The notes beneath the pieces are model-generated. The model saw nothing but the letters and a program-made list of their open reading frames with translations. It was not told where the DNA came from and made no database searches. Shown here piece after piece: positions 1-64,000 of a stretch of 64,000 nt of DNA. Position numbers and translations under genes: made by a program. This DNA is from Cystobasidiomycetes sp. EMM_F5 (lineage: Eukaryota), in contig JBPGPT010000027.1 in the NCBI GenBank assembly GCA_051047955.1, forward strand, positions 124,001 through 188,000. The letters are read 5' to 3'. How positions within the stretch are numbered: position 1 is the first letter of the stretch; each line of letters opens with the position of its first letter.

Positions 1-24
1 CATCAGCAAAGTAGATCTTCCAGT

Positions 25-1887
25 ATGGTTCCGTTCCCTACGCATGCGGAGCAAACGCAACACAGATCCAATGCTATCAACGCTCAGACAGACGCGCAAA
101 GTGCCGGGAATGGCGAAATGTTCCGTGCGCGGGCCTGCTCAAGTCCGTCATTACCTCGCATGCCCATGCAGCCGAGATCGTCGTCTCGTCATCGATGGTA
201 CCAGCAGGAAAACTATTCAGGGCTGGATGGCAACGTCTCTGATCCGGACGTACAGTTCGTAGCATCCGGACAAGCTGAAGTAGAGCCCATCGAAGGCGTA
301 GATTTCGTCGACCAACCCAAAAGCCCCATCACGGATCATGCTATGCAAGGAGAGAGCAGCGATGATACAGACGATACGTACAACATATCTCGAGCTGATC
401 CAGCTTTACAAAAGGAAGTCAATATATGGTCTCATCTTGAAAACCATCCGCATATCGTACCTTTGCTCCGTTTTGTCGAGACTGATTTCGCGTCCTTCAT
501 ATTTATGCCGTTATGTTACAGTAATCTACTAGATTATGTCAAGCAACGTGGGCAAAGAATGTCGCAATCACCTCAAACTGGTCACTCTCAGGATCCTGGG
601 CTGGACAATACTTCACAATCCTCGTCAGCGGCGGATCTTGCGCGGAGTGCAAGTCTATCATCCGCTTCCGGTATTCGTAGGAACCCTTCATTGAGTAATC
701 CTAACGCTGCAAATAAACCTCAAAGATCAGCTTCTATTCGTATCCGCCGGCCAGGCGAAGTTCCTCCAGAGGGGTGTGGATTGCCGTTTGCAGAAGTGCG
801 CAAAATATTCGCGCAGCTCGTCTCTGGTCTGCTTTATCTGCATCGCGATGCGAGGGTCACGCACAAGGATATCAAGCTGGAGAATATCCTGCTCGACCAA
901 CAAGGATCCTTCAGGATATCAGATTTTGGTCTGGCTCATGCTGAAAAGACTATGGCGGCAGGTGGATATGTCTTTGGCGGGAGTAAGAAAGGCGCAAAAG
1001 ACAGGCGTGCTATTGCTCGATCGGATGGAGAAGTCCAATTGAGAGACTTTGGTACTGTGCTTGCCACTTCTGCGCCCGGTGCAGAGATGCCTTCACTAGG
1101 CGAAGCAGGCTCTATGCTGCTTGGCAGAGACGAGCGACGGGATCTGCACTCAAACAATCGGAAACTGCAGAGGCAAGCAGTGCCTGCTAATCTCGATCTG
1201 GCTGCCAACTTCATTGATCCGACGGCTGGATCGCTGCAGTACACGTCTCCGGAACAAATCAGATCACCTGCCGCAATCACGGATGCATCGGTCGATATAT
1301 GGGCCCTGGGCTGCGTGCTCTATGCGCTTATTACAGGATCACTACCGTTTGATGATGGTTTTGAGCCCCGTTTACGCGTCAATATCATGAAGGGAGACTG
1401 GGAGATGCCGTTAGTACTGGCAGCTTCGAATAAACAGGACAGCCCGGATGCATTCGCAGCAGACAAGGAAGGCATCAGAGAGGTCCTGGAAGGCTGTTTA
1501 CAGACGGACGCAAGCACTCGGTGGACTATCCAGCAGATTGCTTCCTCCGCCTGGCTGCAAGACGCTGTCCCGTCAGTACTTGCGCCAGCCTCGCCAATGC
1601 GTGGTCGACGCGTTCGCGATACCAAGAGCAAGCTTGGAAGTGCAAAGGAGAGCGCCGATGAGCAAGAGATTCGGTATCGGAGCCGTAGCCGAGGCAGGCC
1701 AGCCGCGTTGCGGTCCGACAGCACTTCATCTAGTCGACCTGCCTCATTGCGTCGTGGTCCTTCCCAAGATGAGTACAACAGAGCGAGGCGGCAGAGTCCC
1801 ATGTCGTCAAATTCCCGCAGTTCCCGCTCGCAGAGCAGAGGAAGGCGCTACGGAGGCGACAGCTCGAATAGTTGGGAGATTCTGTAG
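25..1887 (+). CDS. Ser/Thr protein kinase, probably 5'-truncated by the window edge; long inserts and an RS-rich tail
   Basis: Motifs KEVNIW..HPHIVPL, HKDIKLENILL, ISDFGL, GSLQYTSPE and DIWALGCVLY. No Gly-rich loop or VAIK motif is visible in the window. Confidence 0.9.
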   Translation: MVPFPTHAEQTQHRSNAINAQTDAQSAGNGEMFRARACSSPSLPRMPMQPRSSSRHRWYQQENYSGLDGNVSDPDVQFVASGQAEVEPIEGVDFVDQPKSPITDHAMQGESSDDTDDTYNISRADPALQKEVNIWSHLENHPHIVPLLRFVETDFASFIFMPLCYSNLLDYVKQRGQRMSQSPQTGHSQDPGLDNTSQSSSAADLARSASLSSASGIRRNPSLSNPNAANKPQRSASIRIRRPGEVPPEGCGLPFAEVRKIFAQLVSGLLYLHRDARVTHKDIKLENILLDQQGSFRISDFGLAHAEKTMAAGGYVFGGSKKGAKDRRAIARSDGEVQLRDFGTVLATSAPGAEMPSLGEAGSMLLGRDERRDLHSNNRKLQRQAVPANLDLAANFIDPTAGSLQYTSPEQIRSPAAITDASVDIWALGCVLYALITGSLPFDDGFEPRLRVNIMKGDWEMPLVLAASNKQDSPDAFAADKEGIREVLEGCLQTDASTRWTIQQIASSAWLQDAVPSVLAPASPMRGRRVRDTKSKLGSAKESADEQEIRYRSRSRGRPAALRSDSTSSSRPASLRRGPSQDEYNRARRQSPMSSNSRSSRSQSRGRRYGGDSSNSWEIL

Positions 1888-2390
1888 ATACGGGAGTAGC
1901 GTCGCAAAACACTGGACATCACCATAGCATTGTAGTCACCGTATTGACGAAGTATTTTAACAATGTTGATGCGAATAACAATGCTGCAAATATCATTGTA
2001 TAATATCGTGCAATGTCGTCCAGTAATGCATTGCTAGACTGGAAAAGGGTACTGCTGCCAGATGTCAACACTCCTGTGCTACATTCGATTGATTACTTCA
2101 ATCGTCCACTGCCCGGCAGGCTGCCAGTCAGAGTCGGAGATGCCTGAATGCACGCATTAATCTTGTGTCCTTCTTTGAAATCACTATGCCAGGCTCAAGG
2201 CGGTGTGGCATCCCATGATCCCGCAGAAACATCTGGCAATGATCACTTCACTTTATGATCTTGCAGTCCGTCTGAGGCTGCAAAGCTTCTGCGACAAACC
2301 CGCCTCGACCCGGTGCTGAGGGGACCGGTTTTTGATAAGACGATCTTGACGCAAGACGTGATGGAGATCACCAGGCGCGGTCTTGAAGCT

Positions 2391-4324
2391 CTAACGCTTG
2401 ACCCCGGCATGCTGACTTGCTAGTTCTCGCCAGGCTTCCATCCATTGCGTATCGAAAGTGGCTTCGTTGAACTTTTCGAGTGCTAGCGCTCTTGCCCTTT
2501 CCCGCATGGCTAGCTTCTCTGACTCCGGCATCGAAAATACCTCATCGATGCGTCTTGCAAATGCGTTTATTGAGGACGCATGGAAGCCGGTCGGCAAACC
2601 TTGGTAAGGCACCACGATGTCTAACAGAGGCCCGCCGGATGCGTGAGCGACGGTGATGAGACCGGCAGCCATGAATTCGACAACATTGATCCCGAAATGC
2701 TCGTCAATCATCGTGCTGAGCCCTATTGAAGCTCGTGCAAACAGACGGACGAGATCCTGCCATGGAGCGTTGATGACGAATTCGATGTTTGACTAAAATC
2801 ACGACACATAGACCGTCAGCAAACATTGGCGATACAAGTCATCAAGACTTACTTCTAAGCCAAATCGTTGTACTAGGTCTCTCAGACGTTGCACTCTGTC
2901 TTCATCGCCCTGATTGCGTACGCTGCCGGCCATGATGAGCTTTACATGTCCCCGAAGTTCCGGACGTAGATCGAGATATGCCTGAAAAGCCCTAATTTGC
3001 GTTTCGTGCTCCTTTTCCGGTCTGTTTGCTCAACTTTTGTCAGCCGGTCGAATCAGTAGGTTCGTGTAACGGCGCACCGAAATTGCGCCACGCTCAGCAG
3101 AACATTCTCTCGATTTTCTAGTTTGAGAGTCGATAACGTCTTGCTGTCGCAGGGCGGGTATACGATTCTAGCAGACATGCTGCTACCGGTAGACGGGGTG
3201 ACGGTGGAATCGTTGTAATCTGGCAGGTCCGTGTATCTCCCGCTCAAAAGGCCGTCGATGTGTGCCTTGGTCCACGATGAATTGACCATGAGATAGTTGG
3301 CTTGTCGTAGGCAGAATGCGTACAATCTTGCAAAGATTAGATAATAGTACAATTTCCCGAAGGAGAGAATTGTGGAAGATGCTACGGTTGAGGTGTTTGT
3401 GTGACCTTGAGACCTCTGACGGACGCGCTGAAGCATGTTTGTGCTGCATGGGTGTATGTCAGGTTTTGTTGGGCTCGACTTTTCGCCTAACATCGTACCT
3501 GATAGTCGGATAATGAACGTATGCTCCGACAGGAATGTCCGCACAGAACTTGACGAGTGGAAATGTGAAAGCATAGCCCATAGTGTCTTGCATTATACCG
3601 TCAACGCTATCGTTATACTAGAATAGTCTTCGTACTCACCGATGAATATGTCTGGGACAATGCCTTGCAAGGCTTCCCATCCGAGTGCGATGCTTCCAAT
3701 GCTCTGGCCGATCATTGTGAACCTTGGCCAGGTAGCGTCTTCTATCAATCTCCGTTTATTGAGGTGTATCAGGTGAAGGCGTGACGGGTCAATTGAAATG
3801 GAGAATCGATTCTATGGGATTATATTTGATTTAGAAAGATGTATTGGGATACAATGCTTCTTCCTACTTGAGCCTTCTCTGCCATTGCGAGCTTGGATAC
3901 TCCCACATCGCCAGTATACAATACGCAGACGACGTTCGGCTCTTCGCGCTGCATGCACGCAATAGCGGCCCAAAGGACGCGCTCTCCGCCTCCACCTGCA
4001 TTACTGCAACCGTTAGTAGATGATTAGCGAGATAGAACAAAAGTCAGCCGAAAACAACAAAGTCAGCTTTCAACACGGATGTCCATCAATGTGCCGGTGT
4101 TTCGCGCACCAGTACGGATGGAAAAAGCCGACGAGTACTAGATTTTCAGTCTTTGTTTCAGAGAGAGCTAGTTCCTTCAGTATAGCACTTCTCCGCTGCG
4201 CGTTTGCTGCGTCGAGCTGTTTACGAAAGACACGTCGTAGATATCTTGCGATGGCGTAGAAGAAGAGCCCGATAGTCACAAAGCTGACGAGCAGCACGCC
4301 AGTCCACGGTGGAGCGGAAGCCAT
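2391..4324 (-). CDS. ALG11: GDP-Man:Man3GlcNAc2-PP-Dol alpha-1,2-mannosyltransferase (multi-exon)
   Basis: N-terminal TM segment, [26 protein letters not shown] and [25 protein letters not shown]. Confidence 0.93.
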
Positions 4325-4520
4325 GCTCGGAGGGCAGAAGATATCATGGACTTGCTGGCATTTGGGACTGACGGAAGAAGTGGAGCTTTAAAGCTAACCG
4401 ACTGGCTGACTGGCCTGAACAACGACAACGACGACGCTGACTTCCATCCTACGGCGCAGTGTTGCTGTGCGGAGACCGCTATCCAGCTTCAGCACCGTCA
4501 AAGGCCGCAGTCTATCAAGC

Positions 4521-5313
4521 ATGGCAACCCATTCGGACGACAATTGCATATTGCAAGTAGCATTCGCAAGACTGGATGGCACTGACATACTAACGCGCAT
4601 GCTGATGTTCTATCGTTGTAATTGACAGCTGCAAGATCATCAAGTGCGTTGAGTCTCCGTCCTTGATCCGGCTATGACTTGACGCAGGTGACCGTGTACA
4701 GAGGCGATATCCCCTCATTCAAGCTTGTCGACACGCCAACTACCTACGCGTTCCTCGACATTGGCCCGCTCGCCAAAGGTCACAGTCTGGTCATCCCAAA
4801 ATGTGGGTATGGGTCATGGATTCCGTATGAAACTAGCGGACACCTCGGCTGATTACTTCTCTGGTAGACCATGGTGCAAAGTTGACAGACATTCCCGATG
4901 AGCACCTTGGCGAAATTGTCAAGCACTGTAAAGCCATTGCAAACGCAGGCGGCTTCGAAAACTACAAGTATGTATGAGCAAAGTGCGATAGCAATGGGGA
5001 TGTTAATCTGGCATGCGCAGTATTCTGCAAAACAACGGTAAACTTGCGCATCAGGAGGTGTTTCATGTCCATTGTGAGATGTGCTATCCCTTCGCGTTCT
5101 CGTGACCGATATTGATGCCGACGTTCGTGGGCTTTTAGTTCATGTTATCCCCAAGCCGAATGAAAAGGAGGGTCTCGGCGTCGGCTGGCCACAACAGAAG
5201 GCTGACATGGACGAACTCAAGAAGTACTGTGAGGAAATGTAAGTAAGATTCCGACTTGTGAGGCTGCACAATGCTCATTTGGGCATGTGTGGTTCAGCAA
5301 AAGCAGATTGTAA
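4521..5313 (+). CDS. HNT1: HIT-family adenosine 5'-monophosphoramidase (multi-exon, GC-AG first intron)
   Basis: Spliced by hand: MATHSDDNCIFCKIIKGDIPS...AFLDIGPLAKGHSLVIPK...ILQNNGKLAHQEVFHVHFHVIPKP...KSRL. Contains the HxHxH triad. Confidence 0.92.
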
Positions 5314-5498
5314 TAGGTATCAATGATGTCAAATGTCGAGTACGGCAGTCAGGTCGGGCACTCAGAACCTGGGTCAGATGCAGGACCAATGATTACATTC
5401 GTTAATACATCGGAAAACTGTTGCACATCGACATAAACCCAGACGGCAGACAAGTAAAGACACGAAATGGCAGATTAATCGCTCCGCTCGCACGGCTC

Positions 5499-6904
5499 TT
5501 ACGCTCGCAAGTACGATCCTGTTTGTAGTGGTATCGTTAGATCTGTCCGACTACTATGTCCAGAACCCGCATTGTATACTGACCGACGACGATACAGTGA
5601 TCCCTCTCGTACGGCTCGAGGGTAAGCTGTTCGTGAGGCTTGATCATCTCTGCTTGCATCTTTTTGACTTCGGCAGCAAATACGACTTCTGCCTTTGCTG
5701 TAGAGTCGATACACGACGCTTTTATAGACACGACGACCTTGCCGTTATTCTTCAAAAAGTGGTGAGCGTTGAGTCCCACGATACGCGCTTGATCCGGTTG
5801 CGCAACGTCGGCAAAGATGACGTCGACCATCGGTACTAGCATGCGGTACTTCATCGGATGCCGTGCGTCCTCCACAATGGGTACTACATTTGTTCGTCGT
5901 CGTGCCATGCCGATGAGGTCACGTCCAGACCGGTTTGAGAATTCGACGGCGTATACAGCTCCCTCCTATAAACACACCAGATCATTTAGCGTGCGACTGC
6001 GAGAAGTCGAGTAAACACCGCTTACGGGTCCGACAACGTCCGCTACGTGCGAGACGGATGTGCCAGAGGCAGCTCCAAGATACAATACCTTTTTGCCGGG
6101 TGCAATATGAATATCATCCAGACCACCGAGGATACCTGCTGCCAGCTTGCTTCTGAACGGGTTCCACACCCTGTATTCAATCTTTTGCTTGACGTCCTCT
6201 GCTTTGCTTCCATCGGCTGTCGTCGGAGCTGGCACAGTCGTCTCTATGCTGATGCGCTTCTCGCCGTAGACTGATTCGCCTGGGACAATGTTGCGTGTGA
6301 CGAGTAGATGCTCCTTGCCCTTTGCGACAAAGACTCCGGCATGTCTGTGGGGTTCGACAATGACTTTGGCACCTCCTCCGGCGGCGCCTGACGAAATAGA
6401 CCACGGAGCGATTAGTTTCAGGTTGCCGTATACGTCGGTCACACTCTTTGCGCACCTCCTCGCCCTCCGCCTCGTCCACCTCTACCGCCTCTTCCAGGTG
6501 CACCTCTTCCACCACGAGGGCCACCTCTGCCGCCGCCTCTGCCTGGCGCACCTCTTCCGCGGTCACCACCTCGTCCACCTCTGCTTGCACCTCGTCCAGC
6601 TCCGCCAAATCCTGGATAGTCAGTAATCCAGCGTCAGCCATAGATTGTCGAGAATTATCGCAGCTTTTTTGCCAGATTTGCATCAGTACGGGCGGTGAGT
6701 GAAACTGACCTCCACCACGACCACCGCGGTCACTTCCGCCTCCTCTGCTGCCGCCTCGTCCGAATGATCCACCTCTCCCTCCGCCGCGACTGGGTGCTCC
6801 GCCTGTAATGATTTTGGCAGATTTTGGTCAAATGCGATAATTTTCGACATTAGCCCGACTATTGTGAGTGCAGAGTATGGCACTGCTGGCCTACCGTATG
6901 CCAT
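5499..6904 (-). CDS. NOP1: Fibrillarin, rRNA 2'-O-methyltransferase
   Basis: RGG-rich N-terminal exons, [41 protein letters not shown] and [12 protein letters not shown]. Confidence 0.97.
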
Positions 6905-7294
6905 TATTGCTGGTGAATGGCCGTACTTGTTGGGAGCTGGCAGCTGGTGATTCGTGCTGGTGCAGTATGAGCGGATGCGAGAGGTCCTCAATGGCAACGG
7001 CAAAATTACAACACCATTCTGGCTGGTCACAAAGCAAGCAAATGCAAGTTGAACTCCATCTGACTACCATCACAACGCTCTGAACAAACGCACAACCTTA
7101 CTCCCCGAGCATCGCCGTGTATTCGGCAATCTCGCTGACGGCCTTGGTAGCCTTGTTAAATCCATTCAAGATTCCGACCACTTTCTCACCCTTACCATGC
7201 CGTTTATTCCACTGCGCTCGAGTCCACTCCGTCATTGAACCTATTGAGATTTGGAGTCCAAGTCATTAACGGCTTCAGTTTAAGAAAGTTCATC

Positions 7295-8952
7295 CTACTT
7301 ACGATGCTGGCGTTGTTTTACTCCTGGCGGGATGAAGGTGCGCGGGTCTGGCTTCTGCCTGACCTTCTCTTGCGCTGGCGGCAAGAAGCTGCTGGAGGGC
7401 TTTCTGGCAGGTGCCTTGAAGCCTGAAGCTTGCTGCACTACAGGCGGGCTTACATTCCCGACGGATGGTGTGCGTACGCCAGTTTGTTTTACTCCGTATG
7501 TCTGATCTGGTCTCGACTTCATTGGCCTCGCATTCGTGGGCCTAGTAGGTGCAGTGAGCGAGTTGCGCAAAGTAAAGTTTCCCTGCCCTTGCGAGTAAAA
7601 GGTACCCAAGGACTGCCTACTGTTCGTTGTGCGAAGTGCAGGTGTTGACGGTTGTCTGACTGGCACTTGTTTCTGGGCGTTCATTTGTAATGTGCTCAAA
7701 AAGGGTTTAGGCGTGATGCTCGAGCTTTGACTGACTGGCACGATATTATACCCGGTAAGCTCCTGAGAAGTTGAACGCTGTTTACCTTTCGCACCACTTG
7801 GCATTCTCTCCTCGCGTAATCTCCCTGTCTCTTCATTGAAAGCTCGAGAGGCCTTGATATCTGCATAGGATGGTCCATAGGCGTTGGTTTGGTTCTGAGC
7901 AGCTCCAGCATTTTTATAGTCATTCAACGACTTCTGCAGGCGGTCTGCGTAGCGGTTTGTCGCAGCTGGATCTGGGTCCGGTCCGATGTTGTTAGCAGCG
8001 GAAATGATCTCTTTTACTACCCTGTTCGCCAGAGCTATCCACAATGCATCTTTTTTCGCTCTCAACCAGGCAGCGATATTTGGAATCTCGTTGGGGGTCT
8101 TTGCATACTTCAAAAGATCGTTATTTTCGAGATACTTGAATAACGTCTCAGCACTTGTGATGCGGATAGCATTTGTCTGATTCCAGGTGTTACCCGCGTT
8201 GCGATGTCGCTTCATTACGCCGAGATCTCGTCTAATGACTTGATCAAAAACTTCCATGTAAACAAGCGCTTTAGCGTACGCATCGTCTTAGGGAAATAGT
8301 CGGATGTAGGCGACCAAGATCTATACAGAAAAGGTTTGAGCTATGGTGGCCGTATTGGAAAGTCGTCATGCTTGAAACACTCGCCTGTCCTGCAAAACTC
8401 ATACCAGCCTTATTGGGTACCGCATCGAAAGCTGGGAGATAGAGGCGAGCTCGCAGGGTTGCGTTAGCATTGTCCTTTAGCCTAATCTGTAAGGATGCGC
8501 TTATTATCTGTTGCGCTACCGTGCGTGCGTCTTCTGCCCACATCCATTTCGTCCGGAGGTGGGAGGCGATCTCGGCAATCTTCCGGGGAGAATTGCACGC
8601 TTCCGCTAGAAGGTCTTGCTCTTGCAGATACGTGCACAATGACTGTGCGCCCGCAATGTCTATCTCTCGTGTCTGGTTAGAGCCAGCTGCGAGGTCACGT
8701 CGGATTGCCGCGTCAAAGAGCCGCGCCCACGTTAGCGCATCGACAAAAAGCCTATCAGCTGGAAACAACTTCATATACTCAATCAAGATCTAGGACAAAA
8801 CAAGTTCAATCAGCAACGGCTTGCTTGCAGCTTACAGTCCTCACCTGTCCTACGACAGTCATCTCGACCTTGATTGGCACGTTATCGAATGTTGGGAGGT
8901 ACAGCCTCTTCGAATCGAATGCCCCGGCAGACCCGCGGCGAACCCTGTTCAT
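7295..8952 (-). pseudogene. Orphan gene with a tandemly duplicated ~130-aa domain and an in-frame TAA at 8290-8288 (pseudogene or split gene)
   Basis: The two repeats align (RLYLPTFDNVP/RLYLPAFDAVP; LFDAAIRRDL/VFDQVIRRDL) and have an intron at the same position. The second repeat reads ILVAYIRLFP*DDAYAK. Confidence 0.6.
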
Positions 8953-9398
8953 CCTTATGAATGCACGAGAGAGATTTGAGTGTTGGTCGATCAAGTATCT
9001 CGATGTTGAGGTCAAAAATGCAGATGAGTAGAGGCACGACCGCAAAAAGAGGTAGCACAGCTGTGTCACGGCCCGGAGCGTTCTGCACAGCCTTGAAGTT
9101 GCGTTGCATTGTACTCCGTCAGCTAGGTCGAGTCTTCGTGAGAACAGTATTTATGTCTAAGCGGACAGGCTTTCTGCACAAGCAGGCGAAGGTCTGATTG
9201 TACGGAGGGTGAGCCGATAGGCGAAATGACACAGTGTAGCACAATTAACAATTGACGGTCAGGGTGTAAGTATTTCCGCATCCGATTGCGTGAATTGGAC
9301 CCATACTCCAGCGATAACGGTTGTCAGTATTCATTTTCAAGCATCAGGCCGGTATTGAACCAGCCTTTTGTCGCAACCCAACTGAGACTGCATCCATA

Positions 9399-10925
9399 AT
9401 GTCGTCGTTGGCTGATGTTCCCGTCTCATCCTGGTCGTACATCGCAGAGGGTGGGGCCAACCTCGTTGTCGGGTACACTGGATCAGACCCAGCTTTTCGA
9501 GGACGGGTGCTGCGGCTGCGCAAAGTAGCCAACGAGAGCTTCACGCCGTCAATCTCCAGTCAGCTTCAAGATCCATCAGTCAGATTTACAGATGCCGTCG
9601 TCATTCCATTGCTGCCGGTGGATGCGACACCAGCCTTGGTCTCCATTCAGGTCCCAAGCCAGCAGTGGCTGCAGGACCTCGCTCAGCATATACAGCCATT
9701 CAGACCCGTAAAGCGCACGCAGGTCGACAGGATAGACCTCGACAGAAAGTACGCCGTCCTCGCAGAAGACCTCGTCGGTGCAGCCGGTTCGTCTGGATCA
9801 ACACGGCAACTGAGTGTCGAAATAAAGGTATGGGTGATGTTTGGAATAGTCGCTCTAAGCTGACCATGTATTTGATTTTCCTCGTTACTTCTATCGCGCA
9901 TACGAACGATAGCCGAAATGGGGCTTCCTCCCTCAATCAACACATCTGTCGGCCGCAACACTTCCTATCAAGACTAAATACTGCCGATTCTGCCTGCACA
10001 GCCTACATCGCTCTTCAAAAGATCTTCCACACTCGGAGGACTCCGTTACACGGTCCGGCTCAGCGCATGCAGACCATGGCGCGTCATACAAGAAAGGTTA
10101 TTGTCCGCTAGACCTATATTCGCAGGACGCGCAACGAGTGGAGACTGCCATTCGAGCGCTTGTCCAGACATGGAGGGCCTCTGATGGCCGAGGAAACAAC
10201 TTGAAGATCTTTTGTGATGGGAGGATGTTGGTGCCGCAAGAGGTGTGTTCAGCGATCCCTTTACATGGATGACTACGGCTAAATCGCTTGGCATGCAGCT
10301 GGGCCAGCAAGATATTCTGAACAATCTTGAGACTGTCGAGAGTACACTGGTACAGTTGCTTGTATTATTTCTCGCCTCGGACCCTTTACTACCGCACCTA
10401 GCAAGACTGCAGTCTAGTCTTGACTTTCTCGACACGGAAGGATTGCGATCTTTGCTACGGTCACGCACAAATATCGATATCCTTGCTGACAGCGGCAACG
10501 AAAGCGAAGTCGGTAGACTGGGTGGTGACATCAGCATGGAGGAATACGAGAATTTTGTCAGCCGACATTGCCAAGCCATCCGGTATGGCACATTTGCCGA
10601 AAGTGGAGTGGAAAAAATGGGTACAAGAGACATCATTATCGCTCATTTGCTTTCAGCTACCTTCAAAGATTGTTCGATGATCATTCGCGTGCCGGTAGAT
10701 GCCATTGGGCATAACCCGGATCCGTCACGATTATCGAACAGCAACCCTCCAAACGTCAGCAAGCACATTAGCGCGTCTCTAGTCGACTGCGACGTAAAAG
10801 CAGTTGACAGGATCTTCAAGTATGCGAGGCTGGACGCGGATCTGATCCGAAGCTTCCGCCATTGGGTCGTCAATGGTGGATGCTCTATTGAAGAGTGTGT
10901 ACCGAGTCAATTAACGACAGCCTGA
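9399..10925 (+). CDS. IPK1: Inositol-pentakisphosphate 2-kinase
   Basis: WSYIAEGGANLV, VEIK/PKWGFLP, YCRFCLH, YCPLDL, SATFKDCSMII and DCDVK; one intron. Confidence 0.88.
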
Positions 10926-11343
10926 TATCAATGTCAGGCCAAGAAAAAGGACTTTAGAATTGACACCATAATTGATTCTAATAAAGGCTTACACTGTTTG
11001 ACACACCGTTCAAGTTTGCTGCAAAAGCTTGAGTTTCATTGCGACAAGGTATAGACTGCAGCTGCTGACCAAGACATCTGTCCGAATCGTAGGTGCATGA
11101 CCGAGCACAAGAAGACGCTAGTGAACCGAAAGAGATTTTTCTCAAAAAATGACGTCACTTACCGATTCTCCATATGCATAATGCGGGCCTCCACCGAAAA
11201 ATTGTTGCAATGCGTCAAATAGCGCGCCACACTTTTAAGTCCGGCCACTTCAATGCCCGAGTGAGTTTCGCTCGATCTGCGAGGGAACGCTTGCTTTCCT
11301 ACACATCGTTTGGAGAGGAAGATTGCCGGCAGATACTGTAAAC

Positions 11344-14300
11344 ATGTCGAATATGTACCCTGTCCCACGGGACGAGTCCAAGCTCAAGGAGGAGCCAGTC
11401 TACGGCAATCCCCGCAGCAAACCAATTCAGCAGAGAATGGAGGTATCTGGCAACGACGCCACGGCAACAGCAACCCACATTGGAGCCAGACTCAAGAACC
11501 CATTGGCAGGAGTCCCGAGAGAGACGCTCATGTCAGATGTGGAGGAGTTCGCGAGGCAAAAGAATCTCGAACATGTGCTTCCGCAGTTGAAGAAGGGAGC
11601 TTTGTTGGCACAGAACCCTCACGACTACGACAACATGCCAGAGTTGACACAGGAGGTTTGTGGCGAAATTTGCTTAATTCGGCATGCAGTGTGTCTGAAG
11701 CTTGCCGCAGGAGAAACGCTACCTCGCTCAAGAGCATACACACCGCTGGCGTCACCCAATTACTCTCTACCTTACTATCGGTCTGTGCTCCATCGGTGCT
11801 GCCGTTCAAGGTACTTCAACATATGCAGTGGCGCTCGCAATCTAGCTGACACTTGCTGCGCTCAGGATGGGATCAGACAGGCTCAAACGGAGCCAATCTT
11901 TCATTCCCTCAAGAGTTTGGTATTGGCTCTGATCAAGGGCTAGATCAATGGCTAGTCGGTATCATCAACGGTGCCCCGTACATTGCTAGTGCAGCCTTGG
12001 GATGCTGGCTTTCCGATCCGCTTAACAAGTACTTTGGTCGTCGTGGAACCATTTTCATCACCGCACTTGTCCTATTGGCAACTCCCATCGCTTCTGGATT
12101 TACCCACACCTGGCAAGAATTGTTTGTTGTTCGCCTGATTTTGGGACTGGGTACGTCTAATATCTTTCTAGCGATGCCCGACTTATTGACGCGACGTTGA
12201 CTACGTTCAGGAATGGGAGCAAAGGGTTCAACGGTCCCCATTTTAGCAGCTGAAAATTCGCCATCTGTTATTCGAGGGTGAGCATTATTCCCACATTATA
12301 AGTTGGGAGACCGATACTCAAATTCTTCTTTAGAGCCCTGACAATGGTAGAGCATCATCATGGCCTGCTCTGAGGTACGTGTTATGCTGACAAATGTGTT
12401 CGCAGACCTGGCAATTCTGGACAGCTTTCGGTATCTTCCTGGGCTTTGTTGCGAACGTCATCTGTCTGGAAGCTTTCGGAGAACCAACCGCTTGGCGCTA
12501 TCAGCTTGGTTCTGCCTTTATTCCAGCCGTCCCGCTAATGTTCATCTGGTGCGTTGTTCATCTCCAGTCTTCGTGTATTGCGAGAGTCCGTACTAATGGG
12601 CGTGATCAGGCTCGTGCCAGAATCTCCGAGATGGCTCAGTCAGTCACAATGCAAAAAAGGTGGCGCAAGTATAGATTTAACGTAAATATTGGTTGCAGTG
12701 AAAAAGAATAGATTCCCACAAGCTTGGAAGTCAATGTGCCGTCTCCGCTACACCGAAGTCCAGGCAGCAAGAGACATGTACTTCGTTCATGTGCAGCTAG
12801 AACTTGAGGCTCAGATCCAAAGAAGCGATAGCTACTTTAGGAGGGTCGCGGAACTATTCACCATCCCAAGAGTTCGACGGGCGACGCTTGCTGCTTCCAC
12901 TGTCATGCTGGCACAGCAGATGTGCGGAATCAATGTATGTGCATTATCAGCATAAGGTTCAGCGCGCTTATTCCCACTTGGCTCCATCAGATCATCGCCT
13001 TCTACTCTTCCTCCGTTTTTGTAGGCGCAGGGTATACTCAGCGCCAATCTTTGTATGCCAGTCTTGGTTTTGGCGCCATCAATTTTGTAAGGCTTCCGTC
13101 GCCTCAGAGATGCGTGTACTGAAATCCGACGTCACCTAGCTGTTCGCTATTCCTGCCTTTTACACGATCGATACTTTCGGTCGTCGAACGCTTCTCTTGG
13201 TACGCAATCCGGATGATCGTAATCATCTTTTAAGCTGAACGCGAACAATGTTTTAGTTCACGTTCCCAAACATGGCATGGTCTCTCTTGGTTGCGGGTCT
13301 AGCCTTTTTGATCCAAGACAATACGACGCGTCTTGGAGTTGCTGCGACCTTCATTTACATCTTTGCGGCCTTCTACTCACCCGGCGAGGGCCCCGTACCA
13401 TTTGCATACTCTGCAGAAGTTTTCCCTCTTAGTCACAGAGAGGTATGTGGTTGATAACATGTTGCAAGTAGGTAGCTTTGCCGAGGTAACATCTTTGCCC
13501 ACTCCTATGTGCAGGTTGGCATGGCCTGGGTAAGTCTCGATCATTGCGCGCACTAATGCAAGACTGAACAAGAAATGGAATACCTTGCAGGCCGTTACCG
13601 TCTGCTTGGGTTTTGCCGCTATATTGTACGTTGGCGTGCCATTCGCGAGTGCTGATCAATGCTAATATGTTTCTTCGTACTTATGCAGAGGAATTACCTT
13701 CCCCCGTACGTAGGAACAATCAATTTTGATATCTGGCTGCTATTAACGTCGTCCCATCATTTAAACCGTTGAAGGGATGGTCGGTGTCATGACGATTCAT
13801 AAGTATTATTCGTGTTCCTGTTGTTTGCCTTGCTCTACTAACCTCTCCGTCATTACAGGGAGCCTTCTGTTTCTATGCCGGCCTGAATGTTATCGCCTTC
13901 TGCCTAATCTTCCTCTTCGTGAGCGACGCGCAGTTGTTCAAGGCACTTTCCGCCGCTCTTGTTGCTGATGTCCTACTTCTGTCTCACTTCAGATGCCCGA
14001 AACCAAGCAATTGTCGTTGGAGGTGAGTTCGGCTCCTCTGCGGCAATGACTACAGCAACTTACTGTTTTTATGCTCAACAGCAACTTGACCAAGTCTTCT
14101 CTGTGCCAACGAAGGACTTTATCGCTGTAAGCCGAGTACGCATAATGGAGGACAAAGATTGGTTCTGAATTTTTGTTATGCCACGAAGTACAACACCAAG
14201 GTCGCGCTACCCTACTGGTTCCAGCGCTACGTACTGTTCAACAAGTCCGCTACGCTTCCTCCACTCATTGAAGTGGACGACACGATCGATGTCTCAGAAT

Positions 14301-14353
14301 CGATGGGCCGCACCAAGAGTCGCGTATATGCGGACGGAAAGGAAAAGGCTTAG
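11344..14353 (+). CDS. MFS sugar-porter family transporter (polyol/inositol-like), many introns
   Basis: [63 protein letters not shown] and PETK. Confidence 0.92.
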
Positions 14354-14867
14354 GCCTTTGCGTTCTCTACCATTGAGTATTTCTTCCCCGTCATTCGTAT
14401 TACAGACGGCGACGGCCACAGCAACGGGAATCCAAAGGGAACACATATATAATCGAATCTAGCAACGATAAAATCCTTCAGACCGGGAAAACCATCTTCC
14501 AGTTTCTCCCTATCTAGCAATTCTGTTCAGCTTGACGAGGCGAATGTGGATTCCCTCTTCATCTTTCAAACTTGTAGCTTATCGTACATCGAATCAATGT
14601 CCAGGAAGCATTAATCCTGAAGGTTTTCATCCTACGCAGCATGAAGCGCTTTCATTGTCCTGCACGGGTGTATTCAGGATTGGTCATCGTCTGTTTGCCG
14701 AAACATCCGCTATTGTGTGCAATCACAATTGAAGCGGGGGCGATGCGATACGGACACAATGAGTGAAGTCAACGCCGTCTTCCTGCTGTCTTGGTCAGTC
14801 AACAGTCCGAGCCATTAGAGTCAGTGTTTGCCTTCCATGCCATGCCTACGCAAAGCCCAACCAGGTA

Positions 14868-17800
14868 ATGCGAATGATACCATGGCCCTTTAGGACAGCG
14901 GCTTCGAGCAAAGATGGAACGACTACACCAGTCAACAGCGGGAGGTCCACACCGTCGCTGTACTCGCCCAGCTCGTTCTTTGCTGCTTCGACGTCAAATC
15001 AGCCACGGCCACCGGAACTTGACGAGGACTGCATCGACGAGGAGCACATTGCTGCTTTTGAGAGGATCCTGAACAGCAGCAACAGCCATAACGATGACCC
15101 GGATGAGCCGGCAGTCGAACATATTCGAAGCGTCTCGGATTTCGCTCCAATACGAGAACGTGTAAAGAGAAGCAGTAAACGGCGGAAAGACGTGGTCCGC
15201 GAAGGATGGGCGTATCATGTCTCGAGATACCCGCTGCTGGTGTGTTGTGCCGAAGCCCTGGTCTCTGAGTCTGTCAGATCTGACCCTTCTAATTACATAT
15301 TCCTACCGCAAGCTGGTCATATTCATGCTCATTACCCTGGAGTTCCTTACTTATGTTCTCGTTCGGCAATGCGTCAACTTTATCGAATTCTTCTCGGGAT
15401 GTGAGTTTTCGTTGCGTCCACATCTCCTTCATTGCCTGATTGATGCGAGTGTGCAGGGCGGGGTCAATTGGGAAGACTACGACTCAAGCTGCGTCGGTGC
15501 AGAACTTTTGAGGAATATAAGACCACCGCTCTTCAGCTGGACGAATTGCTCGGCTACACAGCATGGAAGCGGACGCCATCGAACGCATACTATGATTCTT
15601 CTCTGGTCCGTAAAGTCACGCTCAACTTACGGCAGATGCGCGAGAAAGATGACGCGGAGGGCGTCTGCGCTATACTTGAAGTGTGCTTGAGGAGCAACTT
15701 TGCTGGCATCGAAAGTTTCAGACTCTACAGCGAAACGTACTATGGCACCAAAGATAGGATAAGGCATTATGTGGAAGAAGGTAGGTTTCATCGCTTGAAG
15801 CCGCTCATTTCGCTATGTGAAGCTGAGGCTGTTATAGTCGAGGCTTCCCTCGAATATCTGCGCAAGACTCAAGCCATGTCTTGGGAGGAGAAGGCCAAAG
15901 CTTTCAGATACTTTACGAAAAACAACGGTACGACAGCATTATGTCTGAGCGGTGGAGCATCTTTCGGTTATTATGTGAGCTTGCACGTGCAGGCTACTCT
16001 TAAAATCCATTAACAACCTGTGCAGCATTTCGGAGTGGTAAGAGCGCTGCTGGATGCAAACGAACTTCGTGAGAATTTTGTCATCAAGACCTCGGCCAGC
16101 GTCTGACATACGTACGACTGTAGCCAAAGTCATAACCGGCACGTCTGCCGGCGCATTGGTCGCTGCATTCGTATGTACGCATACGGACGACGAGCTTCGC
16201 CGCATGCTCATTCCGCAGCTGGCGGACCGCATAACTGCATGCGAAGAGTCGTTTACGACTTGGGTGCCGAGATGGTGGAAGACTGGCGCTCGCTTCGATA
16301 CTGTACAATGGGCTAGAAAATCGGCCTTCTGGACGCACGGCAGCATGACCTTTAAGGAAGCGTATGAGCGCACTGGAAGGTCAGTGTCTGGCAGTATTAC
16401 CCTTTGAGCGCTATCGGTTGCTGACAAATGAACAACACTGCAGGATACTCAACGTTTCAGTCATTCCTTACGACACTCACTCGCCTACAAAATTGCTCAA
16501 CGTCCATACAGCCCCAGACTGCATCATCTTCACCGCAATTATTGCTTCCGCAGCAGTACCAGGCATACTTAATCCAGTCGTTCTGATGTGAGTTATTCGT
16601 CATGTATGCTGTGCGGCTATAGCTGAGCCGTACCTGCAGGACAAAAGATCGCAAGGGTAATGCTCAGCCCTGGCAGTTCCAGGGCAAGCATAAGGACGGC
16701 AGCCTCCGAGTTGACATCCCGCTGCAATCGCTACATCTCTTCTTCAATGTGACATACAGGTGCGCTTATGTAGTTGCGATGCACCATGTGCAAAGGATGT
16801 GCTGACGAACGTGAATCCTATGACAGCATAATCTCACAAGTTAATCCTCATATTCATCTATTCTGTATGTTGGACTATATTGGCTAAAGATACTTGCAGC
16901 TAAATTCTCCACCACAGTCTTCCAGCCCCGAGGTGCCCCTGGCAAGCCAGTAAATCACAGGAAGGGCAAAGGCTGGCGAGGTGGCTTTTTTCTCTCTGCA
17001 GCTGAACAATTTCTCAAGCTGGACCTTACAAAGAATCTGCGTGTTATTCGAGATTTGGAGTTGATGCCAGAATGGGGAGGGCAGAACTGGTCAGGCGTGT
17101 TTCTTCAGAAATTCGAAGGATCCGTAACGATCTGGCCAAAGTCGAGGATAACAGACTGGTTCCGATTGCTTAGCGACCCTGATCGCGCTGAACTTGAGCG
17201 AATGATCAGGGTCGGCCAATCGGTGACATGGCCAAAGGTGGGTGCGTACAACCATTGCCCTGCTTGCCTACTGACTGTTTAATTGCAGCTGCACATGATT
17301 GATCAGAGATTGCGGATCGAGCGACAAATCGATATTGGGCGTGCCGAATGTCGAGCTCAGCTTTCGAAAGCTGCCAAGCATGGTCTGTTGCGCGACAATG
17401 CGGCAGTAAACGATTCGTCCACATTTGAAGAATCTGAAGACGAGATTGATCTCGGAGGCCCAGAAGCCAATGCGCCACTGCCTGATACAGACCCAAGTGC
17501 AGAGGCTGACGCTCATGCCAAAGCCAAGAAGGGTCGCGCTACCACAGACTCGCTGACGGACGAAGACGATGTCCGTTACCGAGCGACATCGATGCCAGCT
17601 ATTTCGGCGACTTCTACACGACAGAGGCGGCGACAGATTGTATCGAGTCTTGGCTTGACGAATGGCAAGCCATCTGCATCACCGTCGGGTACGCCATCGA
17701 CTGTACTCCACTCTGATCCATTCCTAGGGAACGACGGACATGATTCTGGGAGCGATTGGCCTGCTGGGCGGAACAGCCAGGGGCTGAACAAGTTACGTCG

Positions 17801-17969
17801 CCGGCTGTCTACTGGCGGTCTGTGGCTGGGGAGTCGCAAGGGCAAGTCGCAGTCGGACTATCCTCGAGACAGTGAGGGGAGCGACGGGGACGTCATGTCG
17901 GACTTTGACGCAGCAAGTGCAGAGGACCGGCTTGCCAGATTTCGAGCGGACAATCGCCGAGTTTCGTGA
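14868..17969 (+). CDS. Patatin-like phospholipase / TAG lipase (TGL3/4/5-like, with a DUF3336-like region)
   Basis: TALCLSGGASFGYYHFGV, GTSAG nucleophile motif and KDGSL catalytic Asp motif. Confidence 0.9.
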
Positions 17970-18249
17970 TTGTATTCTAGTGGTATCGTGTAACAAGCAC
18001 GAAGAAACTGTGATGGAGTTGAGAACTCGCTGTGCCCATTGTCCAGCAATACGCCTTCATGATTTCCATCTGCACGAATCTGCAAATGGCCGGATGCCTC
18101 TTTCGCGGGCATATGCGCCGGGAATCTTGCTTTTAAACCATCTCAATATCTTCTTTACGCGTACTGGCTTTGAATTGTCCATTAGTCTGCCATTGGCGAC
18201 AGGCTGGCTATCCACGACATGATCTTTCAACGCCATCTTTATTGGGAAG

Positions 18250-19113
18250 ATGACAAGCCATACATATTCAAACTGGGCTCATTCAGATAACAAAATAATG
18301 GCAACGTCTCCACTAGTCGCAGTGGTCACTGGGAGCAGCCGTGGAATAGGGCAGGCTATCGTAGCGCTGCTCGCAAAGAGCCATACGCCGCTTCTTATAT
18401 ATGCGACGTCAAGAGAAGGCAGCGCTCTTGATATCCAGCCCGACAGCGGCAACGAGATCCGATATGCCAAATTGGACATCAGCGACGAGGCTTCCATCGA
18501 CAATCTCGCACAGAAGCTTGACCGCGTCGATATTCTCATCAACAATGCGGGAATCAATCTCGACGAGGATTACAATTACGAGAATGCGAAAAGGACATTT
18601 GACGTAAATTATTTTGGCACAAAGCGAGCTTGTCTCCGATTCATCCCCAAGATGCCTGCGAATGGGAAAAGTCGCATAGTCAACGTCACCTCTGGCGCTT
18701 GCCAACTCGGAAACTACGCTCCAGCAATCCAGACGAGATTCAGATCGTCGAGTATGACGATGTCGGAGCTCGACAATATGGCGACCGAGTTTCTGGATGT
18801 CGTCGAGCGTCACGACGAAAAACAAAGCGGTTGGTACCATGAGAAGGCATCGTACAGCGTCAGCAAGTCTTGCGTCACGGCTCTGACGGCGATTCTGGCT
18901 CGCGAGAATCCCGATATCCTGATAAACTGCTGCTGTCCAGGCTGGGTGCACACCGACATGGGTCAACAGGTAGGACAGGGAGGCAAGACGCCTCAAGAGG
19001 GCGCAAAGATACCAGTAAAGCTGGCCATTGGTGATATTGCCAACGTCACCGGCCGGTACTGGGCAAACGACGACAAGGAGAGCACAAACGACGGAAAAGT
19101 GCAGGATTGGTAG
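18250..19113 (+). CDS. Carbonyl reductase-like short-chain dehydrogenase (intronless; may start at 18298)
   Basis: VVTGSSRGIG, DILINNAG, YSVSK and CCPGWVHTDMG. Confidence 0.92.
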   Translation: MTSHTYSNWAHSDNKIMATSPLVAVVTGSSRGIGQAIVALLAKSHTPLLIYATSREGSALDIQPDSGNEIRYAKLDISDEASIDNLAQKLDRVDILINNAGINLDEDYNYENAKRTFDVNYFGTKRACLRFIPKMPANGKSRIVNVTSGACQLGNYAPAIQTRFRSSSMTMSELDNMATEFLDVVERHDEKQSGWYHEKASYSVSKSCVTALTAILARENPDILINCCCPGWVHTDMGQQVGQGGKTPQEGAKIPVKLAIGDIANVTGRYWANDDKESTNDGKVQDW

Positions 19114-19131
19114 GGTGGTATCTCCGATGAT

Positions 19132-20438
19132 CTAATCCAGACCAGCTGGACCTATTGCAGGCGCAGCTTTGCCTCTGCCCCGCCCTCTCCCTGACCCCTT
19201 CCCACTACCACTTCCAGACGGCGCGGCACCCCCACTTCCTCCGCCGCCAAACAAGCTGCCTAACAGATCCCCAAGAATGTTTGGCCCTCCAGCTCCTGCT
19301 TGCTTGATACCAAAGTATGCCTCTCCCAAAAAGGCCGTACACTCTTTGACTTCTGGCTCTCGCAGCCAGGGTACTTCGCGCTCGTAGCGTTGTATTAGAG
19401 ATTGGAAAGCCTGCTTGCCGGGATACGTCGTTGTCGAGGTGTTGTTACCTGGACGCTTGACAGTCTGTTCTACCAAGCCAATCTGGCACGTTTTGATGAG
19501 GATTTGAAGGAAATTGATGGACTGGAGTCGGGTAATAAGAACTTCGGGGGTTTCGCCTGAAGCATCCTTTTCAGGCCATGTTGTTAGAGGGAGGCGCTCA
19601 AAGAGCAGCGTTTGGCTGGCAGAGATGGCCAACGAGAGGAAGGTTTCCAGGAATACGTTTGCGCAGAGAAAGGAATAGCTTTCGAGGTATGACAGCACAC
19701 CTCGGGCAGCGTATCGACCTAGAGTTGAGCTGGAGCTGCTCGACGAGGGATCAGTCTTGTACCACTCGAAGAGAAGGTTGGCTAGGGCTTTGGCAGAGTC
19801 TCGCGTCTGTGCAGCGACGTAGTGATGCTCCGCACCGAAATAGTCTTGGTCTGAGACTGCTGTCAGCGGATTCTCTAGACTCGAATAATTGGCCAACCTT
19901 TGTGCAAGACTTGGCCAATGTAGGCATGTAGGGCGGCATCTCCAGCGGGTGTATCTGGATTAGCGGCAGTCCATCTGCGTTGTATCAACTCAGTCAATAT
20001 GATTAGGTCTGCAAACAAAAACACTCACGACACGGCGTGGTCAATGATACTCTTCCTCCAGGCGCCTCTGCTTCCCGCGAGCGCAACCAGCGTCTGCACC
20101 TTGCTCCGTGTCGCATCGTCGCATCTCACTGCTCGCTGCGACCATACGTCCAGCAAGTACAGGCTCAAGTCTGTCCCACCACCCAGCTCGCCCTTCTCGA
20201 GCAGTGCCCTTGCACCATCAAACAGCAACTCTGCAGCTTGCTGGGCTGCCTCGTCGTACGGCAGCACTCCAGCTGCTCCACCTGAACTCGAAGCGTGCGA
20301 CTTCCCAGTCCCAAACGATGACGGCGCTGGCGTTTTCAGCAGCCTCGCAGCAGTGGTGCGGTACTTTTGGTGGGCAGCGTACAGCTCTCCGCCCTTGAGC
20401 AGGTTGGCGAGCATCACCCGCGTACGCTTGTCGGCCAT
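19132..20438 (-). CDS. GET4: Golgi-to-ER traffic protein 4 (DUF410)
   Basis: GELYAAHQKYRTTAARL, AAELLFDGARALL and a C-terminal YFGI...LGDLLGSLFGG...LD. Confidence 0.85.
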
Positions 20439-20624
20439 GGTGTTGGGTAAAAGACAAGCTGTAACACTGTCAAATGTCGACACAAGTGCCATTTTGTGTT
20501 ATTGCGATACTGCACCCTATGCGAACTACAACCTCTGGCTAAATATTACATCAGGTCTGACTGCGGGTGACGCTCGCATCCACAAGGGTATCATGGCAAG
20601 TCTGGGATGACATTGTCTTTGAGA

Positions 20625-21394
20625 CTACGGAGTCTGCCACAGAAGCGCGTCAGAGTATCAAAGGTAACGATGAGAGTACTGTGCTCACCGGCTTGATCTT
20701 GAAGTGCAACGAAATAAGGGAAAAGACAAACATCTGGTTGAGAAATAGGTGTTAGCCCAATGCAAGTACCTGAACAAGCAGCATAGCCCACCCGCAGATC
20801 TTGCACAAGATAGTAGAATACCCGCAATCCTTCTGGGTCATCACTTGACTGGACGTCCACCAGTGACCCGATTTTGGCAGTCTCAAAACTGATGTGCGTT
20901 TTCCCGACCCTGATTTCCAATTCCTGTTTGCCGACGACAGACTTTGTCGGCCAGTTTGTATCGTCCTCCCTGTTGTACATCACACGCAATTAGTTGCATA
21001 ATCCACAACAAGCCAAATCGTTTGCGGATTCCCCCTACTTGACCACTTCGGACTCTTCGATAATCCGCCTCAATTCGGCTACCGCGCTTGGACTCAACCA
21101 CACTGGAGGGAAGCATATTAGATTCGAGCAATAATGTACTTGCAGGCTGTATTGTTACTTGCTTTCTTTCCGGATTAGAGAGTCGCTTCGGTAGCTGTAT
21201 GCATGATTATTGAAGATCCAGAAATCAGCCCAACCGCTGCAATGCAGGGCAGCCAATGCTCCATGATCCATTACTGACTTTGAATTGTTGGCATATCTCA
21301 GTAAGCCGCCTTCAGAAAGCTCAAACTCGAGAAATTCATTTCCATAGCGCCCAACGTGTCCAGTGTAGTAGCGTAAGTAAAAGTCGTTTGCCAT
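20625..21394 (-). CDS. MAGOH: Mago nashi (exon junction complex core). Chimeric: codons 1-~19 are element-borne. The last exon end is approximate.
   Basis: [101 protein letters not shown]. Confidence 0.96.
21322..21339. repeat. att-like 18-bp direct repeat, left copy (caaactcgagaaattcat)
   Basis: Identical to 25995-26012; on the minus strand it encodes the Mago x-E-F-L-E-F segment. Confidence 0.92.
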
Positions 21395-21550
21395 GCTGCG
21401 AGTTGGTCGTAAAAGAAGAGCCGTGGTTCCAAGAAGCGATCGCATACGACAAATCTTCAGACAGGACATGGATGCAGGTAGCAATGGTATTAGCAGTGAA
21501 AGCTAGCAGAGTGACAACGTAGTAGTGCTATTGTCCAGCTTCCAGTTCTG

Positions 21551-21622
21551 TACGACCGCTAATACGACTGGTTACACGACCGGTTGCAGAAGCGGTTGCA
21601 TAAGCCGTTCCGTAAGGGGATT
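21551..21622. repeat. Degenerate 12-bp tandem array (6 units) near the element end
   Basis: tacgaccgctaa / tacgactggtta / cacgaccggttg / cagaagcggttg / cataagccgttc / cgtaaggggatt. Confidence 0.7.
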
Positions 21623-21719
21623 GAAAAGCAGTAGTGATTAGCTAACTCCATGAGTCATTATCATACCGCGATATGATTATAGTAATGATGGCTCGTTCAG
21701 CGACTTGGCGCCGCAATGT

Positions 21720-24700
21720 CTACTCTTCGTCATCGTTCTCCTCTTCGACCTCCCCTTCTTCTGAAGGAGCTGGTTCCTCCTCATCATCATAGCTGGCCGA
21801 TTTACCCGGCTTACGAACTTGACTCGACTTACGCGCGCCTTTCTGTTTGCTGGCTTTGACTGGTGCTTCCTTTGTCGAGCTCGTGCGATTGCTGACAAAT
21901 TTCAGCGTGCTGTCCTGACCGTCCCAATGACCCCAGGGATGCTGGCTGTCGCCGACCTTAGAGACACGAATGTGATGGTCATCTTCGACATGATGAGCCA
22001 GTGCCTCGCGAGATTTGAAAGGAGCAATAGTCGAGCAGCATGACGCTGGACAGGTTAAAACATCGTCTTTGGCAAAGTCGTATATGTGCTTGCTGACATG
22101 GATGCCAAGAATGTCTCGGGCGGAAAAGCTGGAAGTACAACATCAATCAGTCTGGCATCGGATTGTCTGCAATTGGACTCACGCTTGAGTGACATTTGAG
22201 GGGTCTTCCAACAAATTTGGACAGAAAGGACAAAATCCCGACCTGATAGTGCGGTGATTGTACTCGTGCACTGAATAGCCTTCGGGGTTTTGGAATTGCA
22301 CCAGTAAAGTGTCTTTGTGCTGCATATGGTGAGGCAGTCGTTCAGGAACAAGGATCCAGGCTTCGCATTCGACACAATACTCCCCCATGGAGCGAGCCTG
22401 TCGAATCGGTAGACTGTGATCGGCTTCTAGATGACGTAGCATCTCAGCCTTGTCGCCATACGTACGCGAGCACTCGTCGAACGGGCAACTGCTATAGTAA
22501 TCGTCCGTTTTCTTCATGTTGGTGGTGACATATTTGTAGAGGTGCTTGGCTAAATCACTAGGAGATAGGAGGATTGGATTGATTCGTTTGCCGTTTTTCT
22601 TCTGACAGGAGGCTTTGGGACAAGGGCGCGCAGGACCATCTTCGAGCTGCTGTATATACTCTTGAGCCAGATGCCTGCGTGTGCAATGATGGATGTGCAT
22701 TGCTCGTTCCACGATTCTGCCCGTCAATTTCTTGTCGCATCGAGGGCAAGCACCACCGTCCGTTGGTTCTTCACCCGGGAAGTAGGCGCTCACGCTCTTC
22801 AAAGATTCATCCTGAGACATGAGGGATACAAGCTTGACGGCCTGCTCCCGCGAGCTGATAGCTGTACCAAGAAGTCCCATGATCATCGAGACAACGTTCG
22901 GGATCTGCCCGCCAGAGGTCTGAACTCCTACTGCCGTCTGTCCATTAGCTGGCGTCTGCCACTAGATGCGTCATCAGCACCAGCACCTCAATACTCGAAG
23001 TATAGCTTACATCCTGACTGTTCTCAGGGTCTACGACCTGCTGCAATACGCTACGTCAGCGCGGAATTCAGCACAGGCGTAGCTATCGTACTCACTGCTT
23101 CTTGGTGTAGATCAGACGCGGGAGCTATGTCATCTTGTAAAAGCGAATCGATCTCCGCTCCAGCCATTGCGACTACCTGTTCTGCGTCCAGATTATTGTA
23201 GTCAATGCGCAAGACATCATCGGCGCCAAGGGTTGCAAAGTCCACTGGCAGGGACGCGCTGTCCGCTTCGAGAAGTAGTGGTAGATCAACTCCTGCAGTA
23301 TTTTGTTCGTTCGCCAAACCAGCTGCTCCATCATCTTGTTTTTCCTTCAAAGCGGCTGCGTCCTCTGTCACTTTGCTACGCTTAGTCGTGGTCTCGGTTC
23401 TGAATATATCCTTTTGTGCGTCCTCATAACTTGCTTTCACATGATTCGCCCACGCAGCTGCATACAGATCGGCCATCATCTTCGACCGCTTGTGCTTCAA
23501 GCGATAGAAGGCCTGTGCCTCCTCATCTCCACCCGTAGATGTTGTCTCAGCTGCTACTGCAGCTAGAATGGCTCCAACGTCTTTGTAGCGCAGAAGAAGG
23601 GCGGCTCGCAATACTTTGAGCTGCTGGTCTGCATCGACGATAGCGGGATCACGCAGTAATTCCAGCCGCTTCTGTGGGCTGAGTGCGAGTGGAGGCCCGG
23701 AGTATCGTAGATGGGTTTGCTTGTGAACGACGGCAACCACGCGCTCGCGCTCCTCTGCTGTGCCCATGTAATACGCGGCAATGTCTATGCCAACCAAGCC
23801 GGACTTATAGGCGTTGAATACCCGAGAGTGCTCGTGATGACCCATGGCTTGCCTTCGATTTGCCAGACTGACGTTGGCTTCGTCCAGCGCATTCGCAGCT
23901 CCTCGTCTGAGATCGTATGGCTTGACGCGGTTCAAAAATCCTGCGTACGCACTAACGGCCGCCAAACGACTAGAGAGAGAGGAATAATTCAGAGATTCCA
24001 CCCGAGAGGTGCCATACTCTGCCTCAACCTTCACGGTTCTGCGATAGACGTAAAGCTGCGTCCGCTCGGCACGCACGCGAAGCGCGATAGAGCTGTCCGA
24101 TCCAAACTGACTGCCACTGTCGAGCAAAGTCTGGACTGTGTCGAAGTCCTCAAAGATGCCGTCCGCTAGGGCTAGTGAGAGGAGAGGGAGGACTGGACAC
24201 ATGCTGGGTTTGCTGCGATTCATCAGAAGGGGCACTGATTTAAAGAAGTTGGCGTCGGTCCGATGTCCTTTCAAAAGACGGAAGGTTATGGCGACGTCGA
24301 CTGTAACCTCGCCGTCCGTAGTCTTTTTGGCTGTCCAATCGATGTCGCCCCATCGCAGAGCTTCTTCATCTTGCGTTGTGACTACTTCACCCGGCCTGCT
24401 GGCCGTAAAAGCCAGTACCTTGAATAATGAGTCCATCTGCACAATCTAAGTAGAGCATTAGCTAGCGTACGTAAAGGTCAAAGTGTATAGCATACTTCGC
24501 GCAGGCAGCGTGCTGGCTTGAGCCAGTTATAATGTAGGATGACTTGCAAAGATGCACCATCGGCAACAAACTTGGTCGTAGGTCGATTGATGAGACCGAA
24601 TTCGTCTTTCGCTTCAGTCAGAAGATACTGTAGTATTGCATCGTCAGTCTTGTGATACGGTGAATAGTATGACTTGTACGCACAGCCATGCTCTGATCAA

Positions 24701-25865
24701 CAACCATCTTCTCGACAGATATGCCAGTACGGCGTCTGTACGCCCCTATCAATGAAAGAATGTAGCCTCGAATGGTACCAATTGCTGGGCGATCTGATAT
24801 CCTGCCCACTTTGGCTGTGCACTGGTAAGCCACGTAACCTTTGAGATCCGCTATGACCGAAATTCAGAGAATCAGCTTCGAATAAAGTGAGCGCCAGCGT
24901 AATGTAGCTGACCTGCACTCATGCGATAGGTAGTCTGCCACCGAAAAGTAGCTTCGCTCTGTGCTGTCGATTCACCGAGAACTTCTGTACGGAATAGGTG
25001 CCAGACGGTCATAGCTCGCTCATGCATGCCTAAAGTAGCTTCAGTGATAGGCTTGAAATGGACGACATCCTGAATGCGTGACTGGCGTTCGGCTGCTTTT
25101 ACAGGAGTTTCGCTTCGCTGTCGTCGGGTTTCCTGCATCTTTACTGCGAGTGTGGGGCGCCAGTTCTTGCGTTTCTTTTGACCCTTGCTGGAAGCATCAG
25201 CCTGACTGATGTTGCTGTCGTGCCCACTAAAACTAGTCGACGCGTCGTCTTCAGTACTAGACCCTGCAAAAGATGGCGACATGTCGCGGCCAGTTTCAGA
25301 CGACACGCTCCGACTTGTTGAAGCTACCGCATTTTGTGTATTGTAGAGACTACTGTACGGAAGGGGCATTGGAGGCAAAGATGTATAGTTCCATGGCGCT
25401 GCTGTTGGCACCGCGGAAGTGCTTACTTGCGGATATGAAACAGCCGGAAGCACATATTGTGAATATTGATGCAATTGAACGGAATTTGAATACTGCTCGA
25501 AGGCAGGAGGAGGATAGTAGGCTGCATTTGCTGAATACTGCAAAGGATACGTAGGAGCAGCCCAAAGGGTGGGATTGAACGGCGTCTGCCATGCCAAATT
25601 GCTACCAGGGGCAGCTGGCCAGACTTGCGAAGGTGCACCCGTTTGTGCTACAACAGGCAGCCACGTGTAGCCTTGAGGATGTTGTGCCGGGTAGCTTGAC
25701 GCCTGAGCTGCGTAAGGCTGAGCTGTCGTCTATTCCACCACCAAGTCAGTCTACGAAGCGAAAGGCAGACGTGACGCTCACACTTACACCTCTTTCGAAG
25801 TCATTCACGTCGTCTGTACGCGCGTCGCGAGCAGCACGGTTGTGCTCTTCACCTGCCTTATCCAT
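21720..25865 (-). CDS. DUF3435 / Starship-captain-like tyrosine recombinase with C-terminal C2H2-like zinc fingers (8 exons, intact)
   Basis: AFTASRPGE (R), LLKGHR (K), CPVLPLLSLALADGIF, PYDLRRGAANAL (xxR) and QAMGH..SRVFNAY (H, Y). C-terminal CPFDEC..HLEADH, YCVECEAW and GFCPFC. Seven GT-AG introns join all exons in frame. Confidence 0.88.
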
Positions 25866-25994
25866 AGCTGTTCGCTGCCATCTGTGTCGTCGTTGAGGTA
25901 GAGCAACAAACAAGACCGTGTCAAAGAACAGCAATGACTGCAGTGGCAAAATAGGGGCTTGACTGTGACAGTATACAAAATTGACCGAAACAGG

Positions 25995-26012
25995 CAAACT
26001 CGAGAAATTCAT
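25995..26012. repeat. att-like 18-bp direct repeat, right copy
   Basis: caaactcgagaaattcat, identical to 21322-21339. Confidence 0.92.
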
Positions 26013-26141
26013 GGCCATATTTCCCTATTAGCATAGATAAATTGGACATGCATGAGTATTCCGCGAGCACAGCTAAAAGCTTCTTAGAGTACCTTGATGA
26101 CCGGTATAATATCGCAGGTAGAAATCTGAAGTTGACGACAT
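25995..26141 (-). pseudogene. MAGOH: Displaced original 5' end of host mago nashi (exon 26141-26093, intron 26092-26025, exon from 26024)
   Basis: Spliced, it reads [26 protein letters not shown]. Mago similarity stops exactly at the end of the 18-bp repeat. Confidence 0.9.
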
Positions 26142-26180
26142 GGTTGGCAGTTGACGGCTGTCCAAGAGGTGTTCGCGTGC

Positions 26181-27338
26181 ATGACTGACCTTGACGGTCG
26201 GCCAACATATGGCAACAACCTGATCTTCAAGGCAACTCTGATGAGCAATGACCCACGCAGACTCTTTGACAATGCATACTTGGTGGAGCCGGCAGAGGGC
26301 ACCCCGAGAACGTCAAAAGTGAATGAATATAGCCTCGCTGCATGACTTGACCTAGACATACCACTAATCTATAGACAGCTAATCCTGACATTTGGCTGGA
26401 TGAATGCGACGATCAAGTGGGATGATTCATCTCTCGCTGTGTTGCCGCGTCACGGCTTTCCTGAACTACGTATTCTAATGACAGGAGTCTTTCATGGGTG
26501 CTTGCCAAATACAAGTCTATGCTACCTGGCTCTACGCTTCTTCTAATCACTTCCGATATCTGTACGCGTACTCGTACGTTGCAGTGTAAACATATCAATC
26601 TAATACTATACTGTCAAAAGGGACCTACGCAAAAACTACATCAGCCTTACAGAAGCCATTGTTGCCCGTAGCGCAGTGGCTTGAAGTGCACCGCTTCGAG
26701 ACTATACACGCGCACGTCTTTTCAAACGGAGGAGCATGGCAACTCGTCTTGCTCTCGCAATTGCTACACAAGCGATGTAGTGAGCTAGGCAAGGGAGTCG
26801 TGTGGGAACGCACACACCCGCTACCGATATCTACATTAGTGCTCGACTCGGCCCCTGGCAGCAACACAGCGTCAGAAGGCATCGGCGTATCCGGAGCCAC
26901 GTGGAGAAAGCAAAGCCTGCCCATTCGATACAGCCTGAACTTTGCGGCAGCTATCCTAGGCGCATCGTCAACACTGTACAACAAACTGCCACTGCTTCCA
27001 CGCACCGGCAATATACTGCTTTCGGAGCTACTAAACGATCCGGGCATAATAGATCCAGATGCCAAACGGCTGTACATCTACAGCAAACAGGATAGCATCG
27101 TCAACTGGCGCGCCGTGGAGCGCAACGCTCAGATTGCGCGCAAGCTGGGTCGAAGCGTCCGCGTAGAGCGCTTTGAAGGTTCATCGCACGTTGCGCACGC
27201 AAAGAAGGACAGCGAACGGTAAGTAGATGTCCATTTGATGAAGGTGCAGAACATGCTGAGCGTGTGTGCCTCATTTGCAGGTACTGGACATCAGTACAGG
27301 CATTGATGAGATTGGTCGCGAGGGAATCTCGTTTATGA
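26181..27338 (+). CDS. DUF829/TMEM53-like alpha/beta-fold protein (start 26181 or 26241)
   Basis: LILTFGWMNA, HVFSNGG, LVLDSAPG, RLYIYSKQDSIV and FEGSSHVAH; ends ...ESRL. Confidence 0.85.
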
Positions 27339-27533
27339 TATGTGATGTCACGCAGCACGCTATCTTGCTTGTCGCTTCGAGGTGAAATCCGAAAGCTTTG
27401 CACGACGGACACTTGTCAGGAGAGCATTAACGTAGATGCAGATTATGGCTGCATTCATGAGCGAGTCCGTGTATATCCATTGTTTGCATACAATATTGCT
27501 TCAAATTGCTTGCCATCAGTCAACGCTGTCAGT

Positions 27534-27917
27534 ATGTCGGAAGGAAATACCAACACGTCGTCGTCCGGCAGCAAGCTCAAGGACACGCTGCACCATATCG
27601 GAGAGAAGGTGTGGAGCCGTCTGCGAGACTCTGCCATTTCAAGCTGGATCAGCCTGACTTGAATATCCTGTTTGTTTGCGCAGCTCGCGCTTGTTCCGCC
27701 GACAGAAAAAGAGGTGCTGGCTCAACGTCCTCATTGCAGATGCTTGAGCATGCCGTAGACTGCCCTACTGACGATGTCGCGTCCTCTTTTGCCGTTCCAG
27801 CTATCAGATCGTCTGGCTGATGCGAGAGCAAAAAACGACACCGAGGAAGAGAAGAAGCTGCTGATGAAGAAGGCTGCAGCTGGGCAGAATGCTGCGACAG
27901 AGCCGGAGAACGTGTGA
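27534..27917 (+). CDS. Small hydrophilic protein (~73 aa, 3 exons), function unknown
   Basis: Phase-0 GT-AG introns join MSEGNTNTSSSGSKLKDTLHHIGEK / LALVPPTEKE / LSDRLADARAKNDTEEEKKLLMKKAAAGQNAATEPENV*. Confidence 0.6.
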
Positions 27918-29180
27918 ATAGATGCCAGCACTTACCAAGCCGGATGACACTCCCTGAGGACCATGTGGTGCTTGTTTTGGCTGACGAGCAATTTGGATGA
28001 GTTGGCTGAGCACTGTCTTTTGTCACATGGCTGTCTCGTTATACGCCTTGTAACCATTCTGATTACTGGGCATTCTCTCGCACACCTCTTTTACGTCTCC
28101 ATACTTCTCATAACTTCCTAATGCCTCTACGATACACCGCAAAGAACCGCCGCAGTTGCCACGTACCCAGCCCTAGCTGTCTCCCCTCATCTTGTGCGTA
28201 GGCACCACGAATTCTACACTTTGCGGAGACTCTCAGGGGTCGTGTAAAGTCAGGAAGCGGCCTGTAAAGTATAACCAGTCCAGCGTTGCTACAACAGCAA
28301 TTAGTGCATCGTTGCCGATGTCCGATGCAATCGTACAGGCTGATGCGGTTAGCCATTTATACTCAATTCCGGCTTAGGACTGACAGCCAGCCCTGTTCTA
28401 CCATCAAGAGCGCCGACAGGATAAAGCATCGACTTCGCTAACGGTAACAGTCTCGTACAGTCAAGCATTCACAAGTTGTTTCCCCTGTATTCCGGATCTA
28501 CTGCTGTCCTTGGCCTTTTAGCGGACTTGGTCATTCAGATCTACGCCTTTCCGCGAGAAACGATATTTCACATCGCTCCACACAAGGTCTTGACCAGCAC
28601 TGGATGTATTTGCGAGCCTAGAGGCACTGGACCACATGAATCATATGCTGTATGTGGTGCTTGCAGCTCACTACTACTCTGACTTACTGATAGGCTTGCC
28701 GTGTGTATGAACAGTACATATGTAGTTAGTCGTACAGTATGTACCGGTACTCAAGTAAAGTTGGTTACCACAAGTTACTGTAGATCAAACATTGCTGAGC
28801 AGCGGCAAAAAATAGCTCACGTCGCTTCTCAGGCACGCATGCCAGAGGTGCCACTACTGACGGGAGAATTTCTGGCATGGCAATGCGCCGAGTCACCAAC
28901 ATCCCTGCGGTGCGAGTCTCTTGAAGTTGGAACGTGGGGGTCAGGGTCAAATTCGGTTTCACAGGGATGACCATTCCAGGCGTCTGTCGCATCCGCACGC
29001 GAGAGCACATCTTGGTAAATAATGATCACTGATCGTATTTCCGATGCCTTACGGGTTCCGCAGCCAGACCAAGTGACCAGTAGTCACAGTATCCCCAGCT
29101 CCATCTGGTTCGTGCTGACTTACTAGTACTGCTGACCCATCACCTTCATTTTTCTCCACGCTCACTTCATTCACCCTGCC

Positions 29181-31887
29181 ATGATCTTCTGGCCGCCTTC
29201 TTCAGCCATTGCGGTGGTTGCGATTGCTGCAGGCGTCTTCCGCTCAGTCTCAGCGGATGCGCCAGCCGCAAATGATGTTTGCGGTAATGCTCTGGTTTCG
29301 CTGGGCCAACAGGCCGCACTGCAGTACTGCCAGTCTCTCGTTGCGCCATTACCCACAGCAGTCAGTCGGCTCATGCAGATTACAAGGCAATCACTGATGC
29401 TCACACACATTGAGCAGACCGTTACTGTTACTTCCACATCAACGTCCATAAATCGCAACGGGATCAGGTACGACCGACGTTGTCTACCGCGCCCCTATGT
29501 GACTCACAAATTCCACACGACTGCAGGACAACCGTCTCCAATCCGGCCGCGGTCAGGTATTTGAATGTTGCCTTTTGTCACGCCAAACAACTGACACGCG
29601 TCCCGTTGCGCCCAGGATAATTACTTCGGTTGTTACAGAGCCGCCCTCGTATGCTGCTGCCTACTAAACACACGTTTTGTTCCGTCAACGCTGACATCTA
29701 TTTATTCACGATACGCAGGAGCACAAGCACTTCAGTCTCTATTGTGTCTTCTGATACTACTACCACCGATCTCTCATCTACGATTGTATCAACAACACGC
29801 GTTATCAGCCAAATTTCGACTTTTACATCTATAGCTGCTACCGCAACAAGAAATGACATAACTACCACGACAATGACTGTCGCGGCAAATGCCGCCAGCT
29901 CAACGACCTCGTCATCTTCGTCTACCACCACTACCTCGGATATGGTTCGTCGTAGCTTGGCCGCTCGACAACCTGCCGGGAACATGTTCGTCCCGTCTTT
30001 CCGTCCATTCACGTCTTCATCGTCATCTACATCTACATCTTCGTCGTCATCTTCGTCGTCGTCATCGTCGTCATCATCGTCGTCGTCGTCTTCTTCATCA
30101 TCATCTTCGTCCTCGGTATCCACGTCAACCTCGTCTGCCTCGATAAGTCCGTCTTCCTCGACTGGGTCCATGTCCCGCAACGCATTCCTACCGACGAGAA
30201 TGTTGTCCACGTCCCGGTCTAGCTCCACCACTTCAGCCAGCTCTACAAGCTTCAGTTCCATTCCTTGTGATCTTGCAGCGCTGAGCTCCGCTTGCAGTCA
30301 GTTTATCTTCGTCCAGTCGACCGCTACGGCAACGCAGGTCATTGGAGAAGTCGTTGCCAGCCCGTCGACTACTTCCACGTACAGAATTCTACAGCCCGCT
30401 TCATTTACGTGAGTCGTTGTGCATATCCTTGCCTTGCCATGCCATGCCTTGTCAACTCTGACTGAGTGGAAAAATAATTTTCGGGATTGACGGTATTATC
30501 GCAGCACGACTACGACCTCCACGATGCCCGTGTCAGTGGCTGTCCAGCCAACAACAACCACAACGGTCAACACTCACACAGCAAGCTCGACTTCCACAAG
30601 CATAAGCACTACCTTTACCACTACTAGCGGCTCGACTACTGTTCCTGGTACGACTACCACAACGGTCTACACTGCAACTGCAACGGTATGTCTATTGCGC
30701 TACTCAATGCGTGTTTAATACTGACAATTGCCTCAAGCGGGTTGTGTACACTGCTGTCCCCTCGACTTGCGTGACAAGCGGAACGACTTTATGGTCAAAT
30801 AGTACGGGCGGCGTTGACGATGATACCAGGACTATTGCCCTGCCTTTCAATGTGACAATCTTCAACGCGACAAGCAGTTCCCTTTGCGTCACCTCGAACG
30901 GCGTAAGTGCTTGTCCGCAGATGGCAGATCTCGTTTGGACTGATGGAATTCTCAATGTGATACAGATTGCGGCCATAGGTGCATGCAGGTCTGATTTCAC
31001 TGAGCAGCCGTTGCCGTATCAATACTTTGGTAGATTTGTCTTCATTTGTCTTTTTGGATATCTGCTGAACACCCACGAACAGGGGCTGCCATTTTCATGT
31101 TCTGGTGAACTTTTCTGTAACAGGTGAACAAGACGTTTCGTGCTGATGACTATTCTTCCTTGGGTCGAAGGGATGATCTATGGGTGTCTGGTGGTGCGTG
31201 ATATGATCGCCGCTTCATTCCAACGCTGGCTGATGCCGTCTACGTTTTCCAGGGCAAGCCGGCGCGGGCCAAATGTACGTGGACTGCCGATTTAATCAGG
31301 GAGTCACTGAAATATATCGTTTTGCAGCATCCAATACCGTGTTCTGGGCAATTCTCTGGTTGTAAGCTCGTGATGGAAGAAGACCCTGCCAAACGCTGAC
31401 TGGAGGTTACTCTACAGATCGAGTACCTCGTTACCCACTACCAGGTAGAGACAGCTCCAGCGCCGAAAGAGTTTGTTTGACTTGACTTTCGTTCCTCAAC
31501 TACCTAGGCTCTAGGAGAGTATTATCATCTGACTCTTGCTTATACGACGGACAATCCGGGTATTTGGGTTGGAAAATACTACCAGGTACGTTGAAGCGAT
31601 CAGGACGCCCGGACGTAACTTACTTATAGCATGAACAGGTCAGCGATTTTGGTAACAGCGCATGCGTTGGTCAACAATCTTGTGGGTCCAGCGTTAATGG
31701 CTATGGTATAATCACGGCTTATACCTAATCTTTCCTTACAGCTGGCTTGAGCACGGCGGCCACAACAACTTTCTCTTTTGATCGACCTAATATTCAACCA
31801 GGCATGGTTCTTACCTTCAACACGACCGCCAATACAATCACATCGAGCGGCTTCGACGCAACGTGTGGCAGCGATTACTTCCATTGA
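29181..31887 (+). CDS. Secreted Ser/Thr-rich (mucin-like) protein with a C-terminal globular domain; many small exons
   Basis: Hydrophobic signal peptide, Cys-containing N-terminus, long S/T stalk, then VDDDTRTIALPFNVTIF..LCVTSNG. Confidence 0.7.
30013..30113 (+). repeat. Imperfect TCN trinucleotide tract encoding poly-Ser
   Basis: Run of tcg/tca/tct codons inside the secreted-protein ORF. Confidence 0.85.
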
Positions 31888-32121
31888 AGCCACTGGAGGC
31901 TTTCTCTTTCAGACCACGTTCCGCTGCAGGGCGACATTTCAGTATTCGTATTGGGCCTACATCAGGTTGTCAGAAAGATATATGGACATTTCGGAGGGTC
32001 GAGCGGTTAGGGTTTCACTTCAGAGTAGTTATTTTCGGATACCAAGCATTTTGTAGGCTTTTACGTTGAATAGACGGAGCACTCATGATGTGTGAGGTTT
32101 GCTTTCGTTACTACTCGCAGC

Positions 32122-32737
32122 TCACAACAAAAGCCCTTGCTCATCGTTTGGTGCTACCGTGCTTTCTGGATGATCAGGACGGTCATGATCAGGAGAGTCG
32201 GTATTGTCTAACGGACGAATAACCATCGCGGTTGTGTCGCCATCCAGGTCGTAGTGCGTATTGGTAGGATCAAAGCCAATCTTCTTTCTCAACGCAAACT
32301 TGCACATGTCTACTCGCTCAAGTTGTTTTCGGATGACGATGTCGTTGTCCGCTATGATTTCTTGAAATTCTTCTGCTTCCTCTGGACTTACGTCTGACAG
32401 ACCGTCGATGGTCGTTGCGTGTGTCTTTCCTGTCGCGCTAGATGATATTTGAGATGTAGATGTGGATGAAGAAAGTGAAGATGGAAGATGATGATCCAGG
32501 CACGCAGCATGAAGCATGTTATTGGTCTGGCGTAAGAGACTGATGGACTTCTGCAACCTCGCCAATTCTTCATCATGAGACACAATTCATACAACGAGTG
32601 TCAGCTTTTGATTCGCTCGACGCGTCATCTGTCAACGAACCCTCCGATATCAGATTGACGTCCATGTCTGCCAGGCCAGCCAATGTGAACGGATGCTCGT
32701 ACTGCAACACGAGGTCGCCGGCATGATTGAGGCGCAT
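32122..32737 (-). CDS. Hypothetical coiled-coil protein (2 exons)
   Basis: MRLNHAGDLVLQYEHPFTL... joined to EELARLQKSISLLRQTNNML...EIIADNDIVIRKQLERV. Confidence 0.65.
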
Positions 32738-33008
32738 CGCTGTAATGGCTGAGTTAAAGCTGAAGTGCAAGTTGCAACGCACACGCCGTCGAAATCCCTT
32801 GAAGACGATCTTCAATCCCCACGAAACAGTATTTAAACATGTTACATAAACTTCTGTGGATACAATACGACGTTTCCCCCTACGACACCTTATTCCCTTG
32901 TTCCGCTCCTTTTGGCTATTTATGTGTATATATATGCCGGACATATCCATTATATCGTTGTACATTATGGAGCAGCCAATTCATTCTAGCGCTTCCTCGA
33001 GCGCCATT

Positions 33009-34201
33009 TCAAGACTCATCTGCTGTAGCGGCTTGCTGAGATATTCAGGGAACCGCTAGATCACAAATGGGTGATTTAGGCAGGATGCAACGAGGAAGGC
33101 TGCGACACTCACCTTTATCAACTTTTCCATGAAGCGACCCAATTGCTCCTTTTGCACATAGGCTCGCAGGCACGCCATGTTTTCCGCTCCAAGCTCTGCA
33201 AGCAGCCCTGCCCATGGATTGGAGACGACGATGATTTCTTCCTTGATCGTGTCAGGCAAAGACTCCGCAACATGTAACGCGGGCTCCAGTTCCCGCATCT
33301 CCCGAGGCTGCTCGATGCTCATTGAGCGGGGGCAAGGCCCGAGCGCGTGAGGCGATAGAGGGGGAGTAGCAATGGCTGGGCGAACGATCGGACTCGGCAA
33401 GGAGGGAGATGTCGAAGATTCGGCTTTGGAGATGAGGACGTCTTCCGTTACGCTGCGCAATTGACCAATGCCGAGTCGAGGCTTCTTGACTGTTTCCGGA
33501 GACTTGACAGCGTTGGCTTCTGGGCCAAAGAAGCTGCAAGACATGCCACCTAACAGTCAGACATTGTCCATGATATGGTGGTCGCGCTCTTCTCCAACTT
33601 ACTTGCGTTTCGTCTTGATTGGGCTCGCTGGGGTCGCACTCCGTCTTGAATTGCCTCCGTCTGCAGCTTCAACCGCTGCCACGAAGACCGAAAGCTCACG
33701 GCCCTGCAGCCGGTCGCAAAAGCCATGCAGGAAATGCTTTCGAGCTGGTGCGGTGGGTGATTTGGCAAGGTCGACGAGACCGATAGGTGAACGGCAGAAG
33801 CGACACCACCAGCCTTGTATATGCCATCTGCCGTGACAGACGTTGCTAGAAGGGTATCCAGAACTTAGACATTGTCATAGAATGAGGATGTATATGAGCT
33901 CAACCCACGAGCAAGCAGATGGATTGTGGTCCGTCGCCTCGTCGTGCAGAAACACCAGATAGCAGCGGAGGAAGCTGAGTTTGCCCGACCCTTTCCTATC
34001 CAACGCCTGTGCGGGTTCACATCCAGCGTCGAGGTCTGCCAGAGTTTCAAACCACGGCTTCATCCTTCTCGGCGTCAGATACGTCGATATCGTCCGGTCA
34101 TAGCTCTTGTCGGTCGCATGGTCCAGGAAGACGAGCTGGCCGTGCAGAGGGTCATTCTCATCTTCGAGCTCATCGTTGCCGTCAGACTCGTGCCCGCTCA
34201 T
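33009..34201 (-). CDS. Hypothetical protein (multi-exon)
   Basis: Consecutive ORF segments 34201-33875 and ~33830-33110 with plausible GT-AG junctions; contains WWCRFC. Confidence 0.5.
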
Positions 34202-34684
34202 CGTCGCCGTCACGACTTGGTGCACATGTCGGTCAAAATGCAACACACTTGCCGGATTCGGTTGAATACAAAACGTTCTGATAACTAGTGGCTACAGGTC
34301 TTTGAAGATGTAATATGGGATTATGAAGCATGCAGCATACCTCCGGTAGCTTTCGCGTGCATGTAGGGCCAGCCTAAGCATAGATGCGGAGGGCGCCGCA
34401 CAACGCGCAATCGGAGAAGCATCGCTGCAGGTTATGTTAGCAAATCATTGCTATAGAAGCAGCGTATAATGTCGCATTGTATAATGGGAAGCAGTCCATG
34501 GACTCGGAGACCCAGCTAGATCCATACTGGGTGAGGGAGGTCGTTTTAACGAAACCTGTCTTCCTGCTGACTTCGGAATGTCTCAGAGCACGCATTTGTG
34601 TAGTGCAGTGCGTGATGAAGTTGCCAGATGATATATTGGATCAATTCAATTGTCGGAGGCATTATTTGCGCGAGATGGACCTCT

Positions 34685-35268
34685 TTACGCGTTGCTTACA
34701 GGGAACCAACCAAACTCGCGCATGTTGACGGTACCACCAGACACGGCCAATCCGATGTTTGCGTTAGCCTCAATGCCAAAGTTGCCTGTGTTGACTGTAA
34801 TGCCCTCGTCTTGGAGCAGACGCGCCTGTCTTTGAACTGCTTGGACCTGCAAACAATGCTCATTCAGTACGGCAACGACACATAAAAGTTGCTGAAGAGA
34901 GACAGACTTACTGATCCTCTAGGAGAGATAAGACCCTTGGAATTGACTACGCGATGCCATGGCACAAATTGGGCGTTGGGGTTGTTGTTCGTTCCGGGAT
35001 GCGACAGTTGCGGGGGTAGACACTTGAGGATCTGCCCGACCATCCTTGAATGCTTTGGCCTGCCTGCCATCTTTGCGATATGGCCGTACGAAGTCACTCG
35101 TCCAGCTGGAATACTCCGTATCGCTTCCAACACTTCCTGTTCGAAACGCCGAGTTGCTTCGGTGCCCACGACGCCGGTATTTACTGCTGCGACTGCTGAT
35201 GTGGAAGCTGTTGGACCCTCTGGAGCTGGCTGCGGATGGCTTCGACGTGTTCGCGGACTTCGCGGCAT
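34685..35268 (-). CDS. ATL1: Alkyltransferase-like protein (MGMT fold with Trp replacing the catalytic Cys); 3' end approximate
   Basis: IPAGRVTSYGHIA, RMVGQIL and VPWHRVVNSKG. Confidence 0.88.
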
Positions 35269-35704
35269 GGTGGAGTGCTACAGAAGCCAATGATTAGAAG
35301 GCAAGAGGCGAAGCAAGCAATCGTCGGCAAAACAGACCAAAAATGAACAGCGCACGAAGCACGTCTTATTGCGAAAAGCGTCACAACACAGGGCAAAGGA
35401 GCGCCGGGTTCAACTATGTTCGAGTTGATGGATGAGAGATGACGTTTACCCGAACTTCTGACGCAACGTCCATCCGTGCCTTGCACCAGCTGAAAGTCTA
35501 CTGTCGTACTTCTCCACCTCAATGTATGCCAGACCTCAGTGAATAAGGCGGCTTGCAGTGCCTTAAAAAGAAAGAATCGGATCCGAGAACAGGAAAAAAC
35601 ATTGTGAATTGACATAATGATGTCGGTAGAAAGCTTGCAGCCAGCAACAGGGAAAGATACCGACTTCCTTCTCCTACACTACATCCATCGCTTCTCCAAC
35701 ACTC

Positions 35705-36575
35705 TTAGTGCGCCCTTCTCGACTCTGCAATGATGACGGATACTTCGTCAATCTTGCGCTTGGCTCGGCGGAGCGTTCCGAGTCTCGCTTTGGCTGTACG
35801 ACGAGCCTTCTTGTCTTGTCCGTTTCTGTGGCATTACAAAGGGCAAGTCAGTATGGCTTAGCATTGCTGTCTGAGGCGTGATTGAGAAAGGAAGGCAGGG
35901 AGGATTCGGTTGATGACCACATTCGAACTGTGTTTTGTTGAAGAACTCGGTGTGGTAGCGCTTGCCATATGAGCGAATTGCATGCTGTTTGCGATATCGC
36001 AAATTCGGATAGGCCGTGCTGGCCGATGGCGTCGATTCGCAGCAGAACCACTCCTTTCATGGGGTCCCCAGCTCCGAGCACCCTTCTCTTGCTCGCTATG
36101 TCCACTCTATCGTACTGCATGATGTCGCATGTCGTCCGAGCCATTTTTATGTCGTCCAAATTGCCAATATTCCGTGCCTCCCTTCCGCAGCTATCGAGCA
36201 AGCCAGACTAGTCCACCCACCTCAACAGTTCCATCAATCTCCTCTCGTACGGCGCAAAGCCTACGACTTCTCTGACAAGGCTCTTGACGAATACGTGTCT
36301 CTTTGACGCCTTTCCTTTGCGCAGGGATGGCCTCTGCTTCTCCTCCCTCTTTGTGGTTGGGTGACCCCGGGACATGCCGACGGGGACGTCTGTGTGGTTG
36401 TAGTAGAGTAAGGCGTATCGAGTGCGTGCATATGAGTATTATATCGTATTCGTCCATTCCGAATGCCAAATTATGCGAAATTGCAGAATGTGAGCTCTGT
36501 TGCCCGTTCTTTCGCTGGCAGCCAGCCAGTCTAGCACAATTACCCACCTTTCCGCTCGTAACCCTTGTATGCCAT
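35705..36575 (-). CDS. RPL36: 60S ribosomal protein L36 (3 exons)
   Basis: [57 protein letters not shown]. Confidence 0.93.
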
Positions 36576-37459
36576 TGTGTTGATGTATAGCGGTGTGCGA
36601 GATGTTTCAGCCCTAGGCCAGCTTCTCCCAACTCCTCTGGCCTGCCTTCCTTGGATCGGGAAAAATCAGGAAAATGCAGACCGCAGCGAGTGTATTGTAC
36701 TTTCCAGGAGGTAGCGCAGGTCTGATATTGGTTGGAGTGTGCCGTGCAGCCTCCTCTTTTGCGTTTCTCCCCGCAGATTCGTGCAGAATGAAACCGCCTT
36801 CTCCGCTTTAGATTTGCTGACTGTTCTGCGAGCTGCAACGATATTTCCATTATACGTAATCCTCTGCAACTGACTCCTTCCCTGTATGCTTGAACGCGCC
36901 TAAACATTGCGGTTTTGGCTGAAACTGATTGATCTCAAAAATTCAAGCATTCTCCAGTCCCACCATCTAACCAGGTGGCTTAGAAGGGGGTGATTCCACA
37001 TCCAGCATGTCTCACAATCATGGCTGACTGGGAGAGAAAGCGAACGCTCTTTGATCAATCAGTGCGATTGTCAGTGGCTAAATGCCATGTCGCCTTCACG
37101 AACCCTGACAAAGCCAACTCGACAGTGTTGTATGCAGGCTGCAATGTGAAAGGCTACTTAGCCCACAGACAGCGAGAACAATTCGATGCCGCAATGCACG
37201 AGAAGAAAAATAAAAGACAGCAGCACTGCATACATTGTCATTCCGCTTTCATGCCAGTAGCCTTCGTAAATGCATAACAACTCCGCTGGGCAAGTCAACA
37301 TGGAAGGAAGAAAAGAAACACACGAGAAGGACTCTTTTTGATTCTCTTGCCAATGTTGCTCCTGCTCTGCCGTCAATGATGGTGTTGGTGACATTGGCAA
37401 CGTCCCTCTTCTGCACACGCCTACAGCAGCCGCCGAGGGCGATTGCACTGTCCCACCCT

Positions 37460-38596
<1,137 letters not shown>

Positions 38597-38924
38597 GGCT
38601 GGTTTTGAGCAAAGTGGGCGCCGTGCGGGTGTGCGATGTGAGAAGACTGGCCCTAGATGACCAAGTGCTGCGTGCGGATTGTGGTGTGCCCGACTTGTCG
38701 ACTTTGCGGTCCTTTTGGAGCAAGATCAAGCCTGGTTCGAGCTGCTGATGGCATGCCCGCGACTCTGCCAGGCACCGACGCGCAAAAACTTGATATTCAC
38801 AGACTGATACGTACTGACTAGCGCGGTACTGACGTGTACAACTGATTCTAAATCGCACTCCCGTTATTTCCAACTTTTCCGCGTCCTTCTCCGATATCTG
38901 TAGCGTCGGGAAATGGCGTTGCCC

Positions 38925-39677
38925 TCAACCCGCGTCTGCAACACCCTGAGCAATGCGCTGCAGCCTTTCTAGTATCGGCTCGGTGCGTTGGAAGCGTCTC
39001 ATTGCAGTTCGGAGCAGGCGTCGCAGGTGTGAGGTGCTGAGTGAGCGGTCGGCCTTGCCTCTGCGCAGTCGTCGTTCGTACTCCTTTTGGACTACAATGC
39101 ACAGATGTTCCACGACTCTCTGGCCTGCCGAAGACTCATGACTGCCGTGGAGTGTAGTTGGCAGCACGGGGCCCGCATCTGCCGAACTAACCGACCCCGG
39201 CCGTTGGAAATGGAAGCGAGGGTCGAAAGTGACGTTTGCGATATCCGGTTGCAACATGGCATTACTGTAGAGTACTGGAAGGTAAGAATCCGTTCTTTCT
39301 CGAAGATAGTAGATGATCCACTCGTGACCGAAGGGTTCGAACATATATCTACTATAGTGCGGCAAGCGTCTAACGACCTTGTGACCCTTGGGACGCTCGG
39401 AATAGGAAGGGGCATAGGCATGAACCTTTTCGATTTCGAAGTACTGCGCGTAATTGAGGCCGCCTGGTCCAATTGTCAGATAACAAATATTGACGACACG
39501 CCTCCGGTGCGAGTGTTCCTGGATCACCACATACTCCATGGCGTCTCGATTGATGTTTGGCTGTCTCAAGCCATTGCAGAAACCAATCAGCCGGACATTT
39601 ATCGGACAAAGTCTACGAATCTCGGCAGGGTTGCGTTCTCGCGCCCAGAAAGGCTCGTAGCGATGTCGCTGTGACAT
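38925..39677 (-). CDS. Orphan Arg-rich protein, tandem paralog 1 (intronless)
   Basis: Long ORF sharing the PFW, GPGGLxY, YYLxE and HL..VQ.E.ERR blocks with the two neighbouring genes. Confidence 0.75.
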   Translation of the reverse strand: MSQRHRYEPFWARERNPAEIRRLCPINVRLIGFCNGLRQPNINRDAMEYVVIQEHSHRRRVVNICYLTIGPGGLNYAQYFEIEKVHAYAPSYSERPKGHKVVRRLPHYSRYMFEPFGHEWIIYYLRERTDSYLPVLYSNAMLQPDIANVTFDPRFHFQRPGSVSSADAGPVLPTTLHGSHESSAGQRVVEHLCIVVQKEYERRLRRGKADRSLSTSHLRRLLRTAMRRFQRTEPILERLQRIAQGVADAG

Positions 39678-40155
39678 TACTCCGCTTGCTTTGTAAGAAT
39701 CTGCTTTACGCAAAGGCGGTCGTGGATACAAGTTCAAGCCGCATAGCAGCGCGTACCCATTCAAGCAAACACCTTCCCAGCTTCATTTCTCGGTCGGCTG
39801 TGTGCATCGTCTGACAAGAGGCACAGAGTCTACGAGTAGCATCGCAATTGTAACGCTGCAAGTGTTGCAAATATCACAGCACGCTCAATCATGACATCAA
39901 CGCGCTTGGGAGCATGGCGACACTAACGATGGTGCTAACTCACTCATACTCGCACTCGACCCTGCCGCAAGCACCAAGCAAAGCCTGCCTGAACAGGCAT
40001 ATAGCCCTTCGTCCTCGCAACGTACTTGACAGCCGATATCACTTGTCAGGGCAGGCAACCACGGATAATAAAGAGCTGCTGCTTTTCCCACGGCGACTCG
40101 TAATGTTCGCTCGATAGACCAAGCTACACCTTCTCCTCACTGTCGACGTTCTGCC

Positions 40156-40176
40156 TCATGCACCACCACCACCGGA

Positions 40177-40223
<47 letters not shown>

Positions 40224-40965
40224 GGCCGCTACCAACCCTTCCGGTGATTGCTGCTCTTGCGGCCTCAATGTCTGGCCCGATGCGCCGAGCGCGCCGCATC
40301 GCTGTACGGAACATCTTTTGCAAGAATCGCACGGAAATCGGGTCGTGTACGCGACCGCGTAGCATATTGCGCTCTTTCTCGGTTTGGAGTACCAGTTGAA
40401 GGTGCTGGACGATGTGGTGAGTGCGCGCATTCGTGACATTGCTTCTCTCGACTTGTCTGCGCGTCTCTTCGATGCTGTAGAAAGCCTCAACCTGTTCTGT
40501 ATCTGCCTGTGAGACACGCGCAAAGCTGCGTCGAGCGTCTATCGCACGGTTCGGCGTCGGATTTATAGGCACGACAGGATAGCTTTTTGCACCAAGCTCC
40601 TTCAGATAGTAGGTGTAGTACCTCCCATGTCGACGCTCGTATAAATACCTTCCGACTTGGACATTTGGTCGATGCCTGGCTACTTCCCAGCCAAGCCACT
40701 TTTGCTGCGTTTTAAAGGCTGGCGTATCCAAGATTTCGAAGTGTATCAGGTACATCAAACCGCCGGGCCCTACTATCAGAAGGCAGACCTTGATTCGGCC
40801 GCGAGTGCGATCTATGCGTTCAATGAAGAGCGGTCTGAAGTGGTAGGTTTTAGTATGGCCATCGCAGTATGACATGCTGTGCCCATTTGGGGGGACCTCT
40901 TCCCCTCGTGTATCGTGTCTGCGGTCCCAGAAAGGCGTGTAGCGAGATCTCGAGTGCCTCGCCAT
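40156..40965 (-). CDS. Orphan Arg-rich protein, tandem paralog 2 (intronless, poly-Ser tail)
   Basis: 269-aa ORF with the same motif blocks. Confidence 0.78.
40178..40222. repeat. Perfect (CTG)15 microsatellite
   Basis: 15 perfect units, read as AGC (Ser) codons at the C-terminus of paralog 2. Confidence 0.95.
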
Positions 40966-41353
40966 ACTGTATGATTAGCTGCTGAAGCACAGGCGCCTTA
41001 TGCGGCATCCGATCAGCGCGCTGTCAGGGCGTCCTTTGTGAGTGGGTGATGTCAGTAGCGTTAGTTAAGACGTTACATATCTGTCGACGTGTTGTACTGT
41101 CTATCGGCTGTGCACTGTCTGTTCTCGGCGATGCAATCATTTTGTAAGGTAAATATGTTCCTTATGGCGATAGCTGATATGTGCGATCGCAAATAATCAG
41201 AGTATCAGTGCTTCGCGTCTCATATCATATGCAAAAGCGCGGACAGTGCAGGTACTGAACAACTTCAGGATCTGCTTGTTTGCGTTGTATATGTTGGACA
41301 TCATTGTTTGATAGCTTGAGGTGCCCTCTTAGCCGGGCTCATCGTAGCACAAG

Positions 41354-42211
41354 CTAAACTTCCTCTATTATCGGTTCATTAAGGTCGATAATCTCCACCT
41401 CGTCAGGCGCCGGTCTAGGCGACGATGCTCTAGACGAGGGCCGTATTCCTGCATTTGTGTAGATACGTGCCACTCTGGCGGCTGTGTCTTGTGTTTTTCC
41501 GAAACATGAGACGGCGCGTTGTAGGATTCTCCGAAAGTCGGATACTCGTATACGATCGTATAGACGGCCTTGATACATGCGACGCTCCTTTTCTGACTGG
41601 ACGGCCTGTTGTAGATGCTGTAACAAATTGACGTTGGCTGCATTTGGCCCTACTGCTGCTCCAACGCCTCTCCTCCAAGGATGTGTGCGTAGGCGATCCT
41701 CGATTATGTCAGAGCCGGCGGAAGAAAAGCGCTCGAAGTCGTGAAGATAGCGAAGCGGATCAGACCGGTGAAGGGGGTCCGTCTGCTGCCTTGGAGCGAT
41801 GGCTCTCATTCCCAAGCGAACTTCTTGGAGGTAGTAAATGTGGTAGAGGCCGCTAGAAGTAGTGCTGTACAGATAGCGCCCGGCCCCGCCCCTAGAGGGG
41901 AGACGCGAACGCACCTCATGGCCCGCTCGCAGCTGCTCACGAGTGTATGCTTGCATTTTCTGGATATCAAACGTATGTGCGTATAGTAAACCGCCGGGTC
42001 CAGGCACTAGTGCGCGGATGCGAACCATCGGCGGTCGGGCCTGAGATTGTTGATGGTGCGAATGAATGTGCACTGAGACCAAAGGTGCCTTGAGAAGCTG
42101 CCCCGGACGACCGACTCCGTTACAATAGAAGAGTTCTCTGCAGTTGGCAGGTTTGCCAGGTTCCCCTCTGGCATCCCAAAAAGCAGGGCTACGCGAGTGG
42201 CGGCGGGGCAT
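41354..42211 (-). CDS. Orphan Arg-rich protein, tandem paralog 3 (intronless)
   Basis: 285-aa ORF with the same motif blocks. Confidence 0.78.
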   Translation of the reverse strand: MPRRHSRSPAFWDARGEPGKPANCRELFYCNGVGRPGQLLKAPLVSVHIHSHHQQSQARPPMVRIRALVPGPGGLLYAHTFDIQKMQAYTREQLRAGHEVRSRLPSRGGAGRYLYSTTSSGLYHIYYLQEVRLGMRAIAPRQQTDPLHRSDPLRYLHDFERFSSAGSDIIEDRLRTHPWRRGVGAAVGPNAANVNLLQHLQQAVQSEKERRMYQGRLYDRIRVSDFRRILQRAVSCFGKTQDTAARVARIYTNAGIRPSSRASSPRPAPDEVEIIDLNEPIIEEV

Positions 42212-42478
42212 GATGGCTGACGATACACGCGGCGTTACACTCTTTGGTGAGATAGCGAGGTAGATTCAAAAATGTAGTTAATGTGCAATGGAGCAGAGAC
42301 AGCCCACATTCGAGATTGTTGGCTGTAGAATGCCTAAGCACAGCATAGACATGTAAAACGTCTTGCGTCGTATCATCAGACACATACACGCACATATTTG
42401 GCACGTCTGTCGATATACGTCAGTTCAGCAGTCTGAGGATGTGAATGCTCGACGAGGGTATCCGAGCTGGCGACGACG

Positions 42479-43783
<1,305 letters not shown>

Positions 43784-43960
43784 TGCGAGTGCATCCCGGT
43801 AAATCAGACGCACTCGAGGTAGTTTATGCGAAAGAAGGGCAGGCCATGTAGCGCCCGAGTAGTTGTACTTTGTAAAATGCTCGACTTTGCCGTTTGCAAT
43901 AATTTGCGGCTCTACCTTGCATCGACTGCTGCAACAATGACCAAGTTATGACATGAAGTT

Positions 43961-46900
43961 ATGGACGAGCCAGATGAAGCTGCGCCTAGCGGGCCAGCAG
44001 AAACGAGCGCCAGCACCACCAGCCAGGCCGCAGAGATTGCCATCACACCGCTCGCTGGAAGCCGGTCATCCACTTCGCGGTTTCTGTGCCATCTGCTCGA
44101 GTTTGACGATGCAAAGATACTGCTAGACTGCGGTATAGTCGACAGGCGCGAGGAGTATCTGACCGGAGACGAGCTCGCCAACGTCGACTTTGACCGGAGG
44201 GAATATCTTCGCCATTTGAAAGAGTGAGAAAGGCAGTCGAGCTGAACGGTGACGGAGGGCAATAGCAAACTAATCGGGCATGATACTACTCCACGCAGAC
44301 TTGCTCCGAAACTCACCCTCGTCCTCTTGTCCGCCCCGACTATCGAAGCTCTGGGTCTGCTGCCGTACCTCGTGTGCAAGTTACGCCTCGCCTGTCCGAT
44401 ATATGCCACTTTTCCCTGTCGCACGCTAGGACAGCTGACCCTGTCGGAATGGGTAGCCGCTCGCTCAGCTGATGAATCCCAGTCGGAAAGCGATGCAAAG
44501 AGTAGCGATGCTGCAGATGACACTTCAGGCGATAAAGAGACGCCAGATACTGCCAACAACGACAAGTTACTACGAGCAGACGAAGTCGCATGGCGTGTCA
44601 GCCTTGAACAGATTCAACTCGCCTTCTCGCGCATAGTGCCAGTCGTGTACTCTCAAGTCATTCGTCTGACAGGCCGGTCAAGCTCGCCATTCTCCCTGCT
44701 GGCGCATCCTGCTGGCACCACCCTCGGATCAGCGCTTTGGTCCTTCCGAAGCGCTACAACGGACAGTCTTCTGTACGCTCCAGCGTTCAACCATGCGACC
44801 GAACGCACGATGGATCTCGCTGCCTTTCTTGTCAAAGGTAAAGACGGCAGGACCGATCTGAACGAGGCAATGCGAAGAATAGGGATCCTCGTCATCGGGG
44901 CCGAACGGTGTAATATAACAGCCACAAAAACAAAAGATCGCGATAGAAAACTCTTGGGTACGTTCGGATTGTCAGATATACGCAAAAACGCAAGCATTGA
45001 TGTATTTGAGTTCAGACATTATAACGTATCATTTGCACGAGCAGACCACCATTATTATGCCTACTGACAGTATCGGACGCTTTATGGAGCTCATCGTCCT
45101 CCTTGAGCAGCATTGGTCATTCTCCTCTCTCGCTCCTCAATTCCAGCTCTGTCTGCTAGCTTCCAACTCGGAAGAAATACTCTCCACTTTTCGTTCGTTC
45201 GGCGAGCAGATGGGAGGACATCTTGGGACAAATGAAGCCGAGCGCGCCCGTGTACTTCGCTTAGCCAACCTTCGCATACTTAATTCCGTGGAGCAGCTTC
45301 ACACGCGCTACCCGCCGGAACAGCCGAAGCTGGTCGTTTGCGCTCCTGCATCGCTGTCTCACGGTATGGCCCGTCAATTGATTGTCTCTTCTGCCATATC
45401 GAGTACGAAAGCTCTCGTCCTCCTGACTTCGCCGGGACCACCGGGATCGTTGGCAAACAATCTATTTCAGCGCTGGAATGACCGTCAGCCTGCGACATCG
45501 AGGTATGGCTCTGGGCGAGTCGGCGAGGTCATCGACTTTAGCGCCCCTTCTCCCAACGCAGCTATAACCTCAAGTACCCATATACGTATTCAGAACAGGC
45601 GCAAAGTCGTTTTGCAGGGCGAAGAACTGATGCAGTACCTCGAAGACAGGCGAATATCGCAAGAGCAGAGTCGTAAAGCTAGAGCGATGGCTGATCGCAA
45701 CCGCCGCATGATGGAAGCAGACGATGCGAGTGCTTCTACCGACTCTGACGATTCAGATGACGAATCGGAAGGGGAACGCGACCGCGATGACATCACTCGG
45801 GCCATCGTCAACGACGAAGTCGGTCAAGGCGCGGGTGTTGGCGCAGCGTCCTATGCCGAGCCTGGTAGTGCGCCGGTCCTTCGCACACACAGACAGGGCG
45901 TTACACGACAAGGATTTGATGATGGAGGAGCCCCACCCAGTGGGCCCTGGGATGAATTTCTCGACGATTACAAAGGAGGGGCCGTAGGAGGTTTCGATAT
46001 CTATGTTCGACAGACGTATAATCCTGCTTACAGAGGCGGCATTACTGGCGCTTTGTCGGGTAGTACGCATCAATCTCGACTGCGAATGTTTCCGTTTTTT
46101 GAGCGGCGGCGGAAGATGGACACTTACGGTGAATTCATTGATCTGGAAGGCTGGAGAGCCCGAGGCAAAGGGCCAGAAGAAACGGAAACCCAGTTGAGCA
46201 TCGCCGATACCCTGCTTGGCAAACGCAAGCGAGAAGACGCTAAAACGGTATGTGACCGTTGAGATAAGATAAAGACAGCATCGACGGTGCTAATACGGGC
46301 GCACTGTTGTGTAGCAGGCTCAGGTCGAAGCGCCTCATAAATACGTGGTCGAGGACGTAAACGTAGAATTACGATGTAAGATCATCGCGATCGACATGGA
46401 AGGCAAAGCGGATGGTAGAGCCCTGCGATCTATCGTTCCCTTGATGCAGCCGAAGAAGCTAGTCCTCATCAATGCAGACGATCACGCCACAGACACTTTG
46501 GCGGAAGCGTTGCAATCCGCGAGCCTCACTAGCAGGGACATCCTTTCTCCGCACATTGGGCAGAGAATCAAGGTGGCAGAAGTGACAAAGTCTTTTTCCG
46601 TCAGACTGGATGACAGCCTGATGGCCGCATTGGCTTTGCGCAAAGTGTGTCCAGCATTACTAGCCATTTCTGCTATGCAAATACCTGAAACTTCACTATT
46701 CTCCTCCTCAGATCGATGAGTATGAAGTTGTGCCGGTCAAGGGTGTCATCGGGCAAACGGACGAGTCAACAGTACCTTTGCTAGTGCCGACCAATTCATT
46801 CGAAGCCTCGGTGGCGAAGTCTGGCTCGCAAGAACAAGATGCCACAATGCGAGATACAGATGCTCTTCCCGAATTATTGGCTCCCCATTTCATCGGAGAC

Positions 46901-47227
46901 ATCAAGCTGGCGATGCTGAAAGCGTCGCTGGCTGCAAAAAGTATTCCCGTTATGTTTCAGCGGGGCGCCCTAGTCTGCGGACCCGTCCGGCCCGCCACAT
47001 CCGCTGCGAAGCCAAAAGAGCCCAAGATTGGTCGCCTTGCGCAATTAAGTGGCGCCGCAAGCAGACCATCGCCAACACCGGAGATCAACGAAGAAGTTGT
47101 CGATACATCCGGCGGTAAAGTACTGGTGCGTAAGGACGGGCCACAACTGGTCTTGGACGGATCGCCCGGCGATACTTTCTATGCCGTTCGAACAGCCATT
47201 TACGATATGCATGCTGTAGGATCCTGA
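43961..47227 (+). CDS. CFT2: Cleavage and polyadenylation specificity factor subunit 2 (CPSF100)
   Basis: CHLLEFDDAKILLDCG, AHPAGTTLGSALW, YAPAFNH, RMFPFFERRRKMDTYGEFID and IDMEGKADGRAL. Confidence 0.9.
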
Positions 47228-47297
47228 TACCTGTTAGTGACAGGATAAAGAGGGGAAAATAACCGTTGGCGATGGCGCGCACGAAGGGTCTGCTGTT

Positions 47298-49696
47298 CTA
47301 TCGTGCGTCTTGCGTCTTCGAAATGACAGAGACTGCTCCGAGCCCGCCTTTCGTCTTTGCGACCGCCCAATTACGATGAAAGCGTCCAGGTTGTTGAAGT
47401 GTAGACACGCGTACAGACGCGGGCTGCCCAGCCTTATTCGAGGTGCTTGAGTGACTGAGTCGCTGTTCCATGTCAGTTGTCGCTGACAACAGGCGGTTGG
47501 TCGGCAGCCCTGTTATGCTGCTCATTATGCTCAATATGCGCTTATAGTCTGCAGACTCCACGCCTTCCTCATCGCTAGTACTCCAGATCCGCACATCTTG
47601 GCCTGGGTGTTGCGATGCGGAGTACGTGGCTTCTCCAGGTACGGGCGTTGAGAAGGTCGAATAAAATGCCTCCAGCCTGACAGCTCGCTCTTCGTCTCTC
47701 AAATCGGCGTCATCGACTCCGGCTTCAGTATTTTCAGACGGCATCGGGAAATACTTGTCAATAATTGCTGCAGCACCCGGTTCCGGTAGCATGCCAAGGA
47801 CAGCTATCATTCTGCACTCAGTCGCTGCTCAGGGCGGTATAGACATTACTTACACGCCGGAACCTTCGGGAGATTGAAGTAGCTTTTCTCAAAATATTCA
47901 AAGAACTTGTCCATTTCGGCAGGATCGAGTGCGCCGACATTGTCGCTAAACATCCAGTTAGCGGGTCAAGTAAGCGCAAAGTGCAGTCGACTGACCTTCG
48001 CGCTGCTCTCGGTATTGCCGTATTCGGCAATTGGTACTGCATACGCTCAGCCAGTTCAAGCCAACTCTCGAAGCGTGGCATAGTCACTGCCATGTCTAGA
48101 TCATCAAGAGGAAGTCTGAGATGTGGCAGCGTTAGGCCGGCCTGCGCTTGTAGCATCGCCTTTCCTCACCTTGTTGTTCCGTCCACGCCCCAAACGAGTT
48201 TGAGACTGATGATAACGCTGGCAGCTAGACTCATTTCTGGCAACTCCGTGGCGTTGCCAGACGCAGTTTGAAATTGCATAGACGCTTGAGCTGATAGGAG
48301 TATCCTCCGAGCTGCCAAGTATATGAAGGCTTTGGAAAAGTCAGGCATGGTGAATGTCGCGGTTAATAAGACTTACGAGGTAGGCATGCTTCTTCGACCA
48401 TTTTCCATAACATGGCAGGAGCATTGATCGGAGGAAAGGCTATGTCGCATTCTTCTTTCAACAGGCGTATCATACTCGTTGTTGATCTAGAAAGGCTGTT
48501 CTCAGTGGACGTAATACCAAGCACCGGCACGACCGTCTACGGAACAGACAAAGTTAGATATGCACGACATTCGAGCACAAGGCTTCGACACGCACGTCCT
48601 CGATGAAGTCTGCGGTCCTGACCGTCTCCAAGTGCTTGCGCATGTCTTCTGGCACTTGTGCCAATATGTCTAGATATGCGATTTTGTGTGAGGCGGCCAG
48701 GCTGTACTTGTGTCAGCCAAGCAAAGTGATGCGGCTCGGCGACGTACTCCAGCAAGTCCCGCATCAATACCGGCAATCGTAGGGTCAGACACGCGAGGTA
48801 GCAAATGACTAGCGTGTAGTGCATTTGCAGTCGGCGACTAGGATCGAAGGGTTTCCTGGGCTTCCTCGTTGATTTGGATGTATAATTCCCGTATCCGGAA
48901 GTAGCCTCGCCTGTTGACTTCTTTGGGGACTCACTGCGCGTTGATTTGTCTGATGTAGCGTCAGGCTCGCTGTCGGTGCTGCTCGCGCTATCGGAAAGCG
49001 CATTGTACAGGGCAGCCAGCGGGTCATGGTATTCCGGTGCAGCTTCCTTGTCTGGCGATGAGCCGTCACGGGAGCCTCGGTCATCGACGTCTTTGTACGG
49101 CTCGGCTTCCAGATCGGTAAGCGATATATACATTGCCCAGAGATCTCGCACAATCATCTGTGTTACGACTTTTAGTTTTGACCATATATTGACAGACGAA
49201 GTAGACCTCACTTCGAACTCAATAGGAAGATCCCAAAGGATCATTAATTGCTGAGTCTGCCGGCGCAGGAGAATTTGAGTGATCTGGAAGTGCAGATATC
49301 GCAATTGTTGCCCATGATAGACTATGGCAACGTGCTCTCAGTGCCCGAAGCGTAAGAGATCACGACATGGCCTACAATCAGTATTTGCGGTCTTGCCTAC
49401 CCAGGTCGCTATTTTGCGCTTGTTGACTCTGCGTATGCGGGTTGAGAATTGAGAGGGTCCCTCGGCTTCAGTATCTTCTTGGACATAACCCTGAAGGGGC
49501 GCGTCAAGCGTTTGTCAGAGCAATCAGCAACATCAGTGAGAGTACGCGTCAGTATAATGAACAACACCAATGGTCAGCTAATTGTCAACCTCGTTCGCAC
49601 CTGTAAGATGTGGCCCTCCTCGCATACAACCAATCCAGAATTACGGTCGCGATGCCATCGTCTTGACCGGCATATCTGGCAACGCGGCTTTGGCAT
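47298..49696 (-). CDS. RRN7: RNA polymerase I initiation factor Rrn7/TAF1B
   Basis: N-terminal zinc ribbon CQICRSRRW..GLVVCEEGH, QILLRRQ, VRDLWAMY and TLVICYLACLTLRLPV. Confidence 0.82.
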
Positions 49697-49955
49697 ACCT
49701 GGCTTGAGGTAGCACCCGGTTGAGACGCTCCAAGCCTGAAGCTGAAGCTGAAGCGAAACCGCGCCCCGAGACTGTGCGGCAAAGCGGAGACGATGCAAAG
49801 AAGATGGGTGGTATGTACCGTCTGGAGGAACATACGGAAGGATGGTTGCATCGAAAAAGCCCAAGAGGACCGCTTTATACAACGACAGCTGCAAAACACA
49901 TCTAACGAGACCACTTGTGCGGAAGATTGCATTGATCGTTATGGAACAAGCAACC

Positions 49956-50852
49956 TCACACGGGGACAATGTGACATCCCAAAAGTCCCCTCCCGCTCCA
50001 AACCTTCGGCATTAATACCAAGGAAACGAGGTTTTCAACTTCAGTTGTGTCATGTTTTCGCATGACGTCGATTGTCATCGAGCGCTGTAGTGACCACGTC
50101 AATAAGCGAAATACATACGACGAGACAATCGTCTCCTACATTTTCATTCTGTTGCACTTCAGCAGCAACGGCGCGGAGGGTGTCGTGGTTGTCGAATTTA
50201 ATACTGCCAAAGCGAACAAACTTGTCTCCGCGGCGCAAGCCCTACATCAAGAGCACAGAAGTGAGTCGAGCGTCGTCGAGCAGTAGATACAGACGTACAG
50301 CAGTTGCGGCAGGAGAACCTGGGGCGACCCCGTTGCACAGGGCGAATGGCAGCGGGGCAGCTTCTTCTCTGGCTGAGCTAGTACTTGCTTTGCTCTCCGA
50401 AGGCGGAGGCCTAGCCAAGGCGACTTCGAGCAGCTCTTTGATCTTTTCGCTTATTGCTTTGATGTCGTTTCGTAATTCGATGACGCGGCTGCGGGGAAGA
50501 GGTAAGAATGCACTTTCCGCGACAAGGCGGCTGCCACGCACACTCTAGTCAGTCTTACGTTGTGGACGTCAATGTCTCCACGCGGAAAGCCTTCCGGATC
50601 AATGAGGCTTTGACCGAGTTCAGCGTTCTGGCTCTGCAGCGCTTCGTGGAGCTGCCCCAACTCGAGCTCTTTGGCGTCCTTGGACTGTGCGCGTCACACG
50701 GCGTCAGTCACTCAGCATCAGCATTGGTTCTCAGCCAGCATCGCTCAGATCGTGCTGCGTCTTTGTCGTTTCAGCGTCACCCAGCACACCTTTATGAGCT
50801 CCAGCGCAGCTTCCCTGGCCTGCGCTGCGTCCATGTCTGCAGACGAGGCCAT
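49956..50852 (-). CDS. NAS2: Proteasome assembly chaperone Nas2/PSMD9 (PDZ)
   Basis: LIDPEGFPRGDIDV, IELRND, VAPGSPAA..GD...FG and a C-terminal GRGLLGCHIVP. Confidence 0.9.
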
Positions 50853-51029
50853 AGCAGTATCGCAGCTTCCACAGCAGTGCTCAGGCAGCCTCCGCCCCAT
50901 GATCCATCCAGGTTGTCCAGTGCCGAGCTGCGTCTGAGCGCGTAAACACGAAAACATCAAACCTCAAATTCCCTCTAAAGAGTCACTTTTACAGGTTGTC
51001 TCCCTTCCGACCACTCCCACTTCCTCCCA

Positions 51030-54000
51030 ATGGCTCCCCTCAAACGATTCCAGTCTGTTTCGACTCGTCAGAGGTCAACGACGGCAGACACCGTGTCCCG
51101 TAGAGAACGGTCTGTCACCGTGACCGGCGACGACGCTGACACCATTGCAGAGGCGAGGGAGAGAACGTGCATGGCTCAAAGTCGGAGTCGAACCTCAGGC
51201 GGGGCTGCGAGCACTACCACCCAAGCTGAAGAGACCGAAGCTGATGCCCAGACGAACGAGGCCAGCGAAAACATTCCGCTGAGCGAAAAGGTTGTTGCCC
51301 ATTCCATGTTCATCCCTCGCGTGACGTTCTGACATCTCATTGTTGTGGCCTGCGTTTCTTGTGCCATCACACACGTTCCTTTCCACACGAATACAGATTG
51401 TTCTATGTCTCACCACTTTTATGGGCAAGATCGGATGCTCATACTACGATCCCCAGCTGCAAAAGCTGTTTCTTATCGAGGACAGTCTCGACTCTCCCAA
51501 GTTCGACTTGGCATTGAACAGTATTTGACGACTCTTCGCATGAATGACCAACTTTACTGACGCAATACCAACCTAGTCGTTGAGCAAGTTCGACCACATC
51601 TTCTTCTGGTGTCGAATCGGTCTGATGAAGGCTTCATTGACGGTATCAAGACGAGGCGTGAGCAGCTATCATGATTACCAGTCATTATCTCCGCTGAACA
51701 AAATGTCTTTTTCTGATGACATTCGTGTTCCCGACAAGCAGTGACCGACATGGCAATGGACCATGCCGCAATTGTCGAGATTCGCTCCAACAAGGAATTT
51801 TCATCGAGTCAAGGGCGTTTACACCTTCTCAACCTCCCGCTTCTTAGCGTAGAGGGTGGTGACTTGCAAGATCCATTAAGCGCCAGAAATCGGAATCATG
51901 GCGTTGTCAATGCCATGAACCGGGAGGCAGACACACACAGCGACGATGTCATTGACACCGCGGTGCAGCGGAACCGCGATGCCTACTCGTTCATGCAGCT
52001 TCGCAATCGCAATAGATCGCTGGCAAAGACCGCAGAACAGCGCGTCATCAGCAATTTGAAGCTAGGTGGAAGTGTCCTTCAAAACATGAACAAATCGGTA
52101 TGCAGCTGAGCAGACTTTCGCATAACGACAAATGCTGATTATTGATGCGTCTGTTACTGCCATTTAGCTGGAGACAGTAGCATGCTTATTAAACTACGTC
52201 TCTCGCCGGCGAAACTTGCAAGCCGACGAAGACGAAGACGAAGGAGATTTTCACATTTCATCGATTGAACTCATAGCATTGTACGTACTACAACGGTGCA
52301 CCTAATTTGGAATTGCTTCCCAGCACTCACGTTTCACATCAGATCGAAAACGATGATGGTCAACGCAGATGCAATGTATTCACTGCAGATTTTCGAGGAC
52401 GAAAGTCATGCAAATGTCCATACGCAAAAGAAGGGAGAAGGCCTCTCACTTTTTCGTCCGTGCCAATCAAGGACATATCGATTGAGCACTTCTACTAATG
52501 AGCTGGCTTGTACTAGATCTGTTGTCCAGGACCAAGACTCCACTGGGACGAGCATTGATGCGTCGATGGATGACGCAGCCGTCTCTGGAGATAAGCGTTC
52601 TGGACAATCGCTTTGACGCTGTCGAATGCTTCACCCGTGTTGACAATCGTAAGCACAAGCGATACAGTCATTAGTCAGTATGGATGCTGAATATGCGACG
52701 TCTCGTAGAACACATATCTTCCAGTATCGTGCATGCTCTCAATATCAAGAATGTTCCGCGTGTTCTAAAACTGCTCAGAACGGGTTTAGCCTCTCATCGC
52801 GAATGGCTTGCTCTGTCTGATGTACGTGAAACTAGCTGTGTGGCACTCAAGAGTCTTAATTGACCACTTGCGTCGCAGTTTCTGACCGCGGCCATCAAAA
52901 TCAGGGAATCAGTCTCGAACCTTTCCGGTGGCAAGGATGTCGAAATTCTGCGCACGGTAAGCATACATACCGAATTCGGATGTAGACACTCACCGGTATG
53001 CAATGCAGTACTTTGAAAGCTTTGAGGTAAATGCATTCAGTGAACTTCGAGATGATATCGAGGACAAGGTAAGAACTGCCACCTAGCGTTTTAAAATTGG
53101 AGTGACTTTGAATAAACTGCGTACGCTACCATTCGTTCTCACTCAGATTGACTGGCCGGAAAGTCGAGACCAACATCGGGTATGCATTCGTGAAGGAGTT
53201 GACGGTAAATTGGACGACAACAGACGTATCTATCAGGGACTGCCGAATATGCTCGTAGGTAGCGCTATATTCAGACAGAATTCAGCTGACGCGCCGCCTA
53301 CGATACGTAACAGTCAAGGATCGCAGAGCATATTACACTCAGTCTGGAGCCTGGCTTCTGTACTTCGCTGAATGTCGTCTACTTTCCTCAATTGGGATAC
53401 CTATGCGCGATACCTCTCACCGATCGTGCGAACGATGATCCAGCGGCACCTCAAACGCCGCCTGGTTGGACACAGCAATTTGAGACTGAAGTCTCTATAT
53501 ATTACAAAAATACTGAAATGCGAGATCTCGACGAGTGGATAGGAGATTTGCACGGTTTTATTCTAGACAGGGAAGTCGAGATTATCCAGGAAATGCTTCT
53601 ACGAGCTCTGAAGCAGGAAGACGTGTTTCGAGAAGTCAGCGATATACTAGCAGAGATCGACGTCCTGCTGTCCTTTGCCGACGCCAGCAAGCAGTGTGAG
53701 CAGTCCTTGGAATGTGATTGCTCGCTGTACAGTACTGAAATTGCCCACAGACGAGTGGACGCGGCCGCTAATTACCGAGAGTAACGTTTTGAGGTTGGTA
53801 GGATTCAGGATTCCGCGCAATGCTGCTGCATCTGACATATCTGTGCTATGCAACACAGAATCGACTCTGGTCGCCATCCGCTTGTAGAAATGGTTGTGGA
53901 GAACTTGCAAGTAACGACAGTGCTACAAGTAGGCGGCGCAATTGTTGCTGAATATTACAGACGTACAGTGTCAAGAATGATGCACACCTTGTCGGCGGGC

Positions 54001-55378
54001 AAGGTATTACTGTACAAGAGCTGGAGAGAGTTTCTAGCAAGCCAAGTACTCGAGCACTGTTGAAAGCTGAAAGAGCCGTCGAAAAGGCTCGACGAGCTGC
54101 AGCATGGCAGGTCGAGAATGGCATGGATGCAGGAATGCCCAGCGATGACGACGAAGAAGATGATGGGGATCTGATCTCGCCAGACGATTCCATCCTTATA
54201 CTTACTGGAGCAAACGCAAGCGGCAAGAGCGTGTTTCTCAAGATGGTAGCAATCATCGTTTACATGGGCCATCTGGGCTGCTTTGTCCCGGCTGAAAAGG
54301 CAATCATCGGACTGACGGATAAGATACTCACAAGAGTGTCGACGCGGGAAAGCGTCAGCAAGGTGAGAGTCGCACATACGCCATGTTGCGAAGTAAGCTG
54401 AATCATCGACCGATCTCAGGGCGCAAGCGCATTCATGATTGATCTGCAGCAGCTCTCCTTTATGTAAGTCGTAATGCTCATGACATCCCGAGTTCTCACA
54501 GCTGAAAATTGCGTATACCACAGGCTACGCAACTGCACTCAGCGCAGTCTGTTGCTCATCGATGAGGTCAGTGTTGACAGCCCTGCTTCCGCATGTATGA
54601 TAACTGACATCGAGCGGGATAAATCAGTTCGGCAAGGGCACGAACGCATCAGGTAAGCGAGGGCAAAGCTTGCGCACGCATATTCCTGAACTATCTCTAT
54701 GCTGCTGTGTAATACCAGACGGCGCTGGTCTCTTTATCGGTCTCGTGAAGCACCTTGTCACGCAGGGGCCAAAATTGCCAAAGACTCTGCTCACCACACA
54801 CTTCCATGAGATCTTCCAAGAAAATGCTGTGTTCCTAAATCGAAGACTGCCTATCGGCCTCGCTCACATGGAATTGCTAGCTGACATCAAAGAAGGCCCG
54901 GAGGGCGGTGTAAGCGAGGCATCGGGGATGGACACGGACCCTGCGAGGGTGACAGATGTAATACCGTTGTTCAAGTAAGTCTGAGTCGGAGCTGCTCATC
55001 GTCCGCGTATGTGCTGATTACCATCGATGATTGATGGCCAGGCTCGCTCCAGGGTTGTGCCTGAAGAGCTATGCCTTTCACTGCGCAGAGAGCTATGGTA
55101 TAGCTCCGGAGATTGTGAGTCGTGCCATGGCTGTCTCAAAGGCCTTATCGAGCTTCAGCATGCACGAAATTATGGATCCGAAAATGTCAGAGGAGGATGA
55201 GCGCACACTGCGAGAGTCGGAAATCATTGCTCGCAAGCTGCTACAAACTCGCTGGGAAGATGACGATGAACAGGATGAGGAGACGGGAGAAAGAAAGACT
55301 ACAATGAAGAAGCTGGCTGAATGTTTGGGCGAGACCTACATCGAGCCCCGCAACACCTACCGAGGACGGCGCTACTGA
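51030..55378 (+). CDS. MSH5: Meiotic MutS homolog 5
   Basis: SLQIFEDESHAN, KTPLGRALMRRW, GRHPL, LTGANASGKSVFLK, CFVPA..GLTDKILTRVSTRESVSK, SAFMIDLQQ and TTHFHE. Confidence 0.9.
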
Positions 55379-55729
55379 TCACTCGGCCGGAGAGGAACGG
55401 AACCACGATAGATATGTTCGATTTCGGAAGGGTTTCCCTTTCCGAGTCACGAATTCCAAGACAAACAACAGGATCATGGATGGACGCCACCACGCAACCC
55501 TGCGCTACAGACACTCGATGACATGCTGAGAGGGCGAGACTGGGTAGCAATGATTGCGGATGTTGTTGCGATGATTATGCTAGGTCTACAGCATGTTTCT
55601 CCCTACTTTGCCCGTTCTTTTGCCATGAGCTTGCGTCGGTCATTCAGCGCCCAACCTGCTCTTCGTCCACCAAACCAAACGACGAAAACAAAGACAAGTC
55701 TTCATTGGTCCTTGCAATAACACTACACA

Positions 55730-56969
55730 ATGGCGTACGTGGACAGTGCATACAATCAGATGCCCAGCGTCAGGACTGGGCTGCACGGCAAAGTTGGCTG
55801 AGATTGCTCAAACTCCCGCTGCTCTGAATATGGTCACACAACCTCTGGATGACTGGCCTGCAGTTCTGAACTCTGCCCAGTCTACGCGTGAGTGCTATGG
55901 ACTTATCATTATCCCGCCCGAGCTGACCTTTGTTGCTACATTGTAGGCCCTTCTTTGGTGCCATGGTAGGTGACGAATGGCAATGCTATCCTGCAAAGGC
56001 TGGCAGGACAGCTCTGATGTTGAGTGCGCCATGTATTTACGATGCGTAGGGATGCACATCCGCCATCGTCTTCACCTGTGAGTAGCGCTACACGGTGGCC
56101 GTACTGGTTTGCGAACGAAGCTGATATCCCTTCCCACCAGGCATCGGAGCAAGGTAAAGCTCATAGACGGTAGTACCGTCGCTGTTTTGCAAGATTCTGA
56201 CTGCTCGATTCTGCTCTACAGCTATGGAACGTCCAAGTCCGGTGTAAGCTCCTCGTGTTGAACCCTCTCGACTTCGCTGACCTATTGAATCGCAGGTCGG
56301 CATCTCTGCCATGGGTGTTCTCAGACCTGATCTCATGATGAAGTGTATCGTCCCAGTCGTTATGGCTGGTATCATTGCCGTGAGTCGCTGCCGACACTGC
56401 TTTTCGTGCTTGACCAAATTGACGCAAATACCACGCAGATTTGTAAGAAGCGGCCATGCTCATGTTTCTCCGGCACTGACACGATAGGTATAAACAGACG
56501 GTCTTGTCGTTTCCGTTCTGATATCGTCTGGATGTACGCCACCACCATTACCCATCAAACGTTTCGCCGACTGATGAGGGCTCCTTTATGCAGTACAATC
56601 GCCAATGCCGCTCTACTCGGGTTTCATTCAACTTGGTGCGGGTCTATCCGTCGGTCTTGCCGGCCTCTCTGCAGGCTTTGCGATCGGGATCGTGGGTGAT
56701 GCCGGTGTCCGAGGAACAGCCCAGCAGTATGTTCCGGTTTCCAAGCTTGATTCATCATCCGTTACTAATTGGAACTGCCTTGCAGACCGCGTCTGTTCGT
56801 CGGTATGATTCTTATTCTCATCTTCGCCGAAGTGCTGGGTCTGTACGGTCTTATCGTTGCTTTGGTTAGTTGCACCTGCTCTGACATACGGCAGCGCGCA
56901 CACATCTCATTACGCTTCGTTTCTCAGATCCTCAATACACGCGCGACTGAAACTCCCGCATGCACCTAA
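55730..56969 (+). CDS. VMA3: V-ATPase 16-kDa proteolipid subunit c (12 exons)
   Basis: [87 protein letters not shown]. Confidence 0.96.
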
Positions 56970-57354
56970 AACACAAGCTCAACTGGCGACAAGGCAGTTT
57001 GAAATGGTCCCTCCACACGTCAACCCGTGCATTGACGTAGCATGACGTAGCATGTCATAGTAGGCCCATACAACAAGGCATGCTGTGACGTATGAACAAG
57101 TTGAGCACTCTGGACCTCTTTATAGATACACAATTGGCTTGTTGCAAATGAAGTGTTGATTTGCATTTGCCTGACGGGAAATTGATCGCATGTGTTGCCG
57201 TTTCCGTATGCTGATTTGGGGTCGATGGTCTATGCTTAATGCTATGATTGGAGTTTTGATATGAGCTGACACAGCGCAGACTTCTCGCGGGAATGTATAC
57301 TGTCTTGCTGTTTCCGCAAGACGCATAGCAGTATTTTCGAGCAGACGAGCCCTA

Positions 57355-59571
57355 TTACTCGGCTCTGCGATCGCCTTCTGGCATGCCAAAGTGAAACACC
57401 AAGCCCATGCCTGTCGACGACATCCATAAGCGCATTATTTATCAATATCGACCGAGCAAATCTCATGGTATCGTACGACTTACCAACTAGTAAGGCAATT
57501 ATAACAGGCTGCAGCACTACGGGTCCGTACTTCTGTGCAAGAGCGCCAGTCACTATTGAACGTCGGTTTCGATCGATAAGCGTATCAGACTAAAAATTGA
57601 TGCATGACATCTGAAAAGCTTACGAAAAGGGAATGCTGCGCTTCCAGCTTGCCCAGCTGCCGCCACGAGCCCAATCGCTCCAGTGTGTAGCGGCTTGGGA
57701 AGTGATCTTGTCATTGCCATGATGCCTTATATAGTACATAGCGAGTTAGCGAAGCAGACTGACAACGAGCGGGAAAAACAATCACTCACCGATCCCGAAG
57801 AAAGTCGATAAAAAGTACCCAATGAGGCAGATGGCGACGGCTGTAACGACAGACGATAGTGTTCAACAATGCTTCGAGTGTCAGGACATGATACGAACGC
57901 CACCCAACTTACCATTGCCAATGAGCTGACGCCAGAACCATACGCTGAGCTCGAGAAGGAGGGACAAGACGATGTAGCCGTACAGACACTTCCGGTCACC
58001 TACTCGTGCTTGCAGATGCGGGAGGGTCAGTCTGCCCAGTGTGATGCCCGACCAGAAGCGTATTTAATGGAAAAAACCCTTCATCAGAAGCGTACACATG
58101 TACTTTGCAATGATGAAGACTTATCCGTTGCAACATAGCCGACGTTTGCTGTTCCGCCTCGGCTCTGTAGTAGAAAGGAGACCGCCCACTAATTTTCCGG
58201 GTTTTCAGTTCAAATCATTCTAAGTCTAGAAAATCGTGATGCTCACTCCTCCAATCGACACCTCAGCTCCAACACTTTAGACAGCCGCTACCGTCAGTAA
58301 ATCGTCAGTAACAACTTCCGAAAGCCTACTAGAAGAAAAGGAAGAGAGCGGTAGCCCAGACTATTCGAGTCCTCAGCATGAGTCGGTTCTTGTCCATTGT
58401 ACTGTAGGATCTTTCGACGTCTATTGCTCCCCCACCTTCCCGGCGAGTGATCGCGGTCACATTCTCAACATCAGGTGGCTGCATCTCGATGTTGCCAACG
58501 CCAGGGTTGTCTTGTGGCCTAGGGTCGCGCTTGCGCTGCTGTGGTCTGTGATCCGAGTCGCGGCCAAAGGCGAAGAAGAGCGAGATGGAGTTAAGCGTAG
58601 CTAGGCCGAGGCTGACGCCGAAGAAGTAACTGAATTTGACGCCGGAGGATGCTAATGACGTGGCTGCGAGTGGAGACAGAAGCGCGCCTAGGCCCTGAGA
58701 CGCAAATGAAAGGTCAGCCTTCTGCGAGAACTCGTCGATGGCAATTGCTCTTACGTAGCTGGCTTGCCCATAATTCAAATTCGCACCGCTTCGCGGTAGT
58801 GCGGCGAGCCAAGCGGAGGATTGAGCCTGGATGGTGTCGTTGTCACGAAATGTAATAAAAAATGTCCGGCGGGCACAAGGACAGCTCTGTCAGCGCAGGC
58901 GTCTCGATGAATGCCGAGCCAGAGCTGACCATCAAAAGAGCCATTCCAAACCCTATTAGTATGGCATAAATTGCGGGGAGTAGTGGAAACGGGGGAGGTG
59001 CCAGAAGGGCCGCATACCCGCAAGCTTGAAGTACTGCGCCTGTCGTCACCGTCTTTCCCATTCCTAACCTGTCTGTGACTGCATTATTCACAAATGCGGC
59101 CAGAACAAAACCGGAGAATGCCCCGATGAACAAGGTCGAAACCTGGATGTAGTTCAGCTGACGTTGCGAACCCATCAGTAAGTTGCGATGTCAGCGAGTA
59201 TCCGGTCAACAACCAACGTCATAGTATCGTTCCATCCATGGCAGCAAAGCGCCTGAACCAGATGTCAGTATTGGACGATGCCATCAAGCTCCGCATCCTT
59301 GCCAACCTGCACAAGCATCGTTCCATCCTGCCACTCCGGCCGACCAACATATCGCTGCAAACTGGCGGTTTTGCTTTTTGCTGAACGCTTTCAGTCGAGA
59401 CGGGAATCCAGGTGGTGCTGCGTCGCTGTTTGAGCTGTGATTCTCGGCATCAGGCGTCTGAGCCAGCCCTGCCGTCGTCGTGACGGTCAAGACATCTTGC
59501 GTATTTTGTATGGCTCCTGTCGCAGCCAATTTGTCGTCGCCTATAGCTACATCACTTGGCTGGAGCTCCAT
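57355..59571 (-). CDS. MFS transporter (FucP/Bsc6-like), tandem copy A
   Basis: GWNDA, GLGALLSPLAAT, FFYVGAEVSIGGW.VSFL and GYVATGFWSGITLGR. Confidence 0.88.
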
Positions 59572-59761
59572 GCTGTGGCTTCACCTGAGTGCAGAGGTCA
59601 TCACAGTCGAGACTCGCCAAAGACATCGCGAAACACAATGCATCCCCCTATTTCTGAAGTCAAGGTGGAGACGTTCGATTATGGCTAATAATGGACATCT
59701 TTGTGCAATCTATGGACATGCTCTGCTCCATCCTCCATGCATATATTTTCACGTCTCTGTC

Positions 59762-61890
59762 TTACGATTTCCTTCTGTCGGCCTCGGGGATGAAGAAGAA
59801 GACTACGCCCATGCCGACCAACAGGCCAATGATGACTGGTTGCAAGACGACGGGGCCATACTTCTGCGCAAGAACACCAGTGACTGTGACAGACTGCATT
59901 CAGTGGACGAATAGCACACACCTATGCATCAAATCACGTACGAAAAGGAAAGGCTGCACTACCCGCTTGGCCCGCAGCTGCTACCAGTCCAATGGCTCCA
60001 GTGTGCAGCGGTTTCGGCAGTGTCTTTATCATTGCCATAATTCCAATACCAAAGAATGTCGACAGCAGGAAGCCAATCAGACATATCGCGACCGCTGTAA
60101 GGTCAATATCGTATGAAACGTCAGCAGCTGTTCATATTGAATATCATAAGTCCACAACGCCGTACCGTTGCCGATAAGCTGTCTCCAAAACCACACACTG
60201 AACTCAAGAAGAAGAGACAACGTGAGGTACGCGTAGAGGCACTTCCGATCTCCTAGCCGGACTTGCAGATGTGGCAAGGTAAGTCTTCCCAAGGTAATGC
60301 CTGACCAGAAGCGTAAATATGATTGCAAAAATCGTTAGCTTTTCGCGATTCAATGCGCAGAGGCTAACTTATCTGTTGCTACATATCCGACGTTTGCCGA
60401 ACCGCCTCTGCTCTGAAGCAGGAAAGAGACTGCCCACTGATTTTATGTGTCAGCTAGACAACGCTGATGTCACGGATAGAGGGCGCCTACTCCTCCTATT
60501 GACACCTCGGCCCCGACACTAGAAAGTAATAGGGTCAGCCGCCTGAACAAGCCAGATCAAGTGTGACTTGCTAAAAGAACAGGAAAAGAGCAGTAGCCCA
60601 AACAATCTTTGACTTGAAAATTAACTTGTTCTTGTCGGAAGTTGAGTATATGCGCTCAGTGTCCAGAGCCAGCGGGCGCGTAGAATCCGTAGTCATCGGC
60701 GTAGCTGCTCCTGAGGGTGATCCGATACCTGTCTCTTGCAACTCTATGCTATGTCCATTTCTTTCGCTGCTATTTTGAGGCGCAACCTTACGCTGCGGCC
60801 CGCATTCAGGGTCGCGACCAAAGGCGAAGAAGAGTGAGATGGAATTGAGTAACGCTAGACCTAGACTAATGCTAAAAAAGTAGCTGAAGCGAACACCGGA
60901 ACTGGCGAGGGCGGTTGCGGCCAGAGGAGACAGCAGCGCGCCAACGCCCTTCATGACATGAGGTGCGTCAGTAAATCCAGGTCCCCTAGCGTAAGTAAGA
61001 GGGTATACTGCCTACGTAACAAGCCTGTGCATGATTGATCATTAAATTTGAATTCGGAAGACTCGCTAGCCACGATGAGGTTTGCGCCTGCGACTCATAC
61101 GATGAGTCCGATAGACTATGGACTTGACAGATGTGCCCACCATCATGAAGGCCAAGCCAAATCCAATCAGGCTGGCGTATACGACGGGAAAGAGCGGGAA
61201 TGGAGGCGGGGCCAATAGAACTGCATATCCGCATGTTTGAAGCAGGGCAGCGAACGTCAATGTCTTGCCCATACCCAGGCGATCTGTTGCGAGGTTGTTA
61301 AGCAGTCCGGCAACGGCGAAACCGCTGAAGGCGCCGATGAAAATTGTAGAGACCTCGATGTAATTTATCTTTTGACAATGAGGATCAGTTTGCGGACACG
61401 CGTCAGTGACTGTCGCTCCAATCTTACGTCAAAGAATCTTTCCCTGTTTCACAGCGTTTGGAAGCAAAACATTGAGCCGAAACCTGCTACTTGTGTAGAG
61501 TAAAATATCTCAGCGTACATGAAGGGTATCAATGCGCCTGCATCGGCGTGCACACGGAAACAACGTCATATCACCGTCCCAAGTCAGATTCGATAGACGG
61601 GGAGTGGAAATTACAAGACTCGGCGTACCCGCGCATGCATCATTCCAACCACCAACACCTGCCTGCAAGCATGCCGCTGCAAACTGCCTATTCTGCTTCT
61701 TCTTTATGGTTGCGATGAATCTAGCTCGGCGGTTCTCTGTGCTCGATTGAACGCGGGACGATGGGCCATCTTGTGTGAAAACAGGTGGCTCGACGAGTAT
61801 CTTCTTGACTATATGCGCTGCAGATGGACTCTGCGGCAGACTCTCCAGCTTTGCGACCTCTGCGGCTGTTTCCTGATGCAATGAGGCCAT
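59762..61890 (-). CDS. MFS transporter (FucP/Bsc6-like), tandem copy B
   Basis: Collinear paralog of copy A (KKQNRQFAA, GWNDA, GVGALLSPLAAT, FWSGITLGRLTLPHLQ). Confidence 0.88.
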
Positions 61891-62352
61891 AGCCTATCAA
61901 AGCGGGCAACTGGCTTCAAGTCAGCGGGAGATTAGCGCAGCGTTAGTCTTCGCGTTATTAGCGGGAAAGAGTCAGCGAACAGCGTCAAAGCCATGCAAAG
62001 CGACTGGCTCGTCAAGGCTTGACCGATCAACAAAGAGGTTGCGACTGCTCCAACCATCAGTCGACGAGATGAGCTCCGAATGTCAGCAAATGCAATGCAG
62101 ACAGTCCATAATACTCGACTGGGTGCTCGTGGACCACTCGGCTGACAGGCTGACAGGCTGAAGTACCCTATCCGGGAATGGAAAGACGGCGCGTTTTTGG
62201 TAGACAGATCCCTGAGACGTGTGTCCTGCTGTCCATACTAAGATGGGGAATGGCAATCACGCTCACACAACTTGAGCCTCATTCCTGACCTGCTGGCTCT
62301 TGACTCCGTTCATTAATCTCGGCCTGCTCGAATCCGCGGGAGCTCCGTACTA

Positions 62353-64000
62353 ATGAAGAACCTCACAATCTCGGTCGCATTGACAGCCTTGGCTGTCTGT
62401 GCTGGTGTGTCTTTCGCAGAAGATACTCCACAGCATCCCGGCATCACTCACCTATGTTATGATCACATCCACCCAAACTCCAACATACTCAAGCCCGTCG
62501 AATGCTTGTTCGATGATGCGGTCGCTAAGCGAGACCTGAAGCCGTCTGGAACGGCTCCATCTGTTGCACCAGTGGGTCTGAACGAATCTAGCGTATTTGG
62601 ATGCCCAGTCATAAGCCGACTTACTTCACTCATCCAGGCAACCGCAACCGTACCGCTCGCTACATCGACATCAGTACCACAGGCATTCAATTTCGTCTTC
62701 AACTGCACTGGGTAAGGAGAGGGCAGGGTGGGTTTTACTGCATGCCACACTTAAGCCATCCTTCGCTAGAACCGGGAGCGGGAGGGCAGACTTTTGTGAG
62801 AAGACGCAGAACGCCTTTACCTCGAGTGGTCAGATCATCTCTGGCGTCTTCGACATCAAGACGACGATTAACGTCAACGTGCAAATCCGTCCATTCTGTT
62901 TCCAAGGAGTCTGTTCCTATGGAGATCAGGCAACCCAACTTGGTAAGTCGGAACTCAATAAGGCTGTCATACAGCTCTTCATTTAAGAGCTTAACGAGGT
63001 CATTTAACAGGAAATGCTGGCCCCACCCGCTCCATCCCACTCACTTCTGACGATGGACAAGTCCGATTATATCCACAAGCTCTCGTAAAGCAGTTCGGCA
63101 TCAGCGGAATTCAGTTCACGCCGTACGACATCGATGCCAACATCAAGTGTGTACAAGTGACATTAGCCTCATCCCAGCGGCTTACGTTCGTTGAAACTGC
63201 AGCTCAAACACCAGTATCAGTCCTGCAAGAACATACGTATGCTGAATATCTACGATCCTGTTCTTCCCTTACGTTGGCTGATTGGAATGCAACAGTTCCG
63301 CGGAGACGCGTTACCATCGCCAGGCGAAAACACACACGATATCGAGTCCACCATTCTACAGTAAGTGGCGCTTGCCTCAATTGCATAAGTGGTCTTTGGT
63401 AAACTGACCGACTTTCTGCAGTGAATTGCTTCATGGTCTCGGGTTCCTGAGTATGGTTAGTAGCCACACTCGACGGCTATACCCATCAGCTAACGACTCC
63501 CTCGCCAGTGGAGATATACGGCTCAAGAAGGCACGGCGTTATACATGCCCGCGATTCAGACAAATGAGCGAGATGAGGCCATATCGTTCTTCGAGGGGGC
63601 TTTCGACCGCTACGTGACAAGGACCGATGATAACAGCCGCCTGACTGCTGTTACGGACAGTATGAATAAAGTTGCATTTCCAGGATCAACGACGCAATCT
63701 CTTGCGGACCTAAGCTGGATAGAAAAGAATGCCCAGTTGATGGGACAGATTACTCCGCTGGGTAAATTGGCAACTACTGCCAGAAGCCTGGCTTTCACAG
63801 CCAGCGCCGGCATGTCACGCTTTCTAGAAACTGGTCTCACGCCGTGGTCTCCCGGAAGTTCTGGCTCTCATCTCGATTATCAGAGCTACATTAATTCTAC
63901 AGACTTTCTGATGATCTGGTCTGACAAAGGCGTAGGCACTATGTCTCAACAGATCGCAGACGTCAACGGGTTGCTGTCTGGTAATCAGCTTAATGATGCT
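62353..64000 (+). CDS. Secreted zinc metallopeptidase-like protein (runs off the window)
   Basis: Signal peptide; spliced ILH|ELLHGLGFLS (HEXXH split by an intron near 63361-63421); later PGSSGSHLD and YPQALVKQ. Confidence 0.75.

Follow-up and report, generated by a model that had tools for sequence, protein, structure and literature searches.

An 18-bp core flanks a small DUF3435 recombinase element that probably replaces the 5' end of its Mago nashi target

Within the stretch of DNA analysed here (64 kb, referred to as the window), a 4.67-kb segment most probably represents a site-specific integrative element with a single DUF3435 recombinase gene, which entered Mago nashi by recombination at an 18-bp core; we put the probability of this reading at about 0.78. 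In our reading, the promoter and 5' end of the target gene have been replaced by those of the element. The features by which gene-restoring elements are recognised in bacteria are present together at the locus, namely identical cores, a diverged element-borne gene end and an intact Mago frame.

The element sits inside the first coding exon of Mago nashi, within the N-terminal conserved block, and is bounded by a perfect 18-bp direct repeat, the copies of which (21322-21339 and 25995-26012) lie 4673 bp apart. Its parts and the flanking gene segments, in the order of the coding strand, are as follows.

25995..26141, minus strand: displaced 5' end of the host Mago nashi, with its ATG at 26141, delimited by translation and splice sites
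25995..26012, minus strand: left (attL) 18-bp core, reading ATGAATTTCTCGAGTTTG on the gene strand and covering the EFLEF codons of Mago nashi
25866..25994, minus strand: left end of the element, non-coding, 129 bp from the core to the recombinase ATG
21720..25865, minus strand: tyrosine recombinase ('captain') gene, 8 exons, 1253 aa
21395..21719, minus strand: spacer, 325 bp from the recombinase stop to the element-borne Mago ATG
21340..21394, minus strand: Mago nashi start carried by the element, intron-less, with codons 1-18 ahead of the core
21322..21339, minus strand: right (attR) 18-bp core, identical to the left copy at 18/18 positions
20650..21321, minus strand: rest of the host Mago nashi, in frame with the element-borne start

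Besides the recombinase, the 4.67 kb hold only the 325-bp spacer and 24 Mago codons. The first-pass annotation had described an element of less than 5 kb with a repair fragment as its sole cargo and with the captain first, about 130 bp from the boundary; these dimensions hold, with 129 bp between the left core and the recombinase ATG. The spacer, in which a 12-nt unit is repeated 2.4 times (21581-21609), presumably contains the 3' end of the recombinase gene together with the promoter now driving Mago. Neither terminal inverted repeats nor common subterminal motifs were found at the element ends, as the only k-mers of at least 8 nt common to the left and right ends are those of the core itself. 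No second copy was found within the 64-kb window. The base composition of the element is that of its flanks, its GC3 is indistinguishable from that of the host genes, and signs of repeat-induced point mutation (RIP), a fungal process that mutates repeats, are absent. An Rfam scan of the window gave no match, nor did a scan for promoters and terminators, the models of which are bacterial and do not apply to a eukaryote.

The two Mago starts were compared in sequence and structure. The displaced host start consists of one exon part (26141-26093), a GT-AG intron of 68 nt (26092-26025) and a second exon part (26024-25995) ending in the core; it retains its ATG, frame and splice sites, yet after 26 codons the reading frame (ORF 25921..26226) runs into the element and reaches a stop at 25920-25918. 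The element-borne start lacks this intron and encodes, together with the core, 24 aa. Its ORF matches positions 1-36 of the Pfam profile Mago_nashi (PF02792; E 1.4e-14), and it also aligned with human MAGOH. Joined to this start, the Mago model is open and free of stops for 157 aa, with exon bounds at 21279, 21194-21163, 21102-21039, 20969-20792 and from 20733 onwards, the 3' end of the model being uncertain; its second intron is of the GC-AG type. The ORF of exon 4 matches positions 67-127 of PF02792 (E 1.3e-26), and Mago proteins in the PDB match the restored gene with an E of 6e-22. Between the host and element starts, 28 of 46 bases are identical before the core, all 18 within it and 6 of 30 after it. 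Before the core, 13 of the 16 codons differ, most synonymous sites have diverged, and the encoded N-termini are not the same. An identical core between diverged starts, with identity falling to 6/30 beyond it, is the pattern that marks an att core. The EFLEFE peptide, within whose codons the core lies, is identical in human MAGOH, in MAGOHB and in a distant Mago protein of the PDB.

The bounds reported for the recombinase gene proved exact, with the ATG at 25865 and the TAG stop at 21722-21720 on the minus strand. Its exons and protein regions are listed below.

25865-25788, 25729-24913, 24850-24684 and 24627-24496, minus strand: exons 1-4
24445-23096, 23040-23011, 22961-22183 and 22128-21720, minus strand: exons 5-8
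aa 27 to ~230: Q/P/Y/S-rich N-terminus
aa ~243-398: core-binding-like region
24445-23096, minus strand: catalytic domain, equal to exon 5
Exons 7-8: Cys/His-rich, zinc-finger-like C-terminus, followed by an acidic tail

As the first-pass annotation had stated, the eight exons splice in frame: the coding sequence of 3762 nt yields 1253 aa with no internal stop, and all seven introns (49-62 nt each) are GT-AG. The exons remain in frame when the GTAAGT donor is chosen, whereas a donor 2 nt upstream takes them out of frame. Two homologues, P0003 (aa 243-1060) and, for the C-terminus, P0004 (aa 829-1236), align without a break over five exon junctions. The start codon is the least certain part of the model, because homologue support for exon 1 and for the Q/P/Y/S-rich region up to aa ~230 is limited to a compositionally similar stretch in P0003. 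Long disordered, low-complexity stretches occur in the protein.

The same annotation had recognised in this gene a DUF3435 recombinase with catalytic R, K, xxR, H and Y positions, a CPV..LALADG.F block and zinc-finger-like motifs at the C-terminus, and had called for a structure prediction. The profile search places exon 5 (450 aa) in Pfam DUF3435 (PF11917) with 115.3 bits against a curated cut-off of 25.8 (E 4.4e-33), over profile positions 26-313 of 418, and the same domain occurs in all 23 relatives scanned. Residues R17, K59, R180, R181, H203 and Y213 (exon-5 numbering, to which 398 is added for the whole protein) are invariant in 14 aligned sequences, their pairing with Cre residues being drawn from spacing rather than from an alignment, and the block is present as CPV..LALADGIF. 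The AlphaFold model of exon 5 aligns with Cre/Tre over 170 residues (Z 15.5, rmsd 3.9), and with XerA (Z 14.3), XerH (Z 13.5) and lambda Int (Z 11.6). Profile and model thus support the assignment of the encoded protein to the DUF3435-type tyrosine recombinases, with a predicted fold like that of the Cre, Xer and lambda integrases. At the C-terminus the annotation is borne out in part: an alignment of 17 sequences shows the Cys/His motifs of exons 7-8 to be conserved, whereas matches to zinc fingers reach only E 0.03 or worse in both Foldseek and Pfam, so that a zinc finger is weakly suggested. Scanned against Pfam with E values of up to 0.1 allowed, exons 5, 7 and 8 gave no match to GCR1_C, NDC10_II or DUF3504.

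Close relatives of the recombinase are few. Among 1.84 billion representative proteins, only one (P0002, 43% identity) was found besides the protein's own sequence (P0001); the remaining matches listed have at most 41% identity, and the strongest of these about 31%. A word-indexed protein search returned, at near lengths, the protein itself and one DUF3435 protein of Pyrenophora (29%), and no relative at longer lengths. The C-terminal [YF]PxExP..CPxC Cys/His motif is present in 18 of the 151 matched proteins scanned. In an unlabelled tree of 139 DUF3435 cores, the recombinase and P0002 form a long-stemmed pair (support 100, stem 0.62) that is nested in no well-supported subclade, the group around it being poorly separated. 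The protein atlas offers leads only: a generic tyrosine recombinase cluster, NDC10_II and hypothetical proteins of oomycetes come nearest (0.90-0.92), and a DUF3435 cluster lies at 0.88. Two metagenome loci (L001 and L002) were rejected as relatives, as their similarity to the recombinase is confined to a short segment close to the first catalytic Arg, with neither a family-profile match nor Mago. The hits of a genome contig scan (12 loci, all MAG records titled as bacterial) and of a viral contig scan (2 loci) were also dropped, as the matches at these 14 loci are short, mostly 30-50 residues within query residues 1-108, and cover the start of the catalytic domain only.

Other histories could place a recombinase gene between two Mago starts. 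The presence of both starts in direct orientation on either side of the gene would also follow if the 5' region of Mago had been duplicated locally and an unrelated transposon of the Crypton type had landed between the copies, in which case the repair fragment would not belong to the element. A recent copy is however expected to be near-identical and to include the intron, whereas the starts agree at only 28/46 bases, differ in 13/16 codons and in their N-termini, and have the intron in one copy; moreover, identity rises to 18/18 exactly at the junctions and drops to 6/30 beyond them. This history is therefore highly improbable. Slighter still are the chances of an assembly chimera, in which two haplotypes or organisms were misjoined at the conserved 18-mer. 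The source does look like a single contig and conserved k-mers can produce misjoins, but a misjoin at one k-mer creates one junction, not a 4.67-kb insert between two copies of it with collinear host genes to either side, GET4 and Mago flanking it at one end and DUF829 at the other; composition is also uniform.

A nearer rival accepts one site-specific entry into Mago and holds that the insertion has since been fixed, domesticated or dead, with the recombinase decaying or co-opted by the host. A single copy visible in the 64-kb window, a base composition and GC3 equal to those of host genes, and the long disordered, low-complexity parts of the recombinase count in its favour. Against it stand the intact 3762-nt frame with seven canonical introns and all catalytic residues, the cores still identical at 18/18 positions, and the displaced 26-codon fragment with its ATG, frame and splice sites, none of which proves activity. 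On balance an immobile insertion is unlikely, and an integrative element of the kind described above is preferred. Since a single copy is seen and the window alone was covered, mobility and target specificity rest on one locus.

An integrative element of this type would move as a circle, the joined ends of which would form attP, consisting of the element Mago start, the core and the recombinase side. The recombinase would then swap strands within the core common to attP and the host attB, by the same strand-exchange mechanism that has been proposed for Cryptons and reported for Starships. Integration would exchange the host promoter and the first 24 Mago codons for the element's own, and the insertion would cost the host little, since an important single-copy gene stays functional. 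Once integrated, the host Mago promoter would point at the recombinase, as would the element's own Mago promoter in the circle; the position of the recombinase ATG only 129 bp inside the element may be explained by a Mago promoter driving it in both states. These promoter roles are purely our inference. The displaced Mago start opens a reading frame of ~50 codons whose end lies 53 nt short of the recombinase ATG; on a read-through transcript, this frame would hamper translation of the recombinase. Reading of the unusually long core may be aided by the C-terminal Cys/His array. More tentatively, and with the odds somewhat against it, the locus might be the first one seen from a lineage of minimal elements with captain-type recombinases. 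These would home to the EFLEFE block of Mago, bring their own promoter and first exon, possibly use zinc-finger guidance, and rely on a Mago promoter to drive the recombinase whether integrated or circular.

Among bacterial and archaeal prophages, genomic islands and ICEs are elements that enter a tRNA or protein-coding gene and leave it restored. The element described here resembles them in its identical cores at the junctions, its diverged copy of the displaced gene end, the intact target gene after integration, and the tyrosine recombinase next to one end. It differs in its host, an intron-bearing eukaryote, and in what is replaced, namely the promoter and 5' end where the 3' end is more usual. 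The element shows no excisionase-like gene, and its recombinase carries a long, disordered region at the N-terminus and a zinc-finger-like one at the C-terminus.

With Starships the element shares the Pfam family of its recombinase (matched above the curated cut-off), the position of the recombinase gene first at the 5' end and its inward orientation, as well as direct repeats that match the target, terminal inverted repeats not being obligatory. Starship direct repeats are described as mirroring the target core and as longest, at 6-16 bp, in the families targeting 5S rDNA, and some families are likewise site-specific (5S rDNA; PMC11162782); a circular Starship intermediate has also been reported (bioRxiv 10.64898/2026.09.21.753150). 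Starships nevertheless measure tens to hundreds of kb against the 4.67 kb found here, the present element has none of their accessory genes (DUF3723, FRE, PLP and NLR families), and its recombinase is diverged, with listed matches at no more than 41% identity apart from P0001 and P0002 (43%). The target also differs, being a single-copy protein-coding gene whose lost end is supplied by the element, whereas Starship insertions in 5S genes are internal and are thought, in the account given in PMC11162782, to disrupt the 5S copy. The earlier premise that Starships are confined to filamentous ascomycetes is out of date, as Starships of 42-606 kb are described in the basidiomycete Tremella fuciformis (PMC13066641).

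In size and simplicity the element recalls CryptonF of fungi and oomycetes, described as small, with a single intron-containing tyrosine recombinase gene and no terminal inverted repeats (PMC3212892); all of these traits are found here. According to the same source, CryptonF has 6-bp repeats and proteins with a C-terminal GCR1_C DNA-binding domain, and the short Crypton direct repeats are explained by recombination between circle and target (PMC3212892). The present element differs in its DUF3435 domain, in the lack of a GCR1_C match and in an 18-bp core inside a gene, longer than the terminal direct repeats of 4-6 bp expected of CryptonF. Dada elements are likewise eukaryotic DNA transposons strictly specific for a conserved gene sequence, but they use a DDE-type transposase and target multicopy tRNA and snRNA genes, relying on copy number (PMC3706591), in place of the tyrosine recombinase and Mago target seen here. 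Dada had been considered as a precedent for target repair, which was not borne out, target restoration being absent from the available description of Dada (PMC3706591).

Eukaryotic tyrosine-recombinase elements (Cryptons, Starships, phaeoviruses) are portrayed in PMC11162782 and PMC13236599 as requiring no more than a few bases of homology, and the site-specific ones, such as those in 5S rDNA, as breaking a multicopy target. No gene-restoring element of this class was found in the eukaryotic literature, within a limited coverage of subscription journals that leaves its absence unproven. If the preferred reading is true, the bacterial strategy of a 'safe harbour with repair' also evolved in eukaryotes, small Crypton-sized elements are linked to the Starship recombinase family, and the locus is a case of natural promoter replacement at an exon-junction-complex gene; a Mago-homing lineage would be the eukaryotic counterpart of bacterial gene-targeting integrases. 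The EFLEFE-coding block of Mago nashi is present in almost every eukaryote; a recombinase native to eukaryotes whose 18-bp target occurs in most of their genomes would be a candidate for use in site-specific integration.

The first-pass annotation had named a basidiomycete as the probable host. The genes in the window are split into many short exons. The fibrillarin exon scores 214 bits against human, 207 against S. cerevisiae and 197 against Chaetomium, and the GET4 exon only 41 bits against Chaetomium. Together these gene structures and scores argue against a Pezizomycotina host, although the evidence on host phylum is mixed: among 120 listed relatives of a neighbouring short-chain dehydrogenase, all fungal names are Pezizomycotina, at no more than 50% identity, and none is a basidiomycete. 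For the CPSF100 exon, the nearest cluster in the protein atlas is labelled 'commonest Ascomycota' (0.87), a resource too coarse for taxonomy. One of the listed short-chain dehydrogenase relatives is labelled Quercus suber.

The element lies within the Mago nashi gene, between two copies of a direct repeat that stand 4673 bp apart. This repeat, a 25-nt family with bases 1-18 the same in both copies, is the longest of its kind in 19000-28500. The features concerned are listed below.

21322-21339 and 25995-26012: right and left copies of the 18-bp core, from the direct-repeat search; the gene strand reads ATGAATTTCTCGAGTTTG
25865-25788, 25729-24913, 24850-24684, 24627-24496, 24445-23096, 23040-23011, 22961-22183 and 22128-21720, minus strand: recombinase exons 1 to 8, joined at GT-AG
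Downstream of the right core, minus strand: rest of the Mago nashi gene, from Pfam matches and the gene model
ATG 26141, upstream of the left core, minus strand: second Mago start, running to the core, with a 68-nt GT-AG intron within

The core spacing agrees with the proposal of the first-pass annotation that the element is under 5 kb with a repair fragment as its only cargo, the Mago start (plus a 325-bp spacer) being all that it holds beyond the recombinase; the captain does come first, its ATG lying 129 bp inside the element where about 130 bp had been estimated. The repeat search returned no terminal inverted repeats in the element, its ends have no motif in common besides the core, no RIP signature was found in it and no second copy occurs within the 64-kb window; its base composition, GC3 and dinucleotide indices are those of its flanks.

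Two parts of the gene match the Mago_nashi profile: the open reading frame with its ATG at 21394 (positions 1-36, E 1.4e-14) and, further on, another exon (positions 67-127, E 1.3e-26). The restored model comprises five exons with one GC-AG intron and stays open over 157 codons. The two starts encode peptides of 26 residues (upstream copy) and 24 residues (copy adjoining the gene body). Ahead of the core, their DNA agrees at 28 of 46 bases and 13 of 16 codons are different, mostly at third positions; agreement is 18 of 18 within the core and 6 of 30 after it. A local duplication of the Mago 5' region would produce neither this step in identity nor an intron in one copy only, and is very unlikely; because of these same two observations, the arrangement is attributed to site-specific recombination between an element attP and a host attB. 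Recombination of this kind would make the copy that continues into the gene body the element's own Mago start and the upstream copy the displaced host start. The core falls within an EFLEFE motif that is identical in human MAGOH, MAGOHB and one distant Mago protein of the PDB. The second Mago intron (21103-21162, minus strand) needs a GC-AG splice with donor GCAAGT, every GT donor tried breaking the frame; the GC donor places the next conserved block at a distance that is presumably that of human MAGOH.

The interval 21720..25865 corresponds exactly to one minus-strand gene, and the eight exons splice in frame as had been claimed, giving a 3762-nt coding sequence of 1253 codons with no internal stops, canonical GT-AG junctions and introns of 49-62 nt. 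Its stop-to-stop open pieces are 24872-25729, 23051-24445, 22179-22961 and 21720-22142. The model is more than an open frame, since the 1593-aa relative P0003 aligns without a break to residues 243-1060, spanning five exon junctions, and another relative, P0004, aligns to the C-terminal residues 829-1236. Exon 1 and the first ~230 residues, which form the Q/P/Y/S-rich stretch already described, have no homologues to back them in this way, which leaves the start codon as the model's least secure feature. A Q/P/Y-rich stretch is also seen in P0003.

Profile searches bore out the DUF3435 identity: exon 5 (450 aa) scored 115 bits against Pfam DUF3435 (E 4.4e-33; cut-off 25.8 bits) and only E 0.015 against the generic Phage_integrase model, and no GCR1_C, NDC10_II or DUF3504 match was found at E up to 0.1 in a Pfam scan of exon 5 and the C-terminal exons. 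The catalytic positions noted earlier, R17, K59, R180, R181, H203 and Y213 (numbered within exon 5; +398 in the full-length protein), are invariant in an alignment of the recombinase with 13 relatives. The AlphaFold model of exon 5 has a mean pLDDT of 68, its first 160 residues being mostly above 80. Foldseek placed XerA, Cre, IntI and XerH on top among solved structures, weakly (E 7e-3 and up), and VIA-align upheld the recombinase fold, with Cre/Tre at Z 15.5-14 (rmsd 2.5-3.9 over 160-170 residues), XerA at 14.3, XerH at 13.5, IntI at 12.9 and lambda Int at 11.6. Exons 7-8 carry several C-x2-4-C...H-x3-5-H motifs, and in 17 aligned sequences many of their Cys and His residues show no or almost no variation. 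The exon 7 model (pLDDT 66) matched mostly C2H2 zinc-finger arrays (CTCF, ZFP568, YY1, WT1, TFIIIA), all at E 0.03 or worse, and 'zinc-finger-like' may serve as a reasonable, weakly supported label for the C-terminus.

A HMMER scan of 1.84 billion representative proteins with the recombinase gave 250 matches at E 1e-3 or better, but at E 1e-30 or better only the recombinase itself and its sole close relative, P0002 (43% identity), which begins where exon 5 begins and continues into the same C-terminal 'YPGEEPT..CP.C' block. The strongest remaining matches are about 31% identical, and none exceeds 41% among the matches listed. All 23 relatives submitted to a family scan are DUF3435 proteins. 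Since P0007, among them, reaches 340 bits, the recombinase at 115 bits counts as divergent within DUF3435. A quick maximum-likelihood tree was built from 139 catalytic cores, nameless except for a Pyrenophora protein that falls in its other half; in this tree the recombinase pairs with P0002 with full support, on a long stem (0.62), in an unresolved part outside every well-supported subclade. Many long DUF3435 proteins (P0003, P0004, P0005, P0010-P0014 and others) have the same architecture as the recombinase: their N-terminal region is core-binding-like, and their C-terminus holds a conserved Cys/His-rich module. This module opens with [YF]PxExP..CPxC, is present in 18 of 151 matches and looks like an ancient component of captain proteins that has received little description. 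Short matches to the 'LRWGDIDW' block occur at loci L003-L016, in MAG records with bacterial titles and IMG/VR contigs; these are taken to be ordinary tyrosine integrases with the same motif after the first catalytic Arg.

The DNA itself shows how the junctions are built, and that both the recombinase gene and the restored Mago frame are intact. The feature is real, and its structure indicates a minimal site-specific integrative element, free of cargo and repairing the gene that it targets, known from a single locus. The element would circularise by joining its own Mago start to the recombinase end via the core, inside which the recombinase would swap strands, and integration would exchange the host Mago promoter and first 24 codons for those of the element. 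The element's Mago promoter would then have to lie in the 325 bp from the recombinase stop to the Mago ATG. In this spacer, at 21581-21616 (minus strand), a 12-nt unit repeated ~2.4 times is followed by three GGTCGT/AGTCGT motifs, which could serve as promoter elements or be bound by the recombinase. From the geometry, the host Mago promoter would face the recombinase ATG, just 129 bp inside the element, in the integrated state, and the element's own would do so in the circle; the recombinase may thus borrow a Mago promoter in both states. The displaced Mago frame runs on for ~50 codons and ends 53 nt before the recombinase ATG, which argues against easy read-through translation.

Many bacterial integrating elements insert into a gene and restore it, and this gene-restoring integration is the closest functional analogue of the element. 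The literature searched, coverage of which was incomplete, yielded no tyrosine-recombinase element of a eukaryote that repairs a protein-coding gene at its target. Starships resemble the element in recombinase family, 'captain first' layout and direct repeats, but differ in size and cargo; according to PMC11162782, Starships that target 5S rDNA have direct repeats of 6-16 bp, and insertion there is thought to disrupt the 5S copy. CryptonF elements are alike in size and single-gene layout, whereas the present element has no GCR1_C and, with 18 bp, three times the repeat length of 6 bp given for CryptonF in PMC3212892. Phaeoviruses are described as using 2-5 bp of homology, and eukaryotic attachment sites are termed 'relatively simple', in PMC13236599. 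PMC13066641 reports Starships in a basidiomycete.

The window is ordinary eukaryotic chromosomal DNA, with genes that include those for a protein kinase, ALG11, fibrillarin, IP5 2-kinase, a patatin-type lipase, a short-chain dehydrogenase, GET4, Mago, DUF829, MGMT, Arf, TGS1, CPSF100, Rrn7 and a MutS homologue, most of them split into several short exons. Between 29000 and 31000, two successive 1-kb windows have a strong negative GC skew (-0.21 and -0.18), and an ORF of 263 aa (29621-30412, plus strand) in this stretch has no Pfam match. One gene differs in structure from its neighbours:

18223-19113, plus strand: intron-less short-chain dehydrogenase, 'carbonyl reductase 1'-like, amid mostly many-exon genes

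Evidence from the flanking genes on the host phylum is mixed. The fungal names among the 120 listed dehydrogenase relatives are all Pezizomycotina, many of them lichen-forming Lecanoromycetes (<=50% identity), and point towards that group, whereas the fibrillarin exon (214 bits against human, 207 against S. cerevisiae, 197 against Chaetomium) and the GET4 exon (only 41 bits against Chaetomium) point away from it. A basidiomycete host is given roughly even odds; Pezizomycotina is distinctly less probable, and another non-Pezizomycotina fungus is rather unlikely. Among the matches listed, one dehydrogenase relative is labelled Quercus suber, and metagenomic relatives reach 59-69% identity. The intron-less dehydrogenase could reflect horizontal transfer or be a hint on host ecology or taxonomy.
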